Source: Candidatus Babeliales bacterium
Lineage (GTDB): Bacteria; Babelota; Babeliae; Babelales; Vermiphilaceae
NCBI GenBank assembly: GCA_963743635.1
Contig: CAVUQO010000002.1
Location: 416,001-480,000, forward strand
DNA length: 64,000 bases
Direction of reading: 5' to 3'
The notes below the pieces were generated by a model. That model did no database searches. It was not told where the DNA came from and saw nothing but the letters and a program-made list of their open reading frames with translations. Positions within the stretch are counted from its first letter, which is position 1. Each line of letters begins with the position of its first letter. Positions 1 through 64,000 of this stretch are shown one piece after another. Made by a program: the position numbers and the translations under genes.

Positions 1-29
1 GAGTTAATCCGTAAGGAAGGAAGCTGTAT

Positions 30-1573
30 ATGAATACAACTCAACGTCTTTCATTTTGCCTAGCATTGCGTTTTGGGTCTTTTTGGCTATCGCGGCATTG
101 GCATTGTTATATTTTACGATGGGATAAAGCTACGATTTGGTATCGACTTGTTGGTGGTACCTATATTACTCTCCGAGTTCAAACAGATAAAGCCGTTGAA
201 TCTGACTTGGCAGTCGCATGCAGAGCTTTCCTGATAAGCTAAAACGTGAAAGGCTCCCTATTCCCGAGAAAAAAAAATCGAAAATGAGGCTATTGATTTT
301 GACTTTCAAGATGCGGATGCGGCTCAGAAGGCATCTTCTTTATATAAATTGCAAGAAGCGGGATTAAGCAATCGGTTGAGGGCATTGTTATTAAACTTGA
401 TTGGATGATAAAGCACACGAATCAAGAAAGATGCCGTTACCGCAATATGGAAGTGCTTACGCGCACGATTGAATGCGTTAGGTGTTGAAGAAATTCCTAT
501 TGCTCCACAAGGTGAACGAAATATCATTGTTGAACTTCCTGATGTTCAGGATCCTGAACAAGCAAAAGCGATGATTGGCAAGGCAGCTAATTTAGAATTC
601 AAGCTCGTCCAAGGCGCTGGCGCAACGAAGAAGATATTCTCTATGAAAATGATGGCGTTCTGCCAGAAGGCATGAAATAGTTCCTGATACCAGCATAAAA
701 ACGCAAGTTACTATCTTAGTACTCAAAATATGCAGAATTGACTGGCGAGAATTACTTAGATGCACGTGCAGAACTTGATCCTGCAAATAATAGCATGGTT
801 ATTGAATTCTTGATTGAGTCCAGAAGGCGGAGAAAAATTTGAAGAATTAACGAAAAAAAATATAGGCAAAACACTTGCAGTAGTGCTTGATGGTGTTGTC
901 GTTATCGCGCCAACTATCAATGAGTCCTATCAAAATGAAGGGTACTATTACCGGTGACTTTACACCTAGAAGCAAGCAAAAGAATTTGCTATTTTCCTTA
1001 AATCAGGTGCATTCGTTGCGCCAGTAACGTTTGAAGAAGAACGTCAAATCGGTTCAACACTTGGTAAAGAATCAATTCATCAAGGGCTTCGTGTCTTGCG
1101 CGGTTGGCTTGGACTGCTTGTTCCTGTTTAGTATCTTTTACTACAGACTCTGCGGATTACTTGCCTTTATCACCTTGATTTACAACTTGTTCTTTACGCT
1201 CCTTTGTTTGGCATGGCTTCAAGCGACGTTAACGTTGCCTGGTATTGCCGGTATGGTACTTACCGTCGGTATGGCAATTGATGCATCAATATTGATTTAT
1301 GAACGAATTAAAGAAGAATTGGCATCGGGCAAGGCGATACGCGCAGCAGTTAATGCTGGATTTGCCGATGCATTACGGGTAATTTTGGATGCTAATATCA
1401 CTACCTTTATCGTTGGCGTTGTGCTTTACCATTTTGGTACTGGCCCAATCCAAGGCTTTGCGGTAACCATGATGCTTGGCGTTATTGCCACCCTTGATTA
1501 CGGGGTTTTTCTTCTTAAAATCACTGTTCAATGTATTATTGAACAACTTTCATGTTCAAAAGCTAGAATTTAG
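30..1573 (+). CDS. secD: Protein translocase subunit SecD, split by several frameshifts (probably sequence indels)
   Basis: Fragments across frames: GGTYITLRVQ, NALGVEE..IIVELPDVQDPEQAKAMIGKAANLEF, TLTLPGIAGMVLTVGMAIDASILIYERIKEEL, ILDANITT, GTGPIQGFAVT. Confidence 0.92.
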
Positions 1574-1610
1574 TTATAATAAAGGTCAAATTAGCTTAAA
1601 AATATAATTA

Positions 1611-1684
1611 GGCGACGTAGCTCAGCTGGTTAGAGCGGCGGAATCATAATCCGTAGGTCCGGGGTTCGAGTCCCTGCATCGCCA
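1611..1684 (+). tRNA. tRNA-Met(CAT), probably elongator; CCA not encoded
   Basis: GGCGACG..CATCGCC acceptor stem, TAGCTCAGCTGGTTAGAGC D-arm, GCGGA-ATCATAA-TCCGT anticodon arm, GGTTCGAGTCC T-loop. Confidence 0.92.
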
Positions 1685-1692
1685 TACTTCGC

Positions 1693-1733
1693 TCCGTTCA
1701 TCCTGAGCGATGAGCTCGGCGAAGAGTCGAAGG
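1693..1733. repeat. REP-like palindrome (family B) just downstream of tRNA-Met
   Basis: CCGTTCATCCTGAG...TCGAAGGA matches the CCGTTCG(C/T)CCTGAG..CGAA(G/T)GG arms seen elsewhere in the window. Confidence 0.55.
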
Positions 1734-1897
1734 ACGTATGGCTGACGCCCGTGCAGGAATTATCCAAGATATTAGCAGGCGCAGACAGAAGCTTCCATGC
1801 GGCACGAAAATCTCCCTCAAATTTCTACAATGCACACATTTCTAAAGAATAGCTTATGCATATAGGCACCAAAAAACGCACATAGGCAGATCATCAT

Positions 1898-2539
1898 ATG
1901 AACACGTTTAAAAACGTTAACTTACCAAACAGACTTACCATCATCAGACTTGTAGTCTCTCCACTTCTACTTCCTCTTTTACTCGTTGCTTTTCTTCCCG
2001 CTAACTTATTGTGGCTTAACAGCATCTTGGCGTTTCTTTTTGTGTTGTTTGGATTAACCGATTTTTTTGATGGGTATTTAGCGCGCAAGTTGCAGCAAGA
2101 AACATCGCTCGGTAAGATGCTTGATCCGATTGCCGATAAATTTTTAGTGTATTCTACGTTGGTTGCACTGCTCAAAGCAGACAAGATCTTTTTCTACTGG
2201 GTTATACTTTTTATTGGTCGTGAATTTTTTGTAATGGGTCTGCGTTCAATTGCATTGGAACATAATCTTTCAGTACCCGTCTCATGGCTTGGCAAAGTCA
2301 AAACATTCTTCCAGATGGTATTACTCACTTGGATTATTCTCAATCCTTATCAAAAAACATTGGGCTATGGATCGATCTGGAATAGCGGTGAATTGTGTTT
2401 GCTCATTATCACACTCGCTTTAACGATCATTTCCGCCTATCAATATTTCACCGCTTTTCTTATTGCATTCATGGAACAGCAGCATAAACATGAACCGCTG
2501 GACCTGAATCCGGATGATATTCATGATGACGCAGTATAA
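1898..2539 (+). CDS. pgsA: CDP-diacylglycerol--glycerol-3-phosphate 3-phosphatidyltransferase
   Basis: NLPNRLT start and CDP-alcohol phosphotransferase motif TDFFDGYLAR..G..LDPIADK. Confidence 0.95.
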   Translation: MNTFKNVNLPNRLTIIRLVVSPLLLPLLLVAFLPANLLWLNSILAFLFVLFGLTDFFDGYLARKLQQETSLGKMLDPIADKFLVYSTLVALLKADKIFFYWVILFIGREFFVMGLRSIALEHNLSVPVSWLGKVKTFFQMVLLTWIILNPYQKTLGYGSIWNSGELCLLIITLALTIISAYQYFTAFLIAFMEQQHKHEPLDLNPDDIHDDAV

Positions 2540-3107
2540 TTTCCTATTAGCCCTCGGGGCATATCTCATTGGATCAATTCCGACTGGATATTTGATTGCA
2601 AGATTGGCTGGTATTGCCGACATTCGCAAGCATGGTTCGGGTAACATTGGTGCAACAAACGTTGCGCGGGTACTCGGGATCCATGGTTTTTTTATAGTAT
2701 TGTGTATAGATGCGTTGAAAGCGTATGGGTATTTGCAGTATGTACGCAGCCTGGTGCCTGACGATAACTACTTGTCTGCGATTGCAGTTTTGCTCTTAGT
2801 AGGAAATGTTTATTCCCTCTTTCTGGGATTTCGTGGCGGAAAAGGAGTTGCCACGAGTGTGGGTATTATTGTGGCATTGATGCCCGGATTATTTGCGTCT
2901 ATGTTTGCGGTATGGTTCCTAGCGTATGCGCTTACCAAAACGGTGGGGATTGCATCAGTGGCTGGATGCGTTGCGTTTCCAGTATTGACATGGTATCAAT
3001 ATGGGGCAATGCACGTGTACGTTCCGCTTAGTATTTTGCTTGCAGTATCATTACTGCTTACACACCGCGCGAACATAGCTCGGTTTTTTGAGACTCTTTC
3101 TTCTTAA
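2526..3107 (+). CDS. plsY: Glycerol-3-phosphate acyltransferase PlsY
   Basis: YLIGSIPTG, DIRKHGSGNIGATNVAR, FRGGKGVAT, HRANIAR. Confidence 0.95.
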   Translation: MTQYNFLLALGAYLIGSIPTGYLIARLAGIADIRKHGSGNIGATNVARVLGIHGFFIVLCIDALKAYGYLQYVRSLVPDDNYLSAIAVLLLVGNVYSLFLGFRGGKGVATSVGIIVALMPGLFASMFAVWFLAYALTKTVGIASVAGCVAFPVLTWYQYGAMHVYVPLSILLAVSLLLTHRANIARFFETLSS

Positions 3108-3951
3108 AATGCGACTTCTCAATGAGTCCAGCCTTCATCATTTCTTTTACGAGATCATCGTATTTACGGTGATCACATAAAAACCCTTTAATGCCGACAG
3201 CTTCTGCGCCACGCAGATTCTCATGTTGGTCGTCAATCAAATAACAGTCTGCAGGGTTAAGATTATGTGCAATTAAGGTGTACATATAAATGTCTGGATA
3301 AGGCTTAATCGTTTTGATGTCAGCCGAAATAATCGTGCCATCAAATAGATTGAAAATATCAGGATATTCTTTTTTAAGCAGCTCAATTAACTGAGTGTCC
3401 ATATTGGAAATGAGATATACCTCATGCCCCCGTTTTTTACATGCACGTACTAATTCGATACCATCCTTGATGGGCTTATAAATATCGGCCCGAACTTCAG
3501 GATCAAAGATGAGTGTGGTGATTTTTTTCATAAGCAGCATTTCTGTCTTGCTCTCAAAGAATTTGTTCTCGACTGCAAGAACGTCAATATGATTATGGAT
3601 ACGAGTGATAACTTCATAACTATCAATGGTACCGGTCAACCAGTCACGCATGATCTTAGGCAGTACAACATTCTTATGCAATGGCATAAGATCGTCGTGT
3701 GCATGATGCTCAGGATCAAGTTCGTGTAAGAGTTTGAATAATTTTTCTTCAAGCTCATCAGTGTTACCACCTTTAATCATATATGCTATGATGCTGCCGC
3801 CCAAATGCTGTAATGATTTCATTTTACCCAAACGAAAGAGTACCCCATTCAAATCGAATAGAATAGCCGATGTTTTGGGGGGTGTGAATGATGCACACAA
3901 GAAAAGCATGAGTGTGCAGAAAAGCCCTGTAGATAGTAATTTCTTCATCAT
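3058..3951 (-). CDS. HAD-family hydrolase with N-terminal signal/anchor
   Basis: Motif I FDLNGVL, ISN, KPYPDIY, IDD..N..GA..VGI. Confidence 0.85.
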   Translation of the reverse strand: MMKKLLSTGLFCTLMLFLCASFTPPKTSAILFDLNGVLFRLGKMKSLQHLGGSIIAYMIKGGNTDELEEKLFKLLHELDPEHHAHDDLMPLHKNVVLPKIMRDWLTGTIDSYEVITRIHNHIDVLAVENKFFESKTEMLLMKKITTLIFDPEVRADIYKPIKDGIELVRACKKRGHEVYLISNMDTQLIELLKKEYPDIFNLFDGTIISADIKTIKPYPDIYMYTLIAHNLNPADCYLIDDQHENLRGAEAVGIKGFLCDHRKYDDLVKEMMKAGLIEKSHFKKKESQKTELCSRGV

Positions 3952-4188
3952 AGTCGTTCTCCTTTAACCCTGTAATAGGGTATATTATAGTTATAGTATA
4001 CCATATCCCTATATAATTTCAATATGAAAAGATTTTTGGTTCTTAACCGGCCATTGGTGGCTCATTTTGAGGCTGTTTATACCTGGAAAAGGGGTGAAAA
4101 AGGGGTTAAAAAATGGCCAAAGAGGGGCCTTTTGAAGGATTTTCGGTGAAAAGGGGTGGGGATCCCTGAAAAGAGACCTTTCTCAAGC

Positions 4189-4219
4189 AAAAGAGGCACC
4201 CGATTGAGGCGCCTCTTTT
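4189..4219 (-). terminator. Rho-independent terminator, copy 1 of 3 (also 4837-4867, 5498-5528)
   Basis: AAAAGAGGCACC-CGATTG-AGGCGCCTCTTTT hairpin, identical downstream of each of three small genes. Confidence 0.8.
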
Positions 4220-4245
4220 AGTTTGTTCTCTATAAGATGTATTGC

Positions 4246-4539
4246 TTATTTTCGCACTACGTCTTTTACGTCTTCGATAGCTTCCATTTTTGCTTCATAA
4301 CGCTTCTGTTCTTCAGGTGTTAGTGTGCCTGCACGGCGTAGTTCTGCAATTTTATCTAAACAAGCATTAAATTCAGCTTCTAACTCTGCTAGAAATGTCT
4401 GTTTTTGTTCAGCAGTCATAGGCGAGTTTGCTCGTTTCATTTGAGCTTTTACGCGTCTTTCATCGGTAGAGTTCATTGCCAATACTGATGCGCTGTAACC
4501 CACAAGGGCAACCAAAGCCATTAATTTTAGTATCTTCAT
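4246..4539 (-). CDS. Small secreted helical protein, cassette 1
   Basis: MKILKLMALVALVGYSASVLA|M signal peptide; AGGAGA RBS. Confidence 0.85.
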   Translation of the reverse strand: MKILKLMALVALVGYSASVLAMNSTDERRVKAQMKRANSPMTAEQKQTFLAELEAEFNACLDKIAELRRAGTLTPEEQKRYEAKMEAIEDVKDVVRK

Positions 4540-4587
4540 ATTGTTTTTCTCCTAATTTATGAAGATTAATATATAACTATCAATTAC

Positions 4588-4618
4588 CAGCATAGGGGAA
4601 AAGGCCCGTTGAAATCAA
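4588..4618 (-). promoter_or_regulatory. Putative sigma70 promoter repeated in each cassette
   Basis: Minus strand TTGATT-N18-TATGCT ~50 bp upstream of the ATG; conserved in all three units. Confidence 0.5.
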
Positions 4619-4886
4619 TGGTTTAAGTCTTTTTTTTAATTGAATGTGCTTTCAGAGCGGCTATCCGAAGGTAAAAGTGCACTAAATCCATCTATGCAGG
4701 GCTTTTATGGCAGGTTTGGACAGGTTTGGATCCCTGGGGAATTCGGATATGAGGGCGCATCACGAATTCATCATTTTATGGTATAAGGATTTTGGGGGAA
4801 AGATTGGGATCTATGAGAAAGAGACCGTTCTCAAGCAAAAGAGGCACCCGATTGAGGCGCCTCTTTTAGTTATTATTCGCGGTGTA

Positions 4887-5204
4887 TTAGATGGTGTGTG
4901 GGAAAGCGAATTGTGCTTCATTAAGAGCGTCATTTCTCTCATCCCAGCGTTGTTTTAAAAGCTTTTGTTCTGGAGTTTTTCTTTCTTCTGCAGTCGGCGC
5001 TTTTGCTTTCTTATATTCTTCTAATATAGCGTCTTGTTCAGCTTGGATTTCTGCCAAAAGCTTTGCTTGTTCTGCTTTCGTGTAAGCTGCTTTTGCTCTC
5101 TTTAGTAGATCGGCTGCATGTGCTTTATCTGCTGCAGTCATTGCTAACGCTGATGACCCGCAACCCACAAGGGCAACTAAAGCCATTAATTTTAGTATCT
5201 TCAT
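4887..5204 (-). CDS. Small secreted helical protein, cassette 2
   Basis: MKILKLMALVALVGCGSSALA|M signal peptide; same RBS. Confidence 0.85.
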   Translation of the reverse strand: MKILKLMALVALVGCGSSALAMTAADKAHAADLLKRAKAAYTKAEQAKLLAEIQAEQDAILEEYKKAKAPTAEERKTPEQKLLKQRWDERNDALNEAQFAFPHTI

Positions 5205-5567
5205 ATTGTTTTTCTCCTAATTTATGAAGATTAATATATAACTATCAATTACCAGCATAGGGGAAAAGGCCCGTTGAAATCAATAAATCGTTTTTTTTTT
5301 TGCACATTTGGCTGCCAGAGCAGTTATCTGAAGGTCAAAGTGCGCGAAAATCGTCTACGCAGGGCTTTTATGGCAGGTTTTGACAGGTTGGGATCCCTGG
5401 GGAATTCGGATATGGGCGCATCACGAATTCATCATTTTATGGTATAAGGATTTTGGGAGAAAGATTGGGATCTATGAGAAAGAGACCTTTCTCAAGCAAA
5501 AGAGGCACCCGATTGAGGCGCCTCTTTTAGTTATTATTCGTGATGTATTAGAAGGTTGAGGGTGATA

Positions 5568-5936
5568 CTACCACGTTTCCCTAACCACGCTTGGCCAATT
5601 GTCCAATTCTCCCTGCAACATCATTCGGGTATTCCTGACTTCCGCATATATACGCTGAAGTGCCATGAGTTCCCTGAATTGTCCACTTACTGCAGTTACT
5701 GGAGTCTCATTCATAAGTTTAAATGCTTCATCTTGTACGATGCCTGCCTGCTGAATAGCGTACGTTACCATATTCTTGTCTCTGAAACCCAGAGGCGGCT
5801 TGAGGCTCTCTTGCGCAAGACGTGTAACTTCTTTGGCTGCTGCCTCTAGCCTTTGGACGTCTTCTTGGGTCACTGCGACGATAGCTTGACTGCAGCACAC
5901 CAGTGCCACTAACGCTATTGATTTTAGTATCTTCAT
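5568..5936 (-). CDS. Small secreted helical protein, cassette 3
   Basis: MKILKSIALVALVCCSQAIVA signal peptide; same RBS. Confidence 0.85.
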   Translation of the reverse strand: MKILKSIALVALVCCSQAIVAVTQEDVQRLEAAAKEVTRLAQESLKPPLGFRDKNMVTYAIQQAGIVQDEAFKLMNETPVTAVSGQFRELMALQRIYAEVRNTRMMLQGELDNWPSVVRETW

Positions 5937-6184
5937 ATTGTTTTTCTCCTAATTTATGAAGATTAATATATAACTATCAATTACCAGCATAGGGGAAAAG
6001 GCCAGTTGAAATCAATGATTCAAGGATTTTTTTTAATTGAATGTGCTGCCAGAGCCGATATCCGAAGGCAAAAGTGCACGAAAATCGTCTGCGCAGGGCT
6101 TTTATGGCAGGTTTTGACAGGTTGGGATCCCTGGGAAATTAGGATATGATACCCCATCACGAACCGATCATTTTATGATATAAT

Positions 6185-6349
6185 GAAACGCTCAACGGGT
6201 TAAAACCCGTTGTTTCGCGCTAAGCTTACTGAAATACCCAGGCTTCGCTAATACTTCGAAGTAATACCTCAGGAAGTATTTTGCTTCGTCGGGTTATTCT
6301 ATTCGCTTACATCCACGCGCTAAAGCACGTGGTTTTCGCGACCTAGAAT
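6185..6349 (+). mobile_element. Non-coding ~165 bp palindromic element, family A copy 1 (MITE-like)
   Basis: GAAACGCTCAACGGGTTAAAACCCGTTG ... CCACGCGCTAAAGCACGTGG ... CGCGACCTAGAAT; homologous copies at 28482-28647 (inverted) and 38102-38327. Confidence 0.8.
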
Positions 6350-6391
6350 AAAACTAATACCCAAGGATCGATTTTTATAAAGGAATGTGCC

Positions 6392-8127
6392 GTGAAATTT
6401 ATTGAAGTTGCAGAGTGTTTTTCTCGCATAGAGGAAACCAGTGGGCGTGTAGAAATTACCAAATTATTGGCTGATCTTTTTAAAAAGGCGCGGCCGCATG
6501 ATGCTGAAATTATCGTTAATCTCGCGATGGGGCAGTTGAATCCCCCTTATATTGGCACACAATTTAATATCGCAGAAAAAAGCATAATCAACGTCCTTGC
6601 TGAGTTTCTGGGCGTTACCGATGAAACGATTAAACGGCACATCAAAACATCGGGCGATCTTGGGTTAGTGGTCATGGATTATGAATGGCCTGCCGATGGC
6701 GGTTTGACCGTTCTGCAAGTCTATGAGGCGCTGCATCATATTGAAAAAATGAGTGGGACTGGTTCTGTAGAAGAAAAAGCAAAAAATATACGTGAATTAA
6801 TCTGGTAATCTCACGTTCCGTTGAAGCAAAATATGTGTTGCGCGTTATTTTGGGTAAATTGCGTCTTGGTTTTTCTGATATGACGATTGTTGATTCCTTA
6901 TCTTGGATGGAAGCGGGCGATAAATCATTGCGCGGTATTATCGAAAATGCGTATAACGTCTGCGTTGACCTCGGGCTTATTGCATTCGAATTCAAAGAAA
7001 ATGGCATTGACGCCGTTGAACGCATGAAAGTGCATATTGGTATTCCGATTCGTCCTGCTGCCGCAGAGCGTCTACCGACTGCGCGTGCGATTATTGAAAA
7101 ACTTGGCGTCTGCGTTGCGCAGCCAAAACTCGATGGGTTCCGATTACAAATTCACCTTGATAAACGCACTGCACGCGCGAAAGTGCATTTTTTTTCCCGC
7201 AATTTAATCGATATGTCCCACATGTTTCCTGATCTTACTCACGCAGTTGCCAGTCTTGACGTGACCGACATGATTTGTGAGGGCGAAGCGATTGTCTACG
7301 ATCCAAATACCAACACATTCCTGCCATTCCAAGAAACCGTAAAGCGCAAACGTAAGCATGGCATCGAAGAGGCAATTGAAAGCTTTCCGTTGCGCGTTTA
7401 TCTGTTTGATCTTTTGTATTTGAATGGTAAAGAGATGATGAGCAAAACGCATGAAGAGCGGCGCGATGCATTGCTCAAGATCTGCAAGCACAATACCGAT
7501 AGTCGGATTGCGGTGATCGATGAAAGGGTGATGAGGACGCCAGAGGAGCTAGAAGCCGATTTTAACGAAAACATTACCGCCGGTTTGGAAGGCTTAGTTG
7601 TGAAACGCCCCGATGCGATTTATCAGCCCGGCAAACGCAACTTTAATTGGATCAAACTTAAGCGACAAGAAGAAGGCCATCTTGAAGATACGATCGATTG
7701 CGTAATTTTGGGTTATTACCATGGCGCGGGCAAACGTGCTTCATTTGGTATCGGCGCATTCTTAGTCGGTGTTTACAACAAGCATGACGATTGCTTTGAA
7801 ACTATTGCAAAAATTGGCACCGGCATGACCGATGAAGAATGGATTATGCTGCGCAAAAAGTGTGATGAACTCGCGGTTGAAAATCGCCCTCGCAATGTGG
7901 TTTGCGCTAAAGGATTGTATCCTGATGTTTGGGTTTCGCCGGAAATGGTTTGCATGGTACGCGCTGACGAGATTACCGTATCTCCGTTACATGCAGCCGG
8001 CCAATCGGAAAAAACATTAGGATATGCATTACGTTTTCCGCGCTTTATGGGTTATCGTATTGATAAAAGTCCGCGCGAAGCTACGACGGTCAAGGAAATT
8101 GTGGGCTTGTATAAGGATCAGTTTTAG
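6392..8127 (+). CDS. ATP-dependent DNA ligase (DNA-binding + adenylation + OB domains), one frameshift near 6800-6830
   Basis: Adenylation motif QPKLDGFRLQIH, EGE, FDLL, EGLVVK..Y.PGKR..WIKLK, LRFPRF; N-terminal domain in 6392-6808. Confidence 0.93.
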
Positions 8128-8750
8128 TTCTTATCGCAGACTTCCCTAAAAAACGTAACCTCGGCCTTTGGATTTTCAGCACCGACGATGCTGCTGCCAA
8201 TAATAAGGCCGTTGGGTTTGACCTTGATGACGTCAAGGACGTTGGTGCGTTTGATTTTGCCCGCGATGAAGATAGGCAGATCTGTGTTGCCGCGGATCAT
8301 ATCCCAATTATCAAGAAAGATCAGTGCGTCTTTCTCATCATAGGGCTGGTAAAAAATTAATGCACTGGCGCCTATATTTTTTGCTTCTAGGGCCGATTGG
8401 CCGAGTGAGCTGGAGTCCAGCAGATCGATCATGACTTTCATGTTTCGTTTGTACGCTTCATTGCAGGTTGCGTGAATGATGTTTTGGCTTGCGCCGGCCA
8501 TGACGGTTACCCAGTCGGCTCCCGCCTGTGCAAACATTGGCACGGCATCGTAGCCGCGGTAGATCAGTTTAAGATCGACTAAGAGTTCTTTTTCGGGAAA
8601 TGCTTTTTTGAATGCTTCAACGGCGTGAAGGCCATATCGGTATATGAGTAATAAGCCTATTTCAATGATATCTACTTGATCAGCAATCTCGTGTGCAATG
8701 GCGATGGCTTTATCGAGGTCAGCTATGTCAAAGGACACTTGTAGTTTCAT
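8124..8750 (-). CDS. OMP decarboxylase / 3-hexulose-6-phosphate synthase family TIM-barrel protein
   Basis: MKLQVSFD, DIIEIG..LI..YG..AV, VDLK, AGADWVTV, IIGSSI. Confidence 0.8.
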   Translation of the reverse strand: MKLQVSFDIADLDKAIAIAHEIADQVDIIEIGLLLIYRYGLHAVEAFKKAFPEKELLVDLKLIYRGYDAVPMFAQAGADWVTVMAGASQNIIHATCNEAYKRNMKVMIDLLDSSSLGQSALEAKNIGASALIFYQPYDEKDALIFLDNWDMIRGNTDLPIFIAGKIKRTNVLDVIKVKPNGLIIGSSIVGAENPKAEVTFFREVCDKN

Positions 8751-8807
8751 ACGATTCCTTGTTTCCAATTATCGATAGTAAACGTTGGGGAAAGTTGGCA
8801 TGGGTTA

Positions 8808-9551
8808 TTAAGAGGTGAGGATGACACGATAATGTGTTTTTTCTTTCATAACTTCTTTTCTTATTGGTCCGAAGAAATGTCTCATGTACAGCACGTACAG
8901 TGCATTGCTCATTTTGTTGATCTCTGGTTTAACATATATGTCCGGCAAGAGCAAGTTCTCGCCATCTTTGGTAACCGTGGCTCCCAGGGGGACGTAGATA
9001 TTTTCAGGTTTTGCAAAAATGTGTATGTAATCGAAATGATAGGTCGGTATTATGCCTTTTTCTGGCAGCTCTTCCTTACTTACCTTCCAAATGAACATGT
9101 CGCTCACCTCATCTTTGATTCGTTCAAATTTATACATGGCCGCGGGAACGTTTTCTTCGAGTTCCCAGTGGGCAATGGTGGTATTATTCATCATGATGGG
9201 AGTAAGGCGTGTGGTTACGATCAGATGCACTATCGGTTCTTCTTGTTTGCGAGGGAAGATAATTTGGCCATCAGGATTAGAGGTATTGATAAAGCCTTTA
9301 TAAGTTGCAAAAATCCCATTTACTGCGTTTGGATCGATAAAATCTTTGATTATGAACTTACTGGTATAGTCTGGGCGGCTGAATTTTTTGCTGGTTTTAA
9401 GGTTTTCTTCATCAGAAACCGTGAATTCTGGGTAGGGCTTGAAAAAGAGGTTAATTTGGGGGCCAGATACCAGGCGGGCTGAAAGGTTTTGGTTCAGCAT
9501 AAAACATGCTATACTACAGACAATATGGATATATTTTATATATTTCATCAT
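8808..9551 (-). CDS. Secreted hypothetical protein
   Basis: 247 aa ORF with N-terminal signal peptide. Confidence 0.7.
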   Translation of the reverse strand: MMKYIKYIHIVCSIACFMLNQNLSARLVSGPQINLFFKPYPEFTVSDEENLKTSKKFSRPDYTSKFIIKDFIDPNAVNGIFATYKGFINTSNPDGQIIFPRKQEEPIVHLIVTTRLTPIMMNNTTIAHWELEENVPAAMYKFERIKDEVSDMFIWKVSKEELPEKGIIPTYHFDYIHIFAKPENIYVPLGATVTKDGENLLLPDIYVKPEINKMSNALYVLYMRHFFGPIRKEVMKEKTHYRVILTS

Positions 9552-9640
9552 TACACCCGGGGTAGACGTTCATAAACTACCAGTTACAATCAGGATACCA
9601 GAACGTGATAGAATAAAATCTATGGTTTGAGGAATGTCTA

Positions 9641-10287
9641 GTGTATAAGCAGAATGGTGAAACGATTTCCGTTGATGATTTGTGGCAGAATTTCGTTAAA
9701 AATGAACAATTAACCCCTCGAGCAGGAACAGCAATTTCGACACTATACTGAACTATTGTTGGAATGGAACGAAAAAACCAATATTACCCGTATAACATCA
9801 CTGGCTGATATTCTTGAGTATCATTACCGTGATGCCCTCCATTTGGACCGATTTATCGATATGCAGCAGATTAAAACTATCTGCGATATCGGCACCGGCG
9901 GTGGTATTCCGGGTATTCCCCTTAAAATTAAATATCCTCATTTGCACGTAGTATTGATTGAAGTTAATGGTAAAAAAATTGCTTTTTTGCGTGACCTCAT
10001 TGAGACGCTTGGCCTTAAAAATGTGGAGATCGTGGATCTTGACTGGCGCACCTTCCTCAGGCAAACAAATATGCCTATCGACCTTTTTGTCGCGCGGGCA
10101 TCGCTTCCCGTTGATTGAATTAGTCAGAGCATTGACTTCTGGTACTCCATACCATCATAGTACAATGGTATACTGGGCTTCGATGCGTTGGTTTCCCATT
10201 GAACAAGAAAAGGCATATATTAAGCGGGATGAAGCATACGAACTTGGAGACAAGATGCGGCGCTACATCTTTTTAAAAAGTGAGTAA
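9641..10287 (+). CDS. rsmG: 16S rRNA m7G527 methyltransferase RsmG/GidB, frameshifted
   Basis: LLEWNEKTNIT, HYRDAL, DIGTGGGIPGIPL, LIE..KKIAFL, VARA; pieces in different frames. Confidence 0.88.
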
Positions 10288-10337
10288 ATGTGTTGTGTTA
10301 GGATTGTGAAATTAAAGAAATGATGTAGCGCTGTATT

Positions 10338-10459
10338 CCGTTTACCCATTCGAGACATTCTTCGTCCCGTTCCACGAGACTCAGAATCCTCAGGGCAAAC
10401 GGAAATAATATTCATCCCCGTTCGCCCTGAGTAGTGCGTAAGCACGTATCGAATGGGTT
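10338..10459. repeat. Family B REP doublet (REPIN-like)
   Basis: ACCCATTCGAGAC..CTCAGGGCAAACGG / CCGTTCGCCCTGAG..TCGAATGGGT inverted arms. Confidence 0.8.
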
Positions 10460-10531
10460 AGGGGATAAAAGTATAGCTAGCATTTTATTAGAGTGGCATA
10501 CTCGTAAAACGAAACGTTTTGCCGGAGAATT

Positions 10532-11935
10532 ATGATGAAGAAAAATTTACTGATGAGTTACATAGCAGGCATTTTTGATACCAAAAATGGTGAGCGCTAT
10601 GACAAAATAATTCGACTTTTCTTGCCGGAATTTGTCATTGCATTCCTGATTTACTTCCTTCCCTTATGGCTTGATGCGTATTTTATTGCCAAACATGGAT
10701 CGTGCTACTACCTATGGTACGGTGGGGATGATCAATAATTTGCTGCATTTTATTATGAAGATTGCAGAAGGGATATCGGTTGGTACCGTCATTCTGTGTG
10801 GTTTTTATAATGGGAAAGAAGAATTTGAAAATGTAGGCCGGTCGTTACGTGATGCCTTTTGGATTACCGTGATAACCGGTTTTTCTTTTGCAGGTTTGCT
10901 ATATGCGAGCGCCGTGCCGCTTTGTGCCCGCTATCTACCGGACGATATGCTGAATATGGGGGTTTCGTTCTTGCGGTTGCGCGTTATCGGCGTACTCTTT
11001 ATGTTTATCAGTTTTGCCTTTATTGGTTTTTTACGTGGTATAAAAAATACGCGCGTTCCAATGCAAATTTATATTGCGGGCGTACTTACCTTTATTATTG
11101 CGGATTATATTCTGATTTTTGGCCATTTCGGGTTCCCTGAATTAGGTATGACCGGATCGGCAGTTGCTACCATACTCCAGTACGTTGTTATGTCTGTCTA
11201 TGGCATGGTTTATGTGCTTACCAATCCTGAATACCGCATGTATGGCATCAATCTTTTGAGCAGCATCACTCATCAGGGCCAGTTAATCCGTTTAATGCAG
11301 CTCAGTTGGCCAGTGGTACTCGATAAGGCTACGTTGGCCGGAGCCTATATTTGGCTTGGTGCCATGTTTAAAGATATTGGGCAATATACCGTCGTTACCT
11401 TTTGCGTTGTGAAAGATATGGAACGGCTTGCCTTTTTACCTGCAATCGCATTTGCACAGGTTATTACCTTTTTGGTGAGTAACGATTATGGGCAGGGCAA
11501 TTGGACAGGGATTAAAAGCAATATTAAAAAGGTTGCATTCCTTGCTTCCTGTATGGTGTTTGTGATCATCGGGGTTCTCATTATGAATGCAGAACTCATG
11601 ATTCGTTTATTTGATAAGAGAGGGGAATTTACCCCATTGGCAGCGGCAGTTTTCCCGGTTATGAGTGTACTTCTCTTTTTTGATTTGGTACAATTGCTCC
11701 TGGCTGGTGCGCTACGTGGCGCTTCAAATGTACGGTTGGTTATGTTGGTTCGCCTCATCATATGTGGCGGCTTTTTCATTCCGGTATCATATCTCTGTTC
11801 AGACTTCCAATCGAGAGTGTTGCACTTAAATTTATGCTCGTTTATGGATCATATTATGTGGGCAATCTCTTAATGAGCGTCATATACATACGGCGCCTTA
11901 GTAGCGAAGAATGGAAAAAGAAAGCATCCCTCTAG
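10532..11935 (+). CDS. MATE-family efflux transporter, frameshifted near 10690 and ~11810
   Basis: Multi-TM; FLRGIKNTRVPM, LIFGHFGFPELGMTGSAVAT, GALRGA. Confidence 0.85.
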
Positions 11936-11944
11936 AGGAAAATC

Positions 11945-12232
11945 ATGACAAAAATTTCAAAAGAAGAAATGTTGAAAATAGCACGCATGTCCCATTTGGA
12001 ACTGCATGAGGATGAAATCCCTGCATTGATCAAACAGTTGGATGACGTATTGAGTTATGCAGAACGAGTGAAGGAAATCACCGTGCATGTCTCTGAACCT
12101 TCAACGCGCAATGTAAACGTATTTCGAGATGATGTGGTAACGCCCAGTGATGCTGAGCCGATACTTGCACAAGCTCCTGAACGTGAAGGTTCTTATGTGA
12201 TAGTTCCCGCCATTTTAGAGCACAACGAGTAA
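11945..12232 (+). CDS. gatC: Asp/Glu-tRNA amidotransferase subunit C
   Basis: IARMSHL, NVFRDD, QAPERE..VPAIL; directly upstream of gatA. Confidence 0.93.
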   Translation: MTKISKEEMLKIARMSHLELHEDEIPALIKQLDDVLSYAERVKEITVHVSEPSTRNVNVFRDDVVTPSDAEPILAQAPEREGSYVIVPAILEHNE

Positions 12233-12245
12233 AGGAGCAGCAGAC

Positions 12246-13697
12246 ATGCAATCATTGGCTTTTGCGAGCATTAAAACGCTTAGAGAATCATTAGACAAAA
12301 AACAAATTTCAGCAACAGAACTGTTGCAGTATTCGCTCAATCGTTTCAAGACGTACGATCAAAAACTTGGTTCGGCACTTGAAGTTTTTGATGCGGAATC
12401 AATTATGCGCCGCTCAAAAGAGACAGGCATTCTTGCCGGTATTCCCGGACTCATTAAAGATAATATTGCACAAGAAGGGCGCAAGCTGACCTGTGCTTCA
12501 AAGATTTTAACCGGTTTTTCCGCAATCGATGATGCAACCGCAATTTCCCGACTCAAAGAGCAGGGCGCTTTGTTGGTTGGACGCGCTAACATGGACGAAT
12601 TTGCGATGGGAAGTTCAACAGAAACTTCAGCATTTCAAAAGACCATGAATCCGTGGAATCTTGAATGCGTACCGGGTGGATCGAGTGGTGGTTCGGCTGC
12701 GGCAGTTGCTGCAGGATTTGTACCGTGGTCGCTCGGATCTGAAACGGGTGGGTCAGTACGTCAGCCGTCTGCGTTTTGTGGCATAGTGGGCATGAAACCC
12801 ACCTATGGCTTAGTATCTCGTTATGGTCTGGTGGCATATGGTTCATCGCTTGACCAAATTGGTATCTCAACGCGCACCGTTTATGATAATGCGCTCGTGA
12901 TGTCCGTCATGGCGGGGAATGATCCCAAAGATTCTTCAACGCTCGCCGTTGGGCCACAAGATTACACGAAGACGCTCAATGGAAAACTGCGCGATGGTCT
13001 TAAAATTGGGATTGTCAGCAACGCGATTAATGCAGCAGGCATGGATAGTGAAGTGGTCGCGGCAATCGAAGCAGCAGTTGCAACGCTGCAAAGGCTCGGT
13101 GCTCAGGTCAGCACGATTGCATTACCAACGCTTGATTATAGTGCAGCGGCATATTTCATTATTAGCCGTGCAGAAGCAGCATCAAACCTTGCTCGTTTTG
13201 ACGGCGTACGCTATGGATTGCGCGATAAGACTGCCAAGACTCTTTCAAAAATGTACTTTAACACACGCCATGATGGTTTTGGTGCCGAAGTTAAATCACG
13301 CATTTTAATCGGTAACTATGTGTTATCTGCTGGTCATTCAGGAGATTTCTATGGTAACGCTAAGATGGTGCAACGATTAATTCGTCGTGAATTCCTTGAA
13401 GCATTTAAAGGTGTTGATCTTTTAGTGATGCCTACTCATCCGGCACCCGCATTTAAGTTCGGTGCATTTGACGTCGATAAGTTGCAAATGGATCTGCAAG
13501 ACTATTTCACCTGCGCGATGAACTTAGCGGGTATTCCTGCCATCTCAATTCCGTGCGGTTTTACGAAGAGCAAGATGCCGATTGGATTCCAGATTGTTGG
13601 GCCGCATCTTTCGGAAGATCTCATCTATCAAACGGCACATGCGTATGAGCAGGCTACTACATGGCATACCATGCATCCTGACATGTTCAAAGATTAG
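12246..13697 (+). CDS. gatA: Asp/Glu-tRNA amidotransferase subunit A
   Basis: IKDNI, NMDEFAMGSSTE, PGGSSGGSAAAV, ETGGSVRQP, ASNLARFDGVRYG. Confidence 0.97.
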   Translation: MQSLAFASIKTLRESLDKKQISATELLQYSLNRFKTYDQKLGSALEVFDAESIMRRSKETGILAGIPGLIKDNIAQEGRKLTCASKILTGFSAIDDATAISRLKEQGALLVGRANMDEFAMGSSTETSAFQKTMNPWNLECVPGGSSGGSAAAVAAGFVPWSLGSETGGSVRQPSAFCGIVGMKPTYGLVSRYGLVAYGSSLDQIGISTRTVYDNALVMSVMAGNDPKDSSTLAVGPQDYTKTLNGKLRDGLKIGIVSNAINAAGMDSEVVAAIEAAVATLQRLGAQVSTIALPTLDYSAAAYFIISRAEAASNLARFDGVRYGLRDKTAKTLSKMYFNTRHDGFGAEVKSRILIGNYVLSAGHSGDFYGNAKMVQRLIRREFLEAFKGVDLLVMPTHPAPAFKFGAFDVDKLQMDLQDYFTCAMNLAGIPAISIPCGFTKSKMPIGFQIVGPHLSEDLIYQTAHAYEQATTWHTMHPDMFKD

Positions 13698-13717
13698 ATG
13701 CATACATTTAAACAATA

Positions 13718-13757
13718 AGAAAACGGCCCCGAGATTAATTTCCCGGGGCCGTTTTCT
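13718..13757. terminator. Terminator after gatA
   Basis: AGAAAACGGCCCCG-loop-CGGGGCCGTTTTCT. Confidence 0.8.
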
Positions 13758-13792
13758 ATTGTATAGCAAGACTTACTAAGCAATGCATATTT

Positions 13793-13984
13793 ATCCCTTA
13801 TGTCCCGCGTTACGCCCTGCCGGGCTACTAGGGACGAACGGGAGTGGATATTTATTTCAAGAATTAGGTTTTTTGATATGAATTTATTTATATTTTTCCC
13901 TTTAATAATGCTTAATCTAACTAAAAATTCCCATCCCCGTTCGTCCCTAGTAGCCCGCAAGGGCGTAACGCGGGATATAAGGGG
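13793..13984. repeat. Long inverted repeat, family B variant doublet with AT-rich spacer
   Basis: CCCTTATGTCCCGCGTTACGCCC..GGGCTACTAGGGACGAACGGG and its reverse complement CCCGTTCGTCCCTAGTAGCCC..GGGCGTAACGCGGGATATAAGGG. Confidence 0.85.
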
Positions 13985-14069
13985 GGAACGTAAATTTGTG
14001 CACTGCTTAAAACAAGAAGCTATATATATTCATTTCATCCTGAGTAGGGCGGTAAGCCCTATCGAAGGG

Positions 14070-14585
14070 TTAAGACCTATACGAATTCACCTTCGCCTTT
14101 AAATACAACGTCGCGGCTGCTGCCGTCGTGAGTATCGCAAGATTCGTAATCCCGATATGCATTGCCGCCGTGAGGCCGATAATGCTGGCAGTTCTTGCTT
14201 GAAGCGGAAAGTTGTAAGGATTGTGCGTATTATTCTCAACATGTTCGCGTGCTTTTTCTAATGCCGTTGCGAGTTGAGCGTGTCGTGCTCTTTCTGCTGG
14301 AGTTTTCGCAGTTTTGCCGAGCTGGTTATGATCAGCGATCGTCTCATTTATGTAGTTGAGATATTCTGTTTTTACCGCCACTGACTTCGTAATTTTTTCC
14401 CACTGAGCGTAATCCTCATCGGTGTCTGGTATGAAACAATCTATGTGCTTTTCAAGATCGTTCCTCTTATTGCAGTTATCGATACGCGCTTTCCAATCCT
14501 TTAAGTCCTGTTCTGAAAAGTTGGCGCTGACGGTGCATGAACCAAATATCAGCATGGCAACGATAAGAGTGTTTATTTTTTGCAT
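14070..14585 (-). CDS. Secreted hypothetical protein with C-terminal hydrophobic segment
   Basis: Signal peptide MQKINTLIVAMLIFGSCTVSA; AAGGA RBS. Confidence 0.7.
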   Translation of the reverse strand: MQKINTLIVAMLIFGSCTVSANFSEQDLKDWKARIDNCNKRNDLEKHIDCFIPDTDEDYAQWEKITKSVAVKTEYLNYINETIADHNQLGKTAKTPAERARHAQLATALEKAREHVENNTHNPYNFPLQARTASIIGLTAAMHIGITNLAILTTAAAATLYLKAKVNSYRS

Positions 14586-14668
14586 AATAAATCCTTGAAT
14601 AATGGATTGTATGTATGGTAATGCTCATACGATATCGAAATTGGGTAGGTAGTGCAAGATAAGGAGTT

Positions 14669-15454
14669 ATGATGAAAAAATATATGATACTGATCACCTT
14701 GCTGAGTTCTGGTTTGGTACATCACGCACGGGCAATGGATGAGCATTTGGCATCAATGGCAGGGCTTATCGATGAAGATGGCGATGAGGCGAGAACGGAG
14801 CAAAAGGAAGAAAGATATTATGCTTTTTATTTCGCTCGAGAGAAGCGAGACAAATTTGCGCATATGTGTCTTGAGGATGATTATAAAGGCGTTAAGGACT
14901 ATTTAGAATCTCATACGGATCCAATTCCAGTGCAGCAGTATGGCATTTCATTAATACATTATGTAACAACCGCCCGTGTCGCAGTATTGCTGGAGAGGCG
15001 TAGAGACATTACGCTCGATGCTCGCGATCAGTATGGTTCCATACTGCATTGGGCAAATAAGATTAACGCCTGTACACCAATGTTATTGAAGTACGTTATT
15101 AGACGCTATTGTGAAGAGGAAAAAACACTTGATATCAACGAAAGGCGCAATATAGATGGTGAGACGGTACTTCATCAATGGGCCAATGGAGTGGCATGGT
15201 CGCATCCAAGCGATCTTCCAGTAGTTCGAGAAAAGTTGCAGATATTACTTGATGCGGGAGCAGATTGCACACTCAAAGACAACAAGGGAAGATTGCCGCT
15301 TGATCTGCTTGAGCATGAGTTGCGTGGGTGGGTGTCTCGTGGTGACTGGAAAGAAAAGGAAGCCTCCTTTCAAACGCTCATTGATGATTTGAAAAAGGCA
15401 ATGGATGCGCGTAAGAAGTCAGGCAATTGGTACATGATTATTTTTCACAATTGA
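14669..15454 (+). CDS. Secreted ankyrin-repeat protein
   Basis: Signal ending ARA|MDE; DQYGSILHWA, DGETVLHQWA, LLDAGAD..KDNKGRLPLDL. Confidence 0.8.
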   Translation: MMKKYMILITLLSSGLVHHARAMDEHLASMAGLIDEDGDEARTEQKEERYYAFYFAREKRDKFAHMCLEDDYKGVKDYLESHTDPIPVQQYGISLIHYVTTARVAVLLERRRDITLDARDQYGSILHWANKINACTPMLLKYVIRRYCEEEKTLDINERRNIDGETVLHQWANGVAWSHPSDLPVVREKLQILLDAGADCTLKDNKGRLPLDLLEHELRGWVSRGDWKEKEASFQTLIDDLKKAMDARKKSGNWYMIIFHN

Positions 15455-15617
15455 CTTTGGTAGTGCAAAATGCACGTATCGACTGCGTGCGACGTAGCTA
15501 AAAGCGTAGACGTAAGGGCTTGGATCGATTTTTTTATTGAAGCTATTGTTGTTGAGCGGGCTTTTGGGGTATGGTGAGGTATGATATTGGAAGTGCCGCA
15601 ACATCCAAAGGAGCACG

Positions 15618-16508
15618 GTGAATCTACGATGGATTATAGCAGTAATGGTTCTGTGTTATGTATCTGAAAGCATGACCAGTACGCAAAAAGAGAAACAGGC
15701 CCGTAGAGCGCGTCATGTGCTGGGGGAAGAAAGAAAAAAACAGCAAAAAGAGCAAGAAGCCTTGAAGCCACAGTGTCCATACTCGAAACCGGTCAATTTA
15801 TTTGCAAGCATCTTGAAAGATGTATTTGAAATACACATTAATCTTGCAACATTCGATTTCTTTCGCATAGTGGGTGCAGTATTTCCTGCATTCGTAGCCC
15901 TTCGCATGCATGATGAAAAAATTCATAGCCATTTTTACGATGCAGATCACCACAAAAATAAAAATCAGTGTGTTTTTTTAAATCACTTTGTTGCGCAAGA
16001 GGCAATAGCCATTCCTATTCTCGCATTGGCGAGTCTGAGTGTCTTTTCTCATGATGAAGATTTGCGGGCAACGAGCCGCGTATTTGCAATCGGTATGCCG
16101 TTCGTGCTTATAGCGAAAGATATTATCAAGCAAATACGCTTTAAAGCGGCGTATCGACCTTATTGTGAGTATTTCCCCAAAAAACCCAAACATGTTTGTG
16201 GTGGATTTCCATCGGGCCACATGGCAGAAATGGGTTACATGACGGTGCTCTATAGCATGCGCCATGGCGTTAAGTTTGCAGTGCCGCTGACGGCGCTTTC
16301 AATTTACGTCGGTGCAACGTTTGTGTCTTGTAACCGGCACTATGCATCACAGATTGCAGCCGGTGCTGGACTCGGTGCGCTCTATGCCGTTGCTGCGAGC
16401 CATGTGATTGACGCCAAATTGGAACATAACAGACTCAAACAGTTTGAGATGGGCATGGATACCACGTCGAATGGAAATCCTGCGCTATCGTTCAATTATA
16501 GTTACTAA
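15618..16508 (+). CDS. PAP2-family phosphatase
   Basis: K..RP, FPSGH and RHY motifs; TM helices. Confidence 0.8.
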   Translation: MNLRWIIAVMVLCYVSESMTSTQKEKQARRARHVLGEERKKQQKEQEALKPQCPYSKPVNLFASILKDVFEIHINLATFDFFRIVGAVFPAFVALRMHDEKIHSHFYDADHHKNKNQCVFLNHFVAQEAIAIPILALASLSVFSHDEDLRATSRVFAIGMPFVLIAKDIIKQIRFKAAYRPYCEYFPKKPKHVCGGFPSGHMAEMGYMTVLYSMRHGVKFAVPLTALSIYVGATFVSCNRHYASQIAAGAGLGALYAVAASHVIDAKLEHNRLKQFEMGMDTTSNGNPALSFNYSY

Positions 16509-16527
16509 TATAAGATGCGAAGACAAT

Positions 16528-16562
16528 AAAAAGCCCCTCGGTATTATATCGAGGGGCTTTTT
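16528..16562. terminator. Bidirectional terminator between convergent genes
   Basis: AAAAAGCCCCTCG-loop-CGAGGGGCTTTTT. Confidence 0.8.
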
Positions 16563-16574
16563 GAATAGTTTACG

Positions 16575-17135
16575 TTAGTTAGGATTGTCTGGGGTGCGGG
16601 AACCTCTGCTTGGATTTCTATTTTCGCTTTGAGTGCGCCGTGGTGGTAAAAATGCGCGTATTCTTTCAAATGCCTCGGCTCCCGTTATTTCGCCTCTATC
16701 TACGGCAGCAGCAGCTTGATTAGCCGCTTCCGTCAAAGCAGTATTTGGTGTATCTCTTAAGGGGACTGTAGTGACTGGTGGAGTCGGTTGTGGCATCTCT
16801 TCTGGTGGTGTTGCTGCGAGCGGCGTGTCGCCTCGAATAGGCATTATTGTTCTTACCGGCGTTCCTGCGCGTGAGCCACTTCTCGAAGTGCTACCTGAGC
16901 GGGTTATATCTTGCAGAGGAGTTCTTGGAATAGATATCTGTACGCCCCGCGGTGTTTGAGGTTGTCCGCCAGGAATCGCGATTGGTGCTGTTGGGGCTGG
17001 ATTTTCAGTATCAAGCGTTAATTCTTCAAGAGGTATTCCCAAGTTGTCGGGGCTTTGATTATCTCGTTCCATGCTGTAGGCAGTTGTGCTGGCTAATACT
17101 ATCAGGCAGCTCATTAATAGGTTATTTAATGTCAT
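16575..17135 (-). CDS. Secreted Pro/Thr/Ser-rich, probably disordered protein
   Basis: Signal ending AYS|MER; low-complexity body with many TP dipeptides. Confidence 0.75.
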   Translation of the reverse strand: MTLNNLLMSCLIVLASTTAYSMERDNQSPDNLGIPLEELTLDTENPAPTAPIAIPGGQPQTPRGVQISIPRTPLQDITRSGSTSRSGSRAGTPVRTIMPIRGDTPLAATPPEEMPQPTPPVTTVPLRDTPNTALTEAANQAAAAVDRGEITGAEAFERIRAFLPPRRTQSENRNPSRGSRTPDNPN

Positions 17136-17377
17136 AGAGTCCCTTCTTTCATTGATTATCATTAATAATTCTTAGGTATTACTTTAATGTATATACCCAG
17201 TATGGAACATTCATATGCTTATTGTAAAGAGTTTTGCCGCTATACGAGTTGCCTGGGCAATTTTTCATGCCTGCCTTCCCGGCCGGATGACCGAAAGAAC
17301 GGCGAAAGCATAGACGGATAAGCCCCAAATCATGTATACTAAAAGCATAGTTTAATCCCTAAGCCTGTACGATATTC

Positions 17378-18355
17378 ATGAATTTCTGGCAAGAGCCATT
17401 TAAAATCGGCTCTCTGACGGTGCCGCGCTTTATAGCTGGACCGTTAGATGGCATCACCGATTCCCCGTTTCGTCGCCTCGTGCGTCACTATTCCCTTGAG
17501 GAACTCCAGTATACGGAGATGCGTCATGTGGGTTGTGTTGCCAATGATAAAGGCGGCAAACGATCTCTGCGCTTTGACGTCAATGAACGGCCTCTCAACT
17601 ATCAAATTGCCGCAAACAGCATCGATTTTATTGATGCGGCCATTGAGAGAATCTTAGCAAAAGGGGTTGATGCACTCGATCTTAATGTGGGCTGTCCAGC
17701 CAAAAACGTCATACACACCGGTTCTGGTTCTGCATTAATGGGCGATTTACCTCGTTTGAAGGCGATTGTGACCCGCTTGCGCGAAAAAACCGGAACCATT
17801 CCGTTTACGGTTAAAATTCGTGCTGGTTTTAAATGCGTCAATGCCGTTGAAGTTGCGCAAATGCTTCAAGATTGCGGCGTCGATGCAATTGCGCTTCATC
17901 CGCGCTTACAAAAACAAAAATTTGAAGGCCAACCAGATTACGCGCTTGCTGCAGAAGTTAAAAAAGCGATCTCTATTCCGCTCATTATTTCGGGTGGTGT
18001 GGTGAACTGGAAAACGGCCAAAATGGTTCATGAAATGACGGGCGTCGACGGCTTTTTAATCGGTCGCGGCATTTGGGGTAAACCATGGAAATTAAAAGAA
18101 TTAAAAGAACACGCTGCCGGTAATGAATATAAAGTTGATACCAAGATGGTAATTGACTGTGCGTTGAAACATTTTGAGTATATGCTTGAGTATTATGGAC
18201 CGCATGGGTTATATGCATTTAGAAAGCATTTGCCATTTTATGTCCGTGGCGTTTCAGAAGCAGCAGCATTACGTACAAAATTAATGGTCGAAGAATCGGC
18301 CGACGTTATTAAAGAGGGACTGTTGTATATTGCAGGGCAAGCGGTGGATAAATAA
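17378..18355 (+). CDS. dus: tRNA-dihydrouridine synthase (DusB-like)
   Basis: PLDGITDSPFR, YTEM, DLNVGCP, GSGSALM, TVKIR, LHPR, IGRG..GKPW, FRKH. Confidence 0.93.
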   Translation: MNFWQEPFKIGSLTVPRFIAGPLDGITDSPFRRLVRHYSLEELQYTEMRHVGCVANDKGGKRSLRFDVNERPLNYQIAANSIDFIDAAIERILAKGVDALDLNVGCPAKNVIHTGSGSALMGDLPRLKAIVTRLREKTGTIPFTVKIRAGFKCVNAVEVAQMLQDCGVDAIALHPRLQKQKFEGQPDYALAAEVKKAISIPLIISGGVVNWKTAKMVHEMTGVDGFLIGRGIWGKPWKLKELKEHAAGNEYKVDTKMVIDCALKHFEYMLEYYGPHGLYAFRKHLPFYVRGVSEAAALRTKLMVEESADVIKEGLLYIAGQAVDK

Positions 18356-18444
18356 ATAACCCTTCGCACAATTTTTATTTTTACCCTCTGGAAAAAAATA
18401 AAAATCACTCAGGGCGAACGGGGTTTTGTTAAAAAAGGAGAATA

Positions 18445-19269
18445 GTGGGCTATCGATTATCATTGCGCACCATAAGCTTATGGATCATAGGCATTGCGTT
18501 ATTTTCACTCGCCATTCATCGCGGCATACGCGTTGCGCAACCCTCAATCTGGGAATATACCAGCGCATACATAACCTATCCTTTCCTGCGCGTTTCAAGC
18601 GCCATCATCACACCCATAACTCAATGGTTCTACGAACGAGATTTAGCGCGCAATCTTTTAGCGCGTCACAAACAATTACTTGATGATTATACTGATCTGC
18701 GCCAAGAGTATATTCGTTTTCGCGCTGCACACGATATTCAAGATGATGCGCAAGAGCTCATAGACTTCAATAAAGAATGTAATGAAAATCCCGGGCATAT
18801 CGCCCAAATTATGATGCGCCATATCGCGGATCAATCTCAGTATTATCTCGTTGATGCGGGTGCGCATCATGGCATAGAGCCTGATATGGTTGCGCTCTAC
18901 AAAGATTGTTTGGTGGGGCGCGTCACGCACGTCTATCCTTACTACTGCAAAGTAGTACTCATCACTGATGCACATTGCAAGATTGCTGCGTATTGCAGCG
19001 AAACAAAAGCAACCGGCATTCACGAAGGCTTGAATAACATTAATGCCACGACGCTGCGGCATGTTAGCCATTTAGCAACGATGCAAGAAGGGGATTTAGT
19101 TCTTTCTTCTGGCGAAGGACTCATCTTTCCCCGTGGTTTTGCAATCGGCACGATCGAATCATGCAGTCATGATCGCCTGCTTTATTCAATTACGGTAAAA
19201 CCATTACTCGATTTTAATACGCTGCAATACTGCACACTCATGCGGCGCGGCGAGTTATCCCGGCCGTAA
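18445..19269 (+). CDS. mreC: Rod shape-determining protein MreC
   Basis: N-terminal TM, coiled coil, DAG..GI..DM..LVGRV, GDLVLSSGEGLIFPRGFAIG, VKP..DF. Confidence 0.9.
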   Translation: MGYRLSLRTISLWIIGIALFSLAIHRGIRVAQPSIWEYTSAYITYPFLRVSSAIITPITQWFYERDLARNLLARHKQLLDDYTDLRQEYIRFRAAHDIQDDAQELIDFNKECNENPGHIAQIMMRHIADQSQYYLVDAGAHHGIEPDMVALYKDCLVGRVTHVYPYYCKVVLITDAHCKIAAYCSETKATGIHEGLNNINATTLRHVSHLATMQEGDLVLSSGEGLIFPRGFAIGTIESCSHDRLLYSITVKPLLDFNTLQYCTLMRRGELSRP

Positions 19270-19430
19270 TTAGATCGAGTTCATTCACTCTGTGCTTGAC
19301 TATGCTTTTAGGATTGTTATAGAACATATCCTATATCCAACAATCATAACCGGAGAGTATATGATGATAAGAAAGAATGTGTGTAAGAATGTTATCATGA
19401 TGCTATTGCTCATGATGCAGAGCGCCTTTG
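19270..19430 (+). repeat. Duplicated promoter/RBS/signal-peptide block (second copy 20937-21095)
   Basis: TTAGATCGAGTTC..CTTGACTATGCTTTTAGGATTGTTATAGAACATA..CAACAATCATAACCGGAGAGTATATGATGATAAGAAAGAATGTGTGTAAGAATG shared. Confidence 0.88.
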
Positions 19431-20770
19431 GCATAGAGCCCAATACCGTCATTGGATGTGTAACGCCTCCTGACTATCCTGGGTGTTCGTTTGCAGGTCC
19501 TGCTGCTATTGCAATAACGCCCGATGGAAAAACGGCATATGTATGCAATCTGGGCGGTTCAGTGAGTGTTATCGATGTTGAGAGTAACACCGTCATTGAA
19601 TGTGTTACGCAGTATTCTGGATGTCCGTTCAGCGTGCCTGTGGCTATTGCAATAACGCCCGATGGAAAAACGGCATATGTATGCAATGAGGGCGGTTTAG
19701 TGAGTGTTATCGATGTTGAGAGTAACACCGTCATTGAATGTGTTACGCCTCCTGACTATCCTGGATGTCCGTTCGTAGCTCCTAAGGCTATTGCAATAAC
19801 GCCCGATGGCAAAACGGCATATGTATGCAATATTATCGGTACAGTGAGTGTTATCGATGTTGAGAGTAACAGCGTCATTGAATGTGTTACGCCTCCTGAC
19901 TATCCTGGATGTCCGTTTTCATCTCTTTGGGCTATTGCAATAACGCCCGATGGCAAAACGGCATATGTAATCAATCAAGGCTCCCCGAGCACAGTGAGTG
20001 TTATCGATGTTGCGAGTAATACTGTCATTGGGTGTGTGGGGAATACCTTTGAGTATTGTGGATTCCATTCGCCTTATGCTATTGCCATAACGCCAGATGG
20101 CACAACGGCATATGTATGTAATAGTGGGGGCGGTATCAACAACACCGGTTCAGTGAGTATTATCGATCTTAAGACTAATGCCGTCATTGGGTGCGTGGGA
20201 GATACCTTTGAGTATTGTGGATTCAATGCGCCTTATGCTATTGCCATAACGCCAGATGGCACAACGGCATATGTATGTAATAGTGGCTCCCCGAGCACAG
20301 TGAGTATTATCGATCTTAAGACTAATACCGTCATTGGATGTGTGGGAAATACCAATGAGTATTGTGGGTTCAATAATCCTCAGGCGATTGCAATAACGCC
20401 GGATGGCACAAAGGCATATGTAGGCAATGCTGGGGACAATTCAGTAAGTATTATTTTCATTAAAGCACCCATACAGCCTCCTGCAACAGTAAGCGGCTGC
20501 AAAATGAGAAATAGATTCTTGCTACAGACCGATTACATCAACAATATCACCTGGACAGCGCCAACAAGTGGAAACGTGCCAGTGGCGTATGCCATCTACC
20601 GCGATCCCGCATTGACGCAATTGGTGGCTACCGTTCCCGCGAGTAGTGCATTACAATATTATGATCACAACCGAGATCCACGAGATGTGTACAGTTATTA
20701 CATCGTGTCAGTGGATGGTAATGGCAACGTCTCAACGGCCAATAGCGTCACGGTGACGAACTATTGCTAA
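19361..20770 (+). CDS. Secreted YVTN/YncE-type 7-bladed beta-propeller with Cys-rich blades and C-terminal FN3-like domain
   Basis: Seven AIAITPDG.TAYV.N..VSVID repeats; C-terminal NRFLLQTDYINNITW..Y.IY. Confidence 0.88.
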   Translation: MMIRKNVCKNVIMMLLLMMQSAFGIEPNTVIGCVTPPDYPGCSFAGPAAIAITPDGKTAYVCNLGGSVSVIDVESNTVIECVTQYSGCPFSVPVAIAITPDGKTAYVCNEGGLVSVIDVESNTVIECVTPPDYPGCPFVAPKAIAITPDGKTAYVCNIIGTVSVIDVESNSVIECVTPPDYPGCPFSSLWAIAITPDGKTAYVINQGSPSTVSVIDVASNTVIGCVGNTFEYCGFHSPYAIAITPDGTTAYVCNSGGGINNTGSVSIIDLKTNAVIGCVGDTFEYCGFNAPYAIAITPDGTTAYVCNSGSPSTVSIIDLKTNTVIGCVGNTNEYCGFNNPQAIAITPDGTKAYVGNAGDNSVSIIFIKAPIQPPATVSGCKMRNRFLLQTDYINNITWTAPTSGNVPVAYAIYRDPALTQLVATVPASSALQYYDHNRDPRDVYSYYIVSVDGNGNVSTANSVTVTNYC

Positions 20771-21026
20771 TCTGTCGATCCTTCGACCATTCGACAGGCT
20801 CATGGCTCCCAGCCGTCGCATAAAGCTATGGCGGGCAGGCAGAATGAGCGGCACGTGATGACTTATTAGAAAAACGAGCAGATGTAACAGTCCGCTCATC
20901 TTCGCTTTGATCACGGCATGCATTAGAAATAATTTATTAGATCGAGTTCGTTCACTTTGTACTTGACTATGCTTTTAGGATTGTTATAGAACATAACTAT
21001 GTTCAACAATCATAACCGGAGAGTAT

Positions 21027-22769
21027 ATGATGATAAGAAAGAATGTGTGTAAGAATGTTATCATGACGCTATTGCTCATGATGCAGAGTGCCTATAGTGT
21101 CAATCCACCACCAAACACGGTCGTCGGGTGTGTATCGGAAGGTGCCTATACTGATTATTGTGGGTTCAACACTCCTGCGGCTATTGCAATAACGGGTACA
21201 ACGGCATATGTAGTCAATACTGGCAATAGCATTTCCGATTTGGGTTCAGTGAGTATTGTTGATACTACGAATAATAGCGTCATTGGGTGTGTAACGAATG
21301 ATATTCCTCCTACTTCTAGTGGTGGTTTCAACTTTCCTGTGGCTATTGCAATAACGGGCACAAAGGCATATGTAGCGAATACTGGCAACAACTCTATAAG
21401 TGTTATCGATCTTACGACTAATACGGTTACGGGCTATGTCCTGCATTATAATTATCCTGATTGCGCGATCAGTACTCCTGCAGCTATTGCAATAAACGGC
21501 TCAACGGCATATGTATGTAATCGTACCGGCGGCTCTGGCCAAGGTTCGGTGAGTGTTATCCATGTTGCGAGTAATACGATCATTGACTGTGTGGATGATA
21601 CTTATTGTCCTTTCGATGCTCCTTCGGCTATTGCAATAAGGGGCACAACGGCATATGTATGTAATGCCAACACGGTGAGTGTTATCGATCTTGTGAATAA
21701 TAAGGTCACTCAGTGTGTATCGGAAGGTGCCTATGCATACTATTGTGGGTTAGATGGTGCTAATGCTATTGCAATAACGGGCGCAACGGCATATGTATGT
21801 ACTGAAGGCGCTAGCGTGAGTGTTATCGATCTTGATAGTAATACGATTATTGGATGTGTAACGAATGATAATCCTGCGTGTGGGTTCTCATTTCCTAGCG
21901 CTATTGCAATAACGCCAGATGGCACAACGGCATATGTATCTAATTATAGTGGCAACACAGTGACTATTATCGATCTTATGAATAATACCATCATTGGCTG
22001 TGTCGCCCCTACGGACTATCCTGGTTGTGGGTTCAATCAGCCTAATGCTATTGCAATAACGTCAAGTGGCACAACGGCATATGTATCTAATCGTCTCGGC
22101 AATTCAGTGAGTGTCATTGAGTATGCACCCCTCCCGCCAGCGCCGGCGCCAACAAACGGAACGGGTTGCATTGGAAACTTTACTGGCGATATTGAACTCT
22201 CTTGGCACGCTCCCGCGAGTGGACAACCATTGGGCTATGCAATTTTTGATAATTCGTTATTATCAGGTGAGCCAATTGCTACTACTGCGAGTAATGTCTT
22301 CACCGCCACCATCGCTTCCCCAACAACTAACACCTATTATGTTGTAGCGTTTTATGCAGATGGAGCACTGTCTAGTGCCCTTGTTATTACCGCAAGCAAT
22401 TATTGTCATATCCCACCGCACCCAAGCAATTTCCCTCCTGCAACGGTGAATGGCTGCAAAATGAAAAACAAATTCTTGCTGCAGACCGATTACATTAACA
22501 AGATCACTTGGACGCCACCAGCAAGTGGCCCGGCACCAGCTGCATATAGGGTTTATCAGGATAATAATGTCATAATTACTCCCTCATCGAACCCAGAGGA
22601 AATACTGAGCACAGCACTCTTGTTGGCAACAATTCCGGCCAATGCTCCATTACAATATTACCATCACGATACAAATCCAAGCGTGGTATACACTTATTTC
22701 ATCGTGCCAATTGATAGTGCGGGTGAGATCACCGGATACAATAGTATCATTGTGACGGATTGGTGTTAA
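21027..22769 (+). CDS. Secreted YVTN/YncE-type beta-propeller, tandem paralog with two FN3-like domains
   Basis: Near-identical signal peptide to 19361; AIAITG/PDG.TAYV repeats; NKFLLQTDYINKITW. Confidence 0.88.
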   Translation: MMIRKNVCKNVIMTLLLMMQSAYSVNPPPNTVVGCVSEGAYTDYCGFNTPAAIAITGTTAYVVNTGNSISDLGSVSIVDTTNNSVIGCVTNDIPPTSSGGFNFPVAIAITGTKAYVANTGNNSISVIDLTTNTVTGYVLHYNYPDCAISTPAAIAINGSTAYVCNRTGGSGQGSVSVIHVASNTIIDCVDDTYCPFDAPSAIAIRGTTAYVCNANTVSVIDLVNNKVTQCVSEGAYAYYCGLDGANAIAITGATAYVCTEGASVSVIDLDSNTIIGCVTNDNPACGFSFPSAIAITPDGTTAYVSNYSGNTVTIIDLMNNTIIGCVAPTDYPGCGFNQPNAIAITSSGTTAYVSNRLGNSVSVIEYAPLPPAPAPTNGTGCIGNFTGDIELSWHAPASGQPLGYAIFDNSLLSGEPIATTASNVFTATIASPTTNTYYVVAFYADGALSSALVITASNYCHIPPHPSNFPPATVNGCKMKNKFLLQTDYINKITWTPPASGPAPAAYRVYQDNNVIITPSSNPEEILSTALLLATIPANAPLQYYHHDTNPSVVYTYFIVPIDSAGEITGYNSIIVTDWC

Positions 22770-22973
22770 TACTATCTCCATAAAACAAACATGACAGATA
22801 AAAAACGAGCGGATGTAACAGTCCGCTCGTTCTATTACATTCGAACTGCGCACTCACGCTATTTTGCGCAGGCGTTGAGCTTTATGCATGATTTGCAATA
22901 TCCATGTACATTAAGACGCAAAAAAGCCTCGAGTTTTACGCCCGAGGCTTTCCTATATTGAATGTTGTTCTTG

Positions 22974-23504
22974 CTACTTTCTAGCGGCAGCCTTTTGGCA
23001 ATCGCCAAACACCGTAATTAACGTATGCATGATTGGCTCTTGAAGAATAATCTGATCTTGAAAGTTTCGTTTGTCCGATCGTACCATTCTTTTAACATCG
23101 CTAATAGATCCGTCTTGGTCTGCTACAGTATGCAAGCCATCAACAAACTTTTTTTCTTTAAGCCAAGGTGCGTCAACGATGAGTGGATGATTATTAAGGC
23201 AGGTATGCATATCGGAAGATAATGGCGCTCGCTCATCCGCATACGGCGAATGATACCCAATCGCATTTCTGGTCAAGCTTATTGCCAACTGATTGCCAGT
23301 GCAATAGGCACCTGTTAACATGCTATCGAGTTTTCTCTCAAGCTCCCATGGCTGATACTGCGGTATCTTACTTAATTTGTATTCCTTTTGGAGATAGGTA
23401 TAGATCTTGGATAAGATTGTTACCGAAATGATTCCCGGAAACGCGTTAAGTGCCCCAGAGAAAGGCATGGATAAAACAGCTATAGATAGATATTTCTTTA
23501 ACAT
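22974..23504 (-). CDS. Secreted hypothetical protein
   Basis: Signal peptide ending ALNA; GGAG RBS; terminator at 22921-22951. Confidence 0.7.
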   Translation of the reverse strand: MLKKYLSIAVLSMPFSGALNAFPGIISVTILSKIYTYLQKEYKLSKIPQYQPWELERKLDSMLTGAYCTGNQLAISLTRNAIGYHSPYADERAPLSSDMHTCLNNHPLIVDAPWLKEKKFVDGLHTVADQDGSISDVKRMVRSDKRNFQDQIILQEPIMHTLITVFGDCQKAAARK

Positions 23505-23714
23505 TACTACTCCAGTAGGTTAAGGTTTTATACATATTTATATCTATAATACCAGAATTGGGGCTCTTTTTGAAATGCCCCATCCTAGAGCGCGGAATGG
23601 GATGTTTATGAGCTGGGATCGTTGAAAAATAGGAACTTTTAGCCAAAATAGTTGGCTCGGTATGATTTTTCCATGTAATCTCGGAATGCCGATCCGAATT
23701 TTCATGGAGAATTG

Positions 23715-24101
23715 ATGAAAAGAACTATTTATCTAGAACAAATAAAAAGGCACCTTCGGGTGCAGCCAATCTGTGCGATTTTAGGGGCAAGGCAGGTTGG
23801 AAAGATTACCATGGCCCGCCAATTTGCCGCTGAACATCCCCAAAAGGTCGAATTCTTTGACCTAGAAAACCCAATCCATTTGGCCAGCTTGGAAACTCCG
23901 ATGCTTACCTTAAGTAAATATGCGGACTACCTCGTGATTATAGATGAGATCCAGCGAAGACCAGATCTCTTTCCTATTTTACGGGTTTTAGTCGATGATC
24001 CTGATAAAAAATATACTTTTTTGATTCTTGGCAGTGCATCGCGCGATCTTATGAGGACTTGCAGCTCGATCATCTTTATATCATTTTTCCCGGCGCACTG
24101 A
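23715..24101 (+). pseudogene. Truncated AAA+ ATPase (AAA_14/DUF4143 type)
   Basis: GARQVGKIT (altered Walker A), IIDEIQ, LGSAS then ends; full-length paralog at 55689. Confidence 0.75.
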
Positions 24102-24214
24102 GTTTTGCCATGAATGAGAAAATTACCGCGTGCGGGCTTGATGTATTGAGGGACCTTGAGGTTTGAATAAGGATCGTGTTTACTCTTTCCAATTCTTATT
24201 AATTAAGGAGCGGT

Positions 24215-24478
24215 ATGTTAGTTGCAAAAAACAAGGTTATGATTGCGGTCGGTTGCGTGTTTTTGAGTGTGAATATATACGCCATGGATATTACCCAACG
24301 CTTAAGAAATTCACTCGTTACACATTATACGTGAGATCATGCATCAATCGACGCGATTGTAGCGAAATTAAAACCGTTCATTGAGAATTATAAACATCAT
24401 GCGCTGCTGGAAAGTTTTATCGATCTCTCGGCGCAATATTCTAAAAGCAGTTTCTTGCGCTTTGAAATGAAGCGATAA
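24215..24478 (+). pseudogene. Small secreted protein with in-frame TGA at 24332
   Basis: AAGGAG RBS; MLVAKNKVMIAVGCVFLSVNIYA|MDITQ...; same frame stays open after the TGA to TAA at 24478. Confidence 0.55.
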
Positions 24479-24577
24479 TCATAAACCTTCTTACGCTTTT
24501 CATTGCCGGAAAGCGATGTTATTAGTATAGTAGCACCTGTATTTTTTCAAAACATATGTATTAGGGGAACTAATTCT

Positions 24578-25015
24578 ATGAATAAACAGTTGTTAATCGG
24601 TAGTTTGATGCTTTTGCCAGCAGGGCTTAACGCAATGTGGACGCCTTATCACAACCCAGGCACCGTCGAAAGCATGAGAGCCATTGTAGATAAACAGGTT
24701 GCAGATGCAAGATTCCACGCGGAAATGATGGCTCGCCAAATTCATGCTCAAAAGCAGATGACGTTAGAAATCGCAGCGGAACAGCAGGCTGCTCAAGCTG
24801 CCCAAACAGTTGCGCCACATGCTACAGCACAATCAATTGCGCCTACGCAATCAGCAGAGTCTATTGCAGCTGCGGAAGCCCTGTCGAAAGCAATGAACGA
24901 GCGCAGACTTGCTATACAAAGTGGGCAATACGTTTTACCAAAAGATGATCTCACTCCAGAGCAAATGGAGGCGCGAGATATAGCCCATGGATATGGTTAT
25001 TGTTATCAAAAATAG
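24578..25015 (+). CDS. Small secreted Ala/Gln-rich protein, array member 1
   Basis: Signal LLPAGLNA|MWTP. Confidence 0.8.
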   Translation: MNKQLLIGSLMLLPAGLNAMWTPYHNPGTVESMRAIVDKQVADARFHAEMMARQIHAQKQMTLEIAAEQQAAQAAQTVAPHATAQSIAPTQSAESIAAAEALSKAMNERRLAIQSGQYVLPKDDLTPEQMEARDIAHGYGYCYQK

Positions 25016-25042
25016 TGGGTAATGAAATACAAGGAAACGAAT

Positions 25043-25612
25043 ATGAAAAGATTAATGATCGCATTAGCATTGTTGCCAGCAGGGCTTAACGCAATGTGGA
25101 CGCCTTATCACAACCCAGGCACCGTCGAAAGCATGAGAGCCATTGTAGATAAACAGGTTGCAGATGCAAGATTCCACGCGGAAATGATGGCTCGCCAAAT
25201 TCATGCTCAAAAGCAGATGACGTTAGAAATCGCAGCGGAGCAGCAAGCAGCTCAACCAGCGCCAGCGCAACCGGAACCAGCGGCAGAGGCTCCTTATTCT
25301 GTTGAGCATTTAGAGGGTGGTCCTATATCGCAAGTAAGATATTACAGTGATCGCCATGAAGTCCAGATGAGGGATGGAACTATACGCACAGCTTACAATG
25401 ATATGAGCCGCCATGGTGCTCCTGTTCGTGTTGTGAAAAATCCTCCACATGATCCAGGTGCAATAAAAGCTGCTATTATTCAAGGAATCGGTCTGAATCC
25501 TGAAACAGAAACCAAATACTACGCAGATGGGACCGTTGAACACTGTTTTGATGGCACAAAAGAAATAAGATATTATGCAGACGGACGCTCTGAAACAATA
25601 TCAAGAAAATAA
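25043..25612 (+). CDS. Small secreted protein, array member 2, with YYADG beta-hairpin repeats
   Basis: Signal LLPAGLNA|M; 167 bp identical to member 1; YYSD/YYADG repeats. Confidence 0.8.
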   Translation: MKRLMIALALLPAGLNAMWTPYHNPGTVESMRAIVDKQVADARFHAEMMARQIHAQKQMTLEIAAEQQAAQPAPAQPEPAAEAPYSVEHLEGGPISQVRYYSDRHEVQMRDGTIRTAYNDMSRHGAPVRVVKNPPHDPGAIKAAIIQGIGLNPETETKYYADGTVEHCFDGTKEIRYYADGRSETISRK

Positions 25613-25635
25613 CTTCACAAGAAAGAAAAACGAAT

Positions 25636-25869
25636 ATGAAAAGATTATTGATCGCGTTGGTATTGTTGCCAGCAGCTCTTCGTGCGATGGATTATTCGGA
25701 TAAGAAGGCTTTGAATAAAGCGGTGCAGCAATGTAATCCAGGCAGCCAGAAACAAGCAGAAGAATGGAGCAGGCTTGCTATAGAAAGAGCGGCTGCACAC
25801 AAGCAACAAATGGAACAGCGCCAAAGACAAATTGAGCAAGAAAAGTATAGACACGGCATGAATCAATAA
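25636..25869 (+). CDS. Small secreted Gln-rich protein, array member 3
   Basis: MKRLLIALVLLPAALRA|MDY. Confidence 0.8.
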   Translation: MKRLLIALVLLPAALRAMDYSDKKALNKAVQQCNPGSQKQAEEWSRLAIERAAAHKQQMEQRQRQIEQEKYRHGMNQ

Positions 25870-25919
25870 TTCGCCTACGCTCTGAAGAGCTATGGCGTAA
25901 CCAAAAAGGAAAAATGAAT

Positions 25920-26075
25920 ATGAAAAAGCTATTATTGATTGCGTTGGCATTCTTGCCAGCAGGCCTTAAGGCAATGGGCACTTTATCAGCGGTAGACAAG
26001 GCTATTATAGACCAAGCCAGGAAAGCTCAAGCTCAACCCAAGCCACAACCGCAACAACAACCACCAAAAAAATAA
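25920..26075 (+). CDS. Small secreted Gln/Pro-rich peptide, array member 4 (51 aa, absent from the ORF track)
   Basis: MKKLLLIALAFLPAGLKA|MGTLSAVDKAIIDQARKAQAQPKPQPQQQPPKK*; AAGGA RBS. Confidence 0.78.
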   Translation: MKKLLLIALAFLPAGLKAMGTLSAVDKAIIDQARKAQAQPKPQPQQQPPKK

Positions 26076-26086
26076 AGGAAACGAAT

Positions 26087-26272
26087 ATGAAGAAACTATT
26101 ATTGATTGCATTGGTATTGTTACCAGCAGGCCTTAAGGCAATGAGCGGTGCCGGGATGGGGCCAGGCGTGCAAGAGCATATACAAGAGCAACTACGAAAA
26201 CAGGCAGAAGCGCAAAGACGGCAGCAAGAAGCATTAAGAAAGCAGCAAGAAGCACAAAAATCCAGGAAATAA
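26087..26272 (+). CDS. Small secreted Gln/Lys-rich peptide, array member 5
   Basis: MKKLLLIALVLLPAGLKA|MSG; AAGGAAACGAAT-ATG. Confidence 0.8.
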   Translation: MKKLLLIALVLLPAGLKAMSGAGMGPGVQEHIQEQLRKQAEAQRRQQEALRKQQEAQKSRK

Positions 26273-26294
26273 GCCATAATTTTGGATGTGAAAG

Positions 26295-26330
26295 ACCCCC
26301 AGTGAGATGTGAATATATATCTTCCTGGGG
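26295..26330. terminator. Hairpin terminator, second copy at 27125-27165
   Basis: CCCCAGTGAGAT(G/A)TGAATAT..CTGGGG in both places. Confidence 0.6.
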
Positions 26331-26339
26331 AGTTTAACT

Positions 26340-26570
26340 TTAACGCGAAATCGATCTAAGCAAGCTAATATTAAATGTCGATTTTATCTTAAAAATAAGC
26401 AAAATTCCCTTCTCCGTTCGCCCTGAGGGTTTTTTATTTCGTGAGAAATAAAAAATGTCTCGAATGGGTAACGGAGTAAGATGATATAGCATTCAATAGT
26501 ATTGGTATGTGAAGTTTATGTATCCCTGTACCCATTCGATACGCTTCGCTACTCAGGGCGAACGGAGAAT
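26340..26570. repeat. Family B composite element (terminal motif + REP doublet)
   Basis: TTAACGCGAAATCGATCTAAG end; CCGTTCGCCCTGAG..TCGAATGGGTA / TACCCATTCGA..CTCAGGGCGAACGG. Confidence 0.75.
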
Positions 26571-26660
26571 GAATACCTCTCTTGAATTATTAAATTTTAG
26601 GGTTGATGAATTTTTGAGTAAGCTCTTAAGTATCTATCATCTTTTATAGAAAGGAACGGT

Positions 26661-27101
26661 ATGCATTATAAAAATATAGCATTCATAGTGCTTTTGGTGC
26701 CTTATGCGGTGTATGGTAATAATACTGACGCTGAAACAAAAATTCAGGAACTGAGAGCATTCAGACATGAAAAGACGTTAGAACTTGCGGATCTTGGGAA
26801 GGCAATCGCTGAAATAAAGGTTTTAGTGAAGAAACTTTATAAAGATTTTTATGAGAATGCTACTCAAAAAGATAAAGATGCTGCAGGAGAATTTTCGAAT
26901 AAAGTACAAGCGGCACTGGTTGAGCAGCAAAATATCGCACAGGTGATTAACCAAGAGTTTGTTGATGGGCTTGATGATTGGAAAATATTTGTGATCAGAG
27001 TTATCGCCGAGAAATTATATGTAGAAAATTTGATTGCTCAATACGCAGAATCTTTCCAGGCCATAATCGATAGTGATAAAGCGCTATTGGAGCTTCAGTA
27101 A
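26661..27101 (+). CDS. Secreted helical hypothetical protein
   Basis: Signal peptide, AAGGA RBS. Confidence 0.7.
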   Translation: MHYKNIAFIVLLVPYAVYGNNTDAETKIQELRAFRHEKTLELADLGKAIAEIKVLVKKLYKDFYENATQKDKDAAGEFSNKVQAALVEQQNIAQVINQEFVDGLDDWKIFVIRVIAEKLYVENLIAQYAESFQAIIDSDKALLELQ

Positions 27102-27323
27102 TAAGCTTCGGCCTATATTAGAATAACCCCCAGTGAGATATGAATATGTATTTCACTGGGGGTTGTTATTTACGTTACGAATTTCAGACAGGTTCAAAGG
27201 AGGTTGGGCGGATGTCCAGCTTCCATTTTGGATAAAATGCCTTTACACTAAACATATATTTCCCATGGATTTGCCGGGGCGCGCGTCCCATTCCAGCTAT
27301 AACTTCCCAATTTTAGGATTCTT

Positions 27324-27977
27324 GTGAACAGCACAATGAAGTCTTTTGCTCTCGTGTTTGGCATTTTTCTGCCCTATAGCATGATATCTGCAGTCGTCAG
27401 TCTTGAATGTATCGAGGAAGCGCTGCGGCCGGTAGCGATTTATCGTACGCTCACCAAAGAAACTCAGTTTGATTCGTGTCAGTATACCGAAGAGTTTAAG
27501 ATCAAATTGGAATGTGTTTTTGCAGAAGAATATTATGCCTATGATGCAGAACTTGAGCAGATAATTGACGCATGTATGCGAAAAAAGGATTCAATCTATT
27601 CGCCCGAAGCGCGTGCAGTAGTGCAAGATTGCATAGCGGATCATGGCACGGGGCTGGCGATTATTCCAATCGCGGGCATGGTGCTTTCGGATGATGATGC
27701 TTTTTTTGTGGTGCCTGGTGGAGAGGGTGTTTATTATCTCAGTCTGCCCGTCGTTGAAGTTCTGTTCTTGAACGAGTTTGAAGAAAAGCTGCGCAGCGAT
27801 GAGTTGATGGCAATGGTCTTTTCAGAAGAAGACGTAATACGCTATCATTTATTAGTATCCTTGATTCATAGCGGATTGTGCATCATAGAGGAAATGGAAG
27901 CGGCGACGCCTCAGGTTTGTGCATACAGCTTTGATTCGATCGATGATATTGCTATTTCCTATCACGTTACCAAGTAA
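27324..27977 (+). CDS. Secreted acidic hypothetical protein
   Basis: Signal-like MKSFALVFGIFLPYSMISA; 217 aa ORF. Confidence 0.65.
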   Translation: MNSTMKSFALVFGIFLPYSMISAVVSLECIEEALRPVAIYRTLTKETQFDSCQYTEEFKIKLECVFAEEYYAYDAELEQIIDACMRKKDSIYSPEARAVVQDCIADHGTGLAIIPIAGMVLSDDDAFFVVPGGEGVYYLSLPVVEVLFLNEFEEKLRSDELMAMVFSEEDVIRYHLLVSLIHSGLCIIEEMEAATPQVCAYSFDSIDDIAISYHVTK

Positions 27978-28019
27978 CAATATTTAATTTTTTTGAGACA
28001 CCGTAAATCATCTTACTCC

Positions 28020-28420
28020 GCATCCTTCGCCACATTTTTCATGATCACGCTTTGCGTGATATGAAAAACACTCAGGACGCTCGGAGAGGGGGGATTTGTT
28101 GGTAGTCGAGATTATAGGTATTAACGCGAACTCGATGTAAGGAATTGATAGTAAGTGATGTTTTCTCTTATAAAAATAAATAAAAATCCCCTCCCCCGTT
28201 CCGTCTACGTTTATCCGGGCCTTCCGGCTCGGCAAACTACGCCGGACGCAGTCGTCCCGCGTGCCCTGCGTAGCCTTGGCGAAGCATGGGAGTGTTTCTA
28301 TCCTGATCCTGAGCTTTATGCGAAGGAGAAAGGGAGAAATGTGCGAGAGATTGTGGATTAATAATATTCCTTATTTTTTTAAGATGAAAGCCTAATGTGA
28401 TAGGTTTGCTTAGATCGAGT
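28020..28420. repeat. Cluster of family B elements with nested small palindromes
   Basis: CCTTCGCCACA..ACTCAGG; TTAACGCGAACTCGATGTAA (28121) and inverted CTTAGATCGAGT (28409); nested CGTAGCCTTGGCGAAG and CCTGAG..CGAAGG. Confidence 0.65.
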
Positions 28421-28481
28421 GGGTGTACTGATTTACTTTTTGGCGCCTTTGAATAATACTCAAAGGCGTTATTTGTTTTTT

Positions 28482-28647
28482 ATTCTAGGTCGCGATAAAC
28501 CACATGCTTTAGCGTGTGGATGAAAGCGAATAGAATAACCCGGCGAAGCAAAATACTTCCTGAGGTATAACTTCGAAGTATTGGCGAAGCCTGGGTATTT
28601 CATTAAGTTCAGCGCGATACAACGAGTTTTAATCCGTTGAGCGCTTT
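28482..28647 (-). mobile_element. Family A element copy 2 (inverted)
   Basis: Reverse complement aligns end to end with 6185-6349. Confidence 0.8.
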
Positions 28648-28670
28648 ATCATAGATAAGGAGGATCTCCT

Positions 28671-29447
28671 ATGATTTCAATCAATCGCACTGCGCTCACG
28701 CTCATTATGCTCGCATCATGCATCGGCTTTAACACCGTGTGTGAAATGGCAAAAGAGGCGCGGGAAAAAGGGTTTGTGTATCTGCATGAAGTGGATCCGA
28801 CCATTCAGGTTTCACTCCGTTATTATGGCAATGAAAATTTTCTGGGGCGCACGGTGAAGGGCTATAAAAAACCAGTCCTGATGATGACGCGGCAGGCAGC
28901 GCAGGCGTTACAGAAGGTGCAGCAGGACGTCAAAAAAGATGGGTATAGTTTGCTCGTGTATGATGCATACCGCCCGCAACAAGGCGTCGATAACTTCATG
29001 AGTTGGAGCATAGACGTTAATGATCAGGTGCGAAAGCATCAATACTACCCACGCGTCGATAAAGCTCGTGTATTTGAGTTGGGGTACGTAGCCGAACGCT
29101 CAGGGCACACCAGAGGCAGCACCGTTGACCTTACGCTCATCAAAGATGGCGAACCGATTCATAACATCGTAGAAAAAAAACGTACGCTCTTGGACGGATT
29201 TACCATCACATTCCTCGACGATGGTTCGGTTGACATGGGTTCATCATTTGATCTTTTTGACGTGGCATCCCATTTTGAAAATGATCTGATTCCTGCAGAA
29301 TTTAAAAAAATAAGAACGTATTTGCGTGATGTGATGGTCAAGCATGGGTTTAAGACAGTTCCGGAAGAATGGTGGCATTTCACATTAAAAGATGAGCCGT
29401 ACCCAGCGACGCGCGATAGCAGTTATTTCAACTTTCCGATTGAGTGA
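28671..29447 (+). CDS. D-alanyl-D-alanine dipeptidase (M15D, VanX/DdpX family) with signal peptide
   Basis: YDAYRP, SGHTRGSTVDLT, DMGS.FD, EWWHF. Confidence 0.92.
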   Translation: MISINRTALTLIMLASCIGFNTVCEMAKEAREKGFVYLHEVDPTIQVSLRYYGNENFLGRTVKGYKKPVLMMTRQAAQALQKVQQDVKKDGYSLLVYDAYRPQQGVDNFMSWSIDVNDQVRKHQYYPRVDKARVFELGYVAERSGHTRGSTVDLTLIKDGEPIHNIVEKKRTLLDGFTITFLDDGSVDMGSSFDLFDVASHFENDLIPAEFKKIRTYLRDVMVKHGFKTVPEEWWHFTLKDEPYPATRDSSYFNFPIE

Positions 29448-29506
29448 TGATTGATATACTGAGGAGGCGCTTACAACGAGCGCCTTGTTAAATGAGGAGT
29501 AAAAAT

Positions 29507-29950
29507 ATGAAAAAAATAGTAAGCGTAGTTCTGATAAGTGCGCTGTGCAATCAATGCATGTATGCAATGGATGGCAAGAATTCACCGCACGTAGGCATTC
29601 AAGTAGGGTGCTGTAATTGGGCGGGATTAGCCGCTGGTCTGGGTGCGATACATGAAGATCACGCGTCGCGGCCTATTATTGTCCGTCGGGAAGCAAAAGA
29701 AGAAAATGAACAGTCGCGTACACCGGAACTGATTAGGATGGCATCTTCATTAGCAGCTGGTTTGGTTGAGATACGGCAAAATCGTGTTTTGGCACCAGCG
29801 GCATTAGAAGTGCAGATCCCAAATCTTGCGAGCGTAGCAGCTACGCCAGAGCACCGATCAGAAGAGGATGAATGGGATTTTTCGATTGCCCTAGATCTGG
29901 ATGAATCGGGTTCCGATTGGGTGACGGTGGGTGGAGAAAAAAAGGAATAA
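29507..29950 (+). CDS. Secreted hypothetical protein with acidic C-terminus
   Basis: GAGGAG RBS; signal ending MYA|MDG; terminator at 29965-29996. Confidence 0.75.
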   Translation: MKKIVSVVLISALCNQCMYAMDGKNSPHVGIQVGCCNWAGLAAGLGAIHEDHASRPIIVRREAKEENEQSRTPELIRMASSLAAGLVEIRQNRVLAPAALEVQIPNLASVAATPEHRSEEDEWDFSIALDLDESGSDWVTVGGEKKE

Positions 29951-30000
29951 AGGAAGTATAATTAAAAAGGCCCTGAGTTAAATCTCGGGGCCTTTTAGTT

Positions 30001-30204
30001 TTAAGGTACGTTCTCGGAGGATTCTTGAATCTCATATTCCGGCCGTTTTTTTAAGTGGGGGGGTGCCAAGAGGATTGCGAGCTGAGATGAGATATACACC
30101 ATTCCTCCGCCCAATCCGCCCATGAACTGGCTCGCTATAAGAAGCCCAAAGAAATTAAGCACTGTGATTATAGAATATAGCACTATTTTTCCACCGGTCG
30201 TCAT
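30001..30204 (-). CDS. Small membrane protein
   Basis: GAGGAG RBS; two hydrophobic segments. Confidence 0.55.
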   Translation of the reverse strand: MTTGGKIVLYSIITVLNFFGLLIASQFMGGLGGGMVYISSQLAILLAPPHLKKRPEYEIQESSENVP

Positions 30205-30346
30205 ACTATCTCCTCATGTGCTTTTAAAATAGATGATGATGCTAGTGAGCTAATGAGTGCAGAGTCAATGATAACTTGCATGTATCATCAAAATCATACT
30301 AGAATCAGACCAATCTTTTCTTCTGTCTAAAAATAAGGAACAAACA

Positions 30347-31732
30347 ATGAATGTACAAAAATCTCTCATCGCACTCAGTATCCAATTGCTCATTTCATGG
30401 TCAGCGCTTGATGCCGCACCATTTGTGTATGTTGCCAATGACGGTAGCTCGTCATTCTCGGTCATTGATGAAGCAAACGAAAATGCTATTGCAGGATCGC
30501 CTTTTGCGGTGCCTGATTATGCCAATCTCGTTGCGGTTGCCATATCACCCGATAATAGTACCGCATATATGATCGATCAAGCTAATGGTACGTTAATTGC
30601 CATTGATATCGCGAGCAATAACATTCTCAGCACTACGAGTTTGAATCTTATGCCTATTATATGTCAGTCGCATTTTATGATTACGCCATATGCAAGCGCT
30701 ATCGCCATCAATGGCAGTACTGCATATATAGGGATATCGGGAAGTAATAACGGGCAACTATACCTTATGCCCGTTGATATTTCAGATCCATCAGCGCCTA
30801 TTTTGGGAACACCTATTCTTCTCCTTCAGTCTGGCATACCTACGAATTGTGTAACATTTCAAATTAATGACATTGTTATTTACAACAATATTGCCTACAT
30901 AACGAGTTCGGATCCGTTGCATGGTTACGAGTATGCTTATGATTACCTATATGGCCACGCTGACCCCATTCTGAATACTATTAATCTTACAACCTTGGCT
31001 CAAAACTATCTTGGGTTGCCTTCTTCAGATCCAATTGGTATTGCCATTGCCAGCAATATGAATACTGCGTACGTGGTCTACAGTGATCTTGATAGTGTAC
31101 AAGCGATTGATCTTGCGACCCTCACGTTCGTAGGAAATCAAATTCCCGTCGACATAAGCCCTACGGGCATTGCAATCACCTCTGATAATCATTATGCATA
31201 TGTGGCAAATAGTGGTAATAACGATGTAAGCGTTATTGACCTTACCTTGGCTACACCGAGCGTAGTAGCAACCATTCCAATAGGAAATAGTCCATCAATG
31301 AGTGGGCAAAGCATTATATTCTCCGCCGATAATAAAACGGCATATGTGGCATGTAATAGTCAAGGCATTGTTCCCATTGATGTAGCAACACAATCAGTTG
31401 GTGCGCCTATACTGGCGGGAGGAGATGCTGCATATGCTCTTGCAACAACGTTGACGTATGCTCCGAGTGCCGCGACCGGCGTTCGCAGATGCAATGTGTT
31501 TCTCCTTCAGACAGCGCGCATCTTAACGATCACGTGGAGTGCAAGTATTACTCCTGGTGTAACCTCATATAATATTTATAACGGCACCACGCTCGTGGGA
31601 ACGGTGCCCGCAACATGCCCACTCACCTTTAATGCACTCATTCCGAACTGCGATACTGGCAACAACTTTTTCGTGAGTGCGGTGAGCGCATTCGGCGGAG
31701 AAAGTGCATTGACGCCAGTGGTGGTTCAATAA
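30347..31732 (+). CDS. Secreted YVTN/YncE-type beta-propeller with C-terminal FN3-like domain
   Basis: VYVAN, AISPD..AY, GIAITSD..AYVANS; NVFLLQTARILTITW. Confidence 0.85.
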   Translation: MNVQKSLIALSIQLLISWSALDAAPFVYVANDGSSSFSVIDEANENAIAGSPFAVPDYANLVAVAISPDNSTAYMIDQANGTLIAIDIASNNILSTTSLNLMPIICQSHFMITPYASAIAINGSTAYIGISGSNNGQLYLMPVDISDPSAPILGTPILLLQSGIPTNCVTFQINDIVIYNNIAYITSSDPLHGYEYAYDYLYGHADPILNTINLTTLAQNYLGLPSSDPIGIAIASNMNTAYVVYSDLDSVQAIDLATLTFVGNQIPVDISPTGIAITSDNHYAYVANSGNNDVSVIDLTLATPSVVATIPIGNSPSMSGQSIIFSADNKTAYVACNSQGIVPIDVATQSVGAPILAGGDAAYALATTLTYAPSAATGVRRCNVFLLQTARILTITWSASITPGVTSYNIYNGTTLVGTVPATCPLTFNALIPNCDTGNNFFVSAVSAFGGESALTPVVVQ

Positions 31733-31931
31733 TCCGCCGCTTTCGTAACATACGCGGGCCAGATTATCCCTATGATCTGGCCCGCAGTGTATCACGCAAT
31801 AGTGCTGAGCGCGGAGGCGGACTCTTTCGTGGCTACGCCATTTTATCGATTAAATCGACATATCATTGAAATTGAGCCAACCAACCTGATAGTATACCGC
31901 TAGGGATTACGATATTAGGACGGGGGGTTCT

Positions 31932-32957
31932 ATGAACAATAAAAGGGGTTTGATTCTGCTGTGTGCAGGCATAGGAATGATGAGTTATAAAGCGTGGGGT
32001 ATGGCAGAGCAAGCGCTTGCCGTTACAAAACCAAGACTCACGGTTATTGCGATTCCTGGTTTAGATGGTGGCGGCAGTAGTGATGAATATCTACAATCAT
32101 CGCTTCCCGATTATGACTTGAATATTAAACGTATCGAGACGCCGATCGAAGAATCTGATTTGGGCCAATCGCGTTGTATCAATTTTGTGCACGAGCAATT
32201 AAGAAAATTCTTAGAAAATACAGACACGCAGGATGGCGTTGTGCTCCATGCGACGTCACAAGGTGCAGCTACCGTACTCAATGGGATGCCAGAATGGATG
32301 CATGAAGACTGGTTTTCGCGCGTGAAATTTATTTTTTTTGAAGGGCCATTTGCCACCGGTAACCGCGGCATTGTGCATACGCTTCGCGGGCCGAAAGCGG
32401 GCACGTTTGGACCGTTAATTCATTTGCCTTATTCAGAAACGTGGGCGCCGTATGTTGCGATTCCGGTACGCTTTTGGGATTACTGTCCATCGCGGCAGCA
32501 GGTGATTAAATCAGTATCACGCCTTCCGAAAGTGCCGATGGCTTTTATCCACGGTGGCGGAGATGTGCGCGTGCCACCCGAAGATTCCCGCGCAATCTAT
32601 CATGGTGTGAGGTTATATGGCAATAATGATGCGTATTCGATACAAGAAGAAAATGCACCGCATACGCATGTGCTTGAAAATGCACCGCATGGTCCTGCTC
32701 TCATACAGACACTCGTGCAAAAATATACCAAGGTGAAACCGATATCGAATGCACCAACCGTTGATTTAACGCCGTACCAACCCGACCACACAGGTTTTGC
32801 GCGCAGTTATCACGATATTCTTGAAGAGGCATATATGCATGAACGCATTGCGCCATCGATGTACGCGGCGGCCGCCGTAGTCGCCGTTTATGCAACGTAT
32901 CAGGGGACGAGTTATTTAATGAGACTCGCGAAAAAACTGGCCAACCCTTCGTCATAG
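31932..32957 (+). CDS. Secreted alpha/beta hydrolase with C-terminal TM
   Basis: IPGL oxyanion motif, HATSQG nucleophile elbow, HGGGD..VP, later His. Confidence 0.75.
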   Translation: MNNKRGLILLCAGIGMMSYKAWGMAEQALAVTKPRLTVIAIPGLDGGGSSDEYLQSSLPDYDLNIKRIETPIEESDLGQSRCINFVHEQLRKFLENTDTQDGVVLHATSQGAATVLNGMPEWMHEDWFSRVKFIFFEGPFATGNRGIVHTLRGPKAGTFGPLIHLPYSETWAPYVAIPVRFWDYCPSRQQVIKSVSRLPKVPMAFIHGGGDVRVPPEDSRAIYHGVRLYGNNDAYSIQEENAPHTHVLENAPHGPALIQTLVQKYTKVKPISNAPTVDLTPYQPDHTGFARSYHDILEEAYMHERIAPSMYAAAAVVAVYATYQGTSYLMRLAKKLANPSS

Positions 32958-33061
32958 CGAACTGAAATTAATCAAAACCCGAAAATCATTTCCTTCCCGC
33001 GAATCGCTCTGCTAATCTGCGTGATGATAATTATGAACTATATTCATAAAGAAGGGTCGCC

Positions 33062-34159
33062 ATGAATATCAGAATGCTGCTTTCGATAACGATTATTACA
33101 TCACCATATTTTGCGCATACAATGGCGCACCCAAATGTTGTTTCCATTGCTCATCAGCCTCTTACGGTATATGAGGTGGGCGGTATAGCGCGTGACGATT
33201 ATGTGAGATTGATGGTGGATGATGGTTGGAGTATTGATGATGAAGGTGATGGTTCTGAGCGAGTTAATATTGAGAGAGTGGGCACAAAAGCGGCTGATTT
33301 GGGGCAGCTCAATGGTACTTTATTGGATATTGCAATAGAGATGGATCCCAGAGATCCGCAATCCGATATAGTGTTATATGGGACTGGTGCTGGTGCTGCA
33401 ACAGCGATTAATTATGTAGCTATGGCTGAATCGATTGGGGCCGCTTCCGAACGCATTAAAGCCTTGATCTTGGAGTCTTCGTTTGCAAGCGGTAACAGTG
33501 CCATCGATTGTATAGTGAAAAATATACCGAATCGTTGGATGCCGCACACCTATTATACAACTCCCTATTTGACTGCGCAGGGCGCGGAATCTTGCTATGA
33601 TCCAGCCGCAGAACAACCAATCAAGTCGATAGCAAAAATCCCCAATGACATGCTGGTGATTCTCGCCCATTCAAAAGAGAATCCATGGCATGCATATGAG
33701 GATAGTTGCGCACTCTATTATGGCCTGCGCGCACAAGGGAACCCAAACGCCTATCTCATAACCAAAGAGGGTGAGGCGCGTGAGGAAATTTTGCATGGCA
33801 CAATCGAGGCGCCATTCATCAAAAATATGCTCAAAAAACATAAAATTATTCCGGGAAAGTATGATGCAACGATGGACGTCAGTCCGTACCAGCCCGACCA
33901 TAAGCAATTTGAAAAACTCTATAAAACATTACTCGCGAAAGAGAAAATGCATGAAACGTTGGGACATGGTGTGACAGTAGTGAAAGAGGGTGCGGCAGTA
34001 GTGAGGCAGGGGGCAGCTGACATTGCGGCAATAATGAATCGTCCGGAAATCAGGGATAACCTGATAATGCCCGTCGCGCTCATGGCAGCAGGCTCGGCGA
34101 TTGTATATGCGGGGCAGGTGGTAAGGGACATGGTTGGCGAGCGGGGGCATAATTATTAA
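33062..34159 (+). CDS. Secreted alpha/beta hydrolase paralog lacking the catalytic Ser
   Basis: Aligns with 31932 (DLGQ, E..FA.GN, EDS.A.Y.G.R..GN..AY, PYQPDH) but the elbow reads YGTGAG. Confidence 0.72.
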   Translation: MNIRMLLSITIITSPYFAHTMAHPNVVSIAHQPLTVYEVGGIARDDYVRLMVDDGWSIDDEGDGSERVNIERVGTKAADLGQLNGTLLDIAIEMDPRDPQSDIVLYGTGAGAATAINYVAMAESIGAASERIKALILESSFASGNSAIDCIVKNIPNRWMPHTYYTTPYLTAQGAESCYDPAAEQPIKSIAKIPNDMLVILAHSKENPWHAYEDSCALYYGLRAQGNPNAYLITKEGEAREEILHGTIEAPFIKNMLKKHKIIPGKYDATMDVSPYQPDHKQFEKLYKTLLAKEKMHETLGHGVTVVKEGAAVVRQGAADIAAIMNRPEIRDNLIMPVALMAAGSAIVYAGQVVRDMVGERGHNY

Positions 34160-34168
34160 TGCTTAATA

Positions 34169-34915
34169 TTATTGTTTTTCAAGAATTATTTTTCTTATCT
34201 CGATGATTTCTCGAAACTCTTCAGGATCATTTTTTTGTCCACATTCATCATCTAGCAGTTGTAGGGCATGAATTAAAGGGAAATTCTGCTGCGGGATGCC
34301 TCCATCAGATTTCTTACGCAATTCTTTCATGAAGTTTTCTAAGATAATGACCTTTTCTGGTGCTATTCCCTCAAGCACATCTCTAAGGTTACTCATAGTA
34401 TCAAGAACGCTATTAATTATTGATGTGGCTAAAGTACGGTGTCGGTCTTTGAGAGATGTGGTTAGTGATCTAAGAGATGCGACTGCCTTAGAAAGTGCAG
34501 CCAGGTTAGCCTCTTTTTTCTGGTTAACAAAAAATCTTGTTAATAATCGCTTAGATTCATCTGGTACCTTATCACTTGTCAAAACAAGACCGAGATTTTT
34601 AAAATCGGCTCTTTCAATGCGATTAATCATTTCAACTAAAGCTTTTAATATACCTTCGAGAGAACTTTTGTAGATACAAAAGAATATCAATAACGCCACA
34701 GGCCAATTAGTTTTTTCAAGAACATCTAGAATAAATTGTGCTATATGTAAAATAATTTTCCCACATAGAGATCTATTGGTCCAATACAAGAATGACATTA
34801 TCACAATGCTACATAGCAGAAATAGGCATTTAGTGTTTGTAATACACTCTATGTTTTTCTGCAAAGAGTTTTTTTGATCTAACATATTTTTATTGTGACA
34901 GCTTAGATTGCACAT
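34169..34915 (-). CDS. AT-rich hypothetical membrane protein
   Basis: 248 aa, two N-terminal TM segments; visibly lower GC than neighbours. Confidence 0.6.
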   Translation of the reverse strand: MCNLSCHNKNMLDQKNSLQKNIECITNTKCLFLLCSIVIMSFLYWTNRSLCGKIILHIAQFILDVLEKTNWPVALLIFFCIYKSSLEGILKALVEMINRIERADFKNLGLVLTSDKVPDESKRLLTRFFVNQKKEANLAALSKAVASLRSLTTSLKDRHRTLATSIINSVLDTMSNLRDVLEGIAPEKVIILENFMKELRKKSDGGIPQQNFPLIHALQLLDDECGQKNDPEEFREIIEIRKIILEKQ

Positions 34916-34927
34916 ATTTTATCCTGA

Positions 34928-35266
34928 TTAGTTATCAAAAAGATCACCCATGACTGCGCCATTGGCGTAGAATAGTTTGCCTTTTTTTAAATCATCAAGA
35001 AGACGTAGTGCAGTAGGAGTACCTATTCGCTTTAGGTAAATCGAGTACTGATGAAGCGATTCTTTTTTTGTTGGCGGGTAACAGTTAGGTACGTGCATAT
35101 TGCAGTCGATGCCGATACAGGCCCACACAAGTAGATTGTATTCTACGGGATTTACCTTTGATGATTTAGGCAGTGAATATACGAGCCGAGTAACTGGATC
35201 ATATGTCATTCTTGCTACAGATAATGTTGCAGAACAGGTTAGTAAAAGTATTAATAATTTTTTCAT
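34928..35266 (-). CDS. Small secreted protein (YDP..YSLP family)
   Basis: Signal peptide; homologous to 44380-44673. Confidence 0.78.
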   Translation of the reverse strand: MKKLLILLLTCSATLSVARMTYDPVTRLVYSLPKSSKVNPVEYNLLVWACIGIDCNMHVPNCYPPTKKESLHQYSIYLKRIGTPTALRLLDDLKKGKLFYANGAVMGDLFDN

Positions 35267-35296
35267 ATGCCCCCTAAGACAAGTTATTGATTGTAA

Positions 35297-35686
35297 TTAC
35301 CGATATCTTATTTCTTGAATGTTATGTGCAGCAGCTTCCCAGTCGCCAGCTTTGCCCCATTTCACCAGTTTATTTTCGTGGAAATAAAGCCAGTACACTT
35401 CGCCCACATAGTAAGGGTCCAAGGCACTAGAGAATTGTGTTCTTTCAACAATATATTCCCATACTTCAACCACTTGACCAGAGTCACTGGTCATGGATCC
35501 GCGTAATATATCGGGAGAGCCTATGCGATCTAGGACCTGTCCTTTATCCATACCGACGGATATGGTCATAAGACCTTTTGGTTTGAGTCGTCGGGTCATG
35601 AATGTTCTCATTGGATGTCCGCATCCGCTCAATAAAAAGAGAGCGGGTATGGCCAGCGCCAGGATTATTGTATTTTTTCTTTTCAT
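35297..35686 (-). CDS. Lipoprotein with SmpA/BamE-like domain
   Basis: Lipobox LLSGC; GMDKGQV..IGSP..EVWEY..LYF.ENKL..WG. Confidence 0.75.
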   Translation of the reverse strand: MKRKNTIILALAIPALFLLSGCGHPMRTFMTRRLKPKGLMTISVGMDKGQVLDRIGSPDILRGSMTSDSGQVVEVWEYIVERTQFSSALDPYYVGEVYWLYFHENKLVKWGKAGDWEAAAHNIQEIRYR

Positions 35687-35712
35687 AAAATTCCCTGATA
35701 ATGAATTATTTT

Positions 35713-36948
35713 TTAAAAACAAATGAGGCATTCCTTGTCTGTCATTGCCTTAATTTTCTTATTCCTATTGCGTGTTTCTTTATCCTTTGCCGTTGCCAAG
35801 AGTGGCACTGCTTGCTGTGTGCAATCGGGGAGTTGGTATGCAGTGCGTAGATCAGCGGGCGTTGGTTGTGTGCGTGCGAATGAATCCGCGCCGGCAGCTG
35901 CTTTTGCGGCATTGTGCGGCAGATTATACTGCTTATAAAATGCGTGGACGGTTGATTCATAGAGCTCTTTATCGGCAGCGTTATCAAGCATGTAACACGG
36001 ATGCGATGAATGCTGCAGTACGAGCAGATGCACATTGCGGTGACCGCGTTCTTTGAGTCTGTTATACAGATAGAAGGTGCATTGTGGTGGCACGATCCAA
36101 TCTTGCAGTGACGTCACAAAGAGAAGCGGAATATCATCGGTAATCAGTTCTGCATAATCGCGCGGTGAAAGGCTGTTCTTTTTATAGCTGCGCATGACAA
36201 ACGAAAGCATGCCAGAGAGACGTTTTTCGGTTGATCGTTCTTTATTGCTGCAAATGCAATGTTTAATGAGATGCGGAATATCATCAAATGCGCCTTCAAG
36301 GACGGCTGCTTTTACGGATCCCGGTTTTTCGGTTGCAATAAAGTTGAAGATCGTTGATGCGCCGCGAGAATCGCCGTAAAGTACGATGTCCGTATCAGGA
36401 TAACGTTCGCAGTGTTGCAGGTACGTTGCGTGCAAGGCGTTAATATCATGTTTTTGCGCGATGTTTGCTTTGCTGAAATTGAAACTATAGTTGGCGATGG
36501 TGTGCGGTGAATCGGGATTATCGATCACTTCGATGCCATATTTTTCACCAAACAATTTTTTGGCGAGGGGGAATATATCTTGGCGCACGCGATTGCTGAA
36601 GGCTTTGATCGGGTTCATCGTAAAGCCGCGCGGTTTGTTCAAATCGATTTCGGGGAATGTAACGGCAGTGTGCGGTTGACCAATGACGTGACCGCCCATT
36701 TTCCAACTCACTTTTTCGCCCGTAGCGGACGACGTAAACTGCGGGCAATAACGCCCCATAATGATTTCGCTGCCAAGTAAACCGGGCGCGTACAAGTAAG
36801 AGACGCTGCGCTTTTGCGGCGCAACGTCAAAAAATGCGGAATTCTTAATCATGGTGATGGGTGTTTGTGGTGGTGTTTTCATGGTTTTCCGTGCACACCC
36901 GCTTGCCATAAGCAGAACGATCAGAACTACTGGTTTTGCGTAACGCAC
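35713..36948 (-). CDS. Alpha/beta hydrolase lipoprotein
   Basis: Lipobox MASGC; APGL, YGDSRG, LEGAF, D.IVP, H. Confidence 0.8.
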   Translation of the reverse strand: MRYAKPVVLIVLLMASGCARKTMKTPPQTPITMIKNSAFFDVAPQKRSVSYLYAPGLLGSEIIMGRYCPQFTSSATGEKVSWKMGGHVIGQPHTAVTFPEIDLNKPRGFTMNPIKAFSNRVRQDIFPLAKKLFGEKYGIEVIDNPDSPHTIANYSFNFSKANIAQKHDINALHATYLQHCERYPDTDIVLYGDSRGASTIFNFIATEKPGSVKAAVLEGAFDDIPHLIKHCICSNKERSTEKRLSGMLSFVMRSYKKNSLSPRDYAELITDDIPLLFVTSLQDWIVPPQCTFYLYNRLKERGHRNVHLLVLQHSSHPCYMLDNAADKELYESTVHAFYKQYNLPHNAAKAAAGADSFARTQPTPADLRTAYQLPDCTQQAVPLLATAKDKETRNRNKKIKAMTDKECLICF

Positions 36949-37160
36949 GATAACTTCCTGGGTTGAGGGTATTAATCTGTTCTTTGAGTCTTTATGACAA
37001 AAGAGTATTTATAGGTGTTTTTATAATATTATCTCTCTGTATTTTAGCGTAGCAGGTTATATTTTTTCCACAAACGCCCCTATTGATAGGCTGTTTTTAG
37101 GTGTGCGGTGCCCGTTAGGCCTGTGGATGAGGGGCCATGTAAGGGGCATATGTTGTGTTT

Positions 37161-37298
37161 CCGTTACCCATTCGAGACGTTCTTCGTCGCGTTTCACTTG
37201 TCTCAGAACCCTCAGGGCGAACGGAAAATGATATTCTTTCCCCGTTCGCCCTGAGGGTTTTTCATGAGTGAAGCGAATGAAAAATGTCTCGAATGGGT
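37161..37298. repeat. Family B REP doublet
   Basis: ACCCATTCGAGAC..CTCAGGGCGAACGG / CCGTTCGCCCTGAG..TCTCGAATGGGT; closely resembles 10338-10459. Confidence 0.8.
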
Positions 37299-37399
37299 GC
37301 GGGGAATGCAACAACTTGGATTTCAGAATTCGGTCTATTTAAATTTTTATGATTTTATGGTCTACTGTAATGAAAACTATGTCATTAAGTGAGTGAATT

Positions 37400-37561
37400 A
37401 TGTCCAAAAAAATGAATACCAATAAGCCTACCGTTCAAGAATGCCCTTTCGACCATACGCCGAATGAGGTAACCAAGAAAGCACTTGAAGGCGTAAAAGC
37501 CAGAAAAGGCTTAAAAAAGGCAGCAACCGTAGAAGCGCTGTTTGAAGCCTTAAGAGAATAA
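37400..37561 (+). CDS. 53 aa protein resembling a RelB/DinJ antitoxin C-terminus
   Basis: HTPNEVTKKALE....KGL....VEALFEAL; not in the ORF track. Confidence 0.5.
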   Translation: MSKKMNTNKPTVQECPFDHTPNEVTKKALEGVKARKGLKKAATVEALFEALRE

Positions 37562-37598
37562 GACATTACGTTAAAAGTTCATAAAAAAAGGAAAGAGT

Positions 37599-37934
37599 AT
37601 GTCACTCGTTAATATCATTCAAGACGATTTTTTAGCATTCTTCGATAAGGCAGAAGTGATCGATGTGCAGGCAGGCGTGGTGGAATATAGCCTCACATCG
37701 CCCGACGGGCTGATAAGCACCGTATATATCGATCCCCGCACGGACTTAGTAAGCCTGAGCGTGGCCTCACAAGCCGGACCTGGCATGAACGCCGTGCTTT
37801 ATAACATTACGAGTATTAAATGCATTCGCGGCGAGCAGGTTAAATTCTATTTCTACCAAGGATCTCGGCCAGAACCAATAGCGGAAATGATGGTCCAGCC
37901 AACGATATTTACGACGGTTGATGTGCAGTCATAA
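37599..37934 (+). CDS. Hypothetical beta-rich protein
   Basis: AAGGA RBS; 111 aa. Confidence 0.65.
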   Translation: MSLVNIIQDDFLAFFDKAEVIDVQAGVVEYSLTSPDGLISTVYIDPRTDLVSLSVASQAGPGMNAVLYNITSIKCIRGEQVKFYFYQGSRPEPIAEMMVQPTIFTTVDVQS

Positions 37935-37957
37935 TGCGCTGCAAATCATAGAAAAGC

Positions 37958-38470
37958 AAAACGCAAACTTGATGTAAGAATGTAATGAACAATGCTTTCT
38001 TATAAACAAAATATACATCTCCGTTCGTGCTGAGTGTTATGAGTCGAAGACGAATAATGTGGCGAAGTATGAGGAGTAAGAGGATGTTCAATATCTAAAA
38101 TGAAGCACTCAACGGATTGAAACCCGTTGTATCGCACAGAAGTAATTGGACCCAGGCTTACGTCTACGCTTTCAGCTACGTCGCACACAGTCGCTAATAC
38201 TTCGACGTATCCGAAGAAGCCCATAGGGCGAAGACGGAAGTATTACCTCAGGAAGGTGTTTTGCTTCGTCGAATTCTATTCGCTTTCATACACACGCTGA
38301 AGCACGTGGAATTCCGCGAAATAGAATAAATTTGTTTATCCCTTATACTTCGCCACATTTCGCTCCCTAAGGAGCGAAACACTCAGTACGAACGGGAATG
38401 GAAAGACTCGTTTTTTGAGATATTTACCTTCAGCTTTTGGTATGTATCCTTAGGCCTAGTTCGCGTTTAA
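37958..38470. mobile_element. Family B composite element containing an inserted family A element
   Basis: 37991-38400 matches the reverse complement of 62292-62502 except for the family A insert; terminal motifs at both ends. Confidence 0.75.
38102..38327 (+). mobile_element. Family A element copy 3, carrying two 32-33 bp insertions
   Basis: Aligns with 6185-6349 apart from inserts at 38159-38190 and 38206-38238. Confidence 0.8.
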
Positions 38471-38531
38471 AAAAGCAAAAACGCCTCGAGCATTGTCGAG
38501 GCGTTTTTTGGTATAGTATTGTTTATGCAAC

Positions 38532-38852
38532 TTAGTTATGCTTACTCAGTTTCTCATTGATGTAGTCATTGAGACTGATGCCCTTTTTGGTAGCTTCGAA
38601 AACAAGTAAGGCGTGCAGATCTGGTGACATTCTCAAATTCAATTTGCCTGAATATGTCTTCTCAGGTTTTTCGCCGCGTTTTTTACACCATTTGAGATAA
38701 TCATCGACCGAATCTTTGAAAGCTGTTTCGATTTCTTTGACGTTTGTCCCTTGAAAAGTAATGACGTCCTTGAGTCCAATTACTTCGCCATGGAAAATTT
38801 TTGCTTCATCATCGTATGCTACTTGTCCTATATATCCCTTATATTTCATCAT
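38532..38852 (-). CDS. hicB: HicB-family antitoxin
   Basis: MKYKGY..IFHGEVIGLKDVITFQG..DSVDDYL..SGKLNLR..LH. Confidence 0.92.
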   Translation of the reverse strand: MMKYKGYIGQVAYDDEAKIFHGEVIGLKDVITFQGTNVKEIETAFKDSVDDYLKWCKKRGEKPEKTYSGKLNLRMSPDLHALLVFEATKKGISLNDYINEKLSKHN

Positions 38853-39102
38853 GATTGATCCCTGTATTTATTAAAAATTTACGTACTGATATGAGCGCTC
38901 CCTTATCAGTAACCCTTTTTGGATGAGGTCTATGAAAAACTGCCCTTACCCCATTTAACTCAACGCGTACTCGTGAACCATTGCCCTCTTCAAGCTCTCC
39001 CCCAAAACCTTTGAAGAGTGTTTCAATGTCCGCCCATCGTACATTCGATGGTGCGGGGATCTTAAAAATAAGAGCAAGCGTTTTTCGTTGTTTGGCATTC
39101 AT
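38839..39102 (-). CDS. hicA: HicA-family toxin
   Basis: WADIE..EGNGSRV..VFHRPHP; overlaps hicB. Confidence 0.92.
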   Translation of the reverse strand: MNAKQRKTLALIFKIPAPSNVRWADIETLFKGFGGELEEGNGSRVRVELNGVRAVFHRPHPKRVTDKGALISVRKFLINTGINHDEI

Positions 39103-39295
39103 AAAACCCTCTTCATTTCAACTACTGTACTAATAGTACCGAATTGTGGTACTAAAGTAAAGAACTCGCATTGATTATGCGGATTCATTGATTATTTATG
39201 CAATAGTTGATGTGCAGTCGTAATGCACTGCAAATCATAGAAAAGCAAAACGCCTCGAGCATTGTCGAGGCGTTTTTTTAGTTTTAATGTGCGAT

Positions 39296-40222
39296 TCACG
39301 CAACCGTATTACTGAAATAGCGATTCTCAATCACGGAACAAATGCTGTTCATGCATGAGGAAAGCAGAGATGTATCATCATCGGATGAGCCGCCGCCAGC
39401 GCTAAAGAATTGTGAGAACGGACTTGGTTTTGGCGCTTTCACCCATTCGATTTCGCCTTCGATAAGCGCCTTATCTTTGATCACTCTGACTGCCGTGTAA
39501 GCCGATCCGATTTCATCGATGAGGCCCAGTTCTTTTGCTTGTTTGCCGGTAAAGATTCTGCCGTTGGCCCATGTATCTTTCGCGTTGAGTGAGAGTTTGC
39601 GGCGGTTGGCGACTGCTTGCGCGAACGTATCATACGAATCATTCAAGACGCCTTGGAGCATTGCTTGCCCTTCTGGGTTTGCATCGGTGAATGGATCGAT
39701 ACAGTTTTTATAGGCGCCGGCATAGATCGGTTTATAACCAATCTTGTATTGGGCCAAAAATTCACCGAGATGCACGAAAGCGATATTCGAGAACGTTGCC
39801 CCGATGCTGCCGACCAACGAGGTTGCAGGGGCGATAATGTAATCGGATCCGCATGCTATATAGTAGCCGCCGGATGCGCAGACATTCTCAACCAGGGTGA
39901 CGACCGGTTTTTTAGGAAGGTCGGTTGCCTCTTTGAGTGCCATGAGTTCGTTAAAGACGGCTTCACCGCTTCCTGCAGCGCCGCCGGGGCTATCCATTTT
40001 GATTAGGATGGCTTTAATGGCCGGATCTTTGAAGTATTTGTCCAGTTGGTGGGTATAGAATTCTGAGTTGCTGATCTCGCCTTGGATCGAAATGACCCCA
40101 ACTTTGGTCCGCGGCTTGATGATTTGACCGTATTGTTTGCGTAAACCGTCCAATAAGGTGGGTAAAATTTGTAAAATAATGAGAAAGAAGAAAATGTTTT
40201 TGAAATAGTCGAAAAGCTTCAT
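39296..40222 (-). CDS. sppA: Signal peptide peptidase SppA (S49)
   Basis: DSPGG, CASGGYYIA, GSIG, G.YK, GRIFTG.QA..GLIDEIG. Confidence 0.92.
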   Translation of the reverse strand: MKLFDYFKNIFFFLIILQILPTLLDGLRKQYGQIIKPRTKVGVISIQGEISNSEFYTHQLDKYFKDPAIKAILIKMDSPGGAAGSGEAVFNELMALKEATDLPKKPVVTLVENVCASGGYYIACGSDYIIAPATSLVGSIGATFSNIAFVHLGEFLAQYKIGYKPIYAGAYKNCIDPFTDANPEGQAMLQGVLNDSYDTFAQAVANRRKLSLNAKDTWANGRIFTGKQAKELGLIDEIGSAYTAVRVIKDKALIEGEIEWVKAPKPSPFSQFFSAGGGSSDDDTSLLSSCMNSICSVIENRYFSNTVA

Positions 40223-40376
40223 CTGTAGGCCCTTTTGGTTGGTTGTGGGGGTGGTAAATTCGATTGGTTATCTAAAAGAGTATACAAAAATAGTGATGAA
40301 TGTAAGATTTTATGCAGAAGATTTTTGACTTTCTCACTGATTTAATTTACAATTTTGATCGTTCAGTAAACGTATT

Positions 40377-40452
40377 GGGCGGTTAGCTCAGTTGGTAGAG
40401 CACCAGTCTTACAAACTGGTGGTCGCAGGTTCGAATCCTGCACCGCCCACCA
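40377..40452 (+). tRNA. tRNA-Val(TAC)
   Basis: GGGCGGT acceptor, CCAGT-CTTACAA-ACTGG, GGTTCGAATCC, ACCA end. Confidence 0.95.
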
Positions 40453-40610
40453 GTCATTTTTCAATCCTCTTTAGCTGAGAGTTTTCTTCGCAGCGGATAA
40501 ACTACGCCTGGCAGGCCTGCCCCTCGCAGGGAAGAGCCCAATACGAATAATATGGAATAAAATCTTAGACATTTAGAAATCAAGTCCGTTAAGGACGAAA
40601 AAAGTTGAGT

Positions 40611-40686
40611 TCCTCGGTAGCTCAGTTGGTAGAGCACACGACTGTTAATCGTTAGGTCGCAGGTTCGAGTCCTGCCCGGGGAGCCA
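40611..40686 (+). tRNA. tRNA-Asn(GTT)
   Basis: TCCTCGG acceptor, ACGA-CTGTTAA-TCGT, GGTTCGAGTCC, GCCA end. Confidence 0.95.
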
Positions 40687-40865
40687 GTCATTTTAGTCCG
40701 CTTCGAATAAAGCTCTGTGCTTACGAGGATTGGCAAAATGACTGGCAGGCCAGTTCCTTCAATGGAATGGTGATTTAAATTAAGAAACATGATACACTCT
40801 ATCCCATGAGTGTTAGAATTGAAAAAAAATAAAATCACGCCGAAGTCCTAAGGACGAAGGGGATG

Positions 40866-40942
40866 GGGGCTGTAGCTCAGTTGGTTAGAGCGTCCGCCTG
40901 TCACGCGGAAGGTCGTGGGTTCGAGTCCCATCAGCCCCGCCA
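40866..40942 (+). tRNA. tRNA-Asp(GTC)
   Basis: GGGGCTG acceptor, TCCGC-CTGTCAC-GCGGA, GGTTCGAGTCC, GCCA end. Confidence 0.95.
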
Positions 40943-42401
40943 TCGTTACGATCCGAACAATTTAGGATCAAATCAAATGGCTTTTGTACGTCCCAGAGCA
41001 GGTTTTCATCTTCAAGCTCAAGTTCGAAGTACAAGCTTAATTAATTGCCGTTTTTCCTCAACTTCAGAACTCATCAAATAAATCATATGCTCGGTTAACA
41101 AGATCCAGAACATATTTTGCAGTGATATAATAGTTATCTTCTGCTTCTTGTAATTGCTCAAGACGAGATACTAATATCGGTCACTTGATCGCGTAAATGA
41201 TGTGTAAAATTTGTCATACTCGCTCATCAGTAATTCTCCCTTTGAGTTTATCAAGATAGAGATTATCCATCATTTTGGTGGTCGTTTTTTGTTCGGAAGT
41301 GAGCTTATCAAATTCTTTATTATGAAATTCAATTTTATCTTCATGCAACTGCATTGAGCGTTTCAATAATGCTTCAGAATACTTCTTTGGCATTTGAAGT
41401 TTTTAAATACTTCGCCTCAATTGTTCGGTAATCTCTTCTTCTCGCAACCATTTTGCCCCATGCTTGCCATTATATTGGGTGCAATGATAATAGACATGCC
41501 CTTTGTGCTTCTCAGGCGTTATAGATAATCCACATTCGTCACAACGAATAAGTCCGCGATAAATATAGGGATAGCCCGCATATTTAAATGGCTTTTTTTT
41601 AAATCCTTCCTTAATCTGTTGCACTTGATCAAAAAGTGCCTTGGTAATAATAGTTGGATAGCGATGGGGATATAATTTGCCTTTACGATCATCATTCCAT
41701 AAAAGAAATGGTTTTGTAAGCACTCTTCCCAATATAGCCTTTGGCCCATGCAAGCCCATAATCTTTTTTAACTTTCTTGCATAACAAATCCATTGAATAA
41801 GCGCCAGTGGCATAAAGTTCAAAAGCGTTTTACTACAATATGTGCTTCATATTCATCAACAATGATATCGGTATTGCCATCTGTTTTAGATTGATATTTT
41901 TATAACCATAAGGTGCCTTAGATGGCCATTCTCCTTTGCGTAGCTTTTGTTCTATGCGCTCGTTTTACATTATCACTAATAGCATCGGAATAATATTTGC
42001 CAAGTCCAAGGCTGATACTGAATTGGAATTTTTCTACTGCAGAAATTCGGCTGTTAATAATTTGACCATCAGATACAAAATGTAATTCTATTTCATCGTT
42101 AATGCTTTTTCATAAAGAACTGAGATGCGCTTATCAAATACATTTCGTGAAAGCCGATCAACTTTATCACAGCATACAGCAACTTTTCTTTCTGTTCAAG
42201 AATAAAATCGATAATACGATCAAATCTCGATCGATCATTGGTATAGGCGCTTTCATCAAAGCTACAGATTTGTAAAATTTCAAAGCCTTTGTTTTGACAG
42301 TATCTTTCAAGGCGTGCTACTTGTGCAGGTAGTGAATTGCCTGCTTCTCTTTGTTCTTCTGTGCTGACTCGTGCGATAGAATTGCTTTCATGCTGTTCCA
42401 T
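40931..42401 (-). pseudogene. Large serine recombinase with multiple frameshifts
   Basis: ARVSTEEQ..SL.AQ catalytic motif, DESA, YRGLIRCDECG..YYHC Zn ribbon, C-terminal EEKRQLIKLVL..KPFDLIL. Confidence 0.85.
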
Positions 42402-42604
42402 ATTGTTAAGGAAGTCTAAAAATGGTTACGAACCATTAGTGTAGCATGAAGGTGAATGAGTTTCTACTTAGTGATAAGGATATTAAACGATCTCTCCGTC
42501 AAAGGTGATTCGTCTTTGATATTGAAGAAGATTTACGATGAGCAAGAAGGGTGATCTTTTTTATGCAAACTCTAATGTGCAGTGAAAAAGATAAGGTGCT
42601 TCGC

Positions 42605-43725
42605 TTATAATGGCGCCTGCTTGCCGATCAAAAGATCCACAACTTCTTTGTTGTCTATACCGGTCGATGCAATTACTTTGGTATAAGAACGGGGTGTTTG
42701 GTGATTGTTATTAGATCCATGTTTTCGACTTAGATTTGCGCCTGCAAATATTTAACGGCATCGAGCTTATTGTGCTGAATAGCTATAGATAGTGGGGTCC
42801 AAATATCTCCGCCATTATAGATCAGTTGGCTTGGATTTGCGCCATTTTTCATAAGTAATTCAAGCGTTTTAACAGAATAGAAGCGACTGCATATTGCAGA
42901 TATCCAAGCACTTTTGACTGATGTACTAGTCGTAGTATAACTGCTTGAGTTGATATCGTATCCACGATTAATAAGCTCTTGTAGAAACTCAAATATTTCG
43001 TCTTCTATTCCATAAGGATCAATTTTAAGAGCGCATTCAAACATGTGGGAACCATGTTTTAAAGTATCTACGGCCTTACTATGTTTGAGTAAAAGAAGCG
43101 CAGTTTTAATATCACCTTTAGCAAGGGCATAGGCGATAGGATTAGAGGCCAGTTTCTGTAATTCTGCAACTGGTCTTCCTATCTTAGTCGTTGAAGCGCC
43201 GCATTCTAACAAAGCTTGAGTAGCCTTGGATTTGGTAAGAGATACAGCCCATCCTAAAGGGGATAAGCCTTCTTTGAACTGATTTTCATCGTTAATATCT
43301 GCTCCTGCCTGAATGGCCATTTTAATTTCATCAGGAGAATCATTGAGGATAGCGCGATATAACATATTTTTTGGGCATGGCATGATCGCGCCACAGCGCT
43401 TTAATACTTCTGCTGAGTTTAGTTTTTTTAGATCGATCGCCCATTTAAGTGGCGCTTTTCCATCCCTAAAAAGATTAACATCTGCACCAGCCCTAATAAC
43501 TTCCATAATTTCTTGAGTTGAGTTGGTCAGTATAGCTTCATAAAGCAAGTCTTGTAGTTCTTGTTGCGATTTGATTGGTGTTATTTGCGTATCAGCACGG
43601 CTGTATATTGGAAGTTCATAATCAACACGTAATGGTAGCTTGGTATTGTTTATGACGCGCATTGTTTCATTTGCATGAACTGCATTGGGTAACAAAATGC
43701 TTAAGGAAAGCATGTAGAATTTCAT
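42605..43725 (-). CDS. Secreted ankyrin-repeat protein, C-terminus probably frameshifted near 42750
   Basis: AGADVN..GKAPLKWAI, AGADIN..SPLGWAV, NGANP..TPLSIAI; AGANLS..VVDLLI continues in another frame. Confidence 0.8.
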
Positions 43726-43763
43726 TGTATAACCTCCATGGAAATCAACGTGTGCATTAATTT

Positions 43764-44159
43764 TTAGCGAGCTCCAAGCCCTAATAGGCAATTGATAGCA
43801 TTGTATCGTTTATAGAGAGCAGATATTGCAAGCGGCGATTTGCCATCAATGTTTTGATTTACGTTAGCGCCAGCAGAGACTGCGTTGACGATATCAGTTA
43901 CAGAATCATTGATGATAGCTGTATAAAGCATATCTTGCGGAGATGGTAGCTTGGTTACCACTGAAATAATAACAGATCGGGCATATGCCGGAACTGAATG
44001 GTCAACTCTAAGAGCTTGTGCAGGGTTGTTAGCGGTATAGTGCATAGCTTGGTGGGTATTGTTAGTAACATCAATAGTTTGAGTTGATGTATCTGCGATA
44101 ACTTGAAGTGTGCATAGCGACGCCAATAGGCCATATGCGAAGAATTGGGTGTTTTTCAT
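43764..44159 (-). CDS. Short secreted ankyrin-repeat protein, paralog of the 43725 N-terminus
   Basis: NNT..LRVD..P.Y.R and QDMLY.AI..S..AGA.VN..GK.PL shared. Confidence 0.78.
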   Translation of the reverse strand: MKNTQFFAYGLLASLCTLQVIADTSTQTIDVTNNTHQAMHYTANNPAQALRVDHSVPAYARSVIISVVTKLPSPQDMLYTAIINDSVTDIVNAVSAGANVNQNIDGKSPLAISALYKRYNAINCLLGLGAR

Positions 44160-44379
44160 GGGTTGTATCCCTAAATAATGTGGGGTTTGGTAATATAATA
44201 CACTTTTAAACATATCAAATTGGGTTTATCTGGTCAACGACTAAAGCCTTTTATATAAGCATAATTACTTAAACTGGATTCAGATTGAAAATAGAGAATC
44301 ATGAAGATGGTCCCATAAATACAAGAGCGACTGGGCCATCTTCATTGAAACACGTAGAATCGGTATTGCTTAGCGATAC

Positions 44380-44673
44380 TTACTTCCAATTCTTTTCAAG
44401 ATCAGATAGAAGACGTAAGGACGTTGGCGTATTAAGCGTTTTCAAATAGCTTGAAGTCTGATCCCTTAATTTTTTACCATAAACACCGCTATTCCAGCAT
44501 TGAATTTGCATGAGGGCTATTTGAAGGACTAAGGCATTATATTCACCACAATTTACTTGAGGTGATGCAGGTAGACTGTAAAAGGTTAATGATGTTGGGT
44601 CGTATTTTATATCAGCAGAAACGTATGACTGTGACAGGGATAAAATGGCACCAAGTAATAATAGTTTTTTCAT
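44380..44673 (-). CDS. Small secreted protein (YDP..YSLP family)
   Basis: YDPT..YSLP.S.QVN..EYN.L..YLK.L.TPT.LRLL.DL.K shared with 34928-35266. Confidence 0.8.
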   Translation of the reverse strand: MKKLLLLGAILSLSQSYVSADIKYDPTSLTFYSLPASPQVNCGEYNALVLQIALMQIQCWNSGVYGKKLRDQTSSYLKTLNTPTSLRLLSDLEKNWK

Positions 44674-44696
44674 TATAATTCCTCTAATTTCTAAAA

Positions 44697-45095
44697 TTAT
44701 GTAAGTTTTTCAAGACCTAAATCAGCACTTTTTCCCCATCTGAGGACATGATTGTTTTGGAATTCTACAAAATAGTTATCATAGCTATATTTAGGATCCA
44801 TGAATGGAAGCGCAAAGAGACCGGGCCAGAAAAATATTGTTGATATAACGGTTACGGTTGTCCTTTTGCTTCTTTGGTTTTCATCAACTGTAGCAAGCTT
44901 ATATTCCCATATCTCAACTTCTTGTCCGTACGCGTTTTTTGTTTTGCTAGTCTCAGTAGGTTCGCCCATCTTCAACTTGATGTCGTGCTTATGCATACCC
45001 TTTGAGATAGTAGACAGCAATTGCTTCTTTTTGACGCCACAGCCACCTAATAATAGGACGGCCGATAACAATAATAATAGTTTTGAATTTTTCAT
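44697..45095 (-). CDS. Lipoprotein with SmpA/BamE-like domain
   Basis: Lipobox LGGC; ISKGM.K..MGEP..GQEVEIWEY..F.NN..WGK; paralog of 35297-35686. Confidence 0.75.
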   Translation of the reverse strand: MKNSKLLLLLSAVLLLGGCGVKKKQLLSTISKGMHKHDIKLKMGEPTETSKTKNAYGQEVEIWEYKLATVDENQRSKRTTVTVISTIFFWPGLFALPFMDPKYSYDNYFVEFQNNHVLRWGKSADLGLEKLT

Positions 45096-45249
45096 GATTA
45101 ATCCCTTAACCCTAAATATTGATTCTTATACCTTCGTTTACTATACGTCTTGCATCGCTCTAAAGTCCGTGCTCAAGTGTATTGATGCTGGATCAGCCAG
45201 TCTTTGCAGGTACTGCTGAACAGCTTCCTTACACCCGAAATAGCTAAAA

Positions 45250-45657
45250 TTACCCGGCTTTCTCAAACATTTCTTTATAAATTTGATACGAGACTGGCGT
45301 TCCAAGCTGCCTTAGATACTGAATAATAGCATTTTCGCAATTAGATCGAGCCTCATTGAGTGCTAGCGCTTCTCCACTAGATCTGCCGCCTCCACAGCCC
45401 ATAGCAGTAAATTGCTCCCGTATTGCAGATTCTTGGCGTGCAGCTTGCATACTCATATTGTTTATAACTGACATAATGCGATCTCGTTCAGTTTGTTGAG
45501 GCCAATTATCGCTTAAAACCTTGCCTTGCTGTTTAGTTGGCTCTTGTTTAGTTGGTTGATTTCTTCTGGCTGCAGAATTTTGTCGCTGCTTTTTAGGTCT
45601 TGGAGCCGGTACTAAAGTCGTACAAGCTAATAAGAGAATGATCATTAATTTTTTCAT
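45250..45657 (-). CDS. Small secreted protein with YLRQLGTP C-terminal motif
   Basis: Signal peptide, basic PRPKKQR segment; AAGGA RBS. Confidence 0.7.
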   Translation of the reverse strand: MKKLMIILLLACTTLVPAPRPKKQRQNSAARRNQPTKQEPTKQQGKVLSDNWPQQTERDRIMSVINNMSMQAARQESAIREQFTAMGCGGGRSSGEALALNEARSNCENAIIQYLRQLGTPVSYQIYKEMFEKAG

Positions 45658-45879
45658 ATCTGGTCCTTTGGTTAAAATATCTGCTTGGTCTTATTATAAC
45701 ATAGAGTCACAATTTGATCAACGCGGAAAGCCTTTATCTAACGCAATAAGTATGTAATTGTTTCTATATGAATACTATCGGTGTGATGATTGAGAACTTG
45801 GAACCAATAAAATTACTTATATAAATCATCAGCCTTAGTGCTATAATATGCCTATCTATTTCGATAAAGGAGGGAGCCT

Positions 45880-46554
45880 ATGACTCACTGGGGATGGTAT
45901 TGGAAAGTAAAAAAGAAGCATTGTGCGAGAAAGATCTGCTCGAACCTACTCTCTATAGACGCCTTTAAGTTATACAAGGGCAATACCATGACTGGTTTCG
46001 GAGTCAGTCCATTGGATATCCGCGCCGATGCCAGGCCAGATCATCTAAAAATCACCTACCGAAAACGAAAAGAACATTCTTATACAATCCCTATCGACAA
46101 ACTCCCGTGTAACTATGGCGGGTTTAGATACTTCTTTAAGTGTCCGTTGTGCGAGAAGCGCATGCGGTTTTTATATTTTGCCGAGCAAAGCCTATTCATC
46201 TGCCGAGGATGCTTGAATCTTGGATACAATTCTCAGCGTCTTAGACCAACAAAACGCTATGACTACATGAGCGAGAAGGTTAAAAAACTGGTCCAAAGCA
46301 AAGGCGGGGATCTGAAGGGCTATAAAAAGCCGTCACGCATGCATAAGGAAACGTATGATATGTTACGCAGCAAGGAGTTCTATTATGAAAGCAAGTCGCA
46401 CCAAGCGCTGAATACCGAGTTGCGGCAATGGTTTGGTGCAAAGGCTGAACCATACTTGGACGAGTTCTTTGATTATGCTGATGAAACCAAGAAGTGGCGC
46501 AAGCAACGCCGTAGTTCTACAGGCGATTTTCAACCAAATCCTGCATCAACGTGA
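45880..46554 (+). CDS. Cys4 zinc-finger hypothetical protein typical of integrative elements
   Basis: GG.RYFFKCPLC..LY..FICRGCLNLGY.SQ, KP.RMH..Y; GGAG RBS. Confidence 0.7.
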   Translation: MTHWGWYWKVKKKHCARKICSNLLSIDAFKLYKGNTMTGFGVSPLDIRADARPDHLKITYRKRKEHSYTIPIDKLPCNYGGFRYFFKCPLCEKRMRFLYFAEQSLFICRGCLNLGYNSQRLRPTKRYDYMSEKVKKLVQSKGGDLKGYKKPSRMHKETYDMLRSKEFYYESKSHQALNTELRQWFGAKAEPYLDEFFDYADETKKWRKQRRSSTGDFQPNPAST

Positions 46555-48073
46555 GACCTTTTTGTAATTCACCTGTTTTTGCTCTCGGTGAGTCCGATCC
46601 AAGAGCGATCTCATTTTCTAAGTTCTTGTAGTATTGAATAGTTCGTGAGCGGCTACTGATGAAGTTAAGTGCCCATATCATAAGTATCTTATCCGGTGAT
46701 GTACTCCATCCACGCGTTAAAATCCATGTGCGCACATTAAGTCCTAACGTGATTGCTTCCCCTACATCTTTACCATATGGTGCAGGGTAAGGAAGTGCGT
46801 GAGGGTATAGTTTTCTCCATTTTTCCCACATTGCCGTGCCTCCTTCATCAGCATCATGACAAATTAAAAGAGTTTTTCTTTGCGCAAGGTAATCGGTAAC
46901 ATTATCGGGATTTTTGATATTGCTGCCTATTGCTACAATACACGCAAAGTCACTTGTTGCATTGTGTATGGCATATGCATCCAGTTCAGATTCAACGATA
47001 ATCATGAGTGCTCTTTCTGTATTACCTACAAGCGTAAGGCCTCCCATGCTGCCGGGCACAGCTATATACTTTCCCATAGTATCAGTAGGTTTCCATGATG
47101 TTCGTCTTATTTTTATGCGCAGAACGTTTCCAGTAAAATCTAGGGATGGGATAACAATGCCCGCAGGAATCCATAGTTTATTGCTGTTGCTATCTTTGGT
47201 GTCGATCGCCCATTCTGACTTGGTGCGATTAATATCCATAGGATTCCATCCTATTTTGTGTGTCCTTATCACTTCAGATGATATGCCACGCGCATCAAGC
47301 GTTTTCAGTATTTCTCCTTGATGCCAGATGTTTTTATGTGCCCATTCGACAAAGGCATTCGCTTTCGTTGTCCACATTTCAGGCGATTGAAATATCCGCA
47401 TTGGTTTGGAGGAAGGTTTTGTTGATGTCCTTAAAAAATTGTTTTTCTCGGTGAGTATAGCGCTAACCTGCTTGGCTGCATCATTGAAGTCCATGCCCTT
47501 GAAGTCCATGGCGAACTGAATTGCATCACCGCTTGTGTTGCATTGACGACAGGAATAATACCCTACGCAATTCTTCATTTGTTTATGCGGTTGCATAAAG
47601 AAGCGATCTTTGCCGCCGCACTTGGGGCACGCAGATTTATATTCTCCACCTCCCGCTGCAATACTCAATGATAGTTGAGTCAGTTTTGTCCATGCATTTA
47701 ATTCACCGTTGTGATTCTCTTTTGCATGAATCAGTTCATGGGCAAGCGTTTTAGTATTCGATGCGGTAAGTCCTTGGTGGGTTAGGCCATGCATCTTATT
47801 TTCATCAAGTCTGATTATGGCAAAATGGAAAAACGGAAAGCCGATGGTTTTTGCAGTAGCCAGCTGATTACCCGGCAGTGTGCTGTTAATGCAAATAACC
47901 GGAACGAAATTTTCCGTATGCTTCTTCATATGATCAATTTCTTTACGATATTCTTCGCAAGCCCGCATACTTTTTGGCAGGACGCTTGAAATCCAGCTAT
48001 CCAAACCTGCATTCAGGTAAGATGCGTTGAAAAGTAAGCTGAGCGCAATACCAGGTATAATATGTTTTTTCAT
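46517..48073 (-). CDS. Chimeric ORF: signal peptide + HExxH segment fused to primase Zn ribbon + TOPRIM
   Basis: LAHELIH; CPKCGGKDRF..CRQC..GDAIQF; IVESELDA..DADEGG..KDVGE. Confidence 0.7.
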   Translation of the reverse strand: MKKHIIPGIALSLLFNASYLNAGLDSWISSVLPKSMRACEEYRKEIDHMKKHTENFVPVICINSTLPGNQLATAKTIGFPFFHFAIIRLDENKMHGLTHQGLTASNTKTLAHELIHAKENHNGELNAWTKLTQLSLSIAAGGGEYKSACPKCGGKDRFFMQPHKQMKNCVGYYSCRQCNTSGDAIQFAMDFKGMDFNDAAKQVSAILTEKNNFLRTSTKPSSKPMRIFQSPEMWTTKANAFVEWAHKNIWHQGEILKTLDARGISSEVIRTHKIGWNPMDINRTKSEWAIDTKDSNSNKLWIPAGIVIPSLDFTGNVLRIKIRRTSWKPTDTMGKYIAVPGSMGGLTLVGNTERALMIIVESELDAYAIHNATSDFACIVAIGSNIKNPDNVTDYLAQRKTLLICHDADEGGTAMWEKWRKLYPHALPYPAPYGKDVGEAITLGLNVRTWILTRGWSTSPDKILMIWALNFISSRSRTIQYYKNLENEIALGSDSPRAKTGELQKGLTLMQDLVENRL

Positions 48074-48375
48074 GGTTTTTTCCCCTAAATTGTCCCCTAT
48101 AAAGGTATAATAATAGAGTATCTGAAAAGCCATGACATGTAAAAAGGGGGGGCGTTGAAATAGCTAAAAAGGCTTCTTTACGGCCTGAACTGCTTGATCC
48201 AATATGGCATAGCATGATCCTGCTTGCGTGATGATCCATCGGGTTGGATAGTGTTCCAAGGAAATCGCCTAGGCTTTTGCGTATCTTTATGACATTGACT
48301 ATACTTGCATTATGATCTTTTCCTATAGAGACTGTCCTTATAGAATTTCATAGTTTTTAATAAGGTTATCCATTT

Positions 48376-49179
48376 ATGAAAGAGTTTGATATGCAAAAAA
48401 TAATGCTTATAGTCCTTATAGGATTGAGTATTGTAGTACTATGGATGAGAGATAAGACAGGCTTGCAGATTACTGTTCAGAATGCCGGAACAAAAGGCGA
48501 CATAGTTGTTATTACAGGGGTAACTAAGGGACTTGGCAAAGCGCTTGCAAAACAATTTATACAGCAAGGGTGGCGAGTGGCAGGATGTGGTACCTCCGCT
48601 AAAGCGATAGCCGGTTTACAAAAAGAATATGATAAGGACCATGCTTTTTCCGTTGTAGATGTAACTGATAATAACGCAGTTAAAAAGTGGGCTCATCAGG
48701 TTGAGGCTACGCTAGGAGCGCCTACTATTCTTATTAACAATGCAGGAATTATCAATAATCTTGCTCCATTATGGAAAATCCCATCTTCAGAATTTAACAA
48801 TGTTATGGCTATCAATGTGAACGGAGTATTTAATGTACTTCAACATTTCATTCCGATTATGTTGCAGGCTAAAAAAGGACTTATTATTAATATAAGTTCT
48901 AATGGCGGCAAAAAAGGAGAAGCTGAGTTTGCTCCCTATTGTGCATCAAAATTTGCAATCGAAGGGTTAACGCAATCATTAGCTCAGGAGCTTCCAGAAG
49001 GACTTACGGTAGTTTCAGTAGATCCTGGCGGGGGGATTAATACTGATATGTTAAAACAGATTTATCCAGAAAATGCTGCTGATTATCCTAATCCTGATGT
49101 ATGGGCAAAAAAAGCTGTACCGTATTTGATGTCTATAAGCGCTCAAGATAATGGTAAATCATTAATAATTCCTGACTAA
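48376..49179 (+). CDS. Short-chain dehydrogenase/reductase
   Basis: ITGVTKGLG, NNAG, NISS, YCASK. Confidence 0.92.
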   Translation: MKEFDMQKIMLIVLIGLSIVVLWMRDKTGLQITVQNAGTKGDIVVITGVTKGLGKALAKQFIQQGWRVAGCGTSAKAIAGLQKEYDKDHAFSVVDVTDNNAVKKWAHQVEATLGAPTILINNAGIINNLAPLWKIPSSEFNNVMAINVNGVFNVLQHFIPIMLQAKKGLIINISSNGGKKGEAEFAPYCASKFAIEGLTQSLAQELPEGLTVVSVDPGGGINTDMLKQIYPENAADYPNPDVWAKKAVPYLMSISAQDNGKSLIIPD

Positions 49180-49759
49180 ATTGTTCTGGTGCTGTCAACT
49201 AACATCGTAAATTGATCATAATCCAACATCACTTGACCATTTGAGCTCTCAAGCACTTTATAACTTTCTGGAGTGTATGGCGGCGTATTGATTACGCCGA
49301 TGACATACTCGTGATCTGGAATGGTAAAATGCGCTTTGTTTGGAGGAATGATTACTACATCTCCAGTCTTTACCTGCTGCACATGCCCTGCAACTACTAC
49401 CGCCGCTGAACCTTGCAACACAAAATATATTTCAATGCACTCATCAGGATGATAATGGGGTTCAGCAAAAAATAGTGCCGCATGTCCACAATTGCAAGTC
49501 CTTCATTGGGACGATTAAGCATGTTAGGAAGTTCATACACAATGCCGCAGGGTGATGATATCGGCGCATAGCCTTGTATTAAATCTTGCCACTGCTCATG
49601 AGCATTAAAGAATGCTTGCCACTTGGCCACAAGCTCATCAATGTAGTGTTGTTTTTTGGTATCAATCATAGGATTTATATCCTTTGTAGTATGAAATGAT
49701 TGGGCAAGCGCTATCATGCAAAACACGCTTGTGCAGGTGATAAAAAGATACTTGTTCAT
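49176..49759 (-). CDS. Cupin-domain protein with signal peptide, frameshifted near 49470
   Basis: EPHYHP..EIYFVLQG in the shifted frame; GDVVIIPPNKAH. Confidence 0.75.
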
Positions 49760-49886
49760 TGTTTCAGTACGGTTATATAGTATTCGTGAGCTGTATTTTT
49801 TTCTATGAGGTACAATTTTGTGTAAGCATGAATGCTCCTAAAGTCATTTTGAGACCAGGTTTTTCTTATTTTATTCTTTCCATTCA

Positions 49887-51044
49887 TTAGCCGATGCTAG
49901 AATCATCAGAATCATCGTCATCATCCCGAGCATCCTGAGCTTGACGAAGGACAGGATGAGGGTCAATAGGATGTATCTTTGGTAATGTCTCTGCGCGGCA
50001 TATTGGGCATTTTTTGTGCCCGGCATGTATTGATCTCAAAATGCAGTGTTCATGCAATACATGGAGGCAATCAAGCAATTCCGGATATCTTTGTCTAATA
50101 ACTCAAGACAAACAGTGCAATCGTTCGTTTTTGATTCAGTAATTTTGGCAGCGCGTTTTCTTGCATAGCAGTTCTCAAGATCGTGGCAAGAGTAGTAGTT
50201 GGGATTTACCTTTAAAAGGGAAGTTGCCGCATCTATCGACAGCCTTGCATACGATGTCTAAAGCTGTTTGATTGGAAAAATATTCGTTAGATGAATCTAT
50301 AGTGAAAGTTGGCTCCATACTTTTTAAGAACGGCTATTTTTTCATGCGCAGCGATGAGATCATTAGGATATTGCAGTATCTTTTCGCCCAACACAATAAG
50401 AGGAGTTTGTCCTTGCTTAACTTTATGAATTGCAGCTGGATCTTTATCGAGATGAATAATCCAAAATGTTCGCAGGGAAACGAGGATGGCAAACGCGATG
50501 TATCTGCGTACAAGAATCATTCTCTAGATCTTTTATAGATACAGAGCCCTTTTCTATTAATAATTTGGCTATCTCTAATGATTTTGCGATACGCAAGGGA
50601 GCTATACCATAAATGGGATTCGAGACAACATCAATTCCATGCGTTTTTTTGATACTATCGCGATTCTGGATAAGAAGCTGCCAGATGAACACATCATTTT
50701 TTTCCATTGCAGCACAGGCGATCTTATGATCATATTCGCCACATAATAGTGCGTGAGCAGTTTTATGACGGGTTTTAAGGTAAGTGTCCTCATACCTCCA
50801 ATAATCTTCTCGTTTGATTTGGAGAATAAAATCTTTGGCATCTCGGCGATCTGCATGCGTTAATGATGTGGGTACGTTCAGTGCACCAAACCTATAAGGA
50901 TTTTCTCCCGCATCTAAGGCCAATGCTTCAGACTCGCCGCAATGCCAACTCTTTTGCATCTGAACCATTACGCACATCCATTGCCTGCATAGTCGTATTT
51001 ATGAATAGACCAGCACACAGTATAGTTATTGGTAGTTTTAGCAT
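49887..51044 (-). CDS. Secreted protein with ankyrin-like middle and C-terminal RING-H2 finger, frameshifted
   Basis: MLKLPITILCAGLFINTTMQA|MDV; GIAPLRIA..IAKLLIEKG; DCTVCLE...CLHVLHEHC..CPICR; acidic tail. Confidence 0.7.
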
Positions 51045-51088
51045 TCGTGATTCCTTTTATTTAAGGCTTTGGTGCCATTGTTTTTTAG

Positions 51089-51613
51089 TTATGCGATAGA
51101 GCACATGCTTACTGAGCCAGTGATCTGATGCAATTTAGTATGTGCAAAATAATCTTCTGGATTATGCACCATGCCTATTTTTTCCATCACATTGCGGGAT
51201 TTTTTATTCATCGGGACAGTAAAAGAAACTATCTCTTCAAGCGCAAGCATTTCAAAACCAAACTGCAATACTGCTCGTGCTGCTTCGGTAGCATACCCTT
51301 TGCCGTGATATCGGGAATGCAAGCGCCAGCCAATTTCAACACATGGTGTAAAATATGCTTCAAACGTCGGAGTAGAAAGACCAACAAAGCCGATACATTC
51401 ATCAGTTTCTTTGAGCGTACATGCAAAAAAACCAAAACCTTTCTCCTCAATATGTGACTGAAGACGTTTCATAAGTATTTCGCTTTCCTCTGATGTTAAT
51501 GTTTTCAGAAAAAATTCCATGACCCATGGATCTTGGTTCATGGCGATAAAAACAGGAAGATCTTTCTCTTCCCACTGCCGTAATCGTAATCGCTCAGTTT
51601 CTATGTATGTCAT
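51089..51613 (-). CDS. GNAT acetyltransferase (RimJ/RimL-like), C-terminus probably frameshifted
   Basis: ETERLRLR, VEIGWRL..GKGYATEAA, N..S..VMEKIGM. Confidence 0.88.
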   Translation of the reverse strand: MTYIETERLRLRQWEEKDLPVFIAMNQDPWVMEFFLKTLTSEESEILMKRLQSHIEEKGFGFFACTLKETDECIGFVGLSTPTFEAYFTPCVEIGWRLHSRYHGKGYATEAARAVLQFGFEMLALEEIVSFTVPMNKKSRNVMEKIGMVHNPEDYFAHTKLHQITGSVSMCSIA

Positions 51614-51627
51614 GATTTATCCTCATT

Positions 51628-52161
51628 CTATTCTTTAAAATTAGGGTTGAACCATGCCATAGGAATATCAGATTCAAACTTTCCTGACACGCCCTTAATT
51701 CGCTTTTTGAATTCGCCTTCTCGCACAAATCCAAGCCGCTCATAAAGTCCGATGGCACGATTTGATTCTCGTGCAATAATCTCAACCCGCATGATGTCCG
51801 GCCTATGTTCTTTTATTTCATTCAACAGCGCGGTAAAAATGGAGCTTCCAACGCCAATGCCTTGAAAATCCGGATCCACTAAAATAGTTCCATCACCCAA
51901 AATGTGCGTAAATACTTTTGCGCCAAGTGTGTGCACAACCACAGAGCCAATTAATGCGTCGTTATGCTCTGCAACAAATACCAATCCTTTCTCAAGGGGC
52001 GAGCTCATTATTTTATCAATATATGCGTCGGTAATTTCATTCGCCGTTCTTGCAAGGCCACCTGGAATAGATGCCACTCTCACATATAATTTCTTGAGAT
52101 TGTCCCGATCACTGGGTTTTATTTTTCGAACGACATAGTCAATAGTAGTTTTTTCTTTCAT
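51628..52161 (-). CDS. GNAT acetyltransferase
   Basis: VDPDFQGIGVG, N.AI.LYERLGF. Confidence 0.88.
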   Translation of the reverse strand: MKEKTTIDYVVRKIKPSDRDNLKKLYVRVASIPGGLARTANEITDAYIDKIMSSPLEKGLVFVAEHNDALIGSVVVHTLGAKVFTHILGDGTILVDPDFQGIGVGSSIFTALLNEIKEHRPDIMRVEIIARESNRAIGLYERLGFVREGEFKKRIKGVSGKFESDIPMAWFNPNFKE

Positions 52162-52222
52162 TTTTTCTTACCTCTTCACGGCATGTATGCTTAAGCTCAA
52201 ATATCCAAAAAGATGCAAAAAG

Positions 52223-52861
52223 CTATTCTTTAAAGTTAGGATTGAACCAAGCCATGGGAATATCAGATTCAAATTTTCCAGAAACCCCCTTAATTTTCTT
52301 TTTAAATTCACCTTCTCGCACAAACCCAAGCCTTTCATAAAGTTTAATAGCAGGATTTGATTCTCGTGCAACAATCTCAATCCGTAAAATATCAGGCCGG
52401 TGATCTTTTACCTCATTCAATAAGGCAGTAAAAATTGAGCCCCCAATACCCATTCCCTGGAACTCAGGATCCACCAAAATACTACCCTCACTCATAACAT
52501 GTGAAAATACTTTTGGTTCAGGTTTGTATTTTATTACAGAACCAATTAAGGCGCCATTGTATTCTGCAACAAACATCAAACCCTTTTCAAGAGCCGCATT
52601 GATTGTTTTATCAATATATGAATCAGTGATCTCATCCGCTGTTCGCGCCAGGCCGCCTGGAATAGATGCAACTTTTATATAAAGCGCTTTGAGATTATCC
52701 CTATCACTCGTTTTTCCCTTGCGAACAATATACTCGATCTTAGTTTTTTCAGTTTTCTTTTGTTTTTCAATATTTTCTTCCGGTTTACTTGCTGATTGTT
52801 GCATGGCATATGATTGAGTCATGCCCATCAATACAATCACTAGAAAGATCTTATTTTCCAT
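52223..52861 (-). CDS. GNAT acetyltransferase with signal peptide; tandem paralog of 51628
   Basis: Signal ending SYA|MQQ; C-terminus IKGVSGKFESDIPMAWFNPNFKE identical to the neighbour. Confidence 0.88.
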   Translation of the reverse strand: MENKIFLVIVLMGMTQSYAMQQSASKPEENIEKQKKTEKTKIEYIVRKGKTSDRDNLKALYIKVASIPGGLARTADEITDSYIDKTINAALEKGLMFVAEYNGALIGSVIKYKPEPKVFSHVMSEGSILVDPEFQGMGIGGSIFTALLNEVKDHRPDILRIEIVARESNPAIKLYERLGFVREGEFKKKIKGVSGKFESDIPMAWFNPNFKE

Positions 52862-52885
52862 AGATATTCCCTTCCAATCTTGTCC

Positions 52886-53905
52886 TTAATTAATACTTAG
52901 TTTTTGCATTTTTTCTAATCGTGTAGGCTCTAATTTTATAAACCAATCATTTTGTGAAAGATCTTGGTATGCGAGCCCTGCAAACTGTTTTGCAAGTGCC
53001 AAATGAACTTCTGCCAATTCCTCATAAACCATGCCACGACCGACAGCGATTATCTCAGGCGGCAAAGTACCTTTTTTTGCTATTTCATCATACTCCGCAA
53101 GAACTGCTTGTTGAATAGTCAACGCCTCATCGAGTCGCCCCAGCGAACGGAGTGCACGCCCAATGCCCCATTTGGCGCCTCTGACAACAATTGCATCGCC
53201 TCGTTCTTGCCCATATTTTTTACATTCTTCGAATGCAGTAAGCGCTTTATCATACTGCTCATCTTGGATGTAAGCCTGCGCCAAATTATTATAAAGCGCG
53301 CCTAACCAAGCCTGCGCACGCGTGTTTTTTGATGCACGCGCTAACTCAATCGCCTTTTCATTCCATTTGATTTTGTCCTCAGGGCGTTTTTCAACAATCG
53401 CAATCATATGGGCAGCGTTGGCGGTATGAAAGTCAAAGCCATGCTGTGCGCTCAACTCATATGATTGCATGAAAAGCGGTAATGCTTTATCCACGTCGCC
53501 CGCTTGATGATATACACGTCCACGCTCAAGCAGTATTCTTACGCGTGCAAGATCGTATTCAGGGGTCAGCAATGCTTCTGCCGTATCCAATGTTTCATGC
53601 GCCTCAACGAATTTTTGCTGCATGGCTTGAACCAGCGCAATTTGAGATAGGATCTGCAAATATATTGATTTATCTTCTAAAGCTTGCGCTTGCGGAAGTA
53701 ACGCAGAGAGATTCTTCTCTATGTCTGGACCGCTGCCCGTAAAAAGTTCATCAAAATTCTCCAACGCACTGATCTTTTTTTCCTGATTGTTCTGATTCGT
53801 TTTAAAATATGACGATACACAATAACCTGCGATGATGCATGCTACAACAATGATGGCTAATTTATAATGCGATACTTTGTTGCGCTGAAGTTTGCGAGAT
53901 TTCAT
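52886..53905 (-). CDS. TPR-repeat protein with N-terminal TM
   Basis: LERGRVY..A..F..S, WLGALYNNLA..Y..AL..F, AKWGIGRALRSLG..EAL. Confidence 0.8.
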   Translation of the reverse strand: MKSRKLQRNKVSHYKLAIIVVACIIAGYCVSSYFKTNQNNQEKKISALENFDELFTGSGPDIEKNLSALLPQAQALEDKSIYLQILSQIALVQAMQQKFVEAHETLDTAEALLTPEYDLARVRILLERGRVYHQAGDVDKALPLFMQSYELSAQHGFDFHTANAAHMIAIVEKRPEDKIKWNEKAIELARASKNTRAQAWLGALYNNLAQAYIQDEQYDKALTAFEECKKYGQERGDAIVVRGAKWGIGRALRSLGRLDEALTIQQAVLAEYDEIAKKGTLPPEIIAVGRGMVYEELAEVHLALAKQFAGLAYQDLSQNDWFIKLEPTRLEKMQKLSIN

Positions 53906-53924
53906 CGTTTTTCCTTTTTATAGA

Positions 53925-54659
53925 TTATATAGAATCGTATATCGCGTGACTGCTTTTCTTGTGATAAGCCCAGTAGCGATCGCCAAAGGACCAGTGCCAA
54001 TATTCGGTAGGATAATTTACAAATCCAACCGCTTCCAATACTTCGCACATAATTTTTCTATATGATTGCGCCTGCATTGAGATTTTATCTGAATGGGTAG
54101 CTGATAGTTCGCCGGTCGTATCAGACATCCAATCTTTCACACAAATGCCCATATCGACGATATTGCCTGCATCATCAATTAAATAAACATCAAAGGCGCC
54201 GCCTGTTGAATGGGGAGGAATATTGGTTGAGCCATCTTTATTGATAACAGGAGATACAAGCTTAGTAGTTTCTTCAAAACATTGCTCTTGGCTCAATTCT
54301 GGATGCAACGCTTGCAGCTTTTGATAGCGATCGTCGAACAGTTTTTTCTGCGTCGATAAACTTCTATAACTTTCATAGATGCAGAAAGATAATCCCTGCG
54401 GCAATAATGCTTGAGCCTCTTTCAATTTGGTGTACACGGCCAGACGCATCTTGGTGTAATCCTGATTATCAGGGATTTCGGGCGATGGACCATACGCGAT
54501 GATTGTCTGATCTTTTAAATCGATGAGTGGCTCATGATTTTCAATAATGGGCACTTGTAATACACGCGAATCTGCTATGAGAACTATGGGATTTGATGTA
54601 GCGTCTGGATGCATATTGTAGGTGTTTAGAAGAACGGTCATTATAAAAATCCTGTGCAT
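53925..54659 (-). CDS. M15 family D-Ala-D-Ala dipeptidase
   Basis: YESYRS..Q, PPHSTGGAFDV, DMG, EYWHWS.GD..WA. Confidence 0.88.
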   Translation of the reverse strand: MHRIFIMTVLLNTYNMHPDATSNPIVLIADSRVLQVPIIENHEPLIDLKDQTIIAYGPSPEIPDNQDYTKMRLAVYTKLKEAQALLPQGLSFCIYESYRSLSTQKKLFDDRYQKLQALHPELSQEQCFEETTKLVSPVINKDGSTNIPPHSTGGAFDVYLIDDAGNIVDMGICVKDWMSDTTGELSATHSDKISMQAQSYRKIMCEVLEAVGFVNYPTEYWHWSFGDRYWAYHKKSSHAIYDSI

Positions 54660-54756
54660 GAATTCGAATCTCGTTTTTATAGTATAGGCACTGTAATAAT
54701 CATTAATATATCTCATTTTAACGCAGAATCGTAGAAAAACTCTAAGCTACAAAAAA

Positions 54757-54795
54757 AGAGAGCCTTTTTCAATCGAGGAAAAAGGCTCTCAAAAA
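54757..54795. terminator. Terminator
   Basis: GAGAGCCTTTTTC-loop-GAAAAAGGCTCTC. Confidence 0.7.
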
Positions 54796-54811
54796 ATTAT
54801 ATGATCTTGAA

Positions 54812-55372
54812 TTACAAAGATTTGTTCGTATTAATCTGCACTTCTATTGGTTTAGTTTCTTTAGATTTAAGGAACCATTCAAGAACACTGTCTTTAAGTG
54901 CTGGATTTTCTAACGATTTTTGTGGGAACGTTGGTTGCGATACATGACGTTGAAGCATGCGCGCTGCTTTTTGAGCATGAGATAAGGATCTTACTCCTAA
55001 CGCACCAGTGGCAACCGCAATACCTGCGGACATAGCAGCAGGCGCAATCAAATCCTCTGTTTTGCCACCACCTGAAATGGTCATCCCCCATTCTAGTCCG
55101 AGGGCCATCGTAGAGGCCATTGCGAATAGAGCGCCGCTGGCCAAACCTGCAAGGCCTAAAACTCGGTTGCCAATTTTGAGATAACGCAGTTTTTTTAAGG
55201 TGCCTTCAGGATGAGCTTCATAACGCGCCGTGTGGCGTCCGTGAGTGTCTTCATAATTATGCGTAACCTCAGCAACTGCTGGGCTGGTAAGGGGGCTGGC
55301 ATGTAGCAATTCTGCTGGCAATGCGCCGAAAGCCAGAATGAATGCAATTGTTTTGATGATATTTTTGTTCAT
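54812..55372 (-). CDS. Secreted protein with central hydrophobic hairpin
   Basis: Signal ending LHA; two Gly/Ala-rich hydrophobic helices. Confidence 0.65.
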   Translation of the reverse strand: MNKNIIKTIAFILAFGALPAELLHASPLTSPAVAEVTHNYEDTHGRHTARYEAHPEGTLKKLRYLKIGNRVLGLAGLASGALFAMASTMALGLEWGMTISGGGKTEDLIAPAAMSAGIAVATGALGVRSLSHAQKAARMLQRHVSQPTFPQKSLENPALKDSVLEWFLKSKETKPIEVQINTNKSL

Positions 55373-55688
55373 ACATTGGTCCCTGAGTGTATTTTTGATA
55401 TGTTTTTTCATTGGTTTAATAGTATCATAGAGCCTTATTTTTACAATGGAGACCTATAGATTTGGTACGAAAAATACCATTCATGATATAATGGCATGCA
55501 AGAGGTGGTAAAGGCTTCCCTATGCCAGTACCCACGGTACGCAATCTCACCAAGATATGGGGGGTAAGGAGTTTTTGGAGTAACTTTGATAATCATGCAA
55601 AACTTGTATTATACCTGAAAATTGGCTATTATTTCTGACGGATTAGTAAAGCGATTAATAATTTGTCAGAAAATTAAGGGGTTAATAA

Positions 55689-56876
55689 ATGCTCATAAAA
55701 AGAAATTTATCGAAGAAAGTTCTTGAAGCGGCATTCGAGTATCCGGTTGTTGCAATAATGGGTCCTCGCCAATCAGGGAAAACTACGTTAGCGCAACTTT
55801 CATTTCCCAAACATCGTTATATTTCTTTAGAAGATCATGATATTCGCGCAATAGTCCAAGAAGATCCACGGAGATTTTTGACCGATTATCCCACCAAAGC
55901 AGGCATAATCTTAGATGAGATTCAACATGCGCCGCACCTTCTTTCTTATATACAAACCATTGTTGATCGCGAAAAAAAGATGGGGTATTTCATTATTACT
56001 GGATCACAAAATTTCTTGGTAGATGAATCGATAACGCAAACATTGGCTGGCCGTATGGCTGTTTTGACCCTCTTGCCGCTCTCTTTGTATGAGCTTGAGA
56101 AAGCAGATCTCTTGCCAGAAAAAATGGAAACTATGATCTATAAAGGTTCATATCCAAGAGCTCATGCAGAAAAGATATCCATCGATCGCTTATATAAAAA
56201 CTATATAAGGCTGTATATAGAGCGGGATGTTCGGATGATTAAAAATGTTTCTAATTTAAACACATTCGGCAAGTTTATGCGTCTTTGCGCAAATCATATT
56301 GGCCGCGAAGTAAATCTATCAGCATTGGGCGGAGAATGTGGCATTGATTATAATACGGCCAAGGCATGGATCTCAGTTCTTGAAGCAAGCTATGTTATAG
56401 TTTTACTTCAGCCCTATTATAAAAATTTTGGCAAACGACTCATTAAATCGCCAAAGCTCTATTTTATTGACACCGGCATTGCCTGCAATTTACTTAAAAT
56501 TCGCTCTGCTCAAGAACTTACTGATCATTATCTGCGTGGTGAGCTTTTTGAGTGTTTAATGATATCCGACCTTTTAAAACAGCAATACAACTTAGAACAA
56601 GAGCCAAGCTTGTATTTTTGGCGCGATCAGGGACAGCATGAAATTGATTGCATTATTGATACATCCAACTATCAAATCGCTCTGGAAATCAAAGCAAGTA
56701 AAACGGTGTCAAAGTCATTTTTTGAACAACTTGAATACTGGAAAGACATTACTCAACAAACAGAGGCGCCACGGTATTTACTCTATGGAGGCTCAGAGAA
56801 TCATTCATGGAACGAGATAAAAGTTATCAGCTGGAAATCAACAGGGAATTTAATAAAAAAATTAACGCAGCATTAA
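55689..56876 (+). CDS. AAA+ ATPase with DUF4143 domain
   Basis: GPRQSGKTT, LDEIQ, TGS..LAGR, KSPKLYFIDTG, FWRD..EID..EIK. Confidence 0.9.
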   Translation: MLIKRNLSKKVLEAAFEYPVVAIMGPRQSGKTTLAQLSFPKHRYISLEDHDIRAIVQEDPRRFLTDYPTKAGIILDEIQHAPHLLSYIQTIVDREKKMGYFIITGSQNFLVDESITQTLAGRMAVLTLLPLSLYELEKADLLPEKMETMIYKGSYPRAHAEKISIDRLYKNYIRLYIERDVRMIKNVSNLNTFGKFMRLCANHIGREVNLSALGGECGIDYNTAKAWISVLEASYVIVLLQPYYKNFGKRLIKSPKLYFIDTGIACNLLKIRSAQELTDHYLRGELFECLMISDLLKQQYNLEQEPSLYFWRDQGQHEIDCIIDTSNYQIALEIKASKTVSKSFFEQLEYWKDITQQTEAPRYLLYGGSENHSWNEIKVISWKSTGNLIKKLTQH

Positions 56877-56921
56877 AACATAATTGCGCAATCTTAACAA
56901 CTACGTAATAAGGCATAATGT

Positions 56922-57473
56922 ATGAATGAAATAATTACTTCACGACTTAGGTTAAGCTTGGCTCATGAAATCAATTATCTAAGGCTGAAAGAATTTGAGC
57001 AACGCAATGTTGATCATTTAGCTCCCTGGGAAACAATCGTTAAAGATGTTTCTGATGACGTATACAAAAATCGATTAAGTCTTTGGGAAAAAGAATTTGA
57101 GGAAGGTCGCGCTGTTCGATTTTTTTTATTTTTGAATGATGATTCAAGTGAGCAGCTGATTGGTATGTGTAATTTTAGCAATATCATACGTGGCCCTTTC
57201 CAAGCTTGTTACTTAGGTTATAAAATTGACTACGCATACGAAGGCAAGGGATTGATGACTGAAGCGCTCAAAGCGGCAGTTGACCATATGTTTGGAGAAT
57301 GCAATCTCCATCGCATTATGGCAAATTATATGCCAACAAACATAAAGAGCGGTCAGCTTTTAGCGCGCCTCGGCTTCACGGTAGAAGGCGAAGCAAAACA
57401 ATATTTGTTTATTAACGGCAAATGGGAAGATCATATAATGACGTCCTTAATCAATAAAAATTGGAAGGCGTAG
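56922..57473 (+). CDS. RimJ-like N-acetyltransferase
   Basis: HLAPWE, NIIRGPFQACYLGY, GKGLMTEAL, LHRIMANYMP.N..S, INGKWEDH. Confidence 0.88.
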   Translation: MNEIITSRLRLSLAHEINYLRLKEFEQRNVDHLAPWETIVKDVSDDVYKNRLSLWEKEFEEGRAVRFFLFLNDDSSEQLIGMCNFSNIIRGPFQACYLGYKIDYAYEGKGLMTEALKAAVDHMFGECNLHRIMANYMPTNIKSGQLLARLGFTVEGEAKQYLFINGKWEDHIMTSLINKNWKA

Positions 57474-57478
57474 ACCTT

Positions 57479-58417
57479 ATGTCAGTACTCAAAGTACGCA
57501 ATCTCACCAAAACATTCAGCTCCGGCTTTTGGCCATTTAAGAAAACGCAAACCTACACCGCCGTGAATGATATTTCTTTTGAATTGAACAAAGGCGAAAT
57601 TCTTGGTTTTCTCGGGCCGAATGGCGCGGGTAAAACGACCACCATTCAAATGCTGCTGGGCACCCTCACATCAAGCAGTGGAACAATCAGTTATTTTGGC
57701 GATGACTTTGCGCAGCATCGCATTGCAGCACTCACAAAAATTGGGTACGCAAGCGGGTATGATAAACTGCCGGCTCGCTTACTGTAATTGAAAATCTTGA
57801 TATTGTCGGGCGCATTTATGGCATTCCTCAACCGCAGCGTGCTCAAAAGATTGAAAAGCTATTACGATTTTTTGGCATTTGGGATAAGCGTGATCGCATC
57901 AACCGGATCGCTTTCCGCTGGGCAAGCAACGCGCGTCATGCTCGCTAAAGCATTCATTGCCGATCCTGAAATCGTATTGCTCGATGAACCAACTGCTTCA
58001 CTTGATCCGGACGTTGCGCACGAAGTGCGTCAGTTTATTCTGGCGCAACGCAAGGAACGCGGTATCTCCATTCTCATCACCTCGCACAATATGGATGAAG
58101 TAACGGAACTCTGCGATCGCGTATTGGTACTTAAAAAGGGCGCCATTATTGCCGACGATGCACCAGAATCACTGGCCCGTTCAATTTCAAAGGTACGCGT
58201 TCATCTGACGATCTCAGACGAACTTGATCGCGTTATCGCCTATCTGCGTGATGCGCAGGTAACGCATACTGCACATGCAACGCAACTCACCATCGAACTT
58301 GATGAACATGCCATCGCACAGTTTCTAATGCAGTTAGCTGAGCGAAAGATTACCTACTCACATATTTCAATTGATAAGCCGACGCTTGAGGATTATTTCT
58401 TAACCATCGCAAAATGA
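57479..58417 (+). CDS. ABC transporter ATP-binding protein, frameshifted ~57785-57900
   Basis: [33 protein letters not shown]. Confidence 0.9.
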
Positions 58418-58465
58418 TCCGCCGCCGCCGAGGCTACGGCGTGATAATAGAAAGGAATTAATTAT

Positions 58466-59254
58466 ATGATTTCATTTTCACCAATCTGGGCAATTGTAGT
58501 GCGCCATGCGCGTACCTGGCGCAGAGACCCTAACTTCTTGTTGGGCGGATTCTATTGGCCCGTACTTGATATATTGATCTGGGGATTTTTAGGATCGTGG
58601 ATCCAACAAACGGCCCATTTTCAAAATTATGAAATCGTTGCATTGCTCGGCGTATTATTGTGGCAAATAGTGGGCAGAGGCTGCAATGTCATGGCCATTG
58701 TACTCTGTGAAGAACTGTGGGCAAATAACGTAGTGAACCTCTTTTCTCTCCCACTGCGCACCATTGAATGGATGTGTGGCGCAGTACTTTTCTACGGAAT
58801 CATGATCTCAATGACTTCCCTGGTGTGCATGTCCTTTGTAGCATTATTGTATGACGTATCGATGTGGTACTTGCTTTCAACGTTTCTCATTTTTATGCCA
58901 CCACTCTTTATTTCGGGTGTTTGGCTTGGATTTACCTGTTTGCAGATCATCGTTACGCTCGGCAAAAGAGGTACGGAACTTGGCTTTGTGATTGCATGGT
59001 TCTTAATGCCATTTAGTGGCGCATACTATCCGATTGACGTATTGCCGCGCTGGGGACAAATGATCAGTGCATGGTTGCCGATGAGTTACGCCTTTCAAGG
59101 CATGCGCGGATACGTGATGCATCAGCAAGATCCAACTTGTTATCTGTTGAAAGCATATGCACTGGGCATACCGTATGCGATTATCGCAATCCTCTTATTT
59201 GTCTATTGCTTTAACCGCAGTAAGGAACGTGGCCTCGCCCGCTTGGCGGATTAA
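58466..59254 (+). CDS. ABC-2 type transporter permease
   Basis: About 6 TM; FSGAYYPIDVLP.W..LPMSYAF..MR. Confidence 0.88.
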   Translation: MISFSPIWAIVVRHARTWRRDPNFLLGGFYWPVLDILIWGFLGSWIQQTAHFQNYEIVALLGVLLWQIVGRGCNVMAIVLCEELWANNVVNLFSLPLRTIEWMCGAVLFYGIMISMTSLVCMSFVALLYDVSMWYLLSTFLIFMPPLFISGVWLGFTCLQIIVTLGKRGTELGFVIAWFLMPFSGAYYPIDVLPRWGQMISAWLPMSYAFQGMRGYVMHQQDPTCYLLKAYALGIPYAIIAILLFVYCFNRSKERGLARLAD

Positions 59255-59432
59255 CCGGCATTTGGCTCTTGGCAGCACTTTATGTTGGCAAGAAGAACGC
59301 ATAGCTAATTGCTGATAACGAAATCATTGAGGAACGCTCTCAATATCTAAATAAATGCGCCCAGAAAGCTTCATAGTTTTCTGGGCGTTACTTTATGTTG
59401 ATCGGAGCTTCATCATCGTTGATGTCGAGTGC

Positions 59433-60203
59433 CTATGATGAGGAATCTTCCGCATAGCGATCTTTTAGATACTGACTCCAATAGGCAGGGTAATGGCAGC
59501 TGATCCATGAATCAACAGCACAGCGATCTTCAGGCGATATTTTTTTTGAATGATAGAGCACGTCATTTATGGTTGGTCGTGAGTCTTTATATAACGAGCT
59601 CGAGGCGGCTTGATGCTGTTCATAATCGCGCATGAAAAGATCTAAGCGATCGCATGGTTCTTGAAGAAAATCAAGTATGTTTGCAAGTGTTTGCCGCGGG
59701 TTTAATAACAAATCTTCGTAGTAGACTAATAATCTCTTCTGGTGATTCCAAGTTTCATAGATCTCAAAATTTTCAAAATACACCTCAATAGGGTATCCCT
59801 TGCCAGCAAGTTTGGACATGCGGCGCGATAGGCCCTTAAGACCCTGACGAGCAAAGGTCTCTTTTGGATTGCGCAGGATAAAGATTAATTTGTCAGTATC
59901 GGTAACACTGCCCACTATCTCGCGATGGCAGTGAATTTTCTCGATCGGTGTTTTGAGCAGATCAAGTTTGAATTCTGTTGTGAATCCTAATGGCTGCTGA
60001 GTGAAATATGATAATCCCATACGGCTGAGTGAAGGGCGCTGCGTTAAAAATTCTAAGCAATAGCGGAGCCAGGTATTGCCCGAGCGGGGATAGGATAAGA
60101 GCAATACGCGCTCGCCTGGTCGGTCAAGATTCTTAACTACCTGATCAAGCTCGGGCGTAAATCCACCGATACAAGATATGCTGATCAGAAAAGCAAATAC
60201 CAT
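59433..60203 (-). CDS. Sulfotransferase-domain protein
   Basis: 5'-PSB loop SYPRSGNTWLR, KIH, RNP, YYEDL..P. Confidence 0.82.
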   Translation of the reverse strand: MVFAFLISISCIGGFTPELDQVVKNLDRPGERVLLLSYPRSGNTWLRYCLEFLTQRPSLSRMGLSYFTQQPLGFTTEFKLDLLKTPIEKIHCHREIVGSVTDTDKLIFILRNPKETFARQGLKGLSRRMSKLAGKGYPIEVYFENFEIYETWNHQKRLLVYYEDLLLNPRQTLANILDFLQEPCDRLDLFMRDYEQHQAASSSLYKDSRPTINDVLYHSKKISPEDRCAVDSWISCHYPAYWSQYLKDRYAEDSSS

Positions 60204-60204
60204 G

Positions 60205-61521
60205 TTAACGTGGTTGCATAATAGTAACGCTTGCAGCAGGTGATACAACGCCAACTCCATCAGTGCCGGTGACATAATAACTATGCGTACTGCCTGGAAG
60301 TACATAGTCATAAAACACTAATGGTGCTGTTGCAGGAATGGTTGCAGCAAGATCAGTGAGCGCAGCATCACGGTAGATGTTATAGGTAACCGGAAGGGGT
60401 AAGCTTGGCGCTTGCCATGTAACACGATTTATTGGTTTTGCTTGCAAAAGAAATCTATTGCGCAGCGCAGCACCTTGCAGATTTGCCGGCGCTGAAACAG
60501 GAAGCGCTATCACGCTCAATGTCGAGGTCGTGGAAGAATAGTTTGAAACGTAAGCTAGTTGGCCGTCAGGCGTTATTGCCAGGCCGCCTGGTGCAGAAAA
60601 TCCGTCGATTGTCGCAATGATGGTATTACTTGCAATATCTACGACGCTTACTGTGGTGGTATTAGAATTTGCAACGTATGCATATTGCCCGGACGGCGTA
60701 ATGGCGATGGCATCGGGCTGATTAAATCCATCAATCGTACGTACAATAAGATTAGTGGTGGTATCTATTATACTGACGGTCGTACTATTACCATTAGCAA
60801 CGTATACATATCGGCCATCGGAAGTTATGGCTATGCCGAAAGGGCCGTTAAAGCCCGCAATAGTGTCTGTGACGGTATTAGAATTTATATCAATAACACT
60901 TACTGTAGTGGTGCCAGAATTAGTAACATATGCATACTGTCCATTGGGCGTTATAGCGATAAGTCCTCCACCATTAAACGGGCCATTCAATCCAGGCGTA
61001 GATAACACAGTATTGCTTGCGATATCGATCACCGTAACCGTGGGAATGTAGTAATTGGAAACATAGGCATATTTGCCATCTGGTGTTATTGCAATACCAT
61101 TGGGGCCGTGAAAGAAGGATCCGACTAAGCCTGGTGCTGGGAGCACTGTGTTGGTAGCTATGTCAATCAGACTCACCCAATATGCGCCGCCATTGGTAAC
61201 ATACGCATACTTACCATCGGGTGTTATAGCGACATACGCTGCGAACGAGGGCGCGTAGGGGGTGCCTAAGGAAAGCCCCGGCGTGTTGAGCACTGTGTTG
61301 GTGGCTACATCTACCACATTCACATAAGGCCCGCCCCCGCCATTATTACATACGTAAAGATATTGACCATCAGGGGTGAAGGCCAAGCCTTCAGGATTTT
61401 GAAATCCGTTAATCGTATTGATTAGTGTGTTGGGAATTGTTGCACAAAAAGACGCGTGGGCAAAGATCAACAGTGATGTGCCACAGATTATGCGCGTCAA
61501 TAATGATTGAATGGGTTTCAT
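60205..61521 (-). CDS. Secreted YVTN/YncE-type beta-propeller with C-terminal FN3-like domain
   Basis: GIAITPDG.YAYV.N..VSVID repeats; NRFLLQAKPINRVTW..YNIYRD. Confidence 0.9.
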   Translation of the reverse strand: MKPIQSLLTRIICGTSLLIFAHASFCATIPNTLINTINGFQNPEGLAFTPDGQYLYVCNNGGGGPYVNVVDVATNTVLNTPGLSLGTPYAPSFAAYVAITPDGKYAYVTNGGAYWVSLIDIATNTVLPAPGLVGSFFHGPNGIAITPDGKYAYVSNYYIPTVTVIDIASNTVLSTPGLNGPFNGGGLIAITPNGQYAYVTNSGTTTVSVIDINSNTVTDTIAGFNGPFGIAITSDGRYVYVANGNSTTVSIIDTTTNLIVRTIDGFNQPDAIAITPSGQYAYVANSNTTTVSVVDIASNTIIATIDGFSAPGGLAITPDGQLAYVSNYSSTTSTLSVIALPVSAPANLQGAALRNRFLLQAKPINRVTWQAPSLPLPVTYNIYRDAALTDLAATIPATAPLVFYDYVLPGSTHSYYVTGTDGVGVVSPAASVTIMQPR

Positions 61522-61761
61522 TTTTACTCTCCTAAAAACATGCTTTTTATGGAGCATATCTGAGGTGCCGGGCCATGTAAATAGACCTTATGCAAACAAT
61601 CAAAATAAGCTGATTTTATAACATATATATTCACGTACCCCTAGAAGCCTTCTCCTTGAACCTGGACCGATGGGGGGGGGGTTGAATTATATTTTCAATT
61701 TGATAATATGGTAGTAGGATAGTAAAAACTTAGATTTAACCTATTTTTAGGGAAGGTAACT

Positions 61762-62169
61762 ATGAAAAAGATAATAATGAGTATAATACTGGCTGCGGCA
61801 TACATGCCGTTGCATGGTATGTTTGATCTTGTTTTCAAACGAGTTGGTAATGCATCACAGCCCAGTCATGAGATTGAAAGATTTGTTCCCAAAGAAGGAG
61901 AACCAGGGAAATACGAAGGCCCAGTAGAGTTCTGCGAGTTTGATGTAATGCGGCCGATGATACTGAAAGTACAGGAAGGCGATGTTGTAAAAATATCTAC
62001 GCATGTACCGATATTTGATTTTTATGCAGGTGAGACTCATTGTTGGCGTGCAAGTAAATATATTAGGATAGAACCAAAAGTTAGGGACTGTGTTGTTTTA
62101 TTATCCGAAGATTCCATTACGATCGCCAGTCACGAATATATTTTACGCCTAAAGCAACGATTTCAGTAA
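61762..62169 (+). CDS. Secreted hypothetical protein
   Basis: Signal ending LHG|MFD; GGAAGG RBS. Confidence 0.72.
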   Translation: MKKIIMSIILAAAYMPLHGMFDLVFKRVGNASQPSHEIERFVPKEGEPGKYEGPVEFCEFDVMRPMILKVQEGDVVKISTHVPIFDFYAGETHCWRASKYIRIEPKVRDCVVLLSEDSITIASHEYILRLKQRFQ

Positions 62170-62178
62170 ATATAGCAT

Positions 62179-62226
62179 AAATAGAAACGCTCAACGGATT
62201 TCAACTCCCGTTGAGCGTTTCTATTT
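62179..62226. terminator. Hairpin built from two head-to-head family A left ends
   Basis: AAATAGAAACGCTCAACGG-loop-CCGTTGAGCGTTTCTATTT. Confidence 0.65.
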
Positions 62227-62291
62227 GGGGCCAACTCGATGTAAAGATGTATGCCGAAACTGAAGATAATATCTGAAAAAAGATAATTTTT

Positions 62292-62502
62292 CATTCCCGT
62301 TCGTGCTGAGTGTTTCGCTCCTTATGGAGCGAAATGTGGCGAAGCATAAGGGATAGAGAAATTTATTTTAGATATTGAAAATTATCTTGCTCCTAATGCT
62401 TCGCCACGTTATTCGTCCTTCGTCTCTTCGTCAAGCTCAGAGCTCAGGACTCATAACACTCAGCACGAACGGAGATGTATATTTTGTTTATAAGAAAGCA
62501 TT
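62292..62502. repeat. Family B composite element (empty for family A)
   Basis: Reverse complement of 37991-38400 without the family A insert. Confidence 0.8.
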
Positions 62503-62515
62503 TTCCATTGCTTTC

Positions 62516-63943
62516 TTAGTATGATGTATAACTATCAATCACCGCTTGCAGAGTAGGAGTATTTTGCTTGCAGGCGGTATACATAAGTCCGCTCAGGAGA
62601 TCAATCTGCTGGGGCGTGTATTGTAAATTAAATGTGCCAGTAAAATCCGCAGTCTGAGGATCCCAGCCATTATGATACGTTTGATTTGCTACGAGCGGAA
62701 AATACACAATAGTCGGTATTCCTGCGTACGGATTTCCGGGGTGCACTGAGCATACGTTACTCAAAAGCTGTGTGTTTATAGCGGGAAATGGCAACCGATT
62801 ATTTTCTGCATACGTTTGCATGAGCATCAATTCCAATGATCTATCAGGAGTTGCCGTAAGATCAACCACTATAATAATATCCACGTGGCGTAACGGATCT
62901 AAAACTGGTGGCAACGGGATATTGCATAACATGCCAGCATCAACAAAAGTTAACGTGTTAACTTGGTTGGCAACAGCGTTGTGCATTTTGTAGTTCCAGT
63001 TGGGTAACTGCGCAGGAAGTACGCGTACCGATGTAAGGTCATCCAGTACCACGTTTGTCTGTAGTGTATTATCGACAAAGCCCAACAGCGTCTGTTCAGA
63101 GCCAGTAACACTTTCTGCCATCGCTACCAATGCATCCTGAACATCGGCAGAAATTGCCGATCCCCATATGCCCTGGGCGTTACTCAATGATAAGGGATAA
63201 CTGGTGTATGATATGTTACCGTTGGTAAACTGCGATCCGAGCGAACTTAAGGGAATAGCCGTTTTTAAAAAGGGACAGCGCACATCAAATGGTGTCCACT
63301 CTACCCAGCGGTAGAGCTGTTTGTCGGCTGCTTGAAGCGGCGTAACGCAACTGTATATCGGTAAAGGCAGAGATGCGTTTTCTGGTAGAGTGACATAATT
63401 GTTGACCATGATCTGGGTAAGATCGTTTTTTGGGTTATATGATAAAACTTTTTGGGCAATTAAAGAGCCCCATATATCATCAAGTGAAATCGATTGATCA
63501 TCGCTCACTTTTTTCACAAGTTCTTTAATAATGAGATCCGTATTAACATTTCCCAGCAACCCCTCTTGTAGGCGAGGCTTAAGGGATGAGATATATGCAG
63601 AAACTGATGTGCCAGATTGTAGCCATCCGCTGAGCGCCCACGTTGAGCCCGAAAGGCCGCAGATATAACTCGTAAGATCTAAAAGTCCGCCTTCTTGCAT
63701 GGCTTGTAAAAAGCCTAACGTGCCTATCATTGCACGTAACCCGCCGCCCGATGCACAGACCGCAATTTTAGGAACGCGTTGAGTATAGTTTGTTGGCAGC
63801 GCATTTTGGATATACGAAAGCCGATTGGCGCTATAGGAAATCTCTTGCGGACTGAGTGATGTTAACGGAACCACTTGCTGTGCGCCGTACGCACATGCGC
63901 TCAAGAGTAAGAGCGTTAACAAAAAAACAGGACGAATGCTCAT
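62516..63943 (-). CDS. Secreted cPLA2/lysophospholipase (PLAc-type) phospholipase
   Basis: SGGGLRAM oxyanion loop, GLSGSTW nucleophile, WVEWTP, GIWGSA, VDAG..NIP.PP..R.VDIII. Confidence 0.88.
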   Translation of the reverse strand: MSIRPVFLLTLLLLSACAYGAQQVVPLTSLSPQEISYSANRLSYIQNALPTNYTQRVPKIAVCASGGGLRAMIGTLGFLQAMQEGGLLDLTSYICGLSGSTWALSGWLQSGTSVSAYISSLKPRLQEGLLGNVNTDLIIKELVKKVSDDQSISLDDIWGSLIAQKVLSYNPKNDLTQIMVNNYVTLPENASLPLPIYSCVTPLQAADKQLYRWVEWTPFDVRCPFLKTAIPLSSLGSQFTNGNISYTSYPLSLSNAQGIWGSAISADVQDALVAMAESVTGSEQTLLGFVDNTLQTNVVLDDLTSVRVLPAQLPNWNYKMHNAVANQVNTLTFVDAGMLCNIPLPPVLDPLRHVDIIIVVDLTATPDRSLELMLMQTYAENNRLPFPAINTQLLSNVCSVHPGNPYAGIPTIVYFPLVANQTYHNGWDPQTADFTGTFNLQYTPQQIDLLSGLMYTACKQNTPTLQAVIDSYTSY

Positions 63944-64000
63944 AGGATCACCTTTCTAACTATATACAGATCAGCTTCCGCCTTTACTTGGCGCGCCGTT

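Follow-up and report, generated by a model that had tools for sequence, protein, structure and literature searches.

Introduction

How can three neighboring genes be framed by almost identical DNA when the proteins that they encode have little or nothing in common? This question is raised by a tandem locus in a 64,000-nt stretch of DNA (hereafter the window) from a member of the Babeliales (Dependentiae) with a 1.45 Mb, 85%-complete genome. The Babeliales are known as intracellular parasites of protists. The minus strand of the window carries three tandem units, with the genes u1 (4246-4539), u2 (4887-5204) and u3 (5568-5936). An initial annotation took the locus to be a standard expression and export frame, the contents of which (the payloads, i.e., the mature protein parts) are swapped by recombination in the flanks or driven by strong diversifying selection. 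The reading preferred here, to which we assign a probability of ∼0.7, is that the frame undergoes concerted evolution whereas the payloads within it are old and stable, with the units being separately promoted and terminated genes for helical Sec-exported proteins.

Anatomy of the tandem array

All array features lie on the minus strand. The array ends 3′ in a tail (4135-4169) downstream of terminator 1, which corresponds, in diverged form, to the ∼35 nt immediately after terminators 2 and 3 (repeat family D8; 4135-4151, 4785-4801 and 5446-5462). In unit 1, a terminator-like hairpin (4170-4223; family D5, 100%) lies downstream of u1, a 97-aa gene from the ORF list with the signal peptide MKILKLMALVALVGYSASVLAM (codons 1-22, 4474-4539). 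The u1 promoter and 5′-UTR (4540-4634) contain a TTGATA −35-like element (4583-4578), a TAAATT −10-like element (4559-4554) and the RBS AGGAGAAAA (4553-4545), and an A8 tract is present at 4630-4637; a promoter scan gave 9/12 matches for this −35/−10-like site. The two elements are separated by 18 nt, and TATTAAT is an alternative candidate for the −10 element. The non-coding upstream block (4635-4817) includes the arms GAATTCG and CGAATTC at 4739-4745 and 4763-4769.

Unit 2 repeats this order with a second hairpin copy (4818-4871; D5, 98%) downstream of u2 (105 aa; signal MKILKLMALVALVGCGSSALAM), a promoter and 5′-UTR at 5205-5299 (TTGATA 5248-5243; TAAATT 5224-5219; RBS 5218-5210; A11 5291-5301), and an upstream block at 5300-5478 with its arms at 5402-5408 and 5424-5430. 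Unit 3 comprises the third hairpin copy (5479-5532; families D5 and D4, the latter 143 nt at 97%), with homology to the unit 2 copy that extends to ∼5556 (78 nt at 95%), u3 (122 aa; signal MKILKSIALVALVCCSQAIVAV), a promoter and 5′-UTR at 5937-6031 (TTGATA 5980-5975; TAAATT 5956-5951; RBS 5950-5942; A8 6027-6034), and a block at 6032-6186 that stops at the repeat-unit boundary and has degenerate arms. Outside the units, and abutting the upstream end of the array, is a dispersed MITE/REP-like repeat of ∼175 nt (6180-6355, not assigned to a strand), with ∼30 further loci in the genome (BLASTN E<1e-8) and a word depth of up to 106 in run X1. The same internal junction occurs twice (4784/4785 and 5445/5446). 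Judged by its junctions, the locus is built like a tandem array and not like a series of inserted cassettes.

The array is surrounded by housekeeping genes (for SecD/F-like, CDP-alcohol phosphatidyltransferase, PlsY, HAD hydrolase, ATP-dependent DNA ligase, OMP-decarboxylase-family, GidB and MatE proteins). As first noted from the sequence, no integrase is adjacent, and the three PF00589 matches of the genome are on contigs C3 and C1, off the window's contig.

The frame is conserved and the payloads are not

The three units were compared in 30-nt windows. Identity was 1.00 from −73 to ∼+15 in all three unit pairs, fell to 0.2-0.5 by +60 and returned to 1.00 at the terminator, in agreement with the earlier observation that the flanks are more conserved than the payloads. 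The 54-nt hairpin is 98-100% identical among its three copies; a 66-nt segment that includes it folds at −25.6 kcal/mol (z −3.5 vs. 200 shuffles) with a 14-bp stem, and a simple terminator scan made no call because just four T follow the stem. The upstream blocks (∼180 nt) are 85-91% identical (160/176, 130/148 and 131/155 aligned bases; z 37-45 vs. shuffles). The palindromic arms occur in units 1 and 2 and have been lost in unit 3.

Payload DNA of u1 and u2 is barely alignable (z 4.8) and saturated with substitutions, and that of u3 is unalignable with either (z<1). At the protein level, u1 and u2 are distant paralogues: their mature parts are homologous (Smith-Waterman z 7.2, 0/500 shuffles), with 21/72 residues in common. 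The mature part of u3 was similar to neither of them (z −0.6 and −1.3). The weak likeness of u1 and u2 and the unrecognizable u3 had both been pointed out in the initial annotation.

The window DNA was found in 10 sequencing runs of four studies, with no RNA run among those listed. Contigs from runs of two studies covered 4194-4543, 4850-5208 and 5511-5950 with 0 differences; they cross the joins between payloads and flanks, and therefore these junctions are no assembly artefact.

The variable sites of the flanks are mosaic: 81 sites at which one unit is the odd one out fall into 29 runs, a clustering reached in 0/10,000 permutations, with some of the site clusters adjoining indels or sitting at homology ends. 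One 235-nt contig of run X2 joins the unit 3 block to the promoter-proximal part of unit 2, skipping one unit; instead of a conversion, it may reflect a variant with a deletion. Two further contig joints (4852 to 6246 and 5513 to 6246) most likely come from a half-terminator beside a copy of the dispersed repeat at G000:C3:442.6-442.8k.

Conserved 5′ regions invite comparison with phase- or antigen-variation loci of the Mycoplasma vsp/vpma/vlp type, in which such regions would be recombination or slippage sites that switch a surface protein. According to the accessible part of PMC2268961, M. agalactiae vpma and M. bovis vsp are likewise clustered genes with a conserved 5′-UTR and conserved signal codons ahead of unrelated mature parts, and a homopolymer (A8, A11 and A8) lies upstream of each promoter here. 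The vpma/vsp loci, however, encode lipoproteins, the signals of which have an invariant Cys, and they use a single promoter that is moved by site-specific inversion of the Xer1 type, with the recombinase encoded next to them. In the array the signals are type-I-like, with a lipobox-like LVGC in u2 alone among the three units; each unit has a complete promoter, all three point in the same direction, no inverted repeats connect them (palindromic terminators aside), and no recombinase is nearby. The A tract precedes the −35 element instead of separating −35 from −10, and no tract-length variants were listed in four runs, with thin cover there. Phase variation at this locus is hence a very improbable explanation.

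The ∼180-nt upstream block might be conserved for a function of its own: it could encode a small RNA, act as a leader or bind a regulator, with the palindromic arms serving as operator. A genome-wide search with the block gave one ∼70% copy outside the array (C3:57691-57895); it belongs to the dispersed paralogue G000:C3:57894, with which similarity extends to ∼−230 and includes short conserved islands. The 7-bp arms pair in both minimum-energy and centroid folds. Against this possibility, an Rfam search of 3900-6500 gave 0 matches (E up to 1), the folds of the unit 2 block were not significant (z −1.35 and −1.04), and neither unit 3 nor the dispersed paralogue has the arms. Since the block is upstream of the promoter, the transcript of the gene probably does not include it. 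A functional block is a slim prospect, though a better one than phase variation.

A shared head defines a gene family

The part of the frame that precedes each payload, the head, consists of the promoter, the RBS and a predicted signal peptide (MK.LK..ALVALVCYGQS.LAM). The promoter is sigma-70-like with the invariant core TATTAATCTTCATAA, the RBS is strong, and the putative type-I signal ends in ..LA↓M. With an nhmmer model of −70..+65, 18 loci were detected at E<1e-9, 8 of which are seeds of the model, and 17 of the 18 have intact ORFs; at E<0.01 there were 27 loci, 26 of them with an ORF starting MK. Read from the sequence, the signal in the 17 core members follows the pattern MK.LK, then LMALVALVG, then S.LA↓M. 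The 15-mer promoter core occurs 26 times with ≤2 mismatches, and a head gene is downstream of 13 of these occurrences. The mature parts are nearly all unrelated (BLASTP E<0.01 in 7/325 pairs). A second pair of head genes, G000:C2:551922 and C2:554693, is 93% identical from −123 to +72 and has unrelated payloads. One distant head variant, with a weak match (nhmmer E 0.0016), carries RING and ankyrin domains.

An exact-pattern scan for the promoter core gave 0 loci in genome contigs, a set that may leave out the genome studied here. In metagenome contigs it gave one locus, on a phage-like contig without a signal peptide, which was discarded as a chance match.

The terminator and the upstream block are restricted to the array, except for a half copy (terminator; G000:C3:442608-442645) and the ∼70% block copy, so that most family members lack a common 3′ frame. 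Synonymous-codon identity among dispersed signal peptides is moderately raised (0.50 vs. 0.34 expected), which argues for selection, not conversion, behind most of the family-wide likeness.

The head evolves in concert and the payloads do not

A metagenomic relative encodes an orthologue of u1 (P0005, 90%) and one of u2 (P0002, 76%). In the mature part, the orthologues share 66/75 (88%, u1/P0005) and 60/83 residues (72%, u2/P0002), and the paralogues share 29% in each genome (21/72 for u1/u2 and 23/78). Because P0005 and P0002 are called from an upstream ATG, the predicted proteins read through the 5′-UTR. This read-through is identical in the two (MLVIDSNVLIFIKKEKKN+MKILKLMAIVALVG), and the corresponding translation in the window is MLVIDSYILIFIN*EKNN+MKILKLMALVALVG for u1 as well as for u2. 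Over 32 codon positions (18 of the 5′-UTR and 14 of the signal), there are 6 differences between the genomes, at the same sites, and 0 between paralogues, the relative's heads being available only in translation, from its two predicted read-through proteins. Beyond codon 14, it is the orthologues that group with each other.

Heads that are alike within a genome and differ between genomes at shared sites point to concerted evolution of the frame by gene conversion. Paralogues are closer within the tract and orthologues are closer outside it (for the relative, in translated sequence), the flanks bear a mosaic signal, and the tract boundaries are sharp. We show that the head evolves in concert, and that the payloads were stable over the genomes and studies compared. 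The proposed expression and export frame with recombination in its flanks is thus borne out by the heads, which are identical per genome, and by the mosaic sites, but ongoing payload swapping is at odds with the orthologues and with the 0 differences between studies. Strong diversifying selection on the payloads is not supported either, given the orthologues of u1 and u2, a homologue of u3's own and the absence of differences. The initial annotation had named the same payloads in relatives as the outcome that would speak against it, and two of three payloads are so retained.

If a plain tandem triplication had taken place recently, and diversifying selection had then driven the mature parts apart very quickly, before the flanks had diverged, this would account for the tandem-duplication anatomy with an identical internal junction twice, for the homology of u1 and u2, and for a u2 orthologue that is more diverged than the u1 orthologue (72% vs. 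88%). However, u1 and u2 had separated before the relative's lineage branched off, yet within each genome their heads are identical, and u3 resembles neither u1 nor u2 in DNA or protein (z<1) but has homologues of its own. Payloads as young as the flanks would keep synonymous sites alignable, and 0 payload differences were found across two studies. The orthologue comparison already contradicts a triplication of this kind, which we regard as having next to no likelihood.

The searches that concern u3 and more distant genomes were as follows. A homologue of u3, P0009, is found behind the same head elsewhere (z 6.7). No u3 orthologue was found in the relative, the third head gene of which, P0007, carries a different payload; P0002, P0005 and P0007 are probably on one contig of 47,390 nt. 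Some payload turnover may therefore occur. Fused forms are present in relatives: P0008 has the head, a u3-like domain and a P0007-like domain, and P0006 has the head, another segment and a u2-like domain. Unit 2 DNA had 0 matches in 40 relatives, and P0006 had 0 at E<=1e-5 when searched against another 260 genomes from the order. A profile of u1, u2 and the orthologues gave three weak matches in 79 same-family genomes (E 3.6e-4 to 8e-3), the best of which was rejected as a head gene on inspection.

These observations bear on a true cassette system, in which payloads would be swapped, gained and lost between fixed frames via conserved flanks, a form of Sec terminal reassortment. Such a system would fit the relative's 47-kb contig, which apparently combines the u1 and u2 orthologues with P0007, the payload of which is not u3-like, as well as the fused P0008 and P0006, the X2 contig that omits exactly one unit, and the identical heads before unrelated payloads elsewhere in the genome. 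It is difficult to reconcile with the orthologous retention of two of three payloads and the invariance of all three in two studies, with the lack of a recombinase nearby, with a terminator and block limited to the array, which leaves most of the family with no common 3′ frame, and with core payloads that have no head-less paralogues in the genome. We consider a true cassette system unlikely, though the strongest of the four alternatives weighed to this point.

An integron array, which likewise has short units with conserved boundaries, unrelated contents and one orientation, was rejected: there is no adjacent integrase, and a promoter-like site and a terminator are present in every unit. In place of attC sites, the boundaries here consist of ∼410 nt of promoter and signal, and the payloads are vertically inherited. 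The array is not a site-specific cassette system.

The payloads are predicted to be small helical proteins

AlphaFold2 predicted three helices for u1 (pLDDT 80.6; 24-37, 43-70 and 75-96), with low pLDDT at residues 1-19, and a three-helical mature part for u3 (pLDDT 80.0). Pfam gave merely sub-threshold coiled-coil-type matches for the three payload proteins. With the u1 and u3 models, Foldseek returned no PDB entry at E<=0.001 and generic helical bundles only, and the ESM Atlas gave generic "secreted protein" or hypothetical clusters only. A tblastn search of 26 mature parts against their own genome found no head-less paralogues of the small payloads. As far as sequence comparison goes, the payloads appear to be stable genes with their own orthologues.

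Discussion

The preferred reading, concerted evolution of the frame, may be set out as follows. The trio would be three adjacent genes, each with its own promoter and terminator, for small all-helical Sec-exported proteins of 75-100 aa (mature), and would be part of a lineage-specific set of ∼17-26 genes defined by the common head alone. Selection on promoter, RBS and signal function would maintain motif-level conservation among the dispersed copies. Between neighbors, gene conversion would overwrite ∼410 nt, namely the terminator, the intergenic block, the promoter and the first ∼14 codons. The start and end modules of the trio would be near-identical because copies overwrite each other's flanks, and conversion would stop at the payloads because old, divergent payloads leave no homology.

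The genome encodes two signal peptidase I proteins, LspA, two secretins and two T2SS-E ATPases; FHIPEP and VirB4 gave no match in the 85%-complete genome. The head signal peptide would be cleaved by signal peptidase I, the head genes are probably co-regulated via the common promoter, and onward release may involve secretin/T2SS-type machinery or vesicles. The lifestyle of the phylum and the one member with RING and ankyrin domains suggest a role of the head proteins at the host interface. In Chromulinavorax, a cultured member of the Dependentiae, signal peptides are reported on 44% of CDS, enriched in ORFans and ankyrin proteins, and the accessible part of that source (PMC6561590) makes no mention of a shared head.

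A literature search for a conserved signal peptide together with gene conversion and paralogs gave eukaryotic cases only. Phytoplasma SVM genes ride on potential mobile units. The SVM family (PF12113; SAP11 and SAP54) resembles the head family in its stereotyped N-terminal signal, its differing secreted effectors and its reduced, host-dependent and Sec-reliant genome (PMC8026896, accessible part). The head, unlike SVM, includes an exclusive promoter, the trio also shares a terminator, and PF12113 was absent from u1-u3 (hmmscan, E up to 1) and from 23 other head proteins (E up to 0.01). The Staphylococcus aureus lpl cluster also consists of tandem paralogues for secreted or host-interaction proteins; as far as the accessible part of the report goes, recombination occurs at a conserved mid-ORF region, and variation in the intergenic parts tracks that of the variable regions beside them (Tsuru and Kobayashi 2008, PMC2568036). 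In contrast, it is the intergenic region together with the signal that is conserved and homogenized here, and the mature part varies over its entire length.

In terminal reassortment, which Stavrinides, Ma and Guttman are said to have proposed in 2006, type III effectors reportedly combine a common promoter and N-terminal signal with unrelated C-terminal parts. The array differs in having a Sec signal peptide instead of a type III signal, in a genome in which FHIPEP and VirB4 were not found. More tentatively, and with the odds against it, the head could serve host-directed proteins both as an address label and as a regulon switch: an exclusive promoter and a stereotyped signal would mark a co-expressed secretome of ∼20 or more proteins, and recombination would move the label to new payloads and shuffle or fuse modules. 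If true, such a label would be a Sec-pathway counterpart of type III terminal reassortment.

A conserved frame around divergent content is, by itself, no proof of a cassette-exchange machine. The locus is a clean natural case in which regulatory and export sequences undergo concerted evolution among the copies, and the cargo evolves independently of them. We know of no account of how the Dependentiae, which are widespread and almost uncultured protist parasites, select and deliver host-directed proteins. The head, being exclusive to ∼20 mostly orphan secreted proteins, provides a simple sequence handle by which candidate effectors of this lineage can be listed, and it supplies a promoter and a signal that are testable in reporters.

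Anatomy of the Array and Conservation of Its Frame

The array occupies positions 4135-6186 on the minus strand and consists of three head-to-tail units of ~650, 661 and 732 nt. Each unit carries, on this strand, a non-coding upstream block (~180 nt), a promoter-like site that agrees with the consensus at 9 of 12 positions in a promoter scan (TTGATA-N18-TAAATT), the RBS AGGAGAAAA, an ORF (u1, 4246-4539, 97 codons; u2, 4887-5204, 105 codons; u3, 5568-5936, 122 codons) and a terminator-like hairpin with a 14-bp stem followed by TTTT. The three ORFs start with MKILK(L/S)(M/I)ALVALV.., and these basic/hydrophobic/small-x-small N-termini, as read from the sequence, would be Sec-type signals. The homopolymer tract 5' of each promoter varies in length between units (A8 at 4630-4637, A11 at 5291-5301 and A8 at 6027-6034, coding strand).

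Both internal unit junctions (4784/4785 and 5445/5446) have the same sequence. Past the last terminator comes a diverged tail of 35 nt (4135-4169), and at the upstream end of the array the block of the first unit breaks off near 6184, at the corresponding point, where it gives way to a dispersed repeat. These features are those of a tandem array rather than of inserted cassettes. The repeat (6180-6355, ~175 nt, MITE/REP-like) is present at ~30 other genome loci (BLASTN E<1e-8), some of them directly 5' of head genes elsewhere (G000:C3:205978-206193 and C3:492162-492197), and its bin has a word depth of 106 and 68 in sequencing runs X1 and X2, respectively. Beyond it, an ATP-dependent DNA ligase (6392-8127) is split into two ORFs in different frames (6392-6808 and 6835-8127). 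Contigs from three runs have one base fewer at 6802 and at 6814, which would place both parts in one frame, and 24 substitutions over 6259-7995; these would reflect either a strain difference or assembly indel errors. Left of the array, 3000-4199 had 0 differences from the run contigs.

When the three units were aligned, the terminators were identical at 53-54 of 54 positions, the promoter/5'UTR at 95-98% of aligned bases (in 30-nt windows, exactly 1.00 between -73 and +15), the upstream blocks at 85-91% and the signal codons at 79-88%. The mature DNA of u1 and u2 scored z 4.8 over shuffles, and that of u3 vs. u1 or u2 z <1. The mature u1 and u2 proteins share 21 of 72 residues (z 7.2, 0 of 500 shuffles), and no similarity of mature u3 to u1 or u2 was found. 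Segment-wise identities and the 30-nt identity profile thus bear out the initial annotation, in which the frame was far more conserved than the payload (the mature part). Two runs of different studies, one from peat and one from soil, gave contigs that cross from every payload into the adjoining flanks with 0 differences and end within the shared flanks, as expected of a true repeat.

The GAATTCG/CGAATTC arms of the upstream block can pair; as first noticed, they are kept in units 1 and 2 and degenerate in unit 3. Neither unit 3 nor the block-sharing paralogue elsewhere in the genome retains them. The block had no match in Rfam and folded no better than shuffles. A location inside the conversion tract best accounts for the high identity of the block within the array; short islands common to the block and C3:57894 may be regulatory.

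Concerted Evolution of the Heads

In a word-index search of 5.8 billion proteins, u1 and u2 each had a single close relative (P0005, 90%, and P0002, 76%, respectively), and u3 had none. The longest contig listed for P0005, P0002 and a third metagenomic protein, P0007, is 47,390 nt in each case. P0005 and P0002 are both called from an upstream ATG and therefore contain the translated 5'UTR: both read MLVIDSNVLIFIKKEKKN-MKILKLMAIVALVG (5'UTR-head), and u1 and u2 in the same frame both read MLVIDSYILIFIN*EKNN-MKILKLMALVALVG. Over 32 codon positions the paralogues are identical within either genome, and 6 shared positions differ between the genomes (the relative being read as translation). From codon 15 on, the orthologues group together; mature parts are identical at 66 of 75 and 60 of 83 residues between orthologues, and at 21 of 72 and 23 of 78 between paralogues. 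Since orthologues are alike in their mature parts and paralogues in their heads, the u1/u2 duplication predates the split of the two organisms, and the heads have been homogenised afterwards, the signature of gene conversion. Along the flanks the odd-one-out unit shifts in blocks, from unit 3 to unit 1 and then to unit 2 (81 sites, 29 runs), a mosaic reached by 0 of 10,000 permutations.

Dispersed family members resemble each other at the motif and amino-acid level, with same-codon use at identical residues of 0.50 vs. 0.34 expected, so that functional selection, not conversion, accounts for most of the family-wide likeness. The locus itself is a tandem trio of a lineage-specific head family, with a frame homogenised by gene conversion.

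Payload Types in Related Bacteria

When 1.84 billion representative proteins were searched with a profile built from u1, u2 and their orthologues, there were eight matches at E<=0.001: three own-genome proteins, one unrelated repetitive protein and four same-head proteins. Among these four, P0009 has the head and a u3-like part (mature parts z 6.7, 0 of 500 shuffles), and P0007 the head and a distant u2-like part. In P0006 the head is followed by ~120 other residues and then by a u2-like domain, and P0008 combines a read-through 5'UTR and the head with two domains, one P0009-like and one P0007-like (70%). Each payload type is thus conserved behind the same head among uncultured relatives, where one ORF sometimes fuses two types, and the payloads are ordinary, stable genes. 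Against stability, however, the third head gene of the relative (P0007) is not u3-like. Furthermore, a 235-nt X2 contig (depth 4.6) joins 6045-6221 to 5255-5301, skipping one unit length, with the upstream block of unit 3 (7 differences from the window) and the A-tract and promoter-proximal part of unit 2; it can be read as a two-unit array or as a conversion variant in a diverged strain. These two observations indicate some unit loss, gain or exchange, ongoing or past.

DNA searches of species-representative genomes for the family gave 0 of 40; 79 same-family representatives gave three weak matches, the best of which, the one examined, was not a head gene, and a P0006 search of order-level representatives gave 0 of 260.

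Of the earlier interpretation, one part is supported, recombination in the flanks; payload swapping and strong diversifying selection are not supported.

The Head Family across the Genome

The genome (1.45 Mb, 42% G+C, three contigs, 85% complete), whose nearest GatA relatives, at 70%, belong to Candidatus Babeliales and Dependentiae (Vermiphilaceae-type) MAGs, was searched with an nhmmer head model (-70..+65, eight seed copies). At E<1e-9 there were 18 loci, 17 with intact ORFs, and at E<0.01 27 loci, 26 with an MK-starting ORF. The signal is stereotyped (MK[ILNTM]LK..A[LI][VI]ALVCYGQS.LAM), and 13 of the 26 genomic occurrences of the 15-mer TATTAATCTTCATAA (<=2 mismatches) precede a head gene. 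Nearly all mature parts are unrelated, with just 7 of 325 pairs reaching BLASTP E<0.01. The gene pair C2:551922/C2:554693 shares -123..+72 at 93% and nothing beyond.

Terminator and block are nearly private to the array genome-wide, the exceptions being a half terminator (G000:C3:442608-442645) and a ~70% block copy upstream of G000:C3:57894. At ~5 kb from the head gene at G000:C3:57691-58373, the sole dispersed one sharing the long upstream block with the array, lies a secretin gene (C3:63572-64048), and another follows at C3:68298-68780. Head genes form a second cluster at G000:C2:549373-555466 (5-6 genes). Three of its members have a ~35-nt insertion between promoter core and RBS, and one member, near C2:550451-550630, is broken, with a 33-codon ORF and with one TGA and one TAG within the match.

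No array protein (0 of 3) had a Pfam domain above cut-off. Among 23 other head proteins one did, a distant head variant with a RING finger and ankyrin repeats (E 5e-16 and 7e-16). Eukaryote-like parts occur on distant head variants at G000:C3:500939-501679, C3:629129-629980 and C2:552284-553996; EDAELREAMRLSLEQ-like stretches in two other such proteins presumably resemble ubiquitin-interacting motifs.

Predicted Export and Known Systems

AlphaFold2 models of u1 (pLDDT 80.6) and u3 (80.0), built from shallow alignments, each show three helices following the signal, and Foldseek found no match to either at E<=0.001, only generic helical bundles. The genome encodes two signal peptidases I (side by side, G000:C3:523091-524866), LspA, two secretins and two T2SS-E-type ATPases; FHIPEP and VirB4 had no match in this 85%-complete assembly. 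In Chromulinavorax, a cultured member of the Dependentiae, 44% of CDS carry signal peptides, ORFans and ankyrin proteins are enriched, and effector export is proposed to proceed by Sec (PMC6561590). The models, the export gene content and this secretome suggest that the head genes may be co-regulated and their products exported by Sec, with a putative role in the envelope or on the host.

We rejected an integron, a vsp-type switch and PF12113, whose defining tests the locus fails. Terminal reassortment of type III effectors is among the closest analogues. So are the phytoplasma SVM signal family (PMC8026896), the Staphylococcus aureus lpl cluster (PMC2568036) and the Mycoplasma vpma/vsp loci, whose genes conserve the 5'UTR and signal while their mature parts are unrelated (PMC2268961). 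The interest of the locus is twofold: (i) an exclusive promoter-plus-signal label on ~20 orphan, putatively secreted proteins of a Dependentiae bacterium; and (ii) direct two-genome evidence for concerted evolution.
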